Shown: piece after piece, positions 1-64,000 of the stretch
Layout of the letters: each line of letters starts with the position of its first letter
Position numbering within the stretch: the first letter of the stretch is position 1
Assembly: GCA_963845755.1 (NCBI GenBank)
Contig: CAWJTV010000025.1
Location: forward strand, 192,001-256,000
Length of the DNA stretch: 64,000 bases
From: an uncultured Planctomycetota bacterium
GTDB lineage: Bacteria; Planctomycetota; Planctomycetia; Isosphaerales; Isosphaeraceae
Direction: 5' to 3'
Translations under genes and position numbers: made by a program
Notes under the pieces: model-generated
The model's database searches: none
Seen by the model: only the letters and a program-made list of their open reading frames with translations
Told to the model about the DNA's origin: nothing

Positions 1-816
1 GATCTGGTAATAATACAGGCCCAGTCTCTCTTGCATCAGCGCGACCAGGTCGGAGAGCGAGAGCAGATGCACCAGTACGGCGAGCATGGCGGCGCCGCCG
101 CCCGGGATGATGGTGCGGACGAGCTTGGCGGCCTCCTGGACCGAGAGCGTCCCATCGAAGGACTTCCTCCTGGTGCGGAGCTCCCGCACGAAGTAGCCGG
201 GTTGCACCTCCCGTCGGATGACCTCAGCGATGGCCACCAGCCAGAAGTGGGCCTCCTCGCGGGTCATGGTCGGAGCAAGCCGGATCCTGTCCCAATTCCA
301 CATCCCGGTCTGACGATTGCGCGTCACCTTGACGACCTGGTCCAGGCAGGACTCGAGGTCGAACGGCGCCGGCTCGGGAAGGGGCCTCGCCACGCGCGGC
401 CGCCACGTCGCCCACAGCCAGTCGTCGGGATCGAGGTCGATCGAGCGGACGGTCAACAGCAGCTCGACGACTGTCGCGGCCTGGCCCTCCGGCGCGGGCT
501 CGGGTGAATGGGGAGTTGGGACCGCGGCCGCCACCTCGGCCTTGGCCGCGGGCTTCGCGCGTGCCGGCCTGGGCGCGGCCGCTGATGTCATCGTCGTGGT
601 CGTGCCGGAGGTCTCGGCATAGCCCTTCTTGACCTTTTCGGCGATCAGCTTGTCGTACGACGCCTTCGCCTCGGCCGCCGTCTTGAACTCCTTGCGCTGG
701 GACTGGCCGGCGGTGCCGATCCGGCCGAACTGGACCGTGTGCGCCGTATCGTCCAGCTCGATGGACCAGAACTTCCGGGATGTGTCTTCGATGAGCTGGA
801 ACTCGCGTCAACTCAT
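1..816 (-). pseudogene. WGR-domain protein, 5' part (runs off the window), with an in-frame TGA at codon 3
   Basis: Manual translation from ATG at 816 (RBS-like AGAGGA upstream): MS*REFQLIEDTSRKFWSIELDDTAHTVQFGRIGTAGQSQRKEFKTAAEAKASYDKLIAEKVKKGYAE is a typical WGR domain. It is followed by an Ala/Pro linker and a frame open to position 1. Missing from the ORF track. Confidence 0.8.
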
Positions 817-1012
817 GATGTCCTCTGCGTAAGTCCATCGCGGGGTAGGCGGCGAGCGGTGAAGGGTTCCGGAAAAAAGGACGAGCGGTCCCGGACCGAT
901 CGTCAGCGCCGCCGCGCCCTATTATACTCGTCGGGAGGTGAACGACGATGGATTCCACCGGAGGGCGAGGAGCCATTAGTCCCGGCCCCAGGGCAAGATG
1001 GAATCGAGTCCC

Positions 1013-1451
1013 ATGAACCCCATCATCCGCATCCTCACCCCCTGCGACGCTCCCGTACTCGACCGCGTGGCTCCGTGCGTCTTCGACCATGCCGTCGATC
1101 CCCGCTGGACGTCGGAGTTCCTGGCCGACACGCGGCATCACCTCGCCGTCGCCGTCGACGCGGACCAGGTCGTCGGCATGGCGTCGGCGGTGCACTATGT
1201 CCACCCCGACAAGCCGCCCGAGCTCTGGATCAACGAGGTCGCGGTGGCTCCGACGCATCGGGCTCAGGGCATCGGTCGCCGGCTACTCGAGGCGCTGATT
1301 CGAACGTGGCCGTAGCCTGGGCTGCCGGCAGGCGTGGGTGGCCACCGAACCGGCGAACTTGCCCGCCAGGCGTCTCTATGCGGCAGCGGGCGGCGAGGAA
1401 GCGCCCGAGCCGTTCGTCATGATCGAGTTTCGCCTGATGTCGGAAGATTAG
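1013..1451 (+). CDS. GNAT family N-acetyltransferase (frameshift near 1298)
   Basis: INEVAVAPTHRAQGIGRRLL is the acetyl-CoA motif A. The gene continues in another frame as ERGRSLGCRQAWVATEPANLPARRLYAAAGG...MIEFRLMSED*. Confidence 0.8.
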
Positions 1452-1555
1452 GCCGCCCCTCGACCGACTCGCTCCGAGCCGGTTGCCCGGCTTCCAAGTT
1501 GGCACGCTCAGTCCCGGCGTCGTTCTGCTCCCATGAATGACTGTCCGAGAGCCGT

Positions 1556-1616
1556 GTATGGTGGGTGAAACCCACCAGAGAAAGGGCCCGATCTCGGTAA
1601 GTTTCACCCACATGAC
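1556..1616. repeat. Degenerate GTAG-type REP doublet (REPIN-like)
   Basis: GTATGGTGGGTGAAACCCACC...GGTAAGTTTCACCCACATGAC, an inverted pair of the same family as 5289-5348. Confidence 0.7.
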
Positions 1617-1701
1617 AAATCTCGGATGCCGTCCTCGAACCGTTTCGGATTCCTGGCCGGCGACCGCATCGAAGTTGACCCTTCTCTCCTCAACGACCTC
1701 A

Positions 1702-2226
1702 TCAACCGACCTTCGAGTTGTCGGGTTTTGCGACGGGGGTCTCATGGACCGCCGGCTTCTTTCGCTCCGCGTCATTGGGATCGAGATAGCGGGTCGGCGT
1801 GCACTCGACATCGGGTGAGAAAGCATTTTCTTCGGAGTGGTCGGTGCGCCGATAGATAATGCGGCACTCCTTGATCTTGACGATATCCGCCTGACTCCGG
1901 CTGCTGGTGCGCCCCAGCTTCGCGATCTTTAATATTTCTGCCGGAATTTGAGGACTGATTTCGGCCGTCTTCGAGCCCTCGATCTTGAGCGTTCGAGAGC
2001 CCTCCGTAACCTCTTCCGCCCGAACGATTTCGTAACCCTCGGGGAAATGTTGGCCCATCATCTTCTCGGCCTTGCGATGGAAGTGGGTCGGCCATCGATT
2101 CGTGTTCTCGGGCATGCCGATCACGCCGTAATCCCGGTCCTGATAGACATAACGCACCGACTGAGTCGTGGCGCACCCCGAGCTGAGCAAGGCGAGCAGC
2201 GAGAGTCGAAAAACCCAGGCGCGCAT
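1702..2226 (-). CDS. Hypothetical lipoprotein
   Basis: 174-aa ORF with signal peptide and lipobox-like LLSSGC; RBS GGAGG upstream. Confidence 0.75.
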   Translation of the reverse strand: MRAWVFRLSLLALLSSGCATTQSVRYVYQDRDYGVIGMPENTNRWPTHFHRKAEKMMGQHFPEGYEIVRAEEVTEGSRTLKIEGSKTAEISPQIPAEILKIAKLGRTSSRSQADIVKIKECRIIYRRTDHSEENAFSPDVECTPTRYLDPNDAERKKPAVHETPVAKPDNSKVG

Positions 2227-2420
2227 GGTATCCTCCCCATGGCCGGCCCTGGAGGCCGCACGGTTAACTTGACGTGTCAGGCAATTTAGAGAAGTCAGAT
2301 CCGAGTCGCGGGTTGCGTCCGAGGTGCATTCCTTGTCAAGGCAAATTTCGCGCCTCAGGGGATTGTATGAGGCGGAGTCTCACCTTTCAATGGCCTTTGG
2401 AATAGACAGCCCTCAACCCT

Positions 2421-2759
2421 TCAACTTTTCTTCGCGGCGGCCTTCTTTTTCTTGGCGCCCCCGGACGGCTTGGTCGCTTTCGTCGTGGCCTTCTTCGCGA
2501 CCTTCACGGCCGCCTTCTTCGCCTCGGGCTTGGCCGCTTTCACCGTGGCCTTCTTCGCGGCGGCCGGCTTCTTGGGAGCCGCCTTCTTGGCCTTGGCCTT
2601 GGGCGACGTCTTGGCGCGTTTCGGCGGGGTCTTCCCCGTCGGCATCATCTCGCCGACCGAGTGGACGACCTTCGCTCCCGCGTCGACCACGACCTCGGCC
2701 CCTGCGGCCACGGCGTTGCCAATCTTCTCCAGGACGCCCTTGGACTTCTTCTTCGCCAT
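2421..2759 (-). CDS. Lys/Ala-rich histone H1-like basic protein
   Basis: MAKKKSKGVLEKIG...KAKAKKAAPKKPAAAKKATVKAAKPEAKKAAVKVAKK..., 112 aa. Confidence 0.75.
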   Translation of the reverse strand: MAKKKSKGVLEKIGNAVAAGAEVVVDAGAKVVHSVGEMMPTGKTPPKRAKTSPKAKAKKAAPKKPAAAKKATVKAAKPEAKKAAVKVAKKATTKATKPSGGAKKKKAAAKKS

Positions 2760-3078
2760 CGGATGCCTCTTGGGTGTTGAAGGGACCTCCCTATCCGAGA
2801 ATGGACCGACACGACCGGCGGCCCGCGCATCCGTCATGCGCTCTATTAGAGCACGTTCGAGGCCGAATCGGTGCGCGATTTCCTGGATTTGGGCAAGAGA
2901 CTGTTCCAGAAATGATGGTTATTCGGCCGTGATCACGATAGGCTCATCGGTCCGGTAATCTCGGAACGGATCTCGGCACCGACGGGCCACGTCGATTTTG
3001 CCGTAGTATCCCCTTGCCTCGGGCAACCGGCTGGCCTCCAATGAGGGTCCTCGAATCGCCGTCGGAGGGAGGTCGATC

Positions 3079-5251
3079 ATGGTGCGCTCGGGTTCGCTAA
3101 CGGTTCGCGGAATCATCACCGTGCTGGTCCTGATGGGCTTACATGGACAGTGCGGCCCAGCACACGGCCGTCCGGCCGGAGCCGTCGAGGTCGACCTCAA
3201 CGGGCTCGGGGTCGTGCTGGACGAGAAGTCGGGGAGCCTGTTACGGCTATCGTATCCCGGGATCGGGACGATCCTCGAGGCCGCGCCCGGGAGCGGCAGC
3301 CTCATCGACCTGGCCTATCCCGTCCCCGATTTCGAGCCGCTGCGCCTGGCGCCGCGGTTCTCGGAGGGGGCCGAGGTCCGCGCTTCGGGCGGGCGCGTCG
3401 AGATCGCCTGGAAGGCCATGGGGCCGAGCCGGCCATTCAAGCTGGAGGGCCGTGTCGCCGTCACCGTCCGGCTCCGGGCGCACGACGACGGCCGATCGGT
3501 CGTGATGAGCTGCACGGTCGAGAACCATTCGCCCGTAGCGGTGCGCCAGGTCCTCTTCCCCGACCTCGCCGGCCTGCGGCCGTTCGCAGGCGAACGGGGA
3601 ACGCAGTTCCGCACGGCGGGCTTCGCAAGCCGGCCGTTCGAGGAGCTGAAGCGGCCCGAGCACGGGGCGCCGTTCTATGCGCCCGACTCCGCCGGCGGTG
3701 CCGTCGAATATGCCTCGGGCGGCTACTTCGGCTCCACGCCGATGATCGCGAAATGGATGGACTTCGGCGGCCTCAAAGGCGGCTTCAGCCTGTTCCGCCG
3801 GCGGTGGAGCTTCGAGCCCGACAATGCGGACGACGCCGTGCAGGAGCGGGTGCGCCTGCACCTCTCGGAGCTCGACCAGACGTTGCGGCTGATGTGCGTC
3901 CACAAGGTGAACCTCGCGCAGGGCCAGACGTGGACGAGCGAGGAATACGTGCTCACGCCCCACCGTGCCGGCTGGGCCGCCGGGATCGTGCCCTACCGCG
4001 CGTGGGTCAAGGAGCACCTGAAGCGCGAGCATCCCGTGCCCGACCACGTCCGCAAGGGCCTGGGATTCCGCACGATCTGGATGTCGCAGAACTATCCGAA
4101 CGTGCCCGGCGGCGACCACAACTTCCGATTCGCCGACCTGCCGATGCTGGCCCGCGAGTCGAAGGAGCACGGCATCGACGAACTGTGCCTCTGGGATTGG
4201 AACCTGGGCCTTCAGGTCCCGATCCCTCCGCCGTATCCCTCGGTCGGTACCGAGAAGGACCTGGTCAACGCGGTGGCCGAGTGCAAGCGGCTGGGCGTCA
4301 ACGTGAACCTGTTCATCTCCGTCATGGGCCTGGCCAACCCCAGCGCCCGGAGTTACGGCCTGACTCCTCCCGAGGAAGGCGGCTGGACGTATCACACCGA
4401 GTTCATCCCCCGGTTCCGGCCCGACTACGGCAAGGGGTTGTTGACCGCCTACATCAGCCCGACGAACCCGCGCTGGCAACGGGAGGTGCTCGCGTCGTGC
4501 CGGCATCTGATCGACCTGGGCTGCCCGTCGATCGGCTGGGACCAGTTCGCCGATTCGCCGACCCAGCCGAGCCTCTTCACCCTCATCCCGGAGGTCCGCA
4601 GGTTGGCCAAACGGCGCGACCCGCAATCCACGCTCAACGGCGAGTCGGCCAGCAACATCGACAACGACGCGCGCTACCTCGATTACACCTGGGACTGGTT
4701 CAGCTACCCGGCCACCGGCGACCCCCGCCCGTTCGCCAGCGCCTACCCGGCCCCCCGGCTGAACATCGGCATCGACCGCTCGCCCCGCGACGTGCGCCTC
4801 GGCTTCATGGACAACCTCTACCTGAACCTGATGCCCTCCAGGCCAGGGGGCACCAACGGCTCGGGCCGGATCACCAGCTACCCCGCGCTGGGCCAGGCCC
4901 TGAAGCAATGCGCCCGCCTGCGAGCGCAGTTCCTCCCTTATTTCACCGAAGGGACGCCGATCGGCGATTGCCTCCTCTCCGAGGAGAGCACCGGCGCCCA
5001 CGTCAGCGCCTACGTCCTGCCCGGCAAGGCCCTGCTGATCGTCTTCAATGAGGTCGACGACGCGCCCGATCCCCGTGTCCTGCGACCTGGCCCCGTGGAT
5101 CGAATCGGCCAGTGGAAAGTACGAGGCCCGCTCCTTCGACATAGCCGGCCAGCCGCTGGGCGTCGAGCCGATCGATCGCCCCGCCTGGCGGACCCAGACC
5201 CCGCGGCTGGAGCGCTACGGGTTGGTCCTCTACGAAATCGAAGCGCGATGA
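3079..5251 (+). CDS. Secreted putative glycoside-hydrolase-like protein (DUF6259-like); frameshift near 5065
   Basis: Signal peptide, beta-rich N-terminal region and TIM-barrel-like core (FADLPMLARESKEHGIDELCLWDW...GTEKDLVNAVAECKRLGVNVNLF...SIGWDQF). The plausible C-terminus is in ORF 5048-5251. Confidence 0.6.
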
Positions 5252-5288
5252 GACTCTGAGAACCGTCCGGGTACGACATCCGGCCTTT

Positions 5289-5348
5289 GTAGGGTGGGTG
5301 AAACCCACCAGGATCGGCCCACTTCCTGGTGGGTTTCACCCACCCGAC
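5289..5348. repeat. GTAG-type REP doublet (REPIN-like)
   Basis: GTAGGGTGGGTGAAACCCACCAGGA...TCCTGGTGGGTTTCACCCACCCGAC; each arm is itself a hairpin. Confidence 0.85.
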
Positions 5349-5491
5349 TCAGTCCTCGGATCGTCTCGAAGCCCATAATCGGCCCTCGCGATCTCCAGAA
5401 GCATCGTGTCGTCGATATGGCGGCGAGCGCAATCGAGCCAGAGTTCAGCGGACGCGGGAAGCGCGGCGATCAGCGCGGCGGGGAGGTCCAT
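5336..5491 (-). pseudogene. 5' gene fragment ending inside the REP doublet
   Basis: ATG at 5491 with a purine-rich RBS, directly downstream of the Uma2 gene. MDLPAALIAALPASAELWLDCARRHIDDTMLLEIARADYGLRDD reads as protein-like, and the frame stops inside the repeat. Confidence 0.45.
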
Positions 5492-5525
5492 CACCACCCA
5501 CTCTCCTTCGACCGCCGATCGCCGA

Positions 5526-6213
5526 TCATGGTCCCTCTTGGTCCCCTCCAGGCCCTGGCGTCAACGTCGGGACCCACTCGCGCAGCGACTGTCCCCAGCG
5601 CGACTCGGGAACCCCACGACAGAGGGCCAAGGCATGGAGGACTCGCTCGGGCGTCAACAAGGGCAGGCAATCGCTCCGCGGGATCGGAGTGTAAGTCCCG
5701 TCAACCTGGAGGCGACCAAACCAGAGCGAGCCGGTCCGGGCATCGTAGCGCCAGACTTCGGGGACTCGCAAGGCGGCGTAGATCGGTAGCTTGTCCCGCG
5801 AGTCGTTGGAGTCGTCAACCTCGATCGCCAGGTCGGGCGGCGGGTCAACGGCCAGATCGATCTCGTCCTTGTCGCGGATCAAGGGCTCGTGGGCGAGATA
5901 GAAACACGTGTCGGATTCTTTGCCGGCCTCATCGTCTTCTCGGCGAAGCGTCGTGGAACCGGCGCAGGCAGGGGATACCCAGCGCGACCACGAGTTCCCA
6001 CACCACGCGGTCGAGTCGTCGGTTGTACTTCTCATGGCGGTATCGCGGGGACGTGAGCTCGAGGGTTCCTCGATAGTACTCCATCCGCAAGTGGCGGTGG
6101 GCGTCATCATCGCGCAGTCCGACGTAGACGCCCCAGGCCACGTTGTGCAGCACCACCCGATCGGCGTCCTTCAAGAGCTCGTCGATTGGCGGAATACGGG
6201 TCGTGGTTGACAT
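5526..6213 (-). CDS. Uma2 family (DUF820) putative endonuclease; frameshift near 5968
   Basis: VVLHNVAWGVY...LRMEYYRGTLELTSP..HE, then AGSTTLRR...GKESDTCFY...DPPPDLAIEVD...KLPIYAALRVPEVWRYD. Confidence 0.9.
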
Positions 6214-6435
6214 GGTGACCCCTCCCTCAAGCACCAGGGGTTATCCCCGAAGACGGTCAGGATCAGCCTACCAGGATTTGACCGGTTGTTCCATCAGACC
6301 TCATGATCCATCCCATCGGCTAGCCGGCTCGCGATGGATAGGAACGGATGTTGGACCAATTGGGCCGATGGAGGCTCCTGAGGCAGGCGCGATCCCCGAA
6401 GAACTGGGCGTGGCTCCCGGATGACAGGGAGCGGC

Positions 6436-9400
6436 TCATGGGGAATCGCCGGAGTCTTCGCTCTCTCCCGGACCGTTCTCGTTTTTCTCGGCTTCCTTCT
6501 CCGCTCGGAGGTTTTCGATGGCGGCAGCCACCTTGTCCTCCCAGGGGAACTTTTCATCCTTCGCCGGGTCGTAGGGCGGCAGGTTGGGAATCTCGACGCC
6601 AAGTTGCGTCAGCAGGGCCGTGGCTTTGTTCAATTCGTAGCGGCGGACGTAAGGCTCCCCATCAGCCCAGGCCCGATGGTAGGCGGCGAGGGCGTGTTTC
6701 TTCGCTTGCTTGGGGTCGCCGATGGCCAGCCAGAGTTCGGCGAGTGCGAGACTGTTGATGTAGCTGGCCTCGGCGAGTTGCTCGGCCTCGCGCCGGGGAT
6801 CTTCGAGCTGGCCGAGATGAAACCGGGCGAGCGCGAGCTGCGTCTCGGCCTTCGCATCGATCGTGTTGACTTCGCGGGCCATGCGCACGGCCTCATGGAG
6901 ACTCTTGGCGGCAAGGGCCCACTGGCCCTGCTCGATCTGCCACACGCCCCGCAAGCCGTGAAGGTCTCGCACGGTCATGCGGTTCTTGCCTTCCATTGCC
7001 GATCGCTCGGCAGCGGCAAGATGCTCTTCCCGCAAATCTCCCTTCTGAAACTGAAACCGAGCGTAATCACACTCCGCCATGCCGGGACGGTAGATTTCAC
7101 GCCCCCAATCGCGCCCCATGGGATCAAGAAGGTGCCAGATGGCTTCGGCGTCAGCCCATCGACCTGTGATAAAGAAACTGGCAAAGCGCAACAGCCGGTA
7201 GATGAAAAGGTGTTCGTCGGCGTCCGTCAAGACGGCTAGATCTTGAATCAGTGAGAAGAACGCGTTCCACCTTACTGAGAAGATTCTGAGTTGTTAGATT
7301 ACTAGATATGTTTCTTAAAGTAGTTGCCACATATTCTAAATTTCTTAATCTCCAGATAGGCGAGAAGGGCAGCACCGTAGGCGGCGAGTGCTTCTTTCGG
7401 TTCGATCAGAGTAATCCAGAATGAGGGCAGCATCGTTTGTCAGATAAGATCCGTAATCCTCATCCACAGCACTGGGCAGCGTGTCCCAGCCGTTGCGGAA
7501 GAAAGGCTGCAGCAGAGACAAAGACTCCGCATAGGCTTCCAGGTTGAAGAAGAGCGCATTGGACAGGTCACCTCGGTAAGCATCGTAAGCCTCCTGGAAT
7601 CGCCCCATCTTGAGGAGAGTCCGAACCACATGGAGGCCATCGCGGAGGTCATCCAGAGTCTCCGCCTGCTCGTAGGGGTTGTGGGTCTGCTGGGAGAAGT
7701 AGTCCACGACGCGTTGGCCATACTGGTCTCGTTCGTCCGCCCGAAGCCCGCCCGGAGCGACGCCGCGTACGACGGGGTGGAGGTCATACCGTTTGACCCG
7801 GCCATCGTATTGCAGCAGCCCCCGGCGCTCCAGGTCACGGACCGTTTTTTCCAGTTCCTTCGGGGCAGCGAGGTATTCTGGTGATCGGAGCCGTGCCTCA
7901 ACAGCCTGTTCGTATTCCTTCCGGCGCTGAAGGGCGGCTTGATACTCTTGACGTTCCTCCGTCTTCTCCTCGTCCGAGTTGTATTCCCACCGCCACGAGT
8001 GTTCAGGATGTTCAGGTTCCTCCACCTCCTCCGGCTCAGGCGGCAGGTGGGGATTGAGGGCGAGGAGTGTGGGAGAATCCACGGCTTCCGACAGGAGAGC
8101 CAGCGTGGAGAGAAGCTGGCGGCTTTTATCGGACAACGCGTCGAGGCCCGCTTTGAGGATGTGATTGCGCCTCTGGATCAGATCGAGGTCAGCGAGGTTG
8201 AGCTGGCCGCCGCCCGTAGGATCGTCGGCCCAGGCATCGAAATTCCCTCGATCCTTGAAGTAATCGTTGATGAGACCCGCCAGGACACCGATGACCAGCG
8301 GATGGCAATCGCAGTTTTTCGTGAGGTAGTCCTGAATCGCCCGGGAGTCGCCCCTGACACCACAAGAGCGGAGAAGCTCTTCGGCGTCCGCGGGACGCAG
8401 GCCGGGAAGGGAGATGCGCTGAACGCCCGGGATGGCCTGACCTGCCGCATTCAGCAGGACACGGGGCACGAGCCGGGAGCTGATGAGCACCTTGGACGGG
8501 GCGACGGAAGCGAGGGCGCGGAGTAAGTCATCGTCCTCGGGCCGGATCGCGGCGCAGGGGTCGCGCGCGGCGATCTTATCGGTCGGCCTGTTGGCTTCTT
8601 CATCAGGGACCTCGGCCGCGTCGATGCGATGGTAAGCGACGAGCACACGCTCCAGGCCATCGAGGATGAACAGCCACGGGCTCTGCCTGAAGATAGCGGA
8701 GAAGCCATTCCGCCAGTTCCGGAGTCTTTTTCTTGGCAAAGTCTTCCAGCGGTCGACCGGTGATATAGGCCAGGGCACGCCGACAGAAGTCGGCCATGAT
8801 GGCCCCCTTCTCATAGAAGGAGTACCAGAAGCGGCCCTCCCAATCGGTGCGAACCCGGGTCGCGTGTTGGTTCGTCCACTCCCAGGTCAGCATGCTCTTG
8901 CCGTTGCCCCCAATGGCCTCGAACAACAGGACGGTATGAGGGTTGGCTGGCTGGGCCCAGTCACTCAGGACGTCGAGTTGAGCCTGACGGCCAATGAAGC
9001 TGGTTCGAAGTGATATAGACGGGCTCAGCGTAGAAGGCCGGGAGGTTTGGGGATGGGGACGTGATCGGCGGATCTCCGTCCACGGTCCCCGGTTCGACCG
9101 GTTGATTCCGATTGTGCATCCAGATGGCGACGGAGTTCGGCGAGAGACGGGCCGATCTTTTCCTGGAACTCTTCGAGGCTATCGAACGTCGCATACACGC
9201 GATGCACCAACGAATCGGCCGTCATCTTCTTGGCCCGTTCCCGGAAGGTATTCAGCTTCTTCCGTTTCGCGGCGATGGTCTCGACATGGTCCTTCTGCAC
9301 GAGATGGTCGTCGCCCATGATGAATAGCAGGATGGGACGACCCAGGCGCAGTGCTTCATTGAACTCGAGCTCGGTGATGGAGAGGTTGTCGGGATTGCGG

Positions 9401-9655
9401 TCAGGGCATTTGGGTATCTGGCCATATTTCTGGCTGATGACACCAATGTAGGCCGAGCCATCACGAACCATCTGGAGTGAGGAATCGAGGACGTCAATGA
9501 GTTTGGCCGAATCGTTCTCCATGGCGACAGCGGTCATCCCCTTCGCCTGTGATTGCCTTGATCAAAACGGCGCGATGGTCCTTCAAATCCGTGAAGGTGC
9601 TCGATACCGTGACCCCAGGAAAAAGCCGTGGAGCGTGTTGATCGTCGGTCGTCAT
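6436..9655 (-). CDS. DUF4062 - P-loop (STAND-like) NTPase - TPR protein, split by several frameshifts
   Basis: N-terminus VSSTFTDLKDHRAVL...AYIGVISQKYG...SITELEFNEA (DUF4062). Walker A EAIGGNGKS, Walker B LFILDGLE, winged-helix YDLHPVVR and C-terminal TPR-like helices. Pieces: 9542-9655, 9025-9537, 8603-8926, 7345-8814, 6436-7230. Confidence 0.8.
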
Positions 9656-9882
9656 AACGCCCTCGGATCGAATACGTGAGGACTTATCGCTTATGGTGTG
9701 CTTCGACTGGAAAAGCCATTATCCCATCCTATCGACTCGACGGAAAGAGGGCCGTCGCCAGGCGATCGGCTACGATTCCTCCGGCTTGGAGCAGACGACG
9801 CAATGGCTGCCGAGACGGTCGTAGGCCGACCGGAACATGCGGATGGACCTTCGCACGATCTGGGCCGGTGGGAGGGGATTAT

Positions 9883-9986
9883 CTCGTTCCCACGCTCCTG
9901 CGTGGGAATGCCGTCCCGGCCGCTCTGCGGCCCCGGCGACGCGGAGCGTCGCACCCGGACGTTCCCACGCAGAGCATGGGAACGAG
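9883..9986. repeat. REP doublet of the CTCGTTCCCACGC...GTGGGAACGAG family
   Basis: Terminal inverted arms CTCGTTCCCACGCTCCTGCGTGGGAATG / GTTCCCACGCAGAGCATGGGAACGAG; second copy at 15919-16037. Confidence 0.85.
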
Positions 9987-10038
9987 AATTCCCCTGGCGT
10001 CAGGAAGATGCCAGGCCCTGGCAAAAGAATGAACGCAT

Positions 10039-10071
10039 TCCTCTCTGTGCTCTCTGTGTCCTCTGCGGTGA
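10039..10071. repeat. Short CTCTGTG-type tandem repeat
   Basis: TCCTCTCTGTGCTCTCTGTGTCCTCTGCGGTGA in intergenic DNA. Confidence 0.5.
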
Positions 10072-10189
10072 GTCTCTTCTAATTGGTTGCGACTCGGCCG
10101 CGCCGTGAGCACCGGCTTGTCCGTGCCCGTCTGCCTCGGTGTTCACGGAACGCCCTACCCACCGCATTCCCGGCTTCGCGTACACCTTT

Positions 10190-11271
10190 TCAAGTCAGCC
10201 GCACCGTGTGCCCGGTCGCGGCGGAGCGGCGGGCGGCGTCGAGGATCTCGGTGACGACCAGGTTATTCTGGAGCGACGAGAGCCCCGAGGGTTGGATCTC
10301 ACCCCGCACGACGGCGGCGAAATAGCGCAAGAAGTCGTCCCCGGGCGGCGCGAGCGGCGCCGACTGTCGGATCTCCTCCGGCTTCCCCGGCAAGCGGACT
10401 CGCAATCCGTTTTGCCCCATCGTCAGGGCCTGGCCGGTCCGGCCATAGACCTCCATGTCCTTCCGGTCGAACGGCCAGTTCCACGACGCCTGGATGATCG
10501 CCTGCGCCTGGGGATACTCCAGGATGATCGTCGCCTCGTCGTTGACCCGCGCGTAGATCTCGGGCTTGATCCGCTGAGTCACGGCGGTCACGGAGACCGG
10601 CCGCGCGTCGTCCATCAGCCAGGTCATCAGGTTGGCACCGTAGCAGCCGAAGTCGAAGAGCGCCCCGGCGCCGTTCTTCTCCGGGTCGGTGAGCCACGCC
10701 AGGAACTCGGGCTGCACGCCGATCTCCCTGGGCCCGCGATGCCCGGCGTGGACCACGACCTTGCGGATCTCGCCCAGCGCCTTCTCGTGCCTGGCCAGGG
10801 CATACGCCGCGTGATTGGACGGGTACCAGGTCGTCTCGTAGTTCACCAGCACGGGGATGCCGCCCTCGGCCGCGGCCCGCTCGATGGCGCGGGCCGGCTC
10901 CATGCCGACGGCGAGGGGCTTCTCCATCATCACCGGGATCTTGCGCCGGCGCAGGCGGCGACGACGGCGGGATGGCCGGCGGTGCTGGTGAAGGCGACCA
11001 CGGCCTGCGGCTTCGCCTTCTCGAGCATCGCCTCGAGCGATGGATAGATCGTCCCCGGGTCGGGCCGCGAGCGCCTGATGTATCGCTCGGCGACCGCGCG
11101 GTCGGGCTCGGAGATGCCGACCAGCTCGATGTCCGCTGAGCCTCGATAGCGCGCGAGGAACCCCGCCGCATGGCCGTGTTCCAACCCGGCCATGCCGAGC
11201 CTCAAGGGAGGGGCCGCCGCCCCGCACATCGCCCCGGCTGCCAGGGTCTCAAGGAACGTCCTGCGTCTCAT
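10190..11271 (-). CDS. Gfo/Idh/MocA family oxidoreductase with Tat-like signal; frameshift near 10945
   Basis: MRRRTFLETLAAGA signal, LRLGMAGLEHGH, MMEKPLA and GAGALFDFGCYG. Confidence 0.9.
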
Positions 11272-11374
11272 CCGCGGCTCCTTTCGTGGCTCGTGCTTCG
11301 TCCACCGTCACGCGAGAGATACCGATTGTACCGCGACCGAATCCCGGGCGATATTTTCCGGCGGGGGCCGTCTC

Positions 11375-11440
11375 GTAGGGTGCTCTGTGAGCACCGAATT
11401 TGGCAAAGGACACCGTCTCGGTGCTCACAGAGCACCCTAC
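11375..11440. repeat. GTAG-type REP doublet, second sequence class
   Basis: Perfect 23-bp inverted repeat GTAGGGTGCTCTGTGAGCACCGA / TCGGTGCTCACAGAGCACCCTAC. Confidence 0.9.
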
Positions 11441-11648
11441 AAACACCTTCCGAGACAGCCTCTCAGCCTTCGATGTAACTATTGATCCTGTAATGAATTG
11501 AGTAAACGAACCTGGCGCCCCATGACGGAAATCGGTAATATGCGGCAAAGTTTATGCAACTGGGAGCGCGCATGTGCGGATCGTATGGGTAGGTACATCA
11601 CCGTGCTGGGAACGACTCCCGCAGCAACCACTCCCGGGGCCGACCACC

Positions 11649-13290
11649 ATGACGATCAACACGACGACCGCCGCGACGAAGCCCAGTCGGGCGGAGATCA
11701 ACTCGAAAAACGCGCAGCGGAGTACGGGGCCTCGGTCGCCCGAAGGGAAGAGCCGTTCCAAGTTCAACGCCGTCAAGCACGGCATGACCGCCAGGACCCT
11801 CGTCCTGCCCGGCGAGGATGCCGACGCACTCCAGTTGCGGCTCGAGAATTGGACCGCCGATCTCCAGCCTCAGAACGGCGTCGAGCAGTTCCTGGTCGAG
11901 CAGGCCGTCCGATCCTCGTGGAAGATCGAGCGGGCCGATCGCGCCGAGGCCGCCCGGCTCTCCCAGGTCATCGAGTCGGTGCCGCAGGAGGAGGCCCATC
12001 GTCAGCAGGACGTGGTCGCCGCCCTGGGCAACTGGCTCCTCAGCGACCGCGACGTGATCCACGACCTTGTGCTCCGCCGCGATCTGCTCGACATCCTCGC
12101 CCCGGACCAGAAGCGCACCTATCCGGACTGCCGCACCCTGGATATCTTCAACCATCCCGAGGCCATTGTCCGCCGCCTGGAGACCACCGCGACCGGCTGT
12201 CAATGGCTGCTCGACCGGTGGACCGAGCTCCGGGCGACGCTGGACCTGGATTGTCCCTGGGGACTCGCCGAGAAGGCCAGGGCCGTGCGCCTGATGGGGA
12301 AGCGCCCGCTCAACCTGGAACCCGGGAAGTGGGAGGTCTACATCCAGGGCCGCGACGACGGCGAGGCGGAAATGCTCGAGGAGGTGGTCGATCGCCACCT
12401 CGACTCCCAACTGGACGAACGACTGACGGTCACGAAACCCACGACGCCCGCCGCGTTCCGCGGCATCGCCGACCAGGCGATCGCGCGGCTGGAGACGCTC
12501 GTCGCGGGGCATCACCGGAGCGTCGAGTCCGATGCCCAGCAAGCCGCCCGGCTGTCGTTCGATGCCAGCAATGACGCCGAACGGCTGCGCCGTTACCAGT
12601 TCTCGTCCAGCCGATCGCTGTTCCGGAGCCTCGACACCCTGATCAAGGTCCGCCGATCGGGACTGAAACTCGTCGGTGGAGAACCCGTCGAGGAGAATGC
12701 CTCCCGCGACGGCGACGATGCGGCACCGGTCGTCTGCCTCGAGATCCCTCGCGAGCCGCAGGCGGTCGGAGGATTCCCCGCCGAGATCCCGGACCTCGCG
12801 GCAACGACCGCCGAGAACGATGCGGAAGGAACGGCGGCCGGAGATCCGGTCGTACCGGTCGGCGAGATCGTCGAGAGTCCGACCGAAAAACAAACCGGAC
12901 CCCACGACCTGCGACTCTGTGAATTCGCAAAACGAACCCAACCACCCGCCGAGGCCGGAGATCGTCGGTCGCGGGTTGCCGGTTCAGCGGGCCATGGTCC
13001 TGGCGATGACCCTCGTCGTACTCCTCGGCGCTGGGCTCGGCGACTCTCGAAAAACGCAATACGAACCCATCACGGCACCTCGAGGCGTCGCCGGTGGCTC
13101 GCCGGTTGCGCCCTCGACGACTCCATGCACCCGGCGCGGGAAGGACTTGCCCGGCTCGTCGCGCGCTGCTCCAATGACTTTGACCGCGTTTCCGTCGGCC
13201 GTCTCGAGAACCGCGATCGAGCCATCTGTCTCCGGCTCGACGCTTTCCCGTTACCTAAGGAGAGGTTCTCCTGCGCCGGCAAGAACGTAG
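11649..13290 (+). CDS. Planctomycete multicopy hypothetical protein ('NAQRSTGPRSPEGK' family); probable frameshift near 12910
   Basis: SRAEINSKNAQRSTGPRSPEGKSRSKFNAVKHGMTA, LETTATGCQWLLDRW and RLSFDASNDAERLRRY. The family-typical QNEPN motif lies in the shifted frame ending at 13290, so the end is uncertain. Confidence 0.65.
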
Positions 13291-13426
13291 GTCAGGTTTT
13301 CGTGCCTGACGACCCCGGAGAATCGGGCGGGATCGCCCGACCGACGTGAGACGCTTGGTTGCGGGTTGACCGCCCGTCAGGACCTTTCCTTTTCTCGCGG
13401 CAGAGGACACCCGGAGGAACGACCTC

Positions 13427-15640
13427 ATGAGATCCTGGTTTGAGAGAGTGCCTCATCTGGCCAAGAAGGCCGGCGTGACGGCCGCGGTGGCGCTGGTGCT
13501 GTCGATGGCCGGTGCGATCCTGCCCCTGGCCGCCGCCGGATGGTCGACGGCCGACGACCCGGCCCCGGACAAGGTCAAGGCCAAGCCGGACGCCGGCAAG
13601 CCGGCCCCGGCCAAGGTCGGGCTGCTCCTCAACGATTCCCGGGCGTTCCAGGGGTACACCCTGATCGCGCCGCTGTTCTCCAAGACGGTCTATCTGATCA
13701 ACATGGAGGGGAAGGTCGTGCGGACGTGGGAGACCGGCTACACCCCGGGGGCGAGCACCTACCTGCTCGAAAACGGTCACCTGCTGCGCACCGGCGCCCA
13801 CCAGCCGGCCCCGTCCGGCTTCGGCCCGGGCGCCGGCGGCCACATCCTGGAATTCGACGCCGATGGCCAATTGCTCTGGGACTTCAAGTACGTCGACGAG
13901 AAACACCTCCCGCACCACGACGTGACCAAGTTGCCCAACGGCAACTACCTGATGATCATGTGGGAGAAGAAGACGAAAGACGAGTCCCTCGCCGCCGGGC
14001 GCCGGCCCGACATGGTGGGCAATGCGGGCATCCATCCCGACTACCTCATGGAAGTGAAGCCGACCGGCAAGAACAGTGGCGACATCGTCTGGGAATGGCA
14101 CCTTTGGGACCACCTGGTCCAGGACCACGACCGATCGAAGCCAAACTTCGGCAATGTGTCCGATCACCCCGAGCTCGTCAACCTCAACTACGGCGCCGGC
14201 GAGGGCCCCATCGCCCCGATGATGGCCACCAAGGACGGCGTCGCCAAGTTGCGGTCGCTGGGCTATCTCGGCGGTTCCCCCACGCCGACGGCCAAGGACA
14301 AGGATGCGTCCAAGGCCGAGGCGGCGGAGACCACCAAGCCCGATCCCAAGGAAAAGTCCAAGTCCACGGCCAAGGAAAAGACGAAGGGCGGGTCGAATCG
14401 GAACCGGGCTAACGCCGACTGGACGCACTGCAACGGTGTGGCCTACAACCCCGACCTCGACCAGATCATGGTGAGCGTACACGCCTTCAGCGAGTTCTGG
14501 ATCATCGATCACAGCACGACAACCGCCGAGGCAACCAGCCACAAGGGCGGCCGTAGCGGCAAGGGGGGCGACCTCCTCTACCGATGGGGGAACCCGCGCG
14601 CCTATCGGAACGGCTCGAAGATGGATCAACGCCTCTTCAGTCAGCACAACGCCCACTGGATCCAACCCGGCCTGTCCGGCGAAGGGCACATCCTCGTTTT
14701 CAACAACGGCAGCGGCCGGCCGGGCGGCGACTCGTCGTCGGTCAACGAGCTCGTCTTGCCGGTGGACTCGCAAGGGCAGTACACCCGCGGTCGTCGCGGT
14801 CCTTATGGGCCGACGCAGGCGGTCTGGAGCTACAGCGCACCCAAGAAGTCGGACTTCTATTCCTTCTTCATCTCCGGGGCCCAGCGGCTTCCCAACGGGA
14901 ATACCCTGATCTGCTCGGGTGCCAATGGCACCGTCTTCGAGGTGACTCCCAACAAGGATGTCGTCTGGAAGTACACCAACCCCGTCATGGGGAATCCGGG
15001 CCCTCCCGGCGGTCCCGGCCCTCGCCCCGGCACCGTCAACCTGTTCCCCATGTTCGTGCGCGGGCCGCTCGACCTGGCGCCCGAGCAGAGCAAGCAGCTC
15101 GACGAGTTCCAGAAGACGATCGGCGAGAAGCTCGAAAAGACGCTCAACGACGCCCAGAAGAAGCAACTTCGGGAGCTCGACCCCTCCGGGCCGTCGGGCT
15201 TCGCGGTGTTCCCCTCGCCGGGACAGCTCATCTCGAAAGTGACCCTGACCGCGTTGAAGCCGACCGACGACCAGGCGAAGCAGCTCGACGCCCTTCAGAA
15301 GGAAGTCAACGCCAAGCTCGACACGCTGTTCAACGCCGATCAGAAGAAGGAACTCAAGGAGATGCGGGAAAACCCCGGCGGACCGGGTGGACCTCCCCCG
15401 GGCGGACCAGGGGGTCCCCCAGCCAAGGGCAAGGGCGGTCCGCCACCGAAGGGTCAGGGCGGCCCGCCACGCGGACCGGGCGGTCCGATCATGGGGAATA
15501 CGCTCTTCCGCGCCTATCGGTACGGTCGGGACTACCCGGGACTCGCCGGCAAGGCGCTGACGCCGGGCCAGTCGATCGAAGAGATGGAAGCGGCGAAGAA
15601 GAAGGCGAACGCCGCGAAGAAATCGAAGAGTGAAAAGTGA
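13427..15640 (+). CDS. Secreted aryl-sulfate sulfotransferase (ASST-like beta-propeller)
   Basis: Signal peptide, GYTLIAPL, PHHDVTKLPNGN, VWEWHLWDHLVQD, DWTHCNGVAY, LLYRWGNP, QHNAHWI and ISGAQRLPNGNTLIC. Confidence 0.9.
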   Translation: MRSWFERVPHLAKKAGVTAAVALVLSMAGAILPLAAAGWSTADDPAPDKVKAKPDAGKPAPAKVGLLLNDSRAFQGYTLIAPLFSKTVYLINMEGKVVRTWETGYTPGASTYLLENGHLLRTGAHQPAPSGFGPGAGGHILEFDADGQLLWDFKYVDEKHLPHHDVTKLPNGNYLMIMWEKKTKDESLAAGRRPDMVGNAGIHPDYLMEVKPTGKNSGDIVWEWHLWDHLVQDHDRSKPNFGNVSDHPELVNLNYGAGEGPIAPMMATKDGVAKLRSLGYLGGSPTPTAKDKDASKAEAAETTKPDPKEKSKSTAKEKTKGGSNRNRANADWTHCNGVAYNPDLDQIMVSVHAFSEFWIIDHSTTTAEATSHKGGRSGKGGDLLYRWGNPRAYRNGSKMDQRLFSQHNAHWIQPGLSGEGHILVFNNGSGRPGGDSSSVNELVLPVDSQGQYTRGRRGPYGPTQAVWSYSAPKKSDFYSFFISGAQRLPNGNTLICSGANGTVFEVTPNKDVVWKYTNPVMGNPGPPGGPGPRPGTVNLFPMFVRGPLDLAPEQSKQLDEFQKTIGEKLEKTLNDAQKKQLRELDPSGPSGFAVFPSPGQLISKVTLTALKPTDDQAKQLDALQKEVNAKLDTLFNADQKKELKEMRENPGGPGGPPPGGPGGPPAKGKGGPPPKGQGGPPRGPGGPIMGNTLFRAYRYGRDYPGLAGKALTPGQSIEEMEAAKKKANAAKKSKSEK

Positions 15641-15696
15641 TCCTCACAACCGAGAAAGTGGTCCTTCGATGTGGGTGCGGTCTGCGGCGCATCCTT

Positions 15697-16087
15697 GCCC
15701 CGAAGGGGTCGAACAGATCAGCCCGGGGCAACGCCCCGGGACCGCGACGACCACCCCGACCCATGCCCTGAAAGGGCGACACAGGACATGACCATGGCTT
15801 CGACTTGTGCCGCCCTTACAGGGCTATTCCATAGAAGACCCTCGGTCCCCGGGGCGATGCCCCGGGCTGGTCTGTTGCGGCCCCTTGGAATGCTGACGAA
15901 ACAATCTCCCGATTTCCCCTCGTTCCCACGCTCTGCGTGGGAATGCCGTCCGGGACGCTCCGCGTCCCACGAGCGGGGTCCAAGGCCGCGACGCAGAGCG
16001 TCGAAGACGGCATTCCCACGCGGAGCGTGGGAACGAGTGAGGGGTGGTCCGATTCCGGGAAGTGGTTTCGTCAGCGTTCCTCGGGGC
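15697..16087. mobile_element. Nested non-autonomous palindromic elements (three levels)
   Basis: Outer element GCCCCGAAGGGG..CAGCCCGGGGCAACGCCCCGGG / GCCCTGAAAGGGC and their inverted copies. Its right arm is interrupted by a unit with inverted ends GGAATGCTGACGAAAC (15887) / GTTTCGTCAGCGTTCC (16080), which contains the REP doublet 15919-16037. Confidence 0.7.
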
Positions 16088-16153
16088 GTAGAGGAGCCCT
16101 CCTTGATCCCGGCCGCTCGACGATCGACTCCCCGCCACGCGAATCCGTTTCGG

Positions 16154-18298
16154 ATGCGTACCTACTCCCGCCTGCTGCTCCTGACCGTGCTCCTGATCGT
16201 CCTGGCCCCGAAGCCGGCCCTGGCCTACATCGGCCCAGGGGCCGGGTTCGCGCTGGCAGGGTCGTTCTTCGCGGTCTTCGCCGCCATCTTCTCGGCCTTC
16301 TTCACGATTCTGACCTGGCCGTTGCGCCTGCTGTCGCGGACCCTGTTCGGGTGGCGGGCGCTCCGCCGGAGCCGGGTGAAGCGCGTGGTGATCCTCGGCC
16401 TCGACGGGATGGACCACGGACTCTCCGAGAAGATGCTCGAGGACGGCAAGCTTCCCCACCTCGCCGCCCTGCGCGACGAGGGCTGTTTCCGGCCGCTGGG
16501 CTCGACCGTCCCACCGATCTCGCCGGTCGCCTGGTCAACGTTCCAGACCGGCGTGAATCCGGGCAAGCACAACATCTTCGACTTCCTCACGCCGGATCTC
16601 CGCACCTACCACGCGAAGCTGAGCTCGGTCGAGATCCGGCCGCCCCGCCGGGCGATCCGGATCGGCCGGTATCATATTCCGCTCGGCAAGGCCAGCGTAC
16701 GGCTGCTCCGCAAGAGCCAGCCCTTCTGGAATGTCCTCAGCAAGTACAGCATCTTCAGTTGCATCCTCCGCGTCCCGATCACGTTCCCGCCCGAAAAGCT
16801 GCGCGGGGTCTTGCTGTCGGCGATGTGCGTCCCCGACCTGCGCGGCACGCAGGGGATGTTCTCCTACTACACGACCCGCGTCCGCGACGAGGGCGAGAAG
16901 ATCGGCGGCGAGGTTCATCACGTCACTCGCGAGGACGACACCATCCACGCCCACCTCGTCGGTCCGCAGAACCCCCTGCTCAAGGAACTCGAGGATCTTC
17001 GGCTTCCGTTTTCGGTCACGATCCAGGACAAGGATCATGCGGTCCTCAAGATCGACGGCGCAAAATATCGATTTACGAAGGACGTGTACACCGACTGGAT
17101 CGCGATTCACTTCCGCATCGCGCCTGGCATGAAGGTGAGCGGATTGTGCAAGTTCCTGCTTTTGAGCACCGGGCCCGAGTTCGGGCTGTACGTCACGCCG
17201 ATCAACATCGATCCGGAACATCCGGCGATGCCCGTCGGCTACCCGTCGGTATACTCGGTCTACCTGGCCAAGAAGCAAGGCCCGTTCGCGACCCTTGGCC
17301 TGGCGGAGGACACCTGGGCGCTGAACGAGCACATCATCAACGACGACCAGTTCATCCAGCAGTGCCTCGACATGGACCGGGAGCGCGAGGAGATGTTTTT
17401 CGACGCGATCGACAAGGTCCCGCGCGGCTTGATCGCCTGCGTGTTCGACGGCACCGACCGGCTCCAGCACACGTTCTCGCGCGACATCGACGAGCGGCAC
17501 CCGGCCCGGCCCGAGCCTGAAGTGCTCGAGACGCGCAACGTCATCGAGGACCTCTACATCCGCATGGACGACCTCGTCGGCAAGACGATGGCCAAATGCC
17601 GGGACAAGGATACGTTGCTGATGGTCATCTCCGACCACGGATTCGGTCCGTTCCGCCGGGGCGTGGACCTGAACCGATGGCTCCAGGAGAACGGCTACCT
17701 GACGCTGATCGACGGACGCGGCGACGAGGAACACCTCGTCGGCGTCGACTGGTCCCGGACCCGCGCCTTCGCGATCGGACTGGCGGGTATCTACATCAAT
17801 ATCAAGGATAAGTATGCGCAGGGGATCGTCGAGCCGGCCCGCGAGGCCGACCGGCTCCGCGAGGAGATCAGCCAGCGGCTGACCGCACTGATCGACCCCG
17901 AGAACGGCGCGAGCGCCGTCAAGCGCGTGTACAACGCCTCGAAGTTCTACAAGGGGCCGTATCGAGAGAACGGCCCCGACCTGATCGTCGGCTATCAGCG
18001 CGGGTACCGCGTCTCCTGGGAGACGGCGATCGGCCGCACGACCGGGAGCGTGTTCCACGACAACAAGAAGGCCTGGAGCGGCGACCACTGCGTGGACCCG
18101 TCGCTCGTACCCGGCATCCTGTTCTGCAACCGATCCGTGGAGAACGAGAACCCCCGCCTCATCGACATCGGGCCCACCGTGCTCTCGATGTTCGGCGCGG
18201 CGGTCCCGGACTACATGGACGGCAAGGTCCTGACCGTGGGAAATGCCGGTGAGAAGGCTCCCCGCGAACGAGAAGAAACCCTGGCACAGGTGGTGTAA
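16154..18298 (+). CDS. Alkaline-phosphatase-superfamily (type I phosphodiesterase/NPP-like) protein with N-terminal membrane anchor
   Basis: PALAYIGPGAGFA + TM, VVILGLDGMD, STVPPISPVAWSTFQTGVNPGKHNIFDF, VISDHGF and WSGDHC. The ORF-track start at 15671 runs through repeats. Confidence 0.9.
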   Translation: MRTYSRLLLLTVLLIVLAPKPALAYIGPGAGFALAGSFFAVFAAIFSAFFTILTWPLRLLSRTLFGWRALRRSRVKRVVILGLDGMDHGLSEKMLEDGKLPHLAALRDEGCFRPLGSTVPPISPVAWSTFQTGVNPGKHNIFDFLTPDLRTYHAKLSSVEIRPPRRAIRIGRYHIPLGKASVRLLRKSQPFWNVLSKYSIFSCILRVPITFPPEKLRGVLLSAMCVPDLRGTQGMFSYYTTRVRDEGEKIGGEVHHVTREDDTIHAHLVGPQNPLLKELEDLRLPFSVTIQDKDHAVLKIDGAKYRFTKDVYTDWIAIHFRIAPGMKVSGLCKFLLLSTGPEFGLYVTPINIDPEHPAMPVGYPSVYSVYLAKKQGPFATLGLAEDTWALNEHIINDDQFIQQCLDMDREREEMFFDAIDKVPRGLIACVFDGTDRLQHTFSRDIDERHPARPEPEVLETRNVIEDLYIRMDDLVGKTMAKCRDKDTLLMVISDHGFGPFRRGVDLNRWLQENGYLTLIDGRGDEEHLVGVDWSRTRAFAIGLAGIYINIKDKYAQGIVEPAREADRLREEISQRLTALIDPENGASAVKRVYNASKFYKGPYRENGPDLIVGYQRGYRVSWETAIGRTTGSVFHDNKKAWSGDHCVDPSLVPGILFCNRSVENENPRLIDIGPTVLSMFGAAVPDYMDGKVLTVGNAGEKAPREREETLAQVV

Positions 18299-20358
18299 TG
18301 GCTGACGCTGCGATTTCCAATTCCAAGATGAACCGCAGGACTTTGATCAAGGGCTCGGCCGCCGTGGCCGCCGCCGGCGCGGTCGGCGCCGCGGGTCTGG
18401 GCGTGGGGAACTACTGGCTGGGCCGCGGCAGCCACGTCTCGCGAAGCCTCGGCAAGAAGGTGATCGTGATCGGCGTGGACGGGATGGACCCGCGCCTCTC
18501 GGAGAGCATGATGAAGGCCGGCCTGCTCCCCAACCTGGAGAAGCTCCGAGCGGGCGGTGGTTTCAGCACGCTGGGCACCAGCACGCCGCCGCAGAGCCCC
18601 GTGGCCTGGGCCAACTTCATCAACGGCGCGGGGCCCGGCTCGCACGGGATCTTCGACTTCATCCACCGGCACCCACAACAGCAGTGCGAGATGTTCTTCT
18701 CGGCCGCCGAGATCCTGCCCGGAGAGGGGTTCTGGGAGGTGGACAACCATCGGCTCCCGCTCGACTTCTGGCCGTTCAACCACAAGCCGCCCGAGGCCGT
18801 GCTCCGCCGCCAGGGGACCCCATTCTGGGATTACCTCGACGCCGCGGGCATCCCCTCGACGTTCTACGACCTTCCTTCCAACTATCCGGCGAGCCCGTCG
18901 CACCACGGCCACCACCGATGCATCTCCGGCATGGGCACGCCCGATATGCTCGGGGGCTATGGCACCTACCAGTACTTCGCCGAGGACGCGTCGGAAGAGC
19001 CGCTCGACGAAGCCGGCGGGAAGCGGTCGAAGCTGACTTTCGTCGATGACACGGCCACGGTTCACATCGTCGGGCCGGAAGACGGTCTTCGCAAGAATCC
19101 GATCCCGATCAAGATCGAGCTGCTCATCCACCGCGACCGCGACGCCAACGCGGCCGTCATCCAGATCAAGGATCAGCGCATCCTGCTGAAGCCCGGCCAG
19201 TGGAGTCGATGGACGAAGCTGGACTTCTCGATGTCGGTTCCTTTTTTCCTACCGTCGCAGCACGTCAGTGGGATTTGCCGGTTCTACCTCCAGGAGGTCG
19301 CGCCCAACTTCCGCCTCTACGTCACGCCGATCAACATGGACCCATCCGCCCCCGCGCAGAAGATCTCGGAGCCGAAATCGTTCATCCAGGACGTCGCCGG
19401 CCGGCTGGGACCGTTCTACACGACGGGCTTCCAGGAAGACCACAAGGCGCGGTCGAACGGCATCTTCTCCGACGACGAGTTCGCCCGTCAGGCGGGCATC
19501 GTCCTGGAAGAACGCCTGGCGCTCTTCGACTACGCCGTCAACAACTACGACGACGGCCTGCTGTTCTTCTATTTCTCCAGCAGCGATCTCCAGTCGCACA
19601 TCTTTTGGTGGGACTCGGACGACAAGCACCCCATCCGTTCCGAGCTCGAGGCGAAGGCGCAGTTCGGCCATGTCCATCGCCTTTATCAGAAGCTCGACGC
19701 CGTGATCGGCGACCTGATGGACCGATACGGCGGCAAGGCGACGATTATCGTGATGAGCGACCACGGTTTCGCCAACTTCGGCAAGCAGTTCAACCTCAAC
19801 TCCTGGCTGCGCAACGTGGGCTACCTGGGCCCGCGCGAGTGCTCGTCGATCATGAATGACGTCAACTGGGCGAGCACCAAGGCCTACGGCCTCGGGATCA
19901 ATGGACTCTATCTGAACCTGAAAGGGCGCGAGCGCGACGGGATCGTCGAGCCCGGCGAGGAGCGGGAAGCCCTCCTGACCGAGTTGAAGGAACGCCTCGA
20001 GGCGGTTACCGATTTCGACGGCAAGCCGATCATCCGCGGCGCCTATCGCTCCGACCAGATCTACCAGGGGAACGCGACGGCCCTGGCGCCCGACCTGATC
20101 ATCGGCTACGCCCGCGGCTTCCGCGCATCGTGGGACACGTGCGAGGGGAAACTGACCGAGGAGATCTTGCTCGACAACAACGTGGCCTGGAGCGCGGATC
20201 ACTGCATCGACGCGCTCGAAGTGCCTGGCGTGCTGTTCTGCAACCGGCACATCGGAGGCAAGTCGCCATCCCTGGTCAACATTGCTCCATCGATCCTGGC
20301 CGAGTTCGGTTTACCCACACCGCCGCAGATGGTCGGAAGGAACGTGTTTTCTGGCTGA
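18298..20358 (+). CDS. Second alkaline-phosphatase-superfamily (NPP-like) protein with Tat signal
   Basis: MNRRTLIKG Tat motif, VIVIGVDGMD, TSTPPQSPVAWANF, VMSDHGF and WSADHC. Start overlaps the previous stop (TAATG). Confidence 0.9.
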   Translation: MADAAISNSKMNRRTLIKGSAAVAAAGAVGAAGLGVGNYWLGRGSHVSRSLGKKVIVIGVDGMDPRLSESMMKAGLLPNLEKLRAGGGFSTLGTSTPPQSPVAWANFINGAGPGSHGIFDFIHRHPQQQCEMFFSAAEILPGEGFWEVDNHRLPLDFWPFNHKPPEAVLRRQGTPFWDYLDAAGIPSTFYDLPSNYPASPSHHGHHRCISGMGTPDMLGGYGTYQYFAEDASEEPLDEAGGKRSKLTFVDDTATVHIVGPEDGLRKNPIPIKIELLIHRDRDANAAVIQIKDQRILLKPGQWSRWTKLDFSMSVPFFLPSQHVSGICRFYLQEVAPNFRLYVTPINMDPSAPAQKISEPKSFIQDVAGRLGPFYTTGFQEDHKARSNGIFSDDEFARQAGIVLEERLALFDYAVNNYDDGLLFFYFSSSDLQSHIFWWDSDDKHPIRSELEAKAQFGHVHRLYQKLDAVIGDLMDRYGGKATIIVMSDHGFANFGKQFNLNSWLRNVGYLGPRECSSIMNDVNWASTKAYGLGINGLYLNLKGRERDGIVEPGEEREALLTELKERLEAVTDFDGKPIIRGAYRSDQIYQGNATALAPDLIIGYARGFRASWDTCEGKLTEEILLDNNVAWSADHCIDALEVPGVLFCNRHIGGKSPSLVNIAPSILAEFGLPTPPQMVGRNVFSG

Positions 20359-20420
20359 TCGAAGGTTCCTCGTATCGTGCCTCCGAGCCGTGCGCACATC
20401 CGGGGGATGATTGGGTTCTA

Positions 20421-20615
20421 CATTCCAGATTCCGGATTCGAGATTCGAGATTCAAGATGAGGAAACTTTCGTTTATTTGATTCTTGAATCCGGAATCCGG
20501 AATCTCGAATCCGGAATGCCGGAATCTCGAATCCGGAATCTCGAATCCGGAATCTCGAATCCGGAATCTCGAATCCGGAATCCAGAATCTCTCTATGGCC
20601 GAGGCCGAAGGCCGC
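20421..20615. repeat. Inverted heptamer (GATTCNN / NNGAATC) array ending in a GGCCGAAGGCCGC hairpin
   Basis: About 5 GATTCNN units, an AT-rich loop, about 15 CCGGAAT/CTCGAAT units, then GAGGCCGAAGGCCGC. Confidence 0.9.
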
Positions 20616-20634
20616 TTTCGGAAGGAGAAACGTC

Positions 20635-20820
20635 GTGGTCAAGGTGAAGATCGAACCGGCCCTCTACGATCGGGCGAAGCGCGCGGCGGAGGCCGCCGGC
20701 TATAGCAGCGTCGAGGAGTTCATCGCCGACAGCATCGAGAAGGAGATCCAGCGGCTCAAGGTCGAGGAAGACGAGGGACAGGTTTCGGACCAGCTTCGCG
20801 GCCTGGGGTACATCGAATGA
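20635..20820 (+). CDS. 61-aa ribbon-helix-helix-like protein with C-terminal LRGLGYIE motif
   Basis: RBS AAGGAG, GTG start, VKVKIEPALYDRAKRAAEAAGYSSVEEFI...QLRGLGYIE. Stop overlaps the next ATG (ATGA). Confidence 0.8.
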   Translation: MVKVKIEPALYDRAKRAAEAAGYSSVEEFIADSIEKEIQRLKVEEDEGQVSDQLRGLGYIE

Positions 20821-21661
20821 CCGGTGTTCTGGCACAAACCGCGGCCTGGCTGAACTCCGCGGCGAACGGCCTGGGACGGTGGCTGCTGGCCCCGACCAGC
20901 GTCCTGCCGGGATGGCTGTCCGCAACCACCGCGGCGGCGGTGACGGGCGTGCTCCTGCTCGCCGTCTTCAAGTACACCTCCAACCAGCGCGCGATCAAGC
21001 GTGTCCGGGACGACATCAACGCCCACCTGCTGGCCCTGAAGCTATTCAAGGACAGGCGCGGGTCTCTCTGAAATCACAGGGGCGGATCCTGCTCGGCGCC
21101 TTCCGTCTGTTCGTGCTGGCCGTGGTGCCGATGCTCGTCATGGCGGTGCCGGTCACCTTGCTTCTGGGACAGCTCGCCCTCTGGTACCAGGCCCGGCCGC
21201 TCCGGGTCGGCGAGGACGCGGTCGTCGCACTCAAGCTCAACGGCGACGCGGCGACCGCCTGGCCGCCCGTGAGCCTCGAGCCCACCGATGCCGTCGCGGT
21301 GGAAGTCGGGCCCGTCCGGGTCCGGAGTCAGCGCACGGTCTGCTGGAACCTCAAGGCGCGCGAGTCTGGTAGCCACCGGCTCGTGTTCCAGGTGGGCGGC
21401 CAGGCCGTCGCCAAGGAGCTCGCGATCGGCGACGGCTTCATGCGGGTCAGCCAGCAACGGCCCGGCTGGAACTGGTCGGACATCCTCCTGAATCCCTGGG
21501 AGGAGCCGTTCCGCCCCGAGTCCTCGGTCCGTTCGATCGAGATCAGCTATCCCGGTCGCTCTTCATGGACCAGCGGCACCGACTCGTGGGTGATCTACTG
21601 GTTCGCCGTCTCCATGGTCGCCGCGTTGGGCTTCCGCCGGGTCCTGAACGTCAACGTCTGA
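20817..21661 (+). CDS. Hypothetical multi-pass membrane protein; frameshift near 21055
   Basis: ORFs 20817-21071 and 20879-21661 join into a protein with TM helices, FKYTSNQRAIKRVRD, an extracytoplasmic beta domain and a C-terminal TM. Confidence 0.75.
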
Positions 21662-21694
21662 AACGATCATCTCTCCCGAGAGGACAGGCCGCGG

Positions 21695-22301
21695 ATGGGC
21701 AACGAGATCATCATCGTGTCCGGGCTGCCACGCTCCGGCACTTCGCTCATGATGCAGATGCTGGACAACGGCGGCGTTGAGGTCGTCACCGATCACATCC
21801 GGACCCCCGATACGGACAACCCCCGGGGTTACTACGAGTTCGAACAGGTCAAGAAGATCAAGGAAGACGCCTCGTGGCTGCCGGGGACACGCGGGAAGGC
21901 CTTCAAGATGGTCTCCCAGCTCCTCTATGAACTTCCCGCCAACCAGACCTATCGCGTTATCTTCATGGAGCGAGATTTCGATGAAATGCTCCTCTCGCAG
22001 GAGAAGATGCTCGCGCGGCTGGGAAAGGCCGCGGCCCCCCGCCGACATCAAGCGGGCCTTCACCACTCACCTCAACAAGCTGCGCGGCTGGCTCTCGGGG
22101 CAGAAGAACATCGAGGTCCTGTATGTCAGTTACAACGATCTGGTCGAACGACCGGAAGAGCAGGCGGGGCGCATCGGCGCGTTCCTCGGCAGCCAGGCCG
22201 ACGTCGAGAGCATGGCCAGGACGGTGGATCGGTCGCTGTACCGGAATCGAAAGACTCCGACCGAGTCTTCCGGCGGCTCGGTCGCGGATGAACTCGCTTG
22301 A
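21695..22301 (+). CDS. PAPS-dependent sulfotransferase family protein; frameshift in the C-run near 22040
   Basis: IIIVSGLPRSGTSLMMQML (5'-PSB motif), DNPRGYYE, VIFMERDFDE and VLYVSYNDLVERP. Confidence 0.9.
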
Positions 22302-22329
22302 TCTGGGGGTACCCACAGCGTGGGGGACA

Positions 22330-23244
22330 TCAGGTCGACGGCTCGCTGGTGCGGGGCACCCGCTTGCGCCGGAACCAGGCGCCGGCGGTCAAGGCGCCCA
22401 GCGAACCGATCCCGAGCAAGACGATCCCGGACGGCTCGGGGACGCCCGACATGGTCAGGCTGTCGCCCGGGTACAGAGGATTCTGATCCGTTATCGCCAG
22501 GCTGCCGATCGACGTGCCGTCGTCCGAGAGCAGGATGCGAGCAAAGGTGCCCTGTCCGACAGCCAGGGTGCCGAGATTGAAGCCTATCGCCATGGCCACG
22601 TTCGTCCCCGGCACCGGCGTGGGCGCGCCATTGGTGTCGTCCAACGTCCCGAACAGCAGGTTCGTGAAGATATTGCTGCTGCTCGAGTCGCCGACCTGGT
22701 AGTTCTGGGGTCCGAGCCCGGGGCTGGTCGCGAGCGACCCGGCGACCGTGGCGTAATCCTCGGGGTTGGTCGTGCCGAAGAACGGGTTGACGTACGCCAT
22801 GAACTGGAACCCGGTGAGGGCCATCGGCCCGTTGTTGATGAACTGGTAAGTCAGCAGCAACTGGTCCGGCGTGGGTTGCGTGAAACTGAAGTTGTAAGCC
22901 AGGCCGGTGGGCGGGCCGTTGGTCAGTTGGGCGCTGGTGCCGAAGCCGCTGGTATTCCAAGAGGCCGGTGCATTCGTGGCATCGACGAATCCGTCCATCT
23001 GAGCGATCTGACCCTGGCCATCGCTACCGAAGCTGATCGACAGGTCCGGAGGGCTGTTGACGAACCCGAGGTCGCCATTGGGCCCGAAGCTCCCCGTAAT
23101 GACAATGCCGGCCCGGACCGGCGAGGCACCGGCCCAGCCCAGAACGGCCAACACAAGGCCCAGCCCCAGACTCCGTGTCGGGAAGCTCTTCCGCGATCGG
23201 AAAGGCATAATGCTCGCTCCTGGGAGGTTGGACTTCACGATCAC
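22330..23244 (-). CDS. PEP-CTERM sorting-domain protein
   Basis: Signal peptide ending ASPVRA; C-terminal VPEPSGIVLLGIGSLGALTAGAWFRRKR. Confidence 0.9.
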   Translation of the reverse strand: MIVKSNLPGASIMPFRSRKSFPTRSLGLGLVLAVLGWAGASPVRAGIVITGSFGPNGDLGFVNSPPDLSISFGSDGQGQIAQMDGFVDATNAPASWNTSGFGTSAQLTNGPPTGLAYNFSFTQPTPDQLLLTYQFINNGPMALTGFQFMAYVNPFFGTTNPEDYATVAGSLATSPGLGPQNYQVGDSSSSNIFTNLLFGTLDDTNGAPTPVPGTNVAMAIGFNLGTLAVGQGTFARILLSDDGTSIGSLAITDQNPLYPGDSLTMSGVPEPSGIVLLGIGSLGALTAGAWFRRKRVPRTSEPST

Positions 23245-23247
23245 TCA

Positions 23248-24796
23248 TCAGGGGTTGGCGATACAGCAGTTCAAGACCGCATTGTTGATGGCGTAAACGG
23301 CCCCATCCGGACCGATCAACGTGGGCGTGTAGGCCTCCCCAGTCGGGTTCGCAAGCTTGAGGCCGGCCGAGAGCGTGTTGGTTGTGAAGTTCCACCGATA
23401 TACGTGGCCGTCCTCGCTGTTCACTACGGCGCACTTGTTAATGGGGTCGATCGCCGTCGAATTGATGCACCATTCGTCAACCCCCGCCAGATTCGGATTC
23501 TTCGTCGGGCCCAGGATGGAGATGACGACGTTCATGACCTTGGTTCCCGTGATCGGGTCGTTCCCGGCGACGTTGGGATCCTGGATCGCGACCATGTTCT
23601 CGCCGTTACCCCCGCCATTCGCATAATTGTTGTACTTGGTCAAGATCAGGTAACTCGACGAGCCGGTGTACGAGGGGACGGCAGTGGCGGGGACGATCGA
23701 GGGCGTGATGTCCCATCCGAAAGCCCCGGGAATCTTGGTCGTCGCGAGCGTGGAGTTGAAATGCAACAGCCAGCCGCGGTAATGGTTGCTACCCAGCGAG
23801 TTCTCGAGGACCCCGTAATAGACGTCGCCGTCAGGCCCGATTGTCGGCGAGGAGGTACCATCGTCGTCGATCAGGGCAGCCCCGCCGTTGTGGGGATCGA
23901 GGAGAAAGACACTGTTCTTGCGGGTCATGGTGGCGGTCGCGGCGCTGCAAAGGTAGGCACCATAGCTAGAGTAAGCGGCGTTCACCCCGATGTAGACTGT
24001 CGTCCCGTCGGCGCTGATGGCCGGAGGGCAATTGTAGGCGATCTTGTTGTAGGACGTGTTGTTAGACAGCGCCGCAGCCGAGATGAAGCTGCCGGCCCCG
24101 CTGGCCGAGATCCGCGCCAGGCCGCTGGGGATGCCATCAGGGTAGCCCGGCAAAGCATCCCCGCTCGAAAGGTAGCCGAAGTAGAGATTCCCGGCTGCGT
24201 CGCTGGTGATCGACGTACAAATCTGGATGGCACTGTTGAACGCGTCGGGATCGGAGTTGTAGTTGGCGATACCGAAAAAGGCCCCGCGCAGTCGCGGTTC
24301 CGCTGGCGGAATCGGGGAACGTGCGAACGATGACCGTTCCCCCCGCCGCGGGGAAGACCACGGACTTGTCCAGTGGCCTCAGCGTCGGCCCCCAGGCAGG
24401 AATCCAGTTGTAGGTGGGCAACGCGTAATCCGTGTTCATCATCCAGATCAACGCGCCGGTGCTCGCCTTGTGGGCTTCGATCCGGAATCCACTCGTGGCG
24501 CCCGTCTTGACCGGGACCAGGACGGTGTTCGAACGCGTGATCATCGGCGAGCCATAATGCGTCAGCAACTCGTTCCCCGAGTATTGCGGATCCAGGTCCA
24601 CCGGGGTCAACCAGCGAATCATCTGGGGAATCTGGGAGCCATTGCTGTAGAGGCTCGTATGCTGGGCATTCAGTGCATGACCCGGCCAGGACTGGGCCCT
24701 GACCGCAGGCGATCCACCCGCAAACACGCCGAGAACGACGAGCCAGAACGCCGCGCGATGGCCAGGAGCCGCCCAAGTCCGGTCACAAAATCGCAT
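23248..24796 (-). CDS. Secreted hypothetical protein, probable beta-propeller; frameshift near 24285
   Basis: Signal peptide ending PAVRA-QSWPGHALNAQHT; PQQ-like blades (PAISADGTTVYIG, SPTIGPDGDVYYG, YTPTLIGPDGAVYAINN). Directly upstream of the PEP-CTERM gene. Confidence 0.75.
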
Positions 24797-25502
24797 GGCC
24801 TGCATTCCCTTCGAAGAGGACAAACGGGGAGAAACCGCATGGATCACAGGAATTCCTCACTACCGGCCGGGCCAGGGACATCCCGGTCGGCCCGAAAGCC
24901 AGAGGAATCGGATCACGCAAGAAAGAAAGCGGTCGAGCCCTCGAGAGATTCAATGAATTGAACGATCCTTCGTACCGACCTTGGACGAAAGCTTATAGAG
25001 CTTCCCGCGGCTTTGCAATGGTTCCCGGGGAATTTGCCAACGCCCTTGCAGACCACGTATCGAGGATATGTTGTTTATGTTGAGTTGTGGATGCTGCATC
25101 GTTGCAGTGGGCAACAAGGGCGACCGGCCCGATGCCTTGCCGGGGGTGCTGGCCGTGGCCGTACCTCGGTACAGTCAGCGGCCGCAGGCGACGCTTTCCA
25201 GTCCACCCGGGCAGCCATCGCAGGTCATCATGACCCAGGCTTCTCTTTGTAGGCGACTTCGCTCGTGGCACTCGCGATCCATTCGATCGCCGTACCATAC
25301 CCGGAGCCGTTCGGGTTGGCTAGCTACGTTCATTTTTATCAACGCGTCGGGGTGGGGTTACTCCGCAAGGACTGACCTCTTGCGGCTTCGGCCGCGAGGA
25401 TTCCTGCGAATTCAATGGTTGGTTACGGTACTGTGTGCTCCCGGACCACCGACTGGCATGCACCGGTGTAAGCCGATGGACGACGGTACACATCATGCCG
25501 AG

Positions 25503-27511
25503 TCACGGAAGCCGGATCGTTGCCTGGTGAGGGTTACCCTCGACATTCCCGGCCGCGTCATGGGCGATGGCGGTGAAACTCAAAGGACTCGCGGACGATT
25601 CCTCGACCACGGCCTCCCATCCCAGGAAGTTCGGGGCCAAGGGACGTGCCTCACGGCCGTTGACCCGAACGGACTGGACCGCGCCATCGTCAGCCGTTAC
25701 CCCGCGAAGCACCACACGCCCATCTTTGACCGGTCCGATGTAGGTGATCACCGTGACCGGCGGACGATCATCCACCGGTTCGAACGGCGCGGGTAAGTTC
25801 TCGAGTCGGGTCGCTTTCCCGTCTCTTGAGCCGACGGCAATTTGGTCCGGTAGAAGACCAGCCCCCGATAGGCCTGTCGCTCGTAATGAGCCCGCCAGAG
25901 TCCGTAGGTACACTCGGCCACGTCCAGCCCATCGACCAGCACTCCGGGGCCGGCCGGACTCAAGGCCCAGTGCGATTCCCACACCTGAAGCTTTCGGATC
26001 GAGAAGGGATGCCGCACGTCCGGGCCCACTTCCCCCACGCCTCCGGTGGACTTGAACTCCCCCACGCCACCCCCCAGGTTAACACCGTAACGGCGCTGGG
26101 CGTGGGCCTCGTTCCCCTCGAATCGGAGAAACGGCAGCGTGCGAATGTCAACCTTGCGACGATGGCCATCGGGACCGCGCACCGGCAACACCAACTCGAC
26201 CCCAGGCGCTCGGGCGCGTCGAATCGAAACCCATACTCATCACATTCCACCGCGACATTACCAATAAAAGCGTTATAGCTGTTGGCCCACCAGAACCCCG
26301 CTCCGTTGTTCCGGTCCAGGGGGAAGACCTGACCAGAGAGTGGCTTCCCGCCCAACGCTTGCACTGCCAGATTGCCGACCAAGATGTTCTCGACCTCGGT
26401 CCCGTCCTCAAGGAAGAAGCCGTGGCCCGTACTCCGGTATCCCACACAGTCACGAACGACCAGGGTATTGGTCCCGTGGATCGTCATCCAACGATTGGCG
26501 CTGTCCCAGATCGAGGCACCGATCACGGATGTCCCACGCATCGTGTCTCCAACCCGGTGGAAATGAAGGCTGTACTTACCGAGTTTGCCCGGCTTTCCGA
26601 GATGACGAAACTCCGCGTAGGAGATCGAGCCGGCCGAGTGGCGATGGTACATGGTGTGGCCACGAATGCCGGCCGGGTCGGCCGACTCGATGATCGCGTT
26701 CCGGCTGAGGTTGGCCACTTCACCCCGACGGTTCTTGAAACAGGAATGGGCAAAATCCAGTGGAGTGTCGAGGGTAAGCTCCGTCCCCTGGATTGCCCGG
26801 ATGGTGCGTTCCTCGGTCTGGGGTTGCTCGCGGATGCTTGGGACCTCGATATCGTCGCGCAGCGCGCTGCCGTGCGGTCGCGGTGATGATGACCCGATCT
26901 CCAACCCGCCAGCCCGTGACGGTTTCGGACAGGGTTACGTGGACCGATCGCTTCTCCGCGGGGGCACCCAGCTTGACCCAGGTGCGACCCATCGGGCTAC
27001 CATGAACGTCCCAGCGGCCGCCGCAACACACGATCGCCGGGCATTCCTCCGGATCGAGTCCCGACACGGCTGTCAGTCGGATCAGGGCTATGCGGCCGGC
27101 AGCGATCGGCTGATCCGGCATGCCGATTTCCAGGGCGGCGCGCGCATGCGTCCGGTCGGGCGCCGCCACGTGATTCTCACAATCGAAGCCCGACTCGCTG
27201 GCGTCATCGCCGGCTTGAATCTTGATCAGTCCGACGTCGAGGCGGGTGTCGCGATCCGGGTCGAACCGCAGGGTCCCGGCAACATGAATCGATCGGATCG
27301 CGCCGTCGGTCTTGACGTCGAACGTCACCTGATGCCCCGTGCGGACCTGAACCCGCGCCCCGCGGCCAGGAACCTTACCCCCCTCCCAGGTCGCCGCCTC
27401 GGACCATCGACCGTTAGCGACCGAACGGATCAGTGGAACCGGCGATCCATCGGGCGTCTCGCGGCCTCCCGGTACCACGCCCAGGAATGCCATGATCAAC
27501 AGAGAAGACAT
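25503..27511 (-). CDS. G8-domain / right-handed beta-helix protein (TMEM2/CEMIP-like architecture); about 3 frameshifts
   Basis: SVANGRWSEAATWEGGKVPGRGARVQVRTGHQVTFD (G8), GEVANLSRN, LGKYSLHFH, GHGFFLEDGTE, GAGFWWAN and a C-terminal Ig-like DAAGNVE. Confidence 0.85.
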
Positions 27512-27583
27512 CGACCTCGTCTCCCTCGTCCAGGGCGCCCTCTTGATCGGAAAACCGTTTCACGAATCAAAGACCACAGAAAG

Positions 27584-27934
27584 CTATTGGTTACCGAAAA
27601 GGAAGCCATGGAAATCGGCTGGGATATGGATCGGGATCGTCCGCTGGCCCGCGGTCCGGGCTCGTGTCTGGACCATCACGGGCAGCAGGAACCCCATCAC
27701 GATCAAAATGATCGCCAGCACCGTGACGATGTCCGTCAGCTTGTAGCCCCTCCTCGCGAGGAACCGCGGGCCGAGGGCCAAGACCGCCGAGAACAGCAGA
27801 ATCCAGCGCGTCGTCAGCGAGAGCCGGAACAGCCCCAGGCCCAGCGCGGTCAGGGCGATCACGATCATGAAGCGGCCGAGCGTCCACTGGACAGGGCGAG
27901 GCGGCCATGGAGTGCGACGAGCGAACATAGCCAT
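27584..27934 (-). CDS. Small membrane protein with an internal prepilin-like helix
   Basis: QWTLGRFMIVIALTALGLGL and RRGYKLTDIVTVLAIILIVMGFLLPVMVQTR. Confidence 0.65.
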   Translation of the reverse strand: MAMFARRTPWPPRPVQWTLGRFMIVIALTALGLGLFRLSLTTRWILLFSAVLALGPRFLARRGYKLTDIVTVLAIILIVMGFLLPVMVQTRARTAGQRTIPIHIPADFHGFLFGNQ

Positions 27935-27961
27935 CCGTCTCTCCCATTTGCGTCCGGGCAG

Positions 27962-28928
27962 CTATGGCCCGTTATCCTTGTAGAAGTCCTCGGCCGAAGT
28001 CTCGTCGGATCCGGGTGCCGAAGGAGCCGACGGCGCTGCAAACCGCCGTGCGGCGTCGCCGAGGACGGCGGAAACGAGCACAGTTACGAGGAGCACGCGC
28101 GTCAGGCCGCGCACCCAGGCTGGCATCCGGCGCAGGCGAGACAGCTCGGGGACCCAGGCGAGCAGGGGAGCGACGAAGAGGAGGACGGCATGTTCTGTGC
28201 GAAGCTCGCCGAAGAATCGGCCGATGATGAGCAGGCTGGCCAATCCGACGATCGCCACGCCAATCGCAGCCGTCAACCGCGACCGTGCGGGGCTAGTCGG
28301 TATCATCGCCACGGCCAAGGCGCCCAGGATCGCGGCCGAAAGCGGCAGGCCGGCCTGGCCGCCCGTGGCGTAGCCCGACAACATGATCGTAATCGCCGAG
28401 CCACCGATGACGATCGCCAGGCCGATGGTCAGCGAGACCCCGGGCGACCGACGAGCCAGCAGGACCAGGAGGGCCCAGGACACCGCCTGCCCCAATGCCA
28501 GCGCCCCCAGGACCATCCACGCCAGGGCTGGTGGCCAGGTCTGTGCCCCCGCGTCGGCCGGGCTCGTCAGGTAGATCGATCCGTGCAACAGCACCCGGGC
28601 CAGACACGCGGCGATCGCTACGCGCAAGACCCAGGTCAGCCATCGCGGAACCCTGGGAAACGCCGACAGCAACTCGATCCCGATCGTGGCCGGGATCACG
28701 ATACTCAGCAGCCGGTCCAGGTCCTCAGCCGGCGGCCAGTGAGGGCGAATACCCAGCACCCAGCAACCCAGATAGAACCCGACACCGAGGCCCACGGCCC
28801 ACCCCGCATCGATCCAGACGGCATCGGTTGCGCCGCCGACGCCCCCACCCGACATAGATCCCCAGCATCACAGCCGCGGCTGCAAATGCCAGTCCCGTCG
28901 CCTGCGCCATCAGGATCGGGTCGGGCAT
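27962..28928 (-). CDS. Hypothetical polytopic membrane protein; frameshift near 28850
   Basis: ORFs 28725-28928 and 27962-28855; many hydrophobic helices; PHWPPAEDLDRLL. Confidence 0.75.
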
Positions 28929-29000
28929 GGGAGATCCTCCGTCAGTTCGCGAGGTTTAATGATGATGGAAGGTCGCGAGGCCATCGGGTCACTCGAGCTT

Positions 29001-31727
29001 TCAGTGCGCCGATCCGGTGCCGGTCGCCGAAGCCTTCGGAGCCGCCTCCGCCGGCTGGGTCCCACCGCCGGACTTCAGCGATGCGATCCGGTTCCTCAAG
29101 TCCCTGGCCTTGCTCTCGAGCTCGACGGCCTGGGCTTCCAGGGCGGCGACGTCTCGGGCCGGCGCCGGTGCGACGGCACCGCCGCCTGTCCCAGCCACAG
29201 TGGCGCCCCCGGAGGATGCAGGATCACCGAGGGCATCGATAATCTCCTGGAGGCGCCGGTGCAGGAAACCGTTGAAGCCGCCGGTCTCACGCTCGAGACG
29301 GGCCTTCAATTTCGGGACGGCCCGCGCAATTTTCAGCTCGCGCACGGCTTCCCAGACCCAGTACCGCAGGGACGAATCCGGGTCATCCACGAGAGACACG
29401 ACGATGTCCTGGAGTGCCGGGTCGTCCTTGCCCAGGCGGGAAAGCGATCGGACGGCCGCGGACCGCAGCGCGGAGGGCTGTCCGTACCGGCTGTAGAGCG
29501 CCGCCAGTTCTCGGGCCTTCGACCCGGGCGTTTCGAGCAGGACTTCCAGCGCCGTGGCGGCAATCTGGTGGTGGTCGGCCGGGAGCTGGAGGGCGGCGTC
29601 GAGCAGCGCCGGTGCGTCCTCGACCTTCCACGAGACCAGGCCCCGCAGCGCCGCCCGGCGGGCCCCATAAGCTTCCTTCGCGTTGGACCAGGCCGCGCGG
29701 AGGATGGACTCGATCGTGTCATCACGCCCGAACTTGGCCAGTCCGCCGATGGCCACGACGCGGATCCGGGCTTCGGGATCCCGGGCCGCGTCGAGCAGGG
29801 CCGAGCGGAACGACTCCTGGCCGTTGCTCATGAGTTCGACCATCTCCCGGCGAGCGCCGACGGCCTTCTCCCGCTTCCATGCTTGAGAGAACGTCCGGGC
29901 GATTCTCGGCAGCTTCTCGGACTTGCCAGCCAGCGCCCGCGCGGCGTCGAGCCGCCCCAGGACGCACGTCGCATTCTCGAGCAAATACTGATTCTCCTCA
30001 TCCGACCTCTCGAAGTCGACGACCTTGGGCAGCCAACCTTCCGGGTCAACCTGCACCATCTTCGGCCGGGTCGCGCACGGGATCACGAACTCGTGCGAGG
30101 ACCCGTCGATCACGACGGGGATCCGGCGCGTCTGGCTCGCACTCTCGGTGATCGCCAGCGTCGTCGGCAGGCGGAACAATGGGGTCTGGTCATCGAGCTT
30201 CTGCGTCTGCTGGATGTTCACGCGGACGGTCTTGTCGGCATCCTCGTAATGCCAGCGGATCTTCAGCTCGGGATGGCCCGCCTTGAAGACCCACTGGTCG
30301 AAGAACCATTTCAGGTCCTTGCCGGAGGCGGCCTCCATCGCCTTGCGGAAGTCGTCGGTCTCGACGACCTGCAACTGGTGTGCGGACACGTAACCGCGGA
30401 TTCCTTTCCACCAGGCCTCGTCTCCCAGCAGGCCCCGGAGCGCATGCAGCACGCAAGCCCCCTTGGCGTAGGTCACCGAATCGAACATGGCGTCGGACGT
30501 CTCGTAACGGGTCTCGACGATCGGCCTGCGATAACCCCGGTCGCTTCTCAGGTAACCTCGGAGCACGCTGTCCATCTCGAGCCGGAACGCGTCCTCGCCG
30601 CGGTCGTGCTCGGTGAACAGCGGGTCGAAATACGAGGCGAAGCCCTCGTTGAGCCAGATGTGCGACCAGTCCTTGCAGGTGAGGAGGTCGCCGAACCATT
30701 GGTGCGCCAGCTCATGCGCCACCAGGCCGTCGGAATCCCCCTCCTGGGCGGCGATCTCGTCGCGGAGTGCGGCGTCGGTCATCGTCGTGGCCGAGATGTT
30801 CTCCATCCCGCCGCCGAACTCGGGCATGACCGATTGGGCATATTTGACGTACGGGTAAGTCCGGCCGGTCTTGTCGCCGAAGAAGGCGATCATCCGCGGC
30901 GTCTTCCCCATGAAGCGCCGGGCCGTCGCCTCGTCGACTCGCTTGGTCACATAATAATCCACCGGCAGATTGCCGACCTTATCGTGGTAGATGGAGAAAT
31001 CCGCCACGGCCAGCGAGATCAGGTAACTCACGTGGGGTACGTCCATCTTCCAGTGGTAGGTCGTGGCATGATCGTCCTTCGGCTTCGTCTCGACAAGCGT
31101 GCCGTTGGACAGGACGAACAGCGGTTTCTCGACCGTGACGATCATCTCGCTGGTCGCGCGGTCGTTGGGATAATCGTAGCAAGGGAGCCAGTGGTGCGTG
31201 TCCTCGGCCTCTCCCTGAGTCCAGATGGCCATCGGTTTCTCGGGATAGGCGGGGTCGGGCAGGACGAAATGGAGGCCATGCTCGGGGGCGCCGCCGTACC
31301 CGATCGCCAGGTCGAATGTGTCGCCGGGACCATACGCCTTGTCGAGCGTCACGGACAAGGTCTGGTCCTTGACGGTGAAAGTACAAGGGATCGCATTCGG
31401 TCCGACGGTGACTCTCGTAACCTTGAGCTTCGGTCCACAGTCGAGGTCGATCGCCTTGAGGTAGGGGTGCATCGGACTCAACGTATGGGTCACGGTCCCG
31501 TTCACCTCGCGCTTCTTGGCGTCGAGGGTCAACTCGGCCTTGATGTGCTTGACGTCAACATAACGGATCCGTTCGGGCTTCCGGGACGTCCCAGGCTTGG
31601 CGAACGGCCGCCGTGCGGCGGTTGCCGAGCCGCGACCGCGACCGCGACCCTGCGCCCACGCATCCGCGCCGAGCCAGCCGGATGCGAGGATCAGCCAAAC
31701 GGCGATGAGACGAAGCGGCTTCGACAT
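29001..31727 (-). CDS. Secreted M1 family aminopeptidase with C-terminal HEAT repeats and coiled coil
   Basis: GGGMEN, HELAHQWFGD...WLNEGFA and YAKGACVLHALR, plus a signal peptide. Confidence 0.95.
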   Translation of the reverse strand: MSKPLRLIAVWLILASGWLGADAWAQGRGRGRGSATAARRPFAKPGTSRKPERIRYVDVKHIKAELTLDAKKREVNGTVTHTLSPMHPYLKAIDLDCGPKLKVTRVTVGPNAIPCTFTVKDQTLSVTLDKAYGPGDTFDLAIGYGGAPEHGLHFVLPDPAYPEKPMAIWTQGEAEDTHHWLPCYDYPNDRATSEMIVTVEKPLFVLSNGTLVETKPKDDHATTYHWKMDVPHVSYLISLAVADFSIYHDKVGNLPVDYYVTKRVDEATARRFMGKTPRMIAFFGDKTGRTYPYVKYAQSVMPEFGGGMENISATTMTDAALRDEIAAQEGDSDGLVAHELAHQWFGDLLTCKDWSHIWLNEGFASYFDPLFTEHDRGEDAFRLEMDSVLRGYLRSDRGYRRPIVETRYETSDAMFDSVTYAKGACVLHALRGLLGDEAWWKGIRGYVSAHQLQVVETDDFRKAMEAASGKDLKWFFDQWVFKAGHPELKIRWHYEDADKTVRVNIQQTQKLDDQTPLFRLPTTLAITESASQTRRIPVVIDGSSHEFVIPCATRPKMVQVDPEGWLPKVVDFERSDEENQYLLENATCVLGRLDAARALAGKSEKLPRIARTFSQAWKREKAVGARREMVELMSNGQESFRSALLDAARDPEARIRVVAIGGLAKFGRDDTIESILRAAWSNAKEAYGARRAALRGLVSWKVEDAPALLDAALQLPADHHQIAATALEVLLETPGSKARELAALYSRYGQPSALRSAAVRSLSRLGKDDPALQDIVVSLVDDPDSSLRYWVWEAVRELKIARAVPKLKARLERETGGFNGFLHRRLQEIIDALGDPASSGGATVAGTGGGAVAPAPARDVAALEAQAVELESKARDLRNRIASLKSGGGTQPAEAAPKASATGTGSAH

Positions 31728-31985
31728 GATACTTCCTGGTAGAATAGGGAGAGGATGACTCGGGGTGGAATGGTCGGTTTCAACGTGCACTTTCGGAATA
31801 CGAACCCGGTGCCGGCCCAGATCGCGCCAGGACCATTGATGCGCAACGTAACCTGTTCTACTCTCGAAGACTAGGCCCGGTCAATCGGCCGGCCTCTCAA
31901 AAAGGGCGACCGGCAGCCGCCACCGGCCGTGGCGAGGGACGAGCAGGAGCAAGCCCGGACCTCATCCAGGCCCAATGGATACCAC

Positions 31986-34007
31986 ATGAACTCATTCGGA
32001 TTCGTTCGTGTCACGTGCGTCTCGCCCCGGGTCGTGGTGGCCAACCCCTCGGCCAACGCCGCCGAGGTCGTCTGTGTGCTGGGGTCGTTGCCCGATCGGG
32101 ATATCGTCTTGTTCCCGGAGCTGTGCGTGACCGGCTACACATGCGCGGACCTGTTCGGCCAGTCGTCGCTGCTGGATGCCGGCCGGCATGCACTCGGTCG
32201 GATCGTCGAGGCGACCGCCGGACGCGGCCAACTGGTGGTCGTCGGCCTGCCGCTTCCCGTGGGGAACAGTCTGTTCAACTGCGCGGTGGCGATCGGCGAC
32301 GGCGCGGTCCTGGGCGTCGTGCCCAAGCAGTTCTTACCGAGCTACAAGGAGTACTACGAGAGCCGATGGTTCAGTCCGGCGACCGGCAAGGAGCCGGCCA
32401 CGATCGAGCTCGGCGGCCGGACGGTGCCGTTCGGGATCGATCTGTTGTTCGAGGCGCGGGGCAGGGGGGGCGAGGCCGGGCCGGACGGTGTCGTTGTCGG
32501 CATCGAGATCTGCGAGGACCTCTGGGTACCGGTGCCTCCGAGCGCGCTCCAGGCGATGGCCGGCGCGACGATCCTGCTGAACCTCTCGGCGAGCAACGAG
32601 ACGATCGGCAAGAACCGGTATCGCTCGGACCTGGTCGTGGGCCAGTCCGGCCGCTGCGTCGCGGCCTATGCGATGGCCGGCTGCGGCCCGTCGGAGTCGA
32701 CGACCGACGTGGTGTTCGGCGGTCACTGCCTCATCGCCGAGAATGGCCTCCTCCTGGCCGAATCGCCACGGGTCGGTGACGGACAGCCGGTTCGTCACGA
32801 ATCTTACAGCATCACTCGGGACGTCAACGTCGCCCGGCTGAGGACGGATCGTCGTGTGATGACCAGCTTCGACGATCGTCTCTCGTCATTGCGGCCGTTC
32901 CGGCGCATCGCCTTCGCGCTAGCCCCGGAGATGGAGGGCCTGGAGCGCGTCGTGCCCGGCACGCCGTTCGTGCCAGGGGAGGGACCCGAGCTCCACCGCC
33001 GTTGTGCCGAGATCTTCGGCATCCAGTGCGCGGGGCTGGCCAAGCGGATCGAGCAGCTCCCTGCCGGAACGCCGATGAATGTCGGCATCTCGGGGGGCCT
33101 GGATTCGACGCTGTCGCTGCTGGTCTCGGTCACCACCTGCGACATGCTCGGGCTCAATCGACGCACGGTTCACGGCCTGACGATGCCCGGCTTCGGCACA
33201 ACCCAGCGCACCCGCACCAACGCGCTGGACCTGATGGCGCATCTGGGGGTTTCGTCCGAGACGATCGACATCGGCGCGCTGGCTCTCGAAGCCTTCCGCG
33301 AGCTGAAGCACGACCCTTTCGGCATCGACTGTACAGACCTTGATGTGGAATCGTTTCGCAACGCCCTCGGGCGCGTGCCGGTCGAGTCGCGCTGCGACCT
33401 GACGTTCGAAAACGTCCAGGCCCGGCTGAGGACGTTCCTTCTGATGTCCAAGGGCTTCGTGGTCGGCACCGGGGACCTTTCGGAGCTGGCCCTGGGATGG
33501 TGTACTTACAATGGCGACCACATGAGCATGTACAACCCGAATTGCTCGATCCCCAAGACGCTGGTGAAGTTCCTGGTGCACTACGTGGCGATGAATCAGT
33601 ACCCGGACGGCCCGGTGCGTCGGACGCTCCTATCGATCGTCGATACGACGATCTCGCCAGAGCTATTACCGGTCTCACTGGCCGGCGAGATCGAACAATC
33701 GACCGAGGCGACCATTGGACCCTACGAGATCCACGACTTCATCCTGTACCACGCGGTGCGACTCGGTTATTCGCCGGCCAAGATCCTGTTCTTGAGCAAT
33801 TACGCCGCGTTCTCGCAGGCGTATTCTCGCGAGTTGATCGAGCGAACCCTGCGGACATTCTATACTCGCTTCTTCCACAATCAGTTCAAGCGTTCGTGCG
33901 TGCCCGACGGTCCAAAAGTCGGGACAGTGAGCCTCTCGCCCCGAGGCGATTGGAGGATGCCGTCGGACGCCGATCCGGCTGCCTGGTTGGAGTGGGATGA
34001 GACGTGA
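31986..34007 (+). CDS. nadE: Glutamine-dependent NAD+ synthetase
   Basis: Nitrilase domain (FPELCVTGYTC, EICEDLW) plus synthetase domain (GISGGLDS, ENVQARLR, GTGDLSE, NQFKR, SLSPRGDWRMPSD). Confidence 0.97.
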   Translation: MNSFGFVRVTCVSPRVVVANPSANAAEVVCVLGSLPDRDIVLFPELCVTGYTCADLFGQSSLLDAGRHALGRIVEATAGRGQLVVVGLPLPVGNSLFNCAVAIGDGAVLGVVPKQFLPSYKEYYESRWFSPATGKEPATIELGGRTVPFGIDLLFEARGRGGEAGPDGVVVGIEICEDLWVPVPPSALQAMAGATILLNLSASNETIGKNRYRSDLVVGQSGRCVAAYAMAGCGPSESTTDVVFGGHCLIAENGLLLAESPRVGDGQPVRHESYSITRDVNVARLRTDRRVMTSFDDRLSSLRPFRRIAFALAPEMEGLERVVPGTPFVPGEGPELHRRCAEIFGIQCAGLAKRIEQLPAGTPMNVGISGGLDSTLSLLVSVTTCDMLGLNRRTVHGLTMPGFGTTQRTRTNALDLMAHLGVSSETIDIGALALEAFRELKHDPFGIDCTDLDVESFRNALGRVPVESRCDLTFENVQARLRTFLLMSKGFVVGTGDLSELALGWCTYNGDHMSMYNPNCSIPKTLVKFLVHYVAMNQYPDGPVRRTLLSIVDTTISPELLPVSLAGEIEQSTEATIGPYEIHDFILYHAVRLGYSPAKILFLSNYAAFSQAYSRELIERTLRTFYTRFFHNQFKRSCVPDGPKVGTVSLSPRGDWRMPSDADPAAWLEWDET

Positions 34008-34094
34008 GACACTTCGGATGCGGATCGGTTCGGATCGGACGGCGACGGGATATCGGACCAGGGGGGCGTTCGATTCCGAAAGTAACCCGGAGGC

Positions 34095-35033
34095 TCAACC
34101 TCGAAGACTCAACTCCCACGTCTCGCCGACGAGATCCTGGCCCCAATCGTGATGCGGTTCCGCTCGCACAAGGCGATAGCCGGCCGCGGCATAAATTCTC
34201 CGCGCGGCGTGGAGGACGTCATTTGTCCAGAGGAGGATCTTCTTGTATCCGACCTGACGCGCAAAGGTCGTGCACTCGTCGACCAGGCGAGCTCCGATCC
34301 CCAATCCACGCGCGGAGGGCTCGACGAGCAAGAGACGGAGCTTCGCCACCGTCTTCGTCTTCTTGACCAGGAGCACGGATCCGACGTTCTGGCCATCCCG
34401 CTCGGCGATCCAGCAGCGCTCAACCTTCGGGTCATAGTGCTCGACGAACCTGGCGACGATCTCGGCCACGAGGGCCTCGAAGCGTTCGTCCCAGCCATAT
34501 TCCTGGGTGTAGAGTACGCCGTGACGGTAGACGATCCAGCCCAGGTCGCCCGGGCGATGCGATCGAAGGAGATAGGGGATCGCGGGTTCAGGACGGCCGC
34601 CGAGCAGCGATTCGATCGTGCCCATCGACTCGATCAGCCGGTCTTGATCGGCGACGGCCAATCGGTCAACCAGGCCGCGAACCTCGTCGCGCGAGCGGGT
34701 GTCAAGTCGCATGAACGCCTCGCGGCCCTTCTTCGTGAGCGAAAGGAAACTCCGCCGCCGATCCTCAGCCGAGAGCCTGCGACTCAGCAGGCCGCGCGTC
34801 TCGAACTCGCGCAGGATGCGGCTCAGGTATCCCGCATCCAGGCCCAGTTCCTCAACGATGGCCGTCGCCGTGGGCGACTCGCTGTGAGCGAGCTCGAACA
34901 ATACCCGAACTTCTGTCAGAGAGAACGGGCTCCGCAAGAATCCTTCATGCAACACGCCGATCATCTTCGTATAAGAACGATTGAAACGCCTGATGGCTGC
35001 GACGCGGGATTCGATGTCGGTTTCAGTGGCCAT
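34095..35033 (-). CDS. Bifunctional MarR-type HTH regulator / GNAT acetyltransferase
   Basis: IRRFNRSYTKMIGVL...LGLDAGYLSRIL...EDRRRSFLSLT; then LRLLLVEPSARGLGIG...LWTNDVLHAARRIY. Confidence 0.95.
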   Translation of the reverse strand: MATETDIESRVAAIRRFNRSYTKMIGVLHEGFLRSPFSLTEVRVLFELAHSESPTATAIVEELGLDAGYLSRILREFETRGLLSRRLSAEDRRRSFLSLTKKGREAFMRLDTRSRDEVRGLVDRLAVADQDRLIESMGTIESLLGGRPEPAIPYLLRSHRPGDLGWIVYRHGVLYTQEYGWDERFEALVAEIVARFVEHYDPKVERCWIAERDGQNVGSVLLVKKTKTVAKLRLLLVEPSARGLGIGARLVDECTTFARQVGYKKILLWTNDVLHAARRIYAAAGYRLVRAEPHHDWGQDLVGETWELSLRG

Positions 35034-35215
35034 GCGCGTGAGGATACAGAAACTATTTGCCAGAGTCAACCATTTTGTTGACGACGGCAAGGAAATCAAC
35101 CTGGTCGGCTCCGCCTCTGGAACCGGCGGCGGGACACGCGATACACTGAGATGGTCAAGCGCGTCTTCAGTTGACCAAGAGTCGGTATGATGATGGGGAG
35201 CGCTCCGTCGCGATC

Positions 35216-36097
35216 ATGACAAACGACATTCTCGACCAGGCCGCGGCAGTGATCGCGGCGGCCGACGCCATGTTGATCGGTGCAGGTGCCGGGATGGGGG
35301 TTAACAGCGGCCTACCCGATTTCCGCGGGCCGCAGGGATTCTGGCGGGCGTATCCGCCGTATGAGCGGCTGGGGCTCAACTTCGTCGCGCTGGCCAACCC
35401 ACGTTGGTTCGCCGACGATCCTGAGCTCGCATGGGGGTTCTACGGGCATCGGATGGGCCTATACCGACGCACCGAGCCGCATGGGGGGTTCGCCATCCTC
35501 CGCCGATGGGTCGATCAGATGCCGCGGGGCGGGTTTGTGTACACGTCGAACGTCGATGGCCATTTTCAGCGGGCCGGGTTCGATCCCGATCGGATCCTCG
35601 AGGTCCATGGGGCCATTGACGGCATGCAATGCCTGGGCGACTGCGGCATCGGGATCTTTCCGTCCGAGCCCTACGAGGTCGCGATCGACCTGGAGACGAT
35701 GAGGGCGATCGCCCCCCTCCCGGCCTGTCCGAAATGCGGTGGTCGAACGCGCCCGAATATCCTGATGTTCGGCGATCGCGGCTGGAGCTCATCGCGAGCC
35801 GACGCACAGGAGCGCCGGCTGGCCGCCTGGCTGCGAACGCTCGACGGTGCACGTCTCGTCGTCGTCGAGCTGGGCGCCGGTCTGGCCGTCCCGACGATCC
35901 GGATCATGAGCGAGGATTTCATCGAGGCGCCGGGTCGCACGCTGATCCGGATCAATCTCCGCGAACCCGACGTACCGCCCGGCCACGTCAATATCGCGAT
36001 GGGCGCCCTGGCGGCCCTCCAGGCCCTGGACACGCTCACGACTTCTTCCGCGGTCCGTCGAACGGGGCGGGCAGAAGATCGTGGACAGCCTGGATGA
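35216..36097 (+). CDS. Sir2 family NAD-dependent protein deacylase
   Basis: GAGAGMGVNSGLPDFRG, TSNVDGHFQRAG, EVHG, Zn-finger Cys pairs, RPNILMFGD and ELGAG. Confidence 0.95.
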   Translation: MTNDILDQAAAVIAAADAMLIGAGAGMGVNSGLPDFRGPQGFWRAYPPYERLGLNFVALANPRWFADDPELAWGFYGHRMGLYRRTEPHGGFAILRRWVDQMPRGGFVYTSNVDGHFQRAGFDPDRILEVHGAIDGMQCLGDCGIGIFPSEPYEVAIDLETMRAIAPLPACPKCGGRTRPNILMFGDRGWSSSRADAQERRLAAWLRTLDGARLVVVELGAGLAVPTIRIMSEDFIEAPGRTLIRINLREPDVPPGHVNIAMGALAALQALDTLTTSSAVRRTGRAEDRGQPG

Positions 36098-37470
36098 TGC
36101 GGTCCTCAGTCTCGGGGGCCAACCGGGTGGGGTGCCCGTAGTAGATCATCGAGGAATCGGCCTCGTATCCGCCCTCGCTGAGGATCCGGCGCGAGGGGAT
36201 ATAGCAGGGCACGTCGTTGCTATAGGCGGCGATCCACAGGTGTTCGCCGTCGATCTCCCACTTGAGCCGGAGCGCGTAATCCACGACGACTTCCCCGGCG
36301 AGGAAGACCATGGCCATGTCGTCGCCGAAGCACCAGGTCTGGACGCGGTAGGGCACCGTGGTGGGAAGGGATTCGCCGCGGTCGAGTCGCTCGATCAGGG
36401 TGCGGGCTAGGAAGCCTTCGGAGCCCGATCGCCTGGCGCGGTCGGCGAGTGCCGCACGGGTGGGAAGCGGTTCGAGAGGCAGCTCGATCTGACGGAACCG
36501 ACAGGCAATCCGGCCGGTCAATGACGTCAAGCCGGTCTTCGCCGCGAGGAGCCGGTTCACCTCGGAACCCGCGGCGGCCCCGTGTTGCCTGGCGTCCTCG
36601 AGGTTGCGGCGCGGCTCGGGGTTGGCATCGGCGCCACAGCCGATGATGGCCACCGCAACGGCGCCCGGTGATTGCGCCTCGATCGCGTCGCACGCGTAGC
36701 CGGCCCACTCCGCACAGATCTTGTTGAATTCGCCGCCGAGCGTCGTGCAATGGCAGGCGTAGCCAAACAGCACGGCGCGGACCTTGCCGGATGGGTCGGT
36801 GGCGACCAGCACGGGAAGGCTGGGGTCCGTTGGACCGTTGGGGTTGACGCCGAAGTTCACCCACTTTCCGTTCTTCAGCACCCGGCGATTGGCCGCGAAA
36901 CCGGCCCGGCCCTGACCCCACGCCAGGCTCGCCGGCCTGCGATCGTCCAGCGCCGTCAGTGCAGCCTTCTCGATCGCGTCGGTCAGCTCACGCCCGTAGC
37001 GTTCGATGTGGTCCTTCTGGTCCTGGGGCAACGGCCGTCCGAAGATATACGCCAGCTCGCTACTGAGTGCCGGGTGCGCAGTGGGTGTGCGTCGAACAGA
37101 CCGTGAACCGCTCTCGCTTCAGCGCCACTTTCGACTTCAGCCGCGCCGCGACCTCCTCGACGATCTTCGCCCCGACGGCGCAGTTGTCCACGGCGACCAG
37201 GATGGCCGGGCCTCCTTCGGCGCCATCACCACCGATCGCCAGTGCGCGGGCTTTCAGCGGGCTGGCGACCCCTTCGGACTCGGTCGTGCGACTCCCATAA
37301 CCTGTCAATCGGATCGGATAGCCGGGCGTGATGTCTACCACGGCGACTCCGACGGGCACCGGTGCGCCTGCCGTCGAGGGTGCCGAGCCAACCTCGAATG
37401 CCCAAGCCGGGACATCCCCGAAACCCATCAAAACGAACAACGCGATCGATAGTCTGTGGGAAAAGCGCAT
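36036..37470 (-). CDS. Secreted neutral/alkaline ceramidase-like hydrolase; frameshift near 37070
   Basis: GVAVVDITP...RLTGYGSR, STHTHCAP, YACHCTT, GCGADANP, GEVVVDY and YSNDVPCYIPS...EGGYE. Confidence 0.85.
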
Positions 37471-37599
37471 GAGTTCCGTCCTTTCCGATGATTCCTTGGC
37501 TCATGTGGAGAATCTTGTGGGCGGGGAGGAGGAGACTGCCGTTCTTGCACTCGGTCGGGGTCGCGAGTCCGGCATCTGCGCCGTCTCCCCACTCTCCGC

Positions 37600-39402
37600 T
37601 CAATAGCGCCAGCTCGTGACGTCGCCGCCGGGCGGTGCCGACTTCAGGATGCGTTCGACGATACGGGGGGCGAACATCTGGTGATAGCGAAGCCGGCTGA
37701 TGCCGTTCGGACGGGTCGGGTCGCCGTTCCAGCAATGCTCCGCACGATCGCCGTAAGCAACCTCGCCGCCGTAGGCGGGATCCTTGGTGTTCTTGAGGAT
37801 GTCCTCGACGAGGTAGACGGCGTTATTCAGATAAAAGTTGTCCATATCTCCGACGTAAATGTGAATCTTCCCCTCGAGCTTCTTGCCAACTTTAGGCCAG
37901 TCGCGTTCGAGGATATGGCCGAGATCGTAGTGGTCGCGCCAGTATTGAGCGACCTCGCGATCGATGACGCCGGTCCGTTTGTCCCAGATCCGTTTAGGGT
38001 ATCCATCGGGGCCGACGGGGGAATAGACGGCCTCCCAGATATCCCACTGCTGGCCCGAGCGGCTTTTTGTGCCGAGGACCAGCTCGAGGTGGTTCACGTC
38101 CTCGAGGGTCGAGCCGACGTGCCCAAGATAATTCCGCATCCCGGGCCGGGGGACCTTGTGCCAGGGGCCCTCGTCGAAGTAAGCGTTCTTGTCCTTGTAG
38201 ATGTCGACGACCGTATAAGCACGGAAGTCGATCGGATCCGGGCAGGCGGCCCAGCAACCGTTGTATTCGTCGGGATAGAACACCTGGGCGGCCAGCGCCT
38301 CCCAGCCGCCGGTCGAGCCGCCGTAGAGGAACCGTGCCCATCCGGCGCCGAGGCATCGGTACTTCTTTTCCAGGAAGGGAATCAGCTCGTAGGTGATGGC
38401 GTCGCCGTACGGGCCAAGGTTGGCAGAGTTCACCGCATAAGAGTCATCGTAATACGGGTTGGCGTGCTGGATCTCGATGATGACCATGCGTGGATAGTCC
38501 GGTCCGGTCCATTCCTTGTAGAACTGATGGGCGAGCTCTTGCGAGGCTCGGTTATACGCGGGCATGTGGAATCGCTCGCTGTATTCGGGCTTGAGATCCG
38601 GATCCGGCGGTTCTTCGCGGAAGCCGCCGAAGGTCTGGGGGAAATGGCCGTGGAAAATGACCAGGGGATAGCGAGCCTGGGGGTGCGCATCGAACCCTTC
38701 GGGCAGCAGGACGTGCGCGCCGAGGTGCATGGGCCGTCCCCAGAACTTCGTGAGCCGCTCGCTCGGGATCCGCTCGTGCTTGATGTACTTTGTGGTCGCC
38801 GGCTCGGGGATCGGCGGGATGACCTTGTCGAGGCGGACGCGGATCGTCGCAGACGGGCCCCCGCTCGATCATGACCTCGCGGGGCGTGCTGTAGAGATTC
38901 CCGGCGCGCGATTCCAGTGCTGTCCTTCGCCCCGGTCCATGGGCAGCTTCACGGTATGCCCGTCGGCGCGGTGGAACGTCTCGTACCGGTGCAACAGGGC
39001 CTGGACCCGGTAACGACCGGCCGGGACCTGGCGCAGGCTTTCCAACGGGTAGCCCCGAGTCGTCTCGTCGATCACGACCTCTTGATCGGGCGCCAGGGCA
39101 TCGAGGTCGATGCCGAAGATCTGCTGGGTCTTCGGGCCGTCGTTGATCTGGAGCCGGGGTTCATCCTTGTCGTCGGTGGAGAGCATCACGAGTAGCCGGC
39201 CATCGATCGGCGTCGCGCTCAGGTCGCGACCGAAGCTGACATGGATCCGGATCGGGGCAGGATTTCCCTCGCCCGCTTTCTGGAGCGGTTCCGCCCGGAC
39301 CGGGACACCCACGAGCGGCAGAACGCTCGGGCCCCACGCCCAGATTCCCAAGGCCAGGAATTGCCATCGGATCGCTCGGGCCGCTCGTCTCATCGTCGTC
39401 AT
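37600..39402 (-). CDS. Secreted alpha/beta-hydrolase (esterase-like); frameshift(s) near 38850-38900
   Basis: GGSTGGW nucleophile elbow, DDSYAVNSANLGPYGDA and YVGDMDNFYL; N-terminal ORF 38869-39456 with signal peptide. Confidence 0.85.
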
Positions 39403-39534
39403 ACGCTGGGCTCCGTGGTGTCGATCGGTCGCGATCGGCCGGTCTTGCGCCGGCACGAGGGTTCGCGTTATTCTGCACTCGAAACCCGTGAGTGACCAGG
39501 GGCTACCGAGACGTCAATGTTCGGCCTCGCTTGT

Positions 39535-40919
39535 TCAATCGAGGAAAGCGAACGTCCAGTTCGCCAACGTGCTGCCGGTGCCGTGGACGACATGAACCGG
39601 ATCTCCGTCTGGCCGCTCGCATGCGCCGATCCGGCCGTATGCGATAGGTGCTCGGATCGCGGGAGGAGATACAGAAGTTCCATGAGTCCGGAAGCTCGTG
39701 CCAGGCGTCCGGGTTCGTGTGGCAGTAGAGGTTCATGGCCGTCTGGTCGCTCCAGTCGCGGGTGCCCTCGAGCGCGACGGACAGTCGGAGCCGATAGACT
39801 TCCGGGAGGTGGCGCACGAAGCTAAGGGCTGTGCCGGCAACGAACCCCGCGTTCAGATAGCGCGTGGTGGAGAGCAGCTCGAAGGCCCTCCGACGGGCGA
39901 CCGGATCACCGATGGTCTGGGTCCACAGGGCGATCAGCGGACTCTCCCCGATCTTGACGGGCTCCCGCGCGAGGATGGAGCCGGTCTGGATGAGTGCGGA
40001 CGATCTCCCACAAACGGGCGAGCCGGCCCTGGAAGAAGATGTCGCCGGCATCCCAGTGGGCGACCGGCATGTCCTCCGGCCAGCGCGCCGCGACCTCCGC
40101 GAAATCGTGGAGCCTCCGGATGCTCGCATGGACGCCGTTCTCCGGGAACGCCACCACCTCGACGCCCGCTGCCTCGAGGCGAGCACACTCGCTGGGATAC
40201 AGGCCATACGCGACGGCCGTGATCGGCTCGCGATTGCCCGATGCGCGGAGTGTCGGCACGAACTGGCGACGGAACCGGTCGTAGTGGTTCCGGTCGAAGG
40301 CGGTCAGGATGCGGCCGGCGGTCGCGTCAGCCATCGGTCGTTCGCAAGGATCGGGGCCACAATCGTCCCCGATCCGCGCCGGCAGAACCCGGCCCGCCGG
40401 ATCAGCATGCGGCCGGTGCCAGGCGAGGGCGCCCGGGAGATAACCGATCCCGAACCCGTCCCGGCGGATGTCATCGCAACAGCACCGGCATTCGCACTTC
40501 CCGGGCTCCCATCGGAAGGTCAATCCCGCCAGCCGTTCCCGGCGGAACAGCGTGGCGGACATCCCGACATGCGGAGGATAATCCCAGTTCCCCCACCCGT
40601 CGGCCATCTCGGCGGCGCTGTCGGCCCCGATGGCCGCGAAGCCCGGCTTCCTGGTGAGTCCCGCCACCAGCCGGGCCACACACTCCGGCCCCAAGACCAC
40701 GTCGTCGTCCAGGTACATCACCCAGGGAGAAGACCCCAGCCGCTTCCCCTCGTTCCGAGCCCGGGCGATCGTCTCCCAGCGGTTGGCATCCTCGGGGCGC
40801 GGAGTCCCGATCACGCGGTGCACGCGGACCTCGACCCCGCGCTGGATCTGGATTCCCCGCCACACGTCCCCGCGCGGCGGCGACCGGTCGCGACTCAGAA
40901 AGATGAGGTCTACATTCAT
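39535..40919 (-). CDS. Glycosyltransferase with two GT-A-like domains; frameshifts near 39975 and 39630
   Basis: TIARARNEGK...WVMYLDDDVVL in domain 1. HWDAGDIFFQG, YLNAGFVAG, WSDQTAMNLY, WNFC and VHVVHG in domain 2. Confidence 0.8.
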
Positions 40920-40962
40920 GAATAATCGTGAAGGGAGGATGGGCGCCTGGCTCGAAGGAGCA

Positions 40963-41442
40963 TCAGTTATTGCAACAGACGCCCAATGGCCGCTCGATCC
41001 CCTCGGCGCTGACCGCCGCGGTCACCCCGTACTCGTGGCGGTGGAGGACCGACGCCGTCTCGGGAACGTAGAGGATCACCTCGGGATGCCAGAGTTCCTC
41101 CAGGTGCTTGACCCTCGCGGCATTCGCGTGCTCGACGATCGCAGCCTCCCCCGCTCGGATCTCCTTCTGCGTCTTCGTGGGGCTGAGGATCGGCCAATCG
41201 TTCGGGTCGTCGGACGTCGCCGCCGAGGGCTTGGGGCGGATCGCCCGGACGTCGTCCGGGCGAATAAACCGCGTAATGATATGCTTGGAATTGAGTACCT
41301 GGACGAGCTTGATGTAAATCACCGCCTCCGCGTCCCAGTCGGTGAGCACGAAGAAGGCTCGGGCGGTTGCCGGATAGGGCGACGGCAAGGCGACCACTCC
41401 GGCGAGCGTGACCGCATGGTGATGTTCATTTGCAAATTCCAT
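40963..41442 (-). CDS. Hypothetical protein ending in VCCNN
   Basis: 159-aa ORF from MEFANEHH, codirectional and 43 bp upstream of the glycosyltransferase. Confidence 0.6.
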   Translation of the reverse strand: MEFANEHHHAVTLAGVVALPSPYPATARAFFVLTDWDAEAVIYIKLVQVLNSKHIITRFIRPDDVRAIRPKPSAATSDDPNDWPILSPTKTQKEIRAGEAAIVEHANAARVKHLEELWHPEVILYVPETASVLHRHEYGVTAAVSAEGIERPLGVCCNN

Positions 41443-41553
41443 CGTCGAACTCCCGTGATCGGCGTGCATCCGCTGCTGGACGTACGGGCCAACCGCGCCC
41501 GTTGGATCGAGGTCTGAATTGTGTTGGTGCCGGGGCGGGTGTGTCAAGCCTAA

Positions 41554-41847
41554 CGCGGCCTTCGGCCGCAACCCCATCGGGATTCCCGATTCGCGATTCC
41601 GGATTCCCGAAGGGGAATGATCCGGGAATTCGGAATCCCGAATCCAGAATCCCCAGATGCGGCATGCGGCAGGGATCCTACGGAGGACGACTCTGACGCG
41701 GCCTTCGGCCGCAACCCCATCGGGATTCCCGATTCGCGATTCCGGATTCCCGAAGGGGAATGATCCGGGAATCGGGAATCTCGAATCCGGAATTCGGAAT
41801 CCCCAGATGCGCGGACGGCGGCAGGGATCCTACGGAGGACGACTCTA
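41554..41847. repeat. Tandem duplication (~143 + ~150 bp) of a GCGGCCTTCGGCCGCAACC + inverted-heptamer element
   Basis: Units at 41554 and 41697 share CGCGGCCTTCGGCCGCAACCCCATCGGGATTCCCGATTCGCGATTCCGG...GGCAGGGATCCTACGGAGGACGACTCT and differ in heptamer number. Confidence 0.9.
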
Positions 41848-41916
41848 GAGTCGGCCGGACGCTGTAAAGCCGAAGAGACCTGGGAGGCCGGGAACTTACT
41901 ACTTTTCTTCCACTGT

Positions 41917-44900
41917 CTACTGCCCATCGCCGACCGACTGGCGATCGGCCGGAGTTGATGCCGGGGGAAGCGTCCGGACGATGCGGAAACCGGCATTCGG
42001 TAGTTGATCGAGGGCTCCCGCCCAATCTCGATGTGCGGCGCGGGACCGCTCCGGCGCGGAGCTGAACGATCCGCCTCGGAGCATGCGCCAGGTCTGGTCG
42101 CCCCGGGTCCCGAGGGCCATCTTCTGTGCGCGACCCGGGTCCGTGGCGGGGTGTTCCCGCGTTCCCATCGGGTAGGGCGGTTTAGGCACGCCGGGAAAGG
42201 ACCCGTCAGGACCATCATGGCACCACTCCCAGGCGTTCCCCATGGCGTCGAAGATTCCGAAGCTGTTCGGAAGGAGCAGGCCGGACATCCGGGCATGATT
42301 CTCCGAGTTCAACCATGTCCAGGCGTAACGGGACAGGAGGGCCTGAGATTCGCCGCAGTACCATGCCGTCTCGGTGCCGGCCCGGCAGAAGTACTCCCAT
42401 TCGGCCTCCGTCGGAAGGCGGAAGCCACACCGCTTCACGGCGTCTTCGGAGATGGACACGGACCCCTCGATCCTCTCGGGGTAGCACCACTGGCTCCGAT
42501 CGATCCCGGCCTGCTCGCTGAGCCAGTTGCAGTACCGTATGGCTTGAGACCAGGACACGTTCCGGGCGACGGGTTCCGCTGCGTCATCGGATGCGGGTTC
42601 CTGCGAGTGATTGCCGTCCAACGCTGCGCAATTGTTCCACGCTTACCTCCTTGGTACTCACGGCCAGCGATCGCTCGATCCGGCAATAGTGCAGGATCTC
42701 CTCATCGGGGTTGCGCCCGGCTCGTATTCGGGAGAGCCCATGCGGAATTCTAGCGGGGCGGGGAGGATGGCGAACGTGTGCTTATTTGGGCCAGGTTCCC
42801 ATCTCAGCCCATGCGGGGCGACGCGGGGCGACGTCAGGTGCTCTTCGCAGTCCGCGAGGTAGTGGGTCCCTCGCCATCGCCGGAGGAGGAGCTCGGCCGC
42901 GGAATGGACGCCGGGATGAGGGTCCTGGAGATAGAGGGTACGCGCGGCCTCGACGACCGCGGTCTCCGTGACGGCCGACAGGCCGAGCCGATGGGCCTCG
43001 GCCCAGGCGAGGAGGTGGGCCTGGCGCTCGATCGGGGCGACGTTGACACTCGTCAGCCGATCGAGCAGGATGTGCGCCGGCACCCTGCCGCCGGCGAGCC
43101 GCTGGATCAGCAGGGAGCGCAGTCGGGGGTCGGAGCTGGGGATCAGTAGCCGCCAGAGCGGTTCGGGCTCGCCCAGCGAGGCCAGGGTGATCCCGGCGAT
43201 GGCCAGGCGAGCTGCGACCGCATCCTTGTCCAACTCGACCTGCGGATCGTTGACGCGCTCGGCCAGGACCTCGTGGAGGAAACCGATCGCGCCGTCGATG
43301 TAACCGGCCTCCTGGGCGACGAGCAGCAGCGCAGCGGCGGGCGCCTGGATCGTCGGGTCACGGCTGGGATCGCAGCAGATCTCTCCGATGGGACGAGCCA
43401 GGAACCGGGCGGCTGGTCCGAGCATCTTGAACCAGAGAGGGTGGGTCTCTCGAGGTTCGGTCAGCAAGGCTTCCGCCAGCAGTGAGGCCGCGGCCGTGGC
43501 GTCGGGCCCCCGGTCGAAACCCGGCTCGATCGCCGACAGCACGCAGGCGGCGCGGAGCCGCGCGCCCGGCTCGGCGGAATCGTCGCGGAGCACCCGGTGG
43601 AACTCGACGATTCCGGCATGCTCCGGATGGGCCGCCAGCGCCCCGGAAAGCACCACGACCTCGGCGGGAGGGGCGGCCGTCAGCCGGGCGCGCAAGGCCG
43701 CGGCACGGTCCGGCGTCGGGCGATCGTGGTAGAGCAAGACCACGACAAGCTGCCGTTGCTGCGGATTCGTCTTCGCGTCATTCTCCAGGTCTTCGAGCTT
43801 CGGGCGAATGGCTTCACGATGACCGGCGAACTCGAGGAGGAGCTCCGGCACGTTGTTGTAGTGGGCTACCTGGACCCGGCCGAACCAGTCCTTGGCCCGC
43901 TCGTGATCGCGGGCGGCGCCGGCCCACAAACCCAGGGCCACCCCGATCAGGACGGCAGCCGCGGTTCTGATGAGATAATGCCGCGTCGCCGAGCGCATCA
44001 TCTTCTGCTCGTCCGCCGACCAGACGGAACGGCGGGCGAACCCGAGGATGCTCAGCCATTCGAGGAGGGAAGGGAGTCGGCGCGGCCCGGGCCGGTCGCG
44101 CCAGAACGCGGTGGTCTCCGCGAGCAGCAGCTCGGCCCGACCCCGACCCGTCTCCCGCTGCGTGCGGATCAACCACCGGCGAATCGGGGGCACGAGGTAA
44201 TCGTGCGTGAGCTGATAGTACGTCTCGCCGCGGGTCTCCTGGCGCAAGCGGCGGCGCGCCTCCGACTTCGACGGACGACCGGTCGACGGGGCTGACCATC
44301 CGTAGCTCGCTGTCGAGGATGGCGATCAGCTCGGCGAAGTCGTCGGGCCGGTCGGCATAGCCGGCCGATTCCCGCAGCGCGCTCGCCGGTTGTCGCCGCC
44401 CCTTGAGGTTGGATGAGGGATCGGGCAAGAGCCTCCTGAGCACGGCCTGGGCCGCGCGCTGATGCGTTCGATGGGACGGGGGGGCCGTGGACGCCGCGAA
44501 GGTTTCCTCCAGGAACATCACGCCGGTCCCCTCGAATCCGCCCAGGTCCTGGAGTGTCGCGGTGGACCAATCGCGGCGCCGGAAGGTCTCGGCGAAGAGG
44601 GTCAGGCGGACGGGGATGACCCGGCCGTCCGGCGCGGAGAGCCCGGCGACGGCCTTCTCGAGGAATCGGAGCGTGTTCCGGGCCGGCCTCGTCGGGGAAC
44701 CGTCCCAGGGCCCGGCCGATCTCGGCCAGCACATGCCGCGCGTGCTTGCGCGTCGAACTGCTCGACGGCCGCCGAATTGGTCCCTTCGACCGGCCGGCAC
44801 TTCCAGCGCGCGGAGGAACCGTGTGATGGCCATCCAGAAGTCGTCGCGCACCAGGAGCAGCGCCTGCAGGCCCAGGCCGTCGCAATGACGCAGGGCCCGG

Positions 44901-46724
44901 ACGAGGTCCCCGCCGGAGTCGGAGGGGTGGGCCTGGAGCCATTGTTCGAACTGGTCGAGGACGATCAGGACTTTCGAGCCGGGCCGGGCGGCCGCGCCCT
45001 CGCGGATGGCGGCGGCCGCCTCGGCGAGTCCGCAGCCCGCGGGCAGATCCCGGTACGCGCGGCGGAGGGCATTGAGGAGGTGCGCCTCGGTGTCGGTGGC
45101 GGAGGCTTCGACGTAGGCCGGACGGATGTGGGCCGCCAGGCTGCGGCAGGAGCCCGGCCTTGACGAAGGACGACTTGCCGCCGCCGGAGGGACCATAGAT
45201 CAAGCCCACGGCGAACGATCGCGCGGGGTCCGGCTCCTCGATCCGACGCTTCCAGGCGCCGATCGACTCCGGCAAGCCGTAGCGGTCCCGGGGTCCGGGG
45301 ACCAGGGTGATGAAGAAGTCGGCATCCTCGGCGTCGAAGGCGCGGAGCCCCTTCGGGACGATCCGCGGAGGCCCCAGGGCGGGGATCCGCAGGCTCGACG
45401 GCCCGGTTGAGTCCGAAGTCTCTCCGGCGGCCGACGGACCCAGCGTCGCAAGCCAGTTCCGCAGGTCGTCGGCCAGCTCCGCGGCTGTCTCGTAGCGATC
45501 GTCCATCCGCTTCGACAGGCACTTCAGACAGATCCGCTCCAGCTCGTGGGGGATCGCCTTGTCAATCTGGCGGGGCGGCTTCGGGTCATTCTCGAGGATC
45601 TGCGCGGAAGATCGCCTCGCGGTCCCGCCGCGGGGAACGGGAGCCGGCGGGCCAGGCCCAGGTAGAGGATCACGCCCATCGCCCAGATGTCGGTCCGCGA
45701 CGTCGAGGCGATGCGTCTCGCCCCGGACCTGCTCGGGGGCCATGTAGGACGGCGTGCCGGCGATCTCGCCGGCCCGGAGCCGCTGCAAGTCCTCGCGGAC
45801 CGCCAGTCCGAAGTCGGCGATGTGGGGCTGGCCCTGACCGTCGATCAGGATGTTCGAAGGCTTCAAGTCGCGGTGGACCAACCCGGCCCGGTGGGCGTGG
45901 TGGGCGGCCTCGGCGATGTGGACCATCAGTCCCGCGACCCGCGCGGGGGAAAACCGGGCGGCCCGGAACACCTCGGACAGGTTCCGACCCTCGATGTACT
46001 CGAAGACGACGAAGGGTTCACCCTCCTCGTCGCCATGACTCCCGACGTCGTAGACCTGCACGATCGCCGGATGCTTCAGCCCCGCGGCAATGCGGGCTTC
46101 GGCCTGGAATCGCTCGACCTGACCGGGCGATCGGAACAGCTCCGGATGTGGGACCTTGATCGCCACGAACCGCACGAGCTTGTCGTCGCGAGCGAGGTAC
46201 ACGTTGCCAAATCCACCCCAGCCCAGCAGCTTCAGCACCGGGTAGCGGCCGAACCGTTCCGGAAGCGGCTCGGCGGGCTTGGCCCGTTGCCGATCGCGGG
46301 ATCTCCCCTCGCCGGTTAGGGTCGCCAGGGATGCGGGAGACGAACTGGACGATCCGGTCTGGGTGGAATTCGAGGGATGCGCGTGGCCCGTTGGGGGGGG
46401 CATCGCCGTCCCTTCGGATTCCGACGGTTCCCATGAAAAGACGTCCGCGACGGCCGAGGCCCACTCCGGGCATCGATCGAGGTAATCCTCCGGCGCGGGG
46501 ACCTCACCGGCCGCCGTTCTCAGCTCGACCTCGATGGCAATCAGGTCGCGGAGCAGGCGGCCCCGCAGCGCCGGCTCAATCCGATCGACGTAGTCCTCGA
46601 TCCTCGGAGGTGGGCCCTCCCCCATCCTCCCGGCGGTTTCGAATTCCTCGCAGATTGCAACGATGCGAGTCAGCGCATCGGCATCCAACGACTCGACAGT
46701 GGCGGATTCTTCATCGTGCGACAC
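41917..46724 (-). CDS. Ser/Thr kinase - STAND-like NTPase - helical repeats - FGE-sulfatase (SUMF1) fusion; several frameshifts
   Basis: LGWGGFGNVY, VAIK, HRDLKPSN, DFG and GTPSYMAPE. PKGLRAFD, GPSGGGKSS, LIVLDQFE and YQLTHDYL. FRMGSP, FRLPTEAEWEY, MGNAWEWC, LRGGSF and GFRIVR. Confidence 0.9.
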
Positions 46725-46848
46725 GTCTTTCGACCCTCTTCTGGCCCTTCTCCGCGTCGAACGTCAGTTGATCGCCGTCGTGGCATCCCGGTATCAGCCT
46801 CCCTCGGCAGCGCCGGCTCTGGTTGCACCAGCATAACGGCCCGAGTCC

Positions 46849-48095
46849 TCAGAAGCGATGGTCTCGCGCCCGGAGGCAGCTCGACATCCCGCAGGGCCTT
46901 CTTCGCCGCACGATAGCCCGGGTCGCGATGAATCGCCTCGCGGAAGCACTCGGCCGCCTCTTCGAAGCGTTCCTGGGTGCGCAGCACGAATCCCAGATTC
47001 AGGAACGCCTCGTCGAGGCAACCCTCATAGCAGGTCTCGGTCGCCTTCCGGTGGACGTCCTCCGCTTCCCTCGGGCGCCCCTGAAGGGCAAGGATGCCTC
47101 CCAGGTAGATATAGCCCTGGGTGTCTGTCGGCGCAGCCTCGATCGCTTTCCTGAACCATTCGGCCGCCCGCTCGTAGTCGCCCCGCAACTTGTCGAGGCG
47201 GCCCAGCGTGCACAGAGGGAAATGCCGCCTCTCTTCGGGGCAGAGCCGCAGTGCATTCGACGTGGCTTCCTCGGCCTCGTCGTAGCGCCGCCAGGTCGAT
47301 GAGAGAATTAGCCAGCAGGTACCACGCGTATCCATGGTCGGGATACCTCTTGAGATATCGCCGCGCCCGGAGGATCATCAGCGCCGGCAACCCGGCCTGT
47401 TCCACGACTTTCAATCGCGCGAATCGCGCCTGCCGCAATTCGTCCTCGTCCATCGTTGTTAACTCCATGGGAGCATGAAGTCCCGCGTCCTCAGCAGCGC
47501 GGCTCTCCCGGTCGAGGCATCGCTCGACATCCCGTAGAGCCCTTCGCGCCGAACGATACTCCGGGTTGCGATGAAGCGCCTCGCGAAAGTACTCGGCCGC
47601 CTCTTCGAAACGTTCCTGCGCGAGAAAGCCAAGCCCGACGTTCAAGAACGCCTCGTCGAGACAACCTTCGGTGCAGGTCTCGGTCGCTTGTCGGTAGACG
47701 ACCTCGGCCTCGCGCTGGTGTTGCTGATAGGTAAGGATGATCCCGAGATAGATATAACCCGAGGTCTCTCTTGGTTGAGCCGCGATCGTCTTATGGTACC
47801 ACTCGGCCGCTCGCTCGAGTTCGCCGCGCGTACGGTGGAGGTGACCGATGTAGATCGAAGGAAGACGCCGTTTGTCTCCAGGGCAGCGTTGGAGGGCCTG
47901 GGTCAAGGCGTCTTCGGACTCGTCGAAGCGATAGAGCTCGATCAGGGCATTACCCAGCCACACCCAAACGGGCCAATGAGCGGGATAGTCGGTGAGATAG
48001 CGACGCGCGAGGAAAACGGTCACGGCCGGTAGGCCGCCCTTGTACGTGGATTTCAGACGCGAGAATCGTGCCTTCTGCGAGTCCGCCTCCTTCAT
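46849..48095 (-). CDS. TPR protein made of two tandem ~200-aa duplicated modules; frameshifts near 47292 and 46878
   Basis: Both halves contain ARFxRLK...GLPA...ARRYL..YP, GYIYLG, ATETCxEGCLDEAFLNxG and QERFEEAAExFREAxHRxPxYRxAxxALRDVE. Confidence 0.8.
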
Positions 48096-48446
48096 CGTCG
48101 TTGACTCCGCGATCCCCGATAGATCTCTCGCACGGCCCTGCAAGGACAGAGCCGAACGGCCGGTGTCGGGTTCGTTTGCGTGTGCGCTCGTCCCGGGTAG
48201 TGGTGACAAACGGATCGGATCGGTCATGCCCGATGCCCCGACTCTGGGTTAGATCGGAACGACGAGACTTATTCTTACTGACCTGCGAGTCGGAAAACCA
48301 CTGACAAAGAAGCAGGAAGGGTCCTGTCCGGCAGGCCGGTCTGGTACGATGGAATCCCGGTTGACGCGGAAGACCCGCAGGCCGCTTCTTTATCGCGATC
48401 GATGCATCCTTGTTTCACTCACCGTATAGTCGAGGGGTCAGCGAAA

Positions 48447-51400
48447 ATGGAATCAGGGCGGGGCCATCTCATCGGATGGATCGGAATTGGCACGATCGCG
48501 ATGTCCGTCATGGCGCTTGGTCTGGGTGGACCTGCGGCCGAGCCTGGGGCGCCGCCTGAGGCAACGGCCGTTGTGCCGAAATCGCCCGTCCCACCGCCGG
48601 AGGCTTCCAAACAGATCACGGTGCCGAAGGGCTTCCACGTGACCCTCTGCGCCGCCGAGCCCGATGTGGTCCAGCCGATCGCCATGACGTTCGATCACCG
48701 GGGCCGGCTCTGGGTCGTCGAGAATTACTCGTATCCCATCTGGCTGGGCGGGCCGCACGGCAAGGACCGCATCCTCATCTTCGAGGACGTCGACGGCGAC
48801 GGCCGATTCGATCGGCGGACGGTATTCGCCGACGGCGGGACCAATTACACCGGCATCGAGCTGGGTTTCGGCGGGGTCTGGGTGTGCGCCACGCCCAACC
48901 TGATCTTCATCCCCGATCGCGACGGCGACGACCGCCCGGACGGCGCGCCGATCGTCAAGCTCGACGGCTGGGATATCAAGTCTCAGCATAACATGTTCAA
49001 TGCCCTGCGATGGGGACCGGATGGCTGGCTCTGGGGCTGTAACGGCATCCTGGGCAGCTCGATGGTCGGTAAGCCGGGGACGCCGTCCGAGAAGCGGACG
49101 CCGATGAATTGCGGCGTCTGGCGATATCACCCCACCCGCGAGGTCTTCGAGATCGTGGCAAACGGCACGACCAATCCCTGGGGACTCGACTTCGACGATT
49201 ACGGCGAGGCGTTCATTACCAACTGCGTCATCGCCCATCTCTTCCGAGTGATCCCCGGGCGCACTTTGAGCGCATGTACGGCAATGACTTCAACCCGTTC
49301 CTTTATGAATTGATGGCCTCTTGTGCCGATCACCTGCACTGGGCCGGCGGGCGCTGGCAGGACTCGCGCTCCGGTGAGCAGCATGCCGTGCTCGGCGGCG
49401 GGCACGCCCACGTGGGGGGCATGATCTACCTGGGCGACAACTGGCCCGAGATGTACCGCAACACGCTGTTCACCTGCAACATTCACGGACACCGCGTGAA
49501 CAACGATCGGCTCGACCGTAGCGATGAGGGATATCAAATCGTCGCGCGACACAATCCCGACTTCCTCTCGTCGGCCGATCCCTGGTTCCGCGGGTTGGAG
49601 CTGAAGTACGGGCCGGATGGCGGCGTGTATCTTACCGACTGGTCGGATATCGGAGAGTGCCACGAGACCGACTCCGACAACGCGCATCGCGAGAACGGGC
49701 GGATCTTCAAGATCACTTATGGCGATGTCAAGCCCATGACGGTCGACCTGGGCCGCCAGACCGACGAGGAGTTGGCGCGGCTCCAGCTCCATCCCAATGA
49801 GTGGTATGTCCGCATGGCGCGACGGTTGCTCCAGGAGCGCGCGGTCGCGGGCAAGGACATGGCCGCCGTGCATCGGGCGCTGCGCGAGATCCTGACGACC
49901 CATCCCGACGAGCGGCGCCAGCTTCGGGCGATCTGGGCGCTGAATGCCACGGGAGGGCTGGATGAGAAGGGCCGGCTGGCGCTGCTGGACAATCCCAGCG
50001 CTCAGGTCCGGGCGTGGGGTGTCCGATTGCTCGTAGACGATGGGGTACCTTCGACGGCGACAGCCGACCGGCTCGGCGAGATGGCGGGGGTTTCGACGTC
50101 GAACCACGGCCGGTCGGCCGAGCGGGGCGCGGTGGTGCGACTCGCGCTGGCCTCCGCGCTCCAGCGCGTCCCCCTCGCGGACCGATGGCCGATCGCCGAA
50201 GCACTGGCGAAGGATGGCGCGTACGCGACGTCGCGCGAACACACGCTCCTGCTCTGGTACGGCCTGGAGCCGCTGGTGTCTGGCGATGGCGCGCGGTCGG
50301 TCAAGCTGATCGAACGATGTCCGAGCCTGCTCCTTTGCCGGTTCGTTGCGCGGCGGCTAATCGACGCAGATGCCGAGGCCGGGCTGGCGGCCCTGATGCC
50401 GGCGCTGCGGGGCCGGCCGCAATCCTACCCGTCGTTCCACCGGGATGTCCTCGACGGCATCCTCGAAGCCTGTCAGGGCCGGAAACTGCGCCGGGATGCC
50501 GGCGGGCTGGCGCCTGCGTTCGCTTGGCTGACGGAGCGGGGCGACCCGGACGTCCGGGCGAAGGCCGCCGCGCTCGGGCTGCTGTTCGGCGATCCCAAGG
50601 CCGAGATCGGTCTTCGGGCGGTCGTCGAGGACCGCGCGGGATCGACGAGCGCCCGGCAATTCGCACTCCAGAATCTGGTCGATCGTCGAGTGGCCGAGCT
50701 GGTTCCGGTCCTCCTCCGGCTACTGGACGACCCGGCGCTCCGGGCGCCCGCGATCCGTGGCCTGGCCGCCTACAACGACCCGGCGACGGCGGAATCGATC
50801 CTCCGCCGATATCCCGCCCTCACGCCCGCCGAGCGCGACGACGCGATCGCCACGATGGCGTCGCGACCCGCCTGGGCGCTGGCTTTGCTGGAAGCCATCG
50901 GCAAGGGAACCGTTGCCCGCCGTGACCTGAATTCCACCGTCGCCCGGCAGATCCTGGCGTTCCGAACACCGAAGCTGACAACGTCCCTCGAACGGGCCTG
51001 GGGCACGCTCCGGCCAACTGCCGGGAACAAGGCCCCGTTGATCGCCAAGTACAAGACGATCCTGGCGTCTCCCGACCTGCCGGCCCCCGACCCGGATCGG
51101 GGCCGCGCCCTGTTCGGTCGGATCTGCGCCCAGTGTCACCGCCTGTTCGATCAGGGGGGCGATGTGGGGCCCGATCTGACCGGATCCGACCGCGCCAATC
51201 CCGACTATATCCTCGAGAACGTGCTGGACCCCAGCGCCAGCGTGGGGCGGGATTACACGCTCACCACGGTCGCGACCCACGACGGCCGGCTCGTTTCCGG
51301 GATCCTCCGCGAGCAAACACCCAACGCCCTCGTGATCCAGACCCCCTCGGAACGGCTCACCTTGCCCCGCGACGATGTCGAGGCGATCAAGGGCTCCACG

Positions 51401-51517
51401 ATCTCCATGATGCCGGAAGGGCAGCTCGATCCGCTCACGTCACAAGAGGTCCGCGACCTGTTCGCCTACCTGGCGACCAATCGGCCTGTTCGGACAACAG
51501 CCAACCCGTCGCCCTGA
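48447..51517 (+). CDS. PVC-type heme-binding CxxCH protein (putative membrane-bound dehydrogenase); frameshift near 49260
   Basis: AAEPDVVQPIAMTFDHRGRLWVVE, GTTNPWGLDFD, HEAT repeats, CAQCH, GPDLTG, ENVLDPSA and SMMPEG. Confidence 0.92.
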
Positions 51518-51786
51518 AAGCAGAAGTGAGCGGCAACTAGGCTTCGCTTCCCAACTCCTTCACCGGCCGCAAAAGCCGTCGATGGCGCCTCTCGGCCGAC
51601 TTTGCCAGCCTCGACAGTAGCCAACCGTACACGTGACGGACGGTGGGCCACGTTGCAAAGTTCCTTGGACCCCAATATTATACCCGAAGCTCGACCGACC
51701 GGTCCGCGACCGCCTCCGCGAGCGGGACTAGAACCAGGCCATCCAAACCCACCCCTACCTCTTCATTCTCATTTTGTGATGACACG

Positions 51787-53130
51787 ATGCATACAACTAT
51801 CGATCTACGCATCACGCTCGTCTTAGGTCTTACTCTGATGTCAGCCGTGCCCCCGGCCGGCGCGACGGCGGGCTTCGGCCAGGCCGATGACGCCGCGGGT
51901 GCGCGCGTCCTGACGGGCCACGAGGCCCTCGGCGACTGGACGACCGACGCTCCCGGTCTCCGCCGCCGGATCACGCTCGAAGACCTGGCCACGCCCTACG
52001 AGACACCCTCGGCCAACAATTTCCCCAGGCCCGCACGCCGTCCCGAGGGCGCAATGCCAATGGCGCCGAAGGGCTTTCAGGTCACCGAATTCGTCGGCGG
52101 CCTGAGCAATCCCCGGAAGATCGTGACCGCTCCCAACGGCGATATCTTCTTCGCCGAGAGCATGCCCGGCCGCATCAAGATGCTGCGCGACGCCGACGGA
52201 GATGGAAAGCCCGAGGTAGCCAGTGTCTATGCCAGCGGGCTCAGCCGTCCGTTCGGGATCGCGTTCTATCCGCTCGGACCGAAACCGGATTACGTGTATG
52301 TCGGCAATACCGACTCGGTCGTCCGCTTCCCTTACAAGGATGGCGATACCAAGGCCACGGGTCAGCCCGAGATGATCGTCAAGAATATCCCGAGCGGCCG
52401 CGAGCGCGTCGGCGGCGGCGGCCACTGGACCCGCGACCTGGAATTCTCGAAGGACGGCAAGATTCTCTTCGTGTCCGTCGGTTCCCGGTCGAATGTCAGC
52501 GACGACGCCAGTGAGCGGCGCCGAGCGGATATTCTGGCTTTCGATCCCGACGGCAAGAATGAACGGATCTACGCCTATGGCATTCGCAATGCGGTCGGCC
52601 TGGCGATCCACCCCGAGACCGGCCAGCTCTGGGCGTCCGTCAACGAACGCGACCTGCTGGGAGACCACCTGGTCCCCGACTACGTGACCCACGTCGAGGA
52701 GGGCGGCTTTTACGGCTGGCCCTGGTATTACCTGGGGGCACACCAGGATCCCCGTCACGAGGGGAAGCACCCCGAGCTGAAGGAGAAGGTGATCGTCCCG
52801 GACGTGCTGGTCCAGTCGCACTCCGCATCGCTGTGCATGACCTTCTATACCGGGACCTCGTTCCCCAAGGAGTATCACCTCGACGCGTTCGCCGCCGAGC
52901 ACGGTTCCTGGAACCGCGCCCGTCGCACGGGGTACAAGGTCATCCGCATCCCGATGAAGGACGGCAAGGCGACCGGCGAATACGAAGACTTCCTGGTCGG
53001 ATTCGTCACCAAGGAAGGGAATGTCTGGGGGCGACCCGTCGGTGTCACCGTGGCCAGGGACGGCGCCTTGCTGGTTACCGACGACGGCTCGAATATCATC
53101 TGGCGCGTCAGCGCCGTTCCGGCGAAGTAG
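51787..53130 (+). CDS. Sorbosone / PQQ-dependent sugar dehydrogenase family protein
   Basis: GHWTRD, VSVGSRSN, GIRNAVGL, VNERDLLGD, FYGWP, HGSWNR and GRPVGV. Confidence 0.92.
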   Translation: MHTTIDLRITLVLGLTLMSAVPPAGATAGFGQADDAAGARVLTGHEALGDWTTDAPGLRRRITLEDLATPYETPSANNFPRPARRPEGAMPMAPKGFQVTEFVGGLSNPRKIVTAPNGDIFFAESMPGRIKMLRDADGDGKPEVASVYASGLSRPFGIAFYPLGPKPDYVYVGNTDSVVRFPYKDGDTKATGQPEMIVKNIPSGRERVGGGGHWTRDLEFSKDGKILFVSVGSRSNVSDDASERRRADILAFDPDGKNERIYAYGIRNAVGLAIHPETGQLWASVNERDLLGDHLVPDYVTHVEEGGFYGWPWYYLGAHQDPRHEGKHPELKEKVIVPDVLVQSHSASLCMTFYTGTSFPKEYHLDAFAAEHGSWNRARRTGYKVIRIPMKDGKATGEYEDFLVGFVTKEGNVWGRPVGVTVARDGALLVTDDGSNIIWRVSAVPAK

Positions 53131-53149
53131 GTCGGGATCGCCCAGAAGC

Positions 53150-53178
53150 CCCGGGCGGCGGATTTGCCGCCGCCCGGG
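53150..53178. terminator. GC-rich hairpin between convergent genes
   Basis: CCCGGGCGGCGG-ATTTG-CCGCCGCCCGGG, 12-bp perfect stem with no clear U-tract. Confidence 0.55.
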
Positions 53179-53203
53179 ACGAGGCCGCTTCAACATCTCG
53201 GGA

Positions 53204-54862
53204 TCACAGCCCGCTAAGGTCGAGCGCGACGATGCGAACGCCGTGCTTCAGGCCCAGCTTCTTCACCACCTCTTCACTCGCCGGCACGCTGAAACTCCGA
53301 CGCGGAGGAATACTGATTCCCGAGAGCACGCGCGGAACCTCGTCCTTGCCGCTCTCGGTGCCCAGTGCCGCCACACCATTGAGTAGCAATGGCGAGGCAT
53401 TATCAATCCGCAACCGGTAGGTCAACTTTCCCTTCTCGCGAGGACCCTTGAGCAACTGCATCCGCACCAGACGGTTCAGCAGACCCTCCGCCAACGAATC
53501 GGCGAACTTGGCCGCCTCGAACTTGCCGTCCTCGCCCTTGATCGGGACCGTGAACTTGCCGAAGGGAATCCACTTCGCCCCGGCGCCATCGCTGCTGACG
53601 ACCTGGACCAGGGCCGCGTCTCCCTTGAGGCGCACCCGGAACGCCACCGACGGCCCGGCCGGCCGCGCCGGAATCCCGCGCTCCGCGTAGAGGCCCAGCA
53701 CGATCTTGCCTTGCAAAAGTTGGCTCGTCTCGGCCGCCAACTTCTCGCCGGCCGCGTCGGCCCCGTCCACCTGGAAGTGCACCCGGCCTGTCTCGCCGTC
53801 CGCCAGGGTGTCCAGATGCTCGACGAAATCGTGCGCCAGGGTCAACTCGTACCCGTTGGCCCAGTCCCGCGAGAGCTGCGCGATCGTCTCCCAGTCCAGG
53901 CCCGCCCCCAGTCGCCACAGGACCAGTTGCGCCACCCGCGTGGACGCCGTCTGGGCCGCCAGACGCTTCAGGGCCTTCTGCAGCCGGGGATCATCACTGA
54001 CCTCGCTGATATCGCCGATCTTGAACGACTCGCCTTGAGCGGGCAACTTGAGACCCTGTCGGGGATCGGGGTTGGTCAGGCTGATGAAGCGCGTGGGCAG
54101 ATTACGAGTCTGACCGGGCTTGAGATCGGCGAACGGCAGGCTCGACGGCGGCACCGACATCATGCCACCCATGCCGCCGCCCATCATGCCGCCGCCCATT
54201 CCGCCACCCATGCCGCCCATTCCGCCACCCATGCCACCACCCATTCCACCCATCCGGCCCATGCCGATCATCAGGCTTCGCCGGTCCCAGCTATCGAAGT
54301 CTCCGCAGAAATACATGATGATATTGGCGAGCATCATCATGCCCATCATCGGCGGCATCGTGCGGGCACCACCGCCCATCATCCCACCGCGCATCATGCC
54401 ACCGCCCATACCACCGCCCATGCCACCGCCCATACCGCCGCCCATGCCGCCGCCCATACCACCCATGCCACCCATCATGCCACCGCCCATACCACCGCCC
54501 ATGCCGCCCATCATTCCGCCCATCTGGCCGGTGGCGCTCTGGGCGACGATTCCCGGCGGCAGAATGACCCGCAGCGGCTTCTGGGTCCGATTCTTCACGG
54601 TGACGGTCACCCGACCGTCGCCGCTCCCCTCCGTTTTCACGGACACGAGCCCCTGGTGCATCGCATCGAGCAGATTGAACTCCGGCGGTTCCGGGCTAGC
54701 CTTATCCGGCGATAGGGACGCTGGTTTCGCCTGGGAGGTCGCGGGCGGGACGGCCGCCGCGGTCGGGTCGGCAGGACGGTCGTCGGAGGCCCGGACCGTC
54801 GTCGGGCCGCCCAAGAGGCCGGCCATCAGAAAGGCTGTCACAAGAGAAAAGAGTCGTCGCAT
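53204..54862 (-). CDS. Secreted Gly-Met-repeat protein, paralog 1
   Basis: RBS AAAGGAG, signal peptide MRRLFSLV...TTVRA, (GGM)n tracts flanking RTMPPMMGMMMLANIIMYFCGDFDSWDRRSLM, ends ALDLSGL. Confidence 0.9.
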   Translation of the reverse strand: MRRLFSLVTAFLMAGLLGGPTTVRASDDRPADPTAAAVPPATSQAKPASLSPDKASPEPPEFNLLDAMHQGLVSVKTEGSGDGRVTVTVKNRTQKPLRVILPPGIVAQSATGQMGGMMGGMGGGMGGGMMGGMGGMGGGMGGGMGGGMGGGMGGGMMRGGMMGGGARTMPPMMGMMMLANIIMYFCGDFDSWDRRSLMIGMGRMGGMGGGMGGGMGGMGGGMGGGMMGGGMGGMMSVPPSSLPFADLKPGQTRNLPTRFISLTNPDPRQGLKLPAQGESFKIGDISEVSDDPRLQKALKRLAAQTASTRVAQLVLWRLGAGLDWETIAQLSRDWANGYELTLAHDFVEHLDTLADGETGRVHFQVDGADAAGEKLAAETSQLLQGKIVLGLYAERGIPARPAGPSVAFRVRLKGDAALVQVVSSDGAGAKWIPFGKFTVPIKGEDGKFEAAKFADSLAEGLLNRLVRMQLLKGPREKGKLTYRLRIDNASPLLLNGVAALGTESGKDEVPRVLSGISIPPRRSFSVPASEEVVKKLGLKHGVRIVALDLSGL

Positions 54863-55333
54863 TGCACTTCTCCTTTCGGCGAGTTCTCGGCGCAGTGAAA
54901 AGATGAAATCACATGAAAATATCTCGACTGACTGTCGAAAGCCGTGACACGGAGCATTGCGAGGAGGGGCATCACGTGTGTGGGCGTACATTCGCCCCTC
55001 CGACGTGACCCTCCGATCCACGGGGATCCCTTGGTGGGACAGTAGGCGTCTGGCTCAGGTCCGTCGCCCGCCCAACCGATGACGAATTCGCTGAGCCAAG
55101 TCCCTCGCTCACCGTCCGGGTGAGGCAACGGAAGGATCAGAATCATGGCGACTGGCGCCCCCGGCAGATTCACCCGAACGCATACCGCCCCATGTCCGCT
55201 CAGAGAGTGGCGCAGTAAATCCGGTCGGAGTGCGATCCGAGGCAGCAACCTCACGCCGTGGCTGAGGCGGAAGCGATGGCGAGACCAGCGACGGTGAGAC
55301 CGCCTGGGCGAAGGAAGGGAAAAGGCGGCGGGA

Positions 55334-55675
55334 TCAACAGCGCAATGGGACTGTGGCCAGCCGTCGGCTCGACCTCGGCCCATTCGAAATCGAGGAGACT
55401 TCGTGACTGGGGCTGGCTACGGGGCCAAGATCCGACTCCTGAATGATACGAGGATTCGTCTCTTCAAGCACGGACTTCAGCCGGCGCCATGGGGAGTAGA
55501 TAGCCACCGAACAGGGACGTGGAACGGAAGAAGCGTACGATGGCTTCATGCAATCGCGGGGGACGCGAGTCGTATGGTAGTTGGCAGGACGCTTGACATG
55601 GCGAATGCCGGCCGTGGCGAAAGCGAGTGAGAATCCCACCACCAGCATGAATATTGTCGAACGTCGCCACGACAT
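55334..55675 (-). CDS. Small signal-peptide ORF ending PLRC, copy A
   Basis: MSWRRSTIFMLVVGFSLAFATA...SPWRRLKSVLEETNPRIIQESDLGP...RRLATVPLRC; conserved with copies B and C. Confidence 0.8.
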   Translation of the reverse strand: MSWRRSTIFMLVVGFSLAFATAGIRHVKRPANYHTTRVPRDCMKPSYASSVPRPCSVAIYSPWRRLKSVLEETNPRIIQESDLGPVASPSHEVSSISNGPRSSRRLATVPLRC

Positions 55676-55746
55676 CGACCCACTCCCAAACACCTAGTCG
55701 GCTTACGGAAAACGCCGGCAGGCTTTGTAGACCCTTCCGTCTTCAA

Positions 55747-55775
55747 AAAATACCGGACTCCCCACCGGTAGTCAA
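55747..55775 (-). promoter_or_regulatory. Sigma70-like promoter for small ORF A
   Basis: TTGACT-17 bp-TATTTT on the minus strand; the spacer carries the inverted repeat TACCGG...CCGGTA. Confidence 0.6.
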
Positions 55776-55909
55776 GTCGAATTCAACTCAATCTTAAATG
55801 GAGGCGCGTCTCTATGGCAGATTGGTCTTTGATTGGCGATGCCGAGCTGTCCAGCTACAGATTCCCGGCCGACTGACGGTCGCAACCGGGAATGTGCCGG
55901 ATCCGGAAA

Positions 55910-55940
55910 CGGCCCTGGGCGAGCGAGTCGCCCAGGGCCG
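55910..55940 (-). terminator. Hairpin downstream of paralog 2
   Basis: CGGCCCTGGGCGA-GCGAG-TCGCCCAGGGCCG, followed by TTT on the minus strand; homologous hairpins at 58692-58722 and 61374-61400. Confidence 0.65.
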
Positions 55941-55988
55941 ACGTCCTTGAGTCCACGGCCCTTGCGCTCGGGGCCGGCCGGGGATCGA

Positions 55989-57639
55989 TCACAGCCCACT
56001 GAGGTCGAGCGCGACGATGCGAACGCCGTGCTTCAGGCCCAGCTTCTTCACCACCTCTTCACTCGCCGGCACGCTGAAACTCCGACGCGGAGGAATACTG
56101 ATTCCCGAGAGCACGCGCGGAACCTCGTCTTTCGCACTCTCGGTGCCCAGTGCCGCCAACCCATTGAGCAGCAGCGGCGAGGCATTATCAATCCGCAACC
56201 GGTAGGTCAGCTTTCCCTTCTCGCGAGAACCCTTGAGCAACTGCATCCGCACCAGGCGGTTCAGCAGACCCTCCGCCAACGAATCGGCGAACTTGGCCGC
56301 CTCGAACTGGCCGCCCTCGCCCTTGACCGGGACCGTGAACTTGCCGAAGGGAATCCACTTCGCCCCGGCGCCATCGCTGCTGACGACCTGGACCAGGGCC
56401 GCGTCTCCCTTGAGGCGCACCCGGAACGCCACCGACGGCCCGGCCGGCCGCGCCGGAATCCCGCGCTCCGCGTAGAGGCCCAGCACGATCTTGCCTTGCA
56501 AGAGCTGGCTCGTCTCGGCCGCCAGCTTCTCGCCGGCCGCGTCGGTCCCGTCCACCTGGAAGTGCACCCGGCCCGTCTCGCCGTCGGCCAGGGTGTCCAG
56601 GTGCTCGACGAAATCGCTGCGCCAGGGTCAACTCGTACCCGTTGGCCCAGCTCTGCGACAACTTCGCGATCGTCTCCCAGTCCAGGCCCGCCGCGAGTCG
56701 CCACATGATCAGTTGCGCCACCCGCGTGGACGCCGTCTGGGCCGCCAGACGTTTCAGGGCCTTCTGCAGCCGGAGATCATCACTGACCTCGCTGATATCC
56801 CCGATCTTGAACAGCTCGCCTTGAGCGGGCAACCTGAGGCCCTGATTGGGATCGGGATTGGTCAGGCTGATGAAGCGTGTGGGCAGATTACGAGTCTGAC
56901 CGGGCTTGAGGTCGGCGAACGGCAGGCTCGACGGCGGCACTGACATCATGCCACCCATGCCGCCGCCCATCATGCCGCCGCCCATTCCGCCACCCATTCC
57001 GCCGCCCATACCGCCGCCCATACCGCCACCCATTCCACCCATCCGGCCCATGCCGATCATCAGGCTTCGCCGGTCCCAGCTATCGAAGTCTCCGCAGAAA
57101 TACATGACGATATTGGCGAGCATCATCATGCCCATCATCGGCGGCATCGTGCGGGCGCCGCCGCCCATACCGCCGCCCATACCACCACCCATACCGCCCC
57201 TCATACCGCCGCCCATACCACCGCCCATACCGCCGCCCATACCGCCGCCCATACCACCGCCCATACCGCCACCACCCATCCCGCCCATCATGCCACCCAT
57301 CTGACCGGTGGCACTCTGAGCGATGATTCCCGGCGGTAAAACGACGCGGAGGATCTTGCGAGTACGATTGGTCACGGAGACGGTCACGCGACCATCGCCG
57401 CTCCCCTCGGCTTTCACGGACACGAGCCCCCTATGCATCGCGTCGGGCAAGTTGAACTCGGGCGGGCCCTCCTCGGCCTTATCTTGTGAGACGGATGCTG
57501 GTTTCGCCGCAGAGGTCGCAGGTTGGGCCGCTGTCGTGGTTCTTTCAGCACGACTGTCGTCGTCGGCGCGGGCGGTTGCCAGGCAGCCGACGAAGCCGGC
57601 TACCAGGAACGCTGCGGAAAAGGGAAAACATTGTCGCAT
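55989..57639 (-). CDS. Secreted Gly-Met-repeat protein, paralog 2; frameshift near 56618
   Basis: MRQCFPFSAAFLVAG...ATARA with the same core; C-terminus in ORF 55989-56567. Confidence 0.88.
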
Positions 57640-58107
57640 GGCACTGGTCCTTTCGGCGAGTTTTTCGGGGTAGGAAAGATCAGCAAAGAACATGAAGACA
57701 TTTTGACTGATGATGGCCCAGGCCATGATCCGGACTGTAGGCGGAGAGTCGGCGCGAGCACGACCCCACCCGTCCAGCCTGGCCCACCCCTTCCGTAGGG
57801 GCCCTGGTCTTGGAAGGCAGCCGTCTGGTTGCGGCCCCTCGCCCGCTCCGCCTCCGGCGCGCCCGCTCGAGGCAAGCCTCAGAGAGAGCCAGTCCGGGAG
57901 ACGAAATGGAAGAGTTGCGCCACGGCGACTTGGCGCCCCCAGCCGATTCATCTGGGTGGCGGCAAGGGACATCTCAGGCCAGCAGTCGCAAGCATCCGGG
58001 CGGAGACTGGCCCCAGTCGGCAAGCTCACGCTCGGGCTGTTACAGGATCCGTGGTGGGACCGGCAACAGTGATGCGGCGCAGGCGAACGCGGGGGCAAGC
58101 GGCGGGC

Positions 58108-58452
58108 TCAACAGCGCAAAGGCAATGTGGCGAGCCGGCGGCGCGGGCTCGACCCGGTCGAAACGAAGGGGATGAAATGACTCGGGCTGGTTATGGCGGC
58201 GAGGTCCGACGCCTCGAAGATTCGAGGACTCGTCTGTTCCAACACCGACTTGAGCCGGTTCCGCCATTGGGAGTGTTGGGAGAGCGACGAGGGTTGCGGA
58301 ACGCACTGGGAAGGGACTTGCTCTTCGCGGTCGAACGCGCTGCGACGAACATCGAGGTTGGTACGAGCCTCGGCGACTGAAAAGGCGGTCGCGGTGGAAA
58401 CGGGCAGGAGCCCCGCGACCAGTACGAGCATTGCCAAGCGTCGCAGCCACAT
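58108..58452 (-). CDS. Small signal-peptide ORF ending PLRC, copy B
   Basis: MWLRRLAMLVLVAGLLPVSTATA...SQWRNRLKSVLEQTSPRIFEASDL...RRLATLPLRC. Confidence 0.8.
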   Translation of the reverse strand: MWLRRLAMLVLVAGLLPVSTATAFSVAEARTNLDVRRSAFDREEQVPSQCVPQPSSLSQHSQWRNRLKSVLEQTSPRIFEASDLAAITSPSHFIPFVSTGSSPRRRLATLPLRC

Positions 58453-58527
58453 CAGCCTGCTCCCGCAGAAGTTGGTCAGACTCCACGTCGCCTTCGCAGG
58501 CTTCGTAGACCCCGCCCATGGTGTGCA

Positions 58528-58556
58528 ACCATACCGGGCTCCTCGGGGAAAGTCAA
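58528..58556 (-). promoter_or_regulatory. Sigma70-like promoter for small ORF B
   Basis: TTGACT-17 bp-TATGGT at the position homologous to 55747-55775. Confidence 0.6.
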
Positions 58557-58787
58557 GTCGGATTGACCATAATATTCGATTAAAATACTTTTCTCTGTTA
58601 GATTGGTCTTCGATCGGGAATGCCGGGCTGTCCACCGGGAGATTCCCGGCCGAGGGCCGGTTGCGGGACGGGCTTGATCGGAATCATGGAAGCACCCCGA
58701 GCGAGCGGTTCGCCCAGGGCGCATGTCCTTGAATGAACGGTCGCCGCGCCACTCGCCCGACGGGCTCGGAGAGCGGCCAGGCTGGGA

Positions 58788-60450
58788 TCACAACCCGCTG
58801 AGGTCGAGCGCGACGATGCGAACGCCGTGCTTCAGGCCCAGCTTCTTCACCACCTCTTCACTCGCCGGCACGCTGAAGCTCCGACGCGGAGGAATACTGA
58901 TTCCCGAGAGCACGCGCGGAACCTCATCCTTGCCGCTCTCGGTGCCCAGTGCCGCCACACCATTGAGCAGCAATGGCGAGGCGTTCTCGATCCGCAACCG
59001 GTAGGTCAACTTTCCCTTCTCGCGAGGACCCTTGAGCAACTGCATCCGCACCAGGCGGTTCAACAGCCCTTCCGCCAACGAATCGGCGAACTTGGCCGCC
59101 TCGAACTTGCCATTCTCGCTCTTGACGGAGACCGTGAACTTGCCGAAGGGAATCCACTTCGCCCCCGCGCCGTCGCTGCTGACGACCTGGACCAGGGCCG
59201 CGTCTCCCTTGAGGCGCACCCGGAACGCCACCGACGGCCCGGCCGGCCGCGCCGGAATCCCGCGCTCCGCGTAGAGGCCCAGCACGATCTTGCCTTGCAA
59301 GAGCTGGCTCGTCTCGGCCGCCAGCTTCTCGCCGGCCGCGTCGGTCCCGTCCACCTGGAAGTGCACCCGGCCCGTCTCGCCGTCGGCCAGGGTGTCCAGG
59401 TGCTCGACGAAATCGCGCGCCAGGGTCAACTCGTACCCGTTGGCCCAGTCCCGCGAGAGCTGCGCGATCGTCTCCCAGTCCAGGCCCGCCCCCAGCCGCC
59501 ACAGGACCAGTTGCGCCACCCGCGTGGACGCCGTCTGGGCCGCCAGGCGCTTCAGGGCCTTCTGCAGCCGGGGATCATCACTGACCTCGCTGATATCGCC
59601 GATCTTGAACGACTCGCCTTGAGCGGGCAACTTGAGACCCTGTCGGGGATCGGGGTTGGTCAGGCTGATGAAGCGCGTGGGCAGATTACGGGTCTGGCCG
59701 GGCTTGAGATCGGCGAACGGCAGGCTCGACGGCGGCACCGACATCATGCCCCCCATGCCGCCGCCCATCATGCCGCCGCCCATTCCGCCACCCATGCCAC
59801 CCATTCCGCCACCCATGCCACCGCCCATGCCACCCATCCGGCCCATGCCGATCATCAGGCTTCGCCGGTCCCAGCTATCGAAGTCTCCGCAGAAATACAT
59901 GACGATATTGGCGAGCATCATCATGCCCATCATCGGCGGCATCGTGCGGGCGCCACCGCCCATACCACCCATCATGCCGCCGCCCATACCGCCACCCATA
60001 CCACCCATACCACCGCCCATGCCACCGCCCATGCCACCGCCCATGCCACCCATACCACCCATCATGCCACCGCCCATACCACCGCCCATACCGCCCATCA
60101 TTCCGCCCATCTGGCCGGTGGCGCTCTGGGCGACGATTCCCGGCGGCAGAACGACCCGCAGCGGCTTCTGGGTCCGATTCTTCACGGTGACGGTCACCCG
60201 ACCGTCGCCGCTCCCCTCCGTTTTCACGGACACGAGCCCCTGGTGCATCGCATCGAGCAGATTGAACTCCGGCGGTTCCGGGCTAGCCTTATCCGGCGAT
60301 AGAGACGCTGGTTTCGCCTGCGGAGGTCGCGGGCGGGACGGCCGCCGCGGTCGGGTCGGCAGGACGGTCGTCGGAGGCCCGGACCGTCGTCAGGCCGCCC
60401 AGGAATCCGGCGGCCAGGAACACTGCGGAAAGAGCGAAGAACGGTCGCAT
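58788..60450 (-). CDS. Secreted Gly-Met-repeat protein, paralog 3; frameshift near 60322
   Basis: RBS AAGGAG, ATG at 60450 (MRPFFALSAVFLAAG...TTVRASDDRPADP); mature part nearly identical to paralog 1. Confidence 0.88.
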
Positions 60451-60931
60451 TGCACGTCTCCTTCAGGAGAGTTTCGGTGTGAAAACGATCAACAAATTAC
60501 ATGAAAACATACCGAATCATGATAGTCCGGGCCGCGGCCCGTGCAATTCGCCGGCGGATCCCATCACGAGCACAAGCACGAGTGCGACTCCGCCCGCCTT
60601 GACGTGGCTTGCCGATCCACGCAAGCCCTTCGTTCGGGAAGCGGCCGCCCGCTTGAGGCCCCCGTCCGATCCGCCGATGAAGCGTCACCGAAGGTCAGGC
60701 CCGCGAGTGCACCGGTTCGGATGACCGAACGGCAGACTTCGAAATTCAGGGGCTGGTGTCACCAGCCGGTTCACCCGGACGCATCCGGGGCGTGGCGTGT
60801 CAGCGGTCACAACGGATCCGGATGGACCGCAGTCTGGGGCGGGAAGCTCGTTCTGTACGCTGATGCCGAACGGTTGTCGGACCAGCGACGGCGAGGCCGC
60901 CCGGGGCGAAGGAAGGGAAAGTGGGGTGGGA

Positions 60932-61273
60932 TCAACAGCGCAGCGGGACTCTGGCGAGCCGTCGGTTCAGGCTCGACCCGCTCGGAACGAAGGGATTCCC
61001 ATGATGCTGGCTGGGTACGGGGCCAAGATCGGATTCCTCGATGATTCGAGGACTCGTCTCTTCGAGTACAGACTTGAGCCGGCGCCATGGGGAATAGATG
61101 GAGACCGAGGAGGGACGCGGTGCGGAGAGAACACTGGCGTGTTTCTCCGCTCCGACGGCGATGCAGGTGGAATCAGGCTTGGCACGGTCGTTGACCTGTC
61201 GATCGCCGGGCGTGGAGGAAGCGAGCCAGAAGCCCGCGACCATCATGAGCATTGCCAAGCATCGCGACCACAT
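60932..61273 (-). CDS. Small signal-peptide ORF ending PLRC, copy C
   Basis: MWSRCLAMLMMVAGFWLASS...SPWRRLKSVLEETSPRIIEESDLGP...RRLARVPLRC. Confidence 0.8.
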   Translation of the reverse strand: MWSRCLAMLMMVAGFWLASSTPGDRQVNDRAKPDSTCIAVGAEKHASVLSAPRPSSVSIYSPWRRLKSVLEETSPRIIEESDLGPVPSQHHGNPFVPSGSSLNRRLARVPLRC

Positions 61274-61373
61274 CGATGCAACCCTTAAAAACTTGGTCGG
61301 GACGGAAATCGCCTTTGCAGGCTTTGCAAATCCCTTCCCCAAAGATGTGAAAAAAGTCCGGGATCCTGGAACG

Positions 61374-61400
61374 GCCCTGGGCGAGCGAGTCGCCCAGGGC
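61374..61400 (-). terminator. Hairpin downstream of paralog 4
   Basis: GCCCTGGGCGA-GCGAG-TCGCCCAGGGC, identical to the core of 55910-55940. Confidence 0.6.
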
Positions 61401-61477
61401 ACACGTCTTTTGTATCCGTCGGTCCCGTGTTCAGCCCGCGGGCCATCGGCCCAAGGGGTGAGACCGACCGGCCGGGA

Positions 61478-63142
61478 TCACAGTCCGCTGAGGTCCAGCG
61501 CCATCACGCGGATGCCTTGCTTCAGACCGAGCGCCTTGACGGCCTCCTCGGAGGCGGGAAGCGTCATGTGCTTCCGAGGCGGGATGCTGATCCCCGAGAG
61601 CAGCTTGGGAGCCTCTCCGGGCTTGTCCACCGTACCCATCACGGCCAATCCGTTGAGGTTCAGCGGCGAGACATTGTCGATCCGGATTCCGTAAGTCAGC
61701 TTGCCCTTCTCGCGGGGCCCCTTGATCAACTGGGCCCGGACGAGGCGGTTGATGATGCCCTCAGCCAGCGCTTCGGCGAACCGTGCGCTCTCGAACTTTC
61801 CGCGATCCTTGGTGACCGGCACCGAGAACTTGCCGAAGGGGAGCCAGTTCCGGGCCCAACCGTCGCTGCTGACGACCTGGACGACCGCGTCGCTGTCGCG
61901 GAACCGCACCTGGCAGGCCACCGCCGGTCCCTCCGGTCGCGACGGAACCCCGATGACCGCTTGAAGCCCGAGCACCGTCTTCCCCTTCATCAGTTCGGAG
62001 AGTTCGGCCGCCCGCGACTCGCTCGACGCGTCCGTCCCGGTGATCTGGAATAAGATCCGCCCGGTTTCGCCTTCCGGCAACGCGCCCAATCGGTCCACGA
62101 AGTCCCGGGCCAGGGTCAGTTCGTTTTGGTTCGCCCACTTCTGGGAGAGTTGGGCGATGGAATCCCAGTCCAACCCGCCGGCCAGCCGCCACATGACGAG
62201 TTGCGCCACCGACGCGGGGACCATCCGGCCGCTGAGTCGCTTGAGAGCTTTCTGCACCTGCGGATCGTTGTTCACTTGCGCGATGTCTCCCACGATCCGG
62301 AGGATTTCTCCCTTCTCGGGCAGGGCGACTCCATTCTCGGGATCCGGATTGGTGAGACTGACCACGCTGGTCGGCAAGTGCCGGGTCTGCTTGGGTTTCA
62401 GATCGGCGGATGGGAGACTCGACGGCGGAACCGACATCATCCCGCCCATACCACCACCCATGCCGCCCATACCACCACCCATGCCGCCGCCCATGCCGCC
62501 GCCCATGCCGCCCATGCCGCCACCCATGCCGCCGCCACCCATGCCCATCATCAGGCTTCGCCGGTCCCAGCTATCGAAATCTCCGCAGAAGTACATGACG
62601 ATATTGGCGAGCATCATCATGCCCATCATCGGCGGCATCGTGCGGGCACCACCGCCCATACCGCCACCCATACCGCCGCCCATGCCACCGCCCATACCGC
62701 CGCCCATGCCACCGCCCATACCGCCGCCCATGCCACCGCCCATACCGCCGCCCATGCCACCGCCCATGCCACCCATGCCACCGCCCATACCGCCCATCTG
62801 GCCCGTGGCACCCTGGGCGACAATTCCCGGAGGAAGGATCACGCGGAGCGCGTGGTTGGTGCGGTTGGTCACGGAGATCGTGATCCGACCGTCGCCGATT
62901 CCTTCCGCCTGGGCGGAAACCAATTTCTGACTCATGGCATCGAGCAGGCTGTATTCGGGAACATCTTGCGTCGTCCCGGGTTCAGTCTTGGAGGTGGCCG
63001 TGGTCTTGGGTGCCTTGGCACTCGGCTTACCTTTGACCCGACTGCTGATCTTGACCTCCTGGGCAGAGACCCAGGCCGCCGGCAAGATGGCCATCAGGCC
63101 GCCGGCTACCAACGCGATAAAACCATGTAACGACTGACGCAT
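61478..63142 (-). CDS. Secreted Gly-Met-repeat protein, paralog 4 (most divergent)
   Basis: MRQSLHGFIALVAGG...WVSA signal, same Met/Cys core, ends ALDLSGL. Confidence 0.9.
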   Translation of the reverse strand: MRQSLHGFIALVAGGLMAILPAAWVSAQEVKISSRVKGKPSAKAPKTTATSKTEPGTTQDVPEYSLLDAMSQKLVSAQAEGIGDGRITISVTNRTNHALRVILPPGIVAQGATGQMGGMGGGMGGMGGGMGGGMGGGMGGGMGGGMGGGMGGGMGGGMGGGMGGGARTMPPMMGMMMLANIVMYFCGDFDSWDRRSLMMGMGGGGMGGGMGGMGGGMGGGMGGGMGGMGGGMGGMMSVPPSSLPSADLKPKQTRHLPTSVVSLTNPDPENGVALPEKGEILRIVGDIAQVNNDPQVQKALKRLSGRMVPASVAQLVMWRLAGGLDWDSIAQLSQKWANQNELTLARDFVDRLGALPEGETGRILFQITGTDASSESRAAELSELMKGKTVLGLQAVIGVPSRPEGPAVACQVRFRDSDAVVQVVSSDGWARNWLPFGKFSVPVTKDRGKFESARFAEALAEGIINRLVRAQLIKGPREKGKLTYGIRIDNVSPLNLNGLAVMGTVDKPGEAPKLLSGISIPPRKHMTLPASEEAVKALGLKQGIRVMALDLSGL

Positions 63143-63877
63143 GGATTCTGCCTTTCTACTCACTGCATTGGCCGCAACGACATGGGGTGAAAAGTGGCCG
63201 GTCAATCCGCCTGATGGCGGCATCCGAGAGAATCAATCGAGGGGTCTGAGAGCCAACATCCGCGGTGGCGACTGGGTCCCGGGTCATCACTCGACCCGAA
63301 TGGGCGACCCATCGCGATCCGGCTATTCAACGCAACCTGGTCCATCGGTATGGAACGGAGCCGTGTCGCGATGTCGAGCATTCTGAAGCTTAGAGACGAT
63401 CGATCCCGGTCGAATATTCGCTGACAAGGATCGGTCGGCACCAGATTTCACCAGACGCCCAGCGAGTCGGATCCGAAGGCGGGAAAGGCGTCGGTGCGGG
63501 GTCCGGCAAGGTTCCTGCGTAAAGATTGTGCCCACAGGGACTTCGGCCGTCGCTGCGGCCAGGACGACGGTGGGAGATAACGCCCTGAGGCCGTGACCGG
63601 CCTTGATGCCGGGCGACCCCGATTGTCTCGCTAGCTGGCTCCTTGATCGCGGTTCGGAGACCGTTCAGGCCGGGGGCTCGCAGCGAAGACCGTTCAATGG
63701 ACGGTGGGGAGGCGATGAAAGCGTGAACGACCGTCCCATGATGAATGAGCGGTTGGGGACGTCCCGTCTCGATCGCCAGGGGACCCGCTTGACGGGGCAG
63801 GTGAATCTGCTATAAGATGGGAATATTAAAAGACTTAGTGTTTCGTTTCTCCTGATTTTCGCGAGGCCGGTGTGGCA

Positions 63878-64000
63878 ATGGAACTGCTGTCAGAGATTTG
63901 GGATAAGACGACCGACGCATTCACGTCGCTCTCGGAAGGGGTCTCGCACGGACTGATCCGACTGTTCGGCAGCTCGAACGAGCGGAAGATCCGGCAGATG
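63878..64000 (+). CDS. secA: Preprotein translocase SecA, N-terminus (runs off the window)
   Basis: MELLSEIWDKTTDAFTSLSEGVSHGLIRLFGSSNERKIRQM; LFGSxNER is the SecA N-terminal motif, here with a planctomycete-type extension. Only 41 codons are visible. Confidence 0.7.
   Translation, partial: MELLSEIWDKTTDAFTSLSEGVSHGLIRLFGSSNERKIRQM

Follow-up and report, generated by a model that had tools for sequence, protein, structure and literature searches.

Three tandem open reading frames (ORFs A, B and C) in the 64,000-nucleotide stretch of DNA analysed here (the window) end in Pro-Leu-Arg-Cys (PLRC) directly before the stop codon and, judging by their sequences, belong to a nameless set of ~115-residue Isosphaeraceae proteins with this ending. 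We propose that PLRC ORFs are probably leaders predicted to arrest ribosomes at the stop codon and to gate Rho termination, like TnaC and CruR but with a new motif. The parts of this proposal differ in strength: a PLRC-stop ORF is almost certainly a real translated gene and is likely to act in cis on the ribosome, action through Rho attenuation has about an even chance, and translocon force or membrane potential as the signal is a tentative suggestion. If confirmed, these leaders would provide a new arrest motif with Cys at the stop codon. Control by arrest peptides would then reach beyond Sec/YidC to efflux pumps and to unknown envelope proteins, in a phylum where few studies have dealt with gene regulation. 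They would also explain a recurring class of 'hypothetical proteins' whose downstream genes form one likely regulon.

ORFs ending in Pro-Leu-Arg-Cys

ORFs A (55334..55675, 113 aa), B (58108..58452, 114 aa) and C (60932..61273, 113 aa, with a hydrophobic N-terminus) all run from ATG to TGA on the minus strand and end CGC TGT TGA; their coordinates and this end are as the sequence-only reading had given them. The core motif, the RRLAxxPLRC end and the C/U-rich tracts quoted in that reading are likewise present in the window copies. The conserved basic/acidic core spans positions -52 to -25 counted back from the C-terminus (55409..55492 in A, 58183..58266 in B and 61007..61090 in C, all minus strand) and in C consists of a basic W-R-x-R-x-K-x-V-L followed by an acidic E-E...E-E-x-D-L-G-P. 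The ORFs are tandem duplicates alignable with one another at 42-54% amino-acid identity, and their spacers are alignable duplicates too, so the three copies are not independent evidence.

Of 121 Isosphaeraceae genomes, 23 hold relatives of A, B and C (family 1). A search of 251 genomes of the class gave no credible match outside Isosphaeraceae, just four partial hits that were weak (E from 2e-5 to 8e-3). A second set of PLRC-stop ORFs (family 2, 110-145 aa) lies ahead of RND efflux genes, was not found in 300 other genomes of the phylum and can be aligned with family 1 over just 8 columns. Among the hits of a motif-only search, ORFs of this kind made up 13 of the 27 from Isosphaeraceae and 1 of the 31 from other families, with RND/TolC-type genes downstream of 7 of the 13. 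Altogether, 176 leaders fell into 13 sequence clusters. Within the window's genome, a stop follows PLRC more often than by chance, in 21 of 447 six-frame occurrences (4.7%) against a range of 1.5-2.9% over five permutations. In 8 of these 21, a hydrophobic stretch lies near the N-terminus at the appropriate distance. None of 118 leader members matched a Pfam family at E 0.01, NCBIfam gave no match for the leaders, and no description of a PLRC-stop leader family was found among the papers listed in literature searches; in PMC10987492, PLRC was absent from the main text and occurred once, internally, in the supplements.

Purifying selection acts on the ORFs: dN/dS is 0.48 across 13 disjoint pairs of homologues, with lower values in the core (0.31) and at PLRC (0.06). 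Our HMM and motif searches contain PLRC, so this PLRC value and the terminal counts are partly circular; the genomes are also kin. Subject to that limit, Cys is the last residue in 141 of 162 family-1 and 120 of 120 family-2 proteins. Several of the family-1 proteins with another ending are frameshifted readings of the same DNA. Among the 141 ending in Cys, Pro (79%), Leu (96%) and Arg (99%) are kept; the RRLA that the sequence-only reading had included is not conserved across the family.

Spacing is conserved as well. In 125 of 131 family-1 proteins, a Lys occupies precisely position -47, D-L-G sits at -32 in 103 of 103 matches, and a family-2 motif sits at -33 in 94 of 94 matches. No single residue exceeds 42% in the linker (-24 to -5), yet the distance from core to Cys is fixed; the distance from the N-terminal Arg to the Lys is not (60-71). 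Across 85 proteins, the N-terminus has a basic residue at position 4-5 followed by a hydrophobic stretch at 8-17. Structure prediction gave a helix at residues 2-19 only (pTM 0.24) and no folded domain; the hydrophobic part of the earlier 'signal-peptide' description is borne out, and its function as a signal peptide is a prediction. In the HlyD-type leader, the whole C-terminal half is conserved.

Several of these features could also fit stable exported accessory mini-proteins that act in trans on the neighbour's product, with PLRC-COOH as a tag for binding, degradation or modification. Such a role would suit the signal-like N-terminus, the conserved core, the purifying selection, the HlyD-type pattern and the duplication of each leader together with its large gene. 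We nevertheless consider it unlikely, given that no fold is predicted, that the same end precedes unrelated partners, and that a function in trans fails to explain the TGT codon and C>G patch described below or a linker that is free of indels but also free of sequence constraint.

Promoters, spacers and downstream genes

Each window ORF lies 468-481 nt ahead of a gene for an exported Gly/Met-rich protein on the minus strand. Leader C is separated by a 481-nt non-coding spacer (60451..60931) from its presumed target L2 (58788..60450), leader B by 468 nt (57640..58107) from L3 (55989..57639), and leader A by 471 nt (54863..55333) from L4 (53204..54862). L2 carries a one-base frameshift near 60320, probably an assembly error, and L3 carries another near 56615. 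The array opens with the gene for the Gly/Met-rich exported protein L1 (61478..63142, minus strand, 554 aa), which lacks a PLRC leader, as do the opening genes of the four-gene arrays L028, L064-L067 and L070. The Gly/Met protein matched no Pfam or NCBIfam family. Residues 360-468 of L1 are predicted to form a TolB-N/FlgT/PelC-like domain, and the fold matches are weak (Z 7-7.7; the best, Z 7.7, has an rmsd of 2.9 over 96 residues) and name no function.

This order holds across both families: the gene after a family-1 leader encodes an exported protein in 45 of 46 cases (a Gly/Met protein in 43, another in 2), and 32 of 33 family-2 leaders precede HlyD/AcrB-like genes. The downstream pumps score better against multidrug models than against CusA/CzcA models. 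The leaders do not lie directly upstream of secA, secDF or yidC on the same strand; in 5 of the 24 regions mapped, secA is a divergently transcribed neighbour.

Predicted sigma70-type promoters precede leader A (55747..55775, minus strand, TTGACT-17-TATTTT, 100 nt before the ATG) and leader B (58528..58556, minus strand, TTGACT-17-TATGGT, 104 nt before the ATG). We found no sigma70-like promoter upstream of leader C, which may be transcribed by read-through from the gene above. A TTGAC-type promoter lies 90-110 nt before the leader ATG in 29 of 43 cases. The 43 spacers (15,689 nt), spacer C included, hold no sigma70-like promoter, versus 1.2 in shuffles. This pattern is also missing from the three leaderless Gly/Met genes checked, so these genes can use another promoter type, which might also sit in the spacers. 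The window spacers show no intrinsic terminator with a U tract after the stop, no Rfam family matches anywhere in 53000-64000, and neither a conserved hairpin involving the stop region nor a conserved spacer motif was found beyond the similarity expected of kin.

The last codons, the C-rich patch and Rho

The final Cys codon is TGT in 69 of 79 loci and in 37 of 40 copies at <50% identity. TGT is otherwise rare for Cys (19% genome-wide; 20 of 88 internal Cys codons in family 1), which points to a constraint at the mRNA or ribosome level. The terminal Arg codon has a strong CGY bias, giving CGY-TGT-TGA. To our knowledge, no known arrest mechanism accounts for the TGT preference.

A Cys-UGA ending could also reflect UGA recoded as selenocysteine in a Cys-Sec redox pair, and the window's genome has a tRNA-Sec and all five family-1 genomes tested have SelA. 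Against this, the stop is TAA or TAG in 7 of 79 loci, a PLRCC end occurs in 0 of 162 proteins, the frame beyond UGA is unconserved (7 to >128 codons), and three genomes (99% complete) with TGT-TGA leaders lack a full SelA match (none in G078 and G117, a weak partial hit in G021). A selenoprotein with a Cys-Sec terminus is hardly credible and was rejected on the alternative stops, the genomes lacking a full SelA match and the unconserved frame.

The leaders could also act in cis but, in place of export force, respond at their last codon to a thiol-related or other chemical cue (a shortage of Cys-tRNA, oxidation, or a metal or drug within the tunnel), with the rare UGU slowing the final step. 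The invariant terminal Cys, the TGT and CGY biases, and the RND pumps and Met-rich protein among the targets are compatible with such sensing, and PMC9426467 describes a CruR leader that has a signal peptide and senses its ligand independently of it. A single Cys codon, however, makes a poor starvation sensor, the pumps are closer to multidrug than to CusA/CzcA models, and the fixed-distance core would be left without explanation. The CxxC copper motif occurs in just 3 of 85 family-1 and 8 of 120 family-2 proteins, and no DUF2946 match was found; these results also leave the copper/CruR link drawn in the sequence-only reading unsupported. We regard chemical sensing at the last codon as improbable.

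Immediately after each stop, on the minus strand, lies a candidate Rho loading site: a C/U-rich tract after A (55306..55333), a C-rich tract after B (58080..58107) and a C/U-rich tract after C (60903..60931), with C>G bubbles at the 97.7th, 90.9th and 96.8th percentiles of control genes, respectively. The tract is short, ~30 nt (C/G 1.94, then 1.17). At 24 of 46 and at 22 of 32 loci, the C>G bubble spanning the stop lies above the 90th percentile of the controls, and the genome encodes Rho. Synonymous sites of the last 30 codons in family 1 show no G depletion (p 0.67).

The same tract is complementary in composition to a purine-rich Shine-Dalgarno (SD) sequence, as would suit unmasking of the downstream ribosome-binding site in the style of SecM or MifM; the CGY-TGT-TGA bias could likewise mark a DNA or RNA motif with an incidental ORF. 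Both are very unlikely. Cognate tract-SD duplexes in family 1 are not stronger than non-cognate ones (-18.3 versus -18.4 kcal/mol, 40 loci), SD accessibility is unchanged when the ribosome footprint is blocked, the stop region has no conserved pairing partner, and the ORF is under protein-level selection. For family 2 (20 loci), the test of anti-SD pairing reached a permutation p of 0.02, a weak signal, and the mean z was just -0.28.

Known arrest peptides and a proposed mechanism

Stop-codon arrest with Rho gating is consistent with the promoter-first position, the same terminus before unrelated envelope genes, the fixed core-to-end spacing, the lack of a predicted fold, the C>G patch and the Rho gene. 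Points against it are the leaderless first gene of the arrays, the other promoter type that these genes can use, the shortness of the C-rich tract, the lack of G depletion in family 1 and the sequence clusters without acidic residues described below. The earlier leader-peptide proposal gains support to this extent; its likeness to RAPP-type peptides and its copper/CruR connection are not supported. RAPP/RGPP/RAGP/LPPP-like C-terminal motifs occur in 0 of 141 family-1 and 0 of 120 family-2 proteins. By their sequences, PLRC leaders are neither RAPP peptides nor CruR nor selenoproteins. Rather than a new class, they fit better as a new version of a known design with a stop-codon-type motif, although PLRC resembles no characterised arrest motif and differs from the ends of all named stop-codon members (NSP-, NAP- and DGMK-stop; TnaC).

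TnaC (bioRxiv 10.1101/2021.03.31.437805) offers the logic proposed here: a ribosome stalled at its UGA stop sits over the rut site immediately 3' of it, and Rho is kept from ending transcription ahead of the next gene. It differs in being 24 aa long and cytoplasmic, with Pro at its end, and in sensing tryptophan. CruR (Bordetella Bp2923, DUF2946/PF11162; PMC9426467) is, like PLRC leaders, a predicted-exported, poorly structured uORF of similar size, with a fixed distance between an upstream and a C-terminal motif, a long intergenic region, a C>G bubble spanning the uORF end and envelope targets. PLRC leaders, in contrast, have no RAPP, CxxC or PF11162 match, their motif abuts the stop codon, their spacers are 220-530 nt (162 in CruR), and they have as targets RND/TolC-type genes and genes for unknown exported proteins rather than TonB-dependent or copper genes. 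The NSP-, NAP- and DGMK-stop peptides share a localisation signal and conserved terminal residues directly before the stop, but have another motif and lineage and lie directly upstream of secA/secDF, whereas the secA near PLRC leaders is transcribed divergently from the opposite strand, and other genes are the targets. SecM, ApdA, ApdP, RQH and other RAPP/RGPP uORFs (PMC10987492, PMC12992588) similarly place one short C-terminal motif on unrelated small exported proteins heading diverse operons, and the N-terminal localisation signal typical of them is predicted in PLRC leaders (helix 2-19). They arrest during elongation; PLRC leaders are predicted to arrest at termination, have no RAPP-like motif and have long spacers, with SD masking not supported in family 1.

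In the mechanism we propose, the hydrophobic N-terminal helix would bring the nascent chain to the Sec translocon. With Cys as the last residue, the core (-52 to -30) would just have left the exit tunnel and stand at the entry of the translocon; pulling there could free the stall. A stalled ribosome would cover the C-rich patch at the stop and keep Rho off, letting RNA polymerase enter the Gly/Met-protein or RND-pump gene; once the stall is released, Rho would terminate transcription within the spacer. The most likely signal would be export force or membrane energisation, which many subfamilies would sense through acidic residues clustered at -55 to -31. If this is confirmed, the natural variants, which number in the hundreds and share an exact ruler (core at -47/-32), would make the sensing step directly testable.

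A more speculative extension, which we hold to be rather doubtful, makes PLRC-UGA one new termination-arrest motif of an Isosphaeraceae-wide regulon of force-sensing leaders. Membrane potential would pull the acidic cluster, 30-55 residues from the peptidyl-transferase centre, through SecYEG; when energisation or export capacity is lost, the stall would stay, Rho would be blocked, and proton-driven RND pumps and envelope proteins would be switched on, making this a natural voltage-sensing arrest peptide. Both this extension and the export-force signal proposed above draw on precedent: according to a review and a preprint, acidic residues pulled by membrane potential release SecM arrest, and a nascent chain is reported to meet SecYEG once 40-50 residues separate it from the peptidyl-transferase centre. 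At least 4 D/E within 12 residues, mostly with the centre between -35 and -54, occur in 116 of 133, 30 of 33 and 5 of 11 leaders; 6 of the 13 sequence clusters lack such an acidic cluster.

The leader and target array

Three minus-strand ORFs, A (55334..55675), B (58108..58452) and C (60932..61273), encode 113, 114 and 113 aa, and all three end in CGC TGT TGA with C/U tracts after their stops, in agreement with the coordinates, ends and tracts given in the sequence-only reading. They alternate with four genes for a ~550-aa Gly/Met-rich protein (L) with a signal-like N-terminus, in the order L1-C-L2-B-L3-A-L4. The stop-to-next-ATG spacers (481, 468 and 471 nt) are mutually alignable; a unit of promoter, leader, spacer and L gene has thus been duplicated, and the three copies are not independent. 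Single-base frameshifts in L2 (window 60320) and L3 (window 56615), together with frameshifts in an upstream dehydrogenase-like gene (window 49100-49300) and in secA (region L006, 5142-5635), suggest indel errors of assembly.

The L protein belongs to no named family, and its homologues carry the database labels Isosphaeraceae/Isosphaerales. Its structural model, a TolB-N/FlgT/PelC-like domain (a weak match, Z 7-7.7) plus beta-sandwich regions, is consistent with an envelope role. At least 318 proteins make up this unnamed exported family (window 53204-63142). Its members carry two long GGMGG repeats, between which lies a short, conserved M-Y-F-C-G-D segment, and the genes often form tandem arrays of 2-5 copies. 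secA is divergent from the array in five mapped regions (window 63872-64000, plus strand/L006; L067; L068; L070; L081), and in L068 and L081 the first gene beside it is a PLRC leader. At the array's other end, a glucose/sorbosone dehydrogenase-family gene converges on it in many regions.

PLRC-stop leaders in the Isosphaeraceae

A profile built from nine copies of family 1, the homologues of A, B and C, matched 23 of 121 Isosphaeraceae genomes and 164 representatives in a 50%-identity protein library. Of the 162 sequences recovered, 141 have Cys as their last residue, 134 finish with LRC and 105 with PLRC; several of the 21 without a Cys end are truncated forms or frame-shifted translations of the same terminal DNA. 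Across 13 disjoint pairs (50-97% identity), dN/dS was 0.48 overall, 0.31 in the core and 0.06 at PLRC, this last figure being partly circular. None of 118 members matched a Pfam family. The family is a real, unnamed and lineage-restricted leader family, whose mechanism we infer.

The same end occurs on other leaders. A hydrophobic N-terminal stretch precedes 8 of 21 PLRC-stop occurrences in the source genome, namely A, B, C and five elsewhere, and PRRC and PLLC variants of the end are also present. Those elsewhere lie ahead of HlyD/AcrB-type RND efflux genes or of another exported protein; for one, a transposase-like ORF and a second leader intervene before its pump. In region L001 (8989-10886), two PLRC leaders in series flank a transposase-like HTH ORF, and an AcrB-type gene lies downstream. 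A profile of the pump-associated set, family 2, matched 53 of 121 Isosphaeraceae genomes and 233 proteins; among the 120 matches listed, all end in Cys and 117 in PLRC. The two families are alignable over 8 columns only.

After de-duplication, 79 of 88 locus hits carried the Cys-stop end (family 1, 46/53; family 2, 33/35), the nine dropped being frameshift pieces and weak hits. Of 46 family-1 loci, 43 lie ahead of a Gly/Met gene, 2 ahead of another exported protein and 1 at a contig end; an RND component lies within 1.5 kb in 32 of 33 family-2 loci. As a control free of profile bias, we searched for the PLRC-stop DNA pattern alone: five Isosphaeraceae genomes gave 27 hits, of which 13 were 110-145-aa ORFs with a hydrophobic N-terminus, whereas ten genomes from other families gave 31 hits with 1 such ORF. 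This survey of small PLRC-ending ORFs and their downstream genes, an idea of the sequence-only reading, placed RND or TolC-type genes after 7 of the 13 and large proteins without a Pfam match after 3, with no clear target for the other 3. Neither family was credibly found in the genomes searched outside Isosphaeraceae.

A third leader subfamily (L159, L160, L173; L179, L180, L184) precedes ~590-660-aa proteins without a Pfam/NCBIfam match. Some HlyD-type genes behind leaders (L003; e.g. L089, L098, L103) begin in a way similar to AcrB-type permeases (MNPIxFAxRRP...), suggesting that a permease start may have been fused or duplicated.

Leader anatomy and terminal codons

Counted ungapped from the last residue, family 1 conserves R-49 (91%), K-47 (95%), V-45, L-44 (89%), D-32 (89%), G-30 (91%) and P-25 (83%), followed by twenty positions in which no residue exceeds 42% and then by P-L-R-C. 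In 125 of 131 sequences with the motif found, the Lys stands exactly 47 residues from the C-terminus, and in 103 of 103 matches D-L-G stands exactly 32 from that same terminus, while the Lys is separated from the N-terminal Arg by a variable 60-71 (81 of 98 counted). Apart from a single helix (2-19), the AlphaFold model shows no structure (pTM 0.24). A linker of fixed length, free sequence and exit-tunnel size in an unfolded protein fits the needs of a tethered nascent chain, and this anatomy points to a probable action on the ribosome.

TGT is the final codon in 69 of 79 loci and in 37 of 40 copies below 50% identity, compared with 19% of the genome's internal Cys codons. The penultimate Arg is encoded by CGY in 35 of 38, and TGA serves as the stop in 35 of 40, vs 71% in control genes. 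Were the leaders trans-acting proteins, such terminal codon bias would be superfluous. tRNA-Sec and SelA are present in the source genome, as in four other family-1 genomes tested; a selenocysteine reading of the UGA is nonetheless unlikely.

The stop-codon patch, possible signal and predicted promoters

A low-structure C>G patch surrounds the leader stop (about -90 to +30), exceeding the 90th percentile of the source genome's long control genes in 24/46 and 22/32 loci (A 98th, B 91st, C 97th). Across the final 30 codons, G is scarce at synonymous sites in family 2 but not in family 1. The source genome has a Rho gene. By analogy with available accounts of TnaC, CruR and the NSP/NAP/DGMK-stop peptides (PMC10987492), the leader ribosome would arrest at the stop codon and shield a rut-like (Rho-loading) patch, and a persisting stall would allow read-through into the target gene. 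Neither masking of the Shine-Dalgarno sequence nor a conserved hairpin gained support.

The PLRC leaders would resemble CruR/TnaC-type leaders in their working, and CruR likewise has a fixed-length, sequence-free linker in the data available from PMC9426467. The earlier likening to RAPP/CruR (DUF2946) peptides fails at the level of sequence: the leaders lack RAPP, CxxC and PF11162. Literature searches, with most subscription papers outside their scope, found no description of a PLRC leader family; PLRC is absent from the searched main texts of PMC10987492 and the LudP preprint, and occurs at least once, internally, in the supplements of PMC10987492.

The stretch from -55 to -31 makes up 26% of the length and holds 59% and 66% of the acidic residues (D/E), and 116/133, 30/33 and 5/11 leaders have at least four of them inside one 12-residue window; 6 of 13 sequence clusters lack this feature. 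In the available text, the distance at which nascent chains reach SecYEG is put at 40-50 residues from the peptidyl-transferase centre (bioRxiv 10.1101/2021.12.23.474019), and membrane potential pulls acidic stretches strongly enough for SecM release, with some release for other residues too (review PMC6028853). This reach and acidic pulling make export force or membrane energisation our leading, albeit minority, guess for the signal; the main alternative is a thiol or chemical signal at the last Cys.

Of 43 loci, 29 (A and B among them, but not C) carry a TTGAC-N17-TAnnnT pattern 90-110 nt upstream of the leader's ATG, and none of 43 spacers contains it; the pattern was derived from the same upstream set on which it was counted. 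In four-gene arrays no leader precedes the first L gene, and three leaderless L genes checked also lack the pattern, so the spacers may hold a promoter of another type. A fifth, leaderless Gly/Met gene of the source genome (G000:C11:308022-309700) is divergent from an apparent ECF sigma factor gene, as judged by eye.
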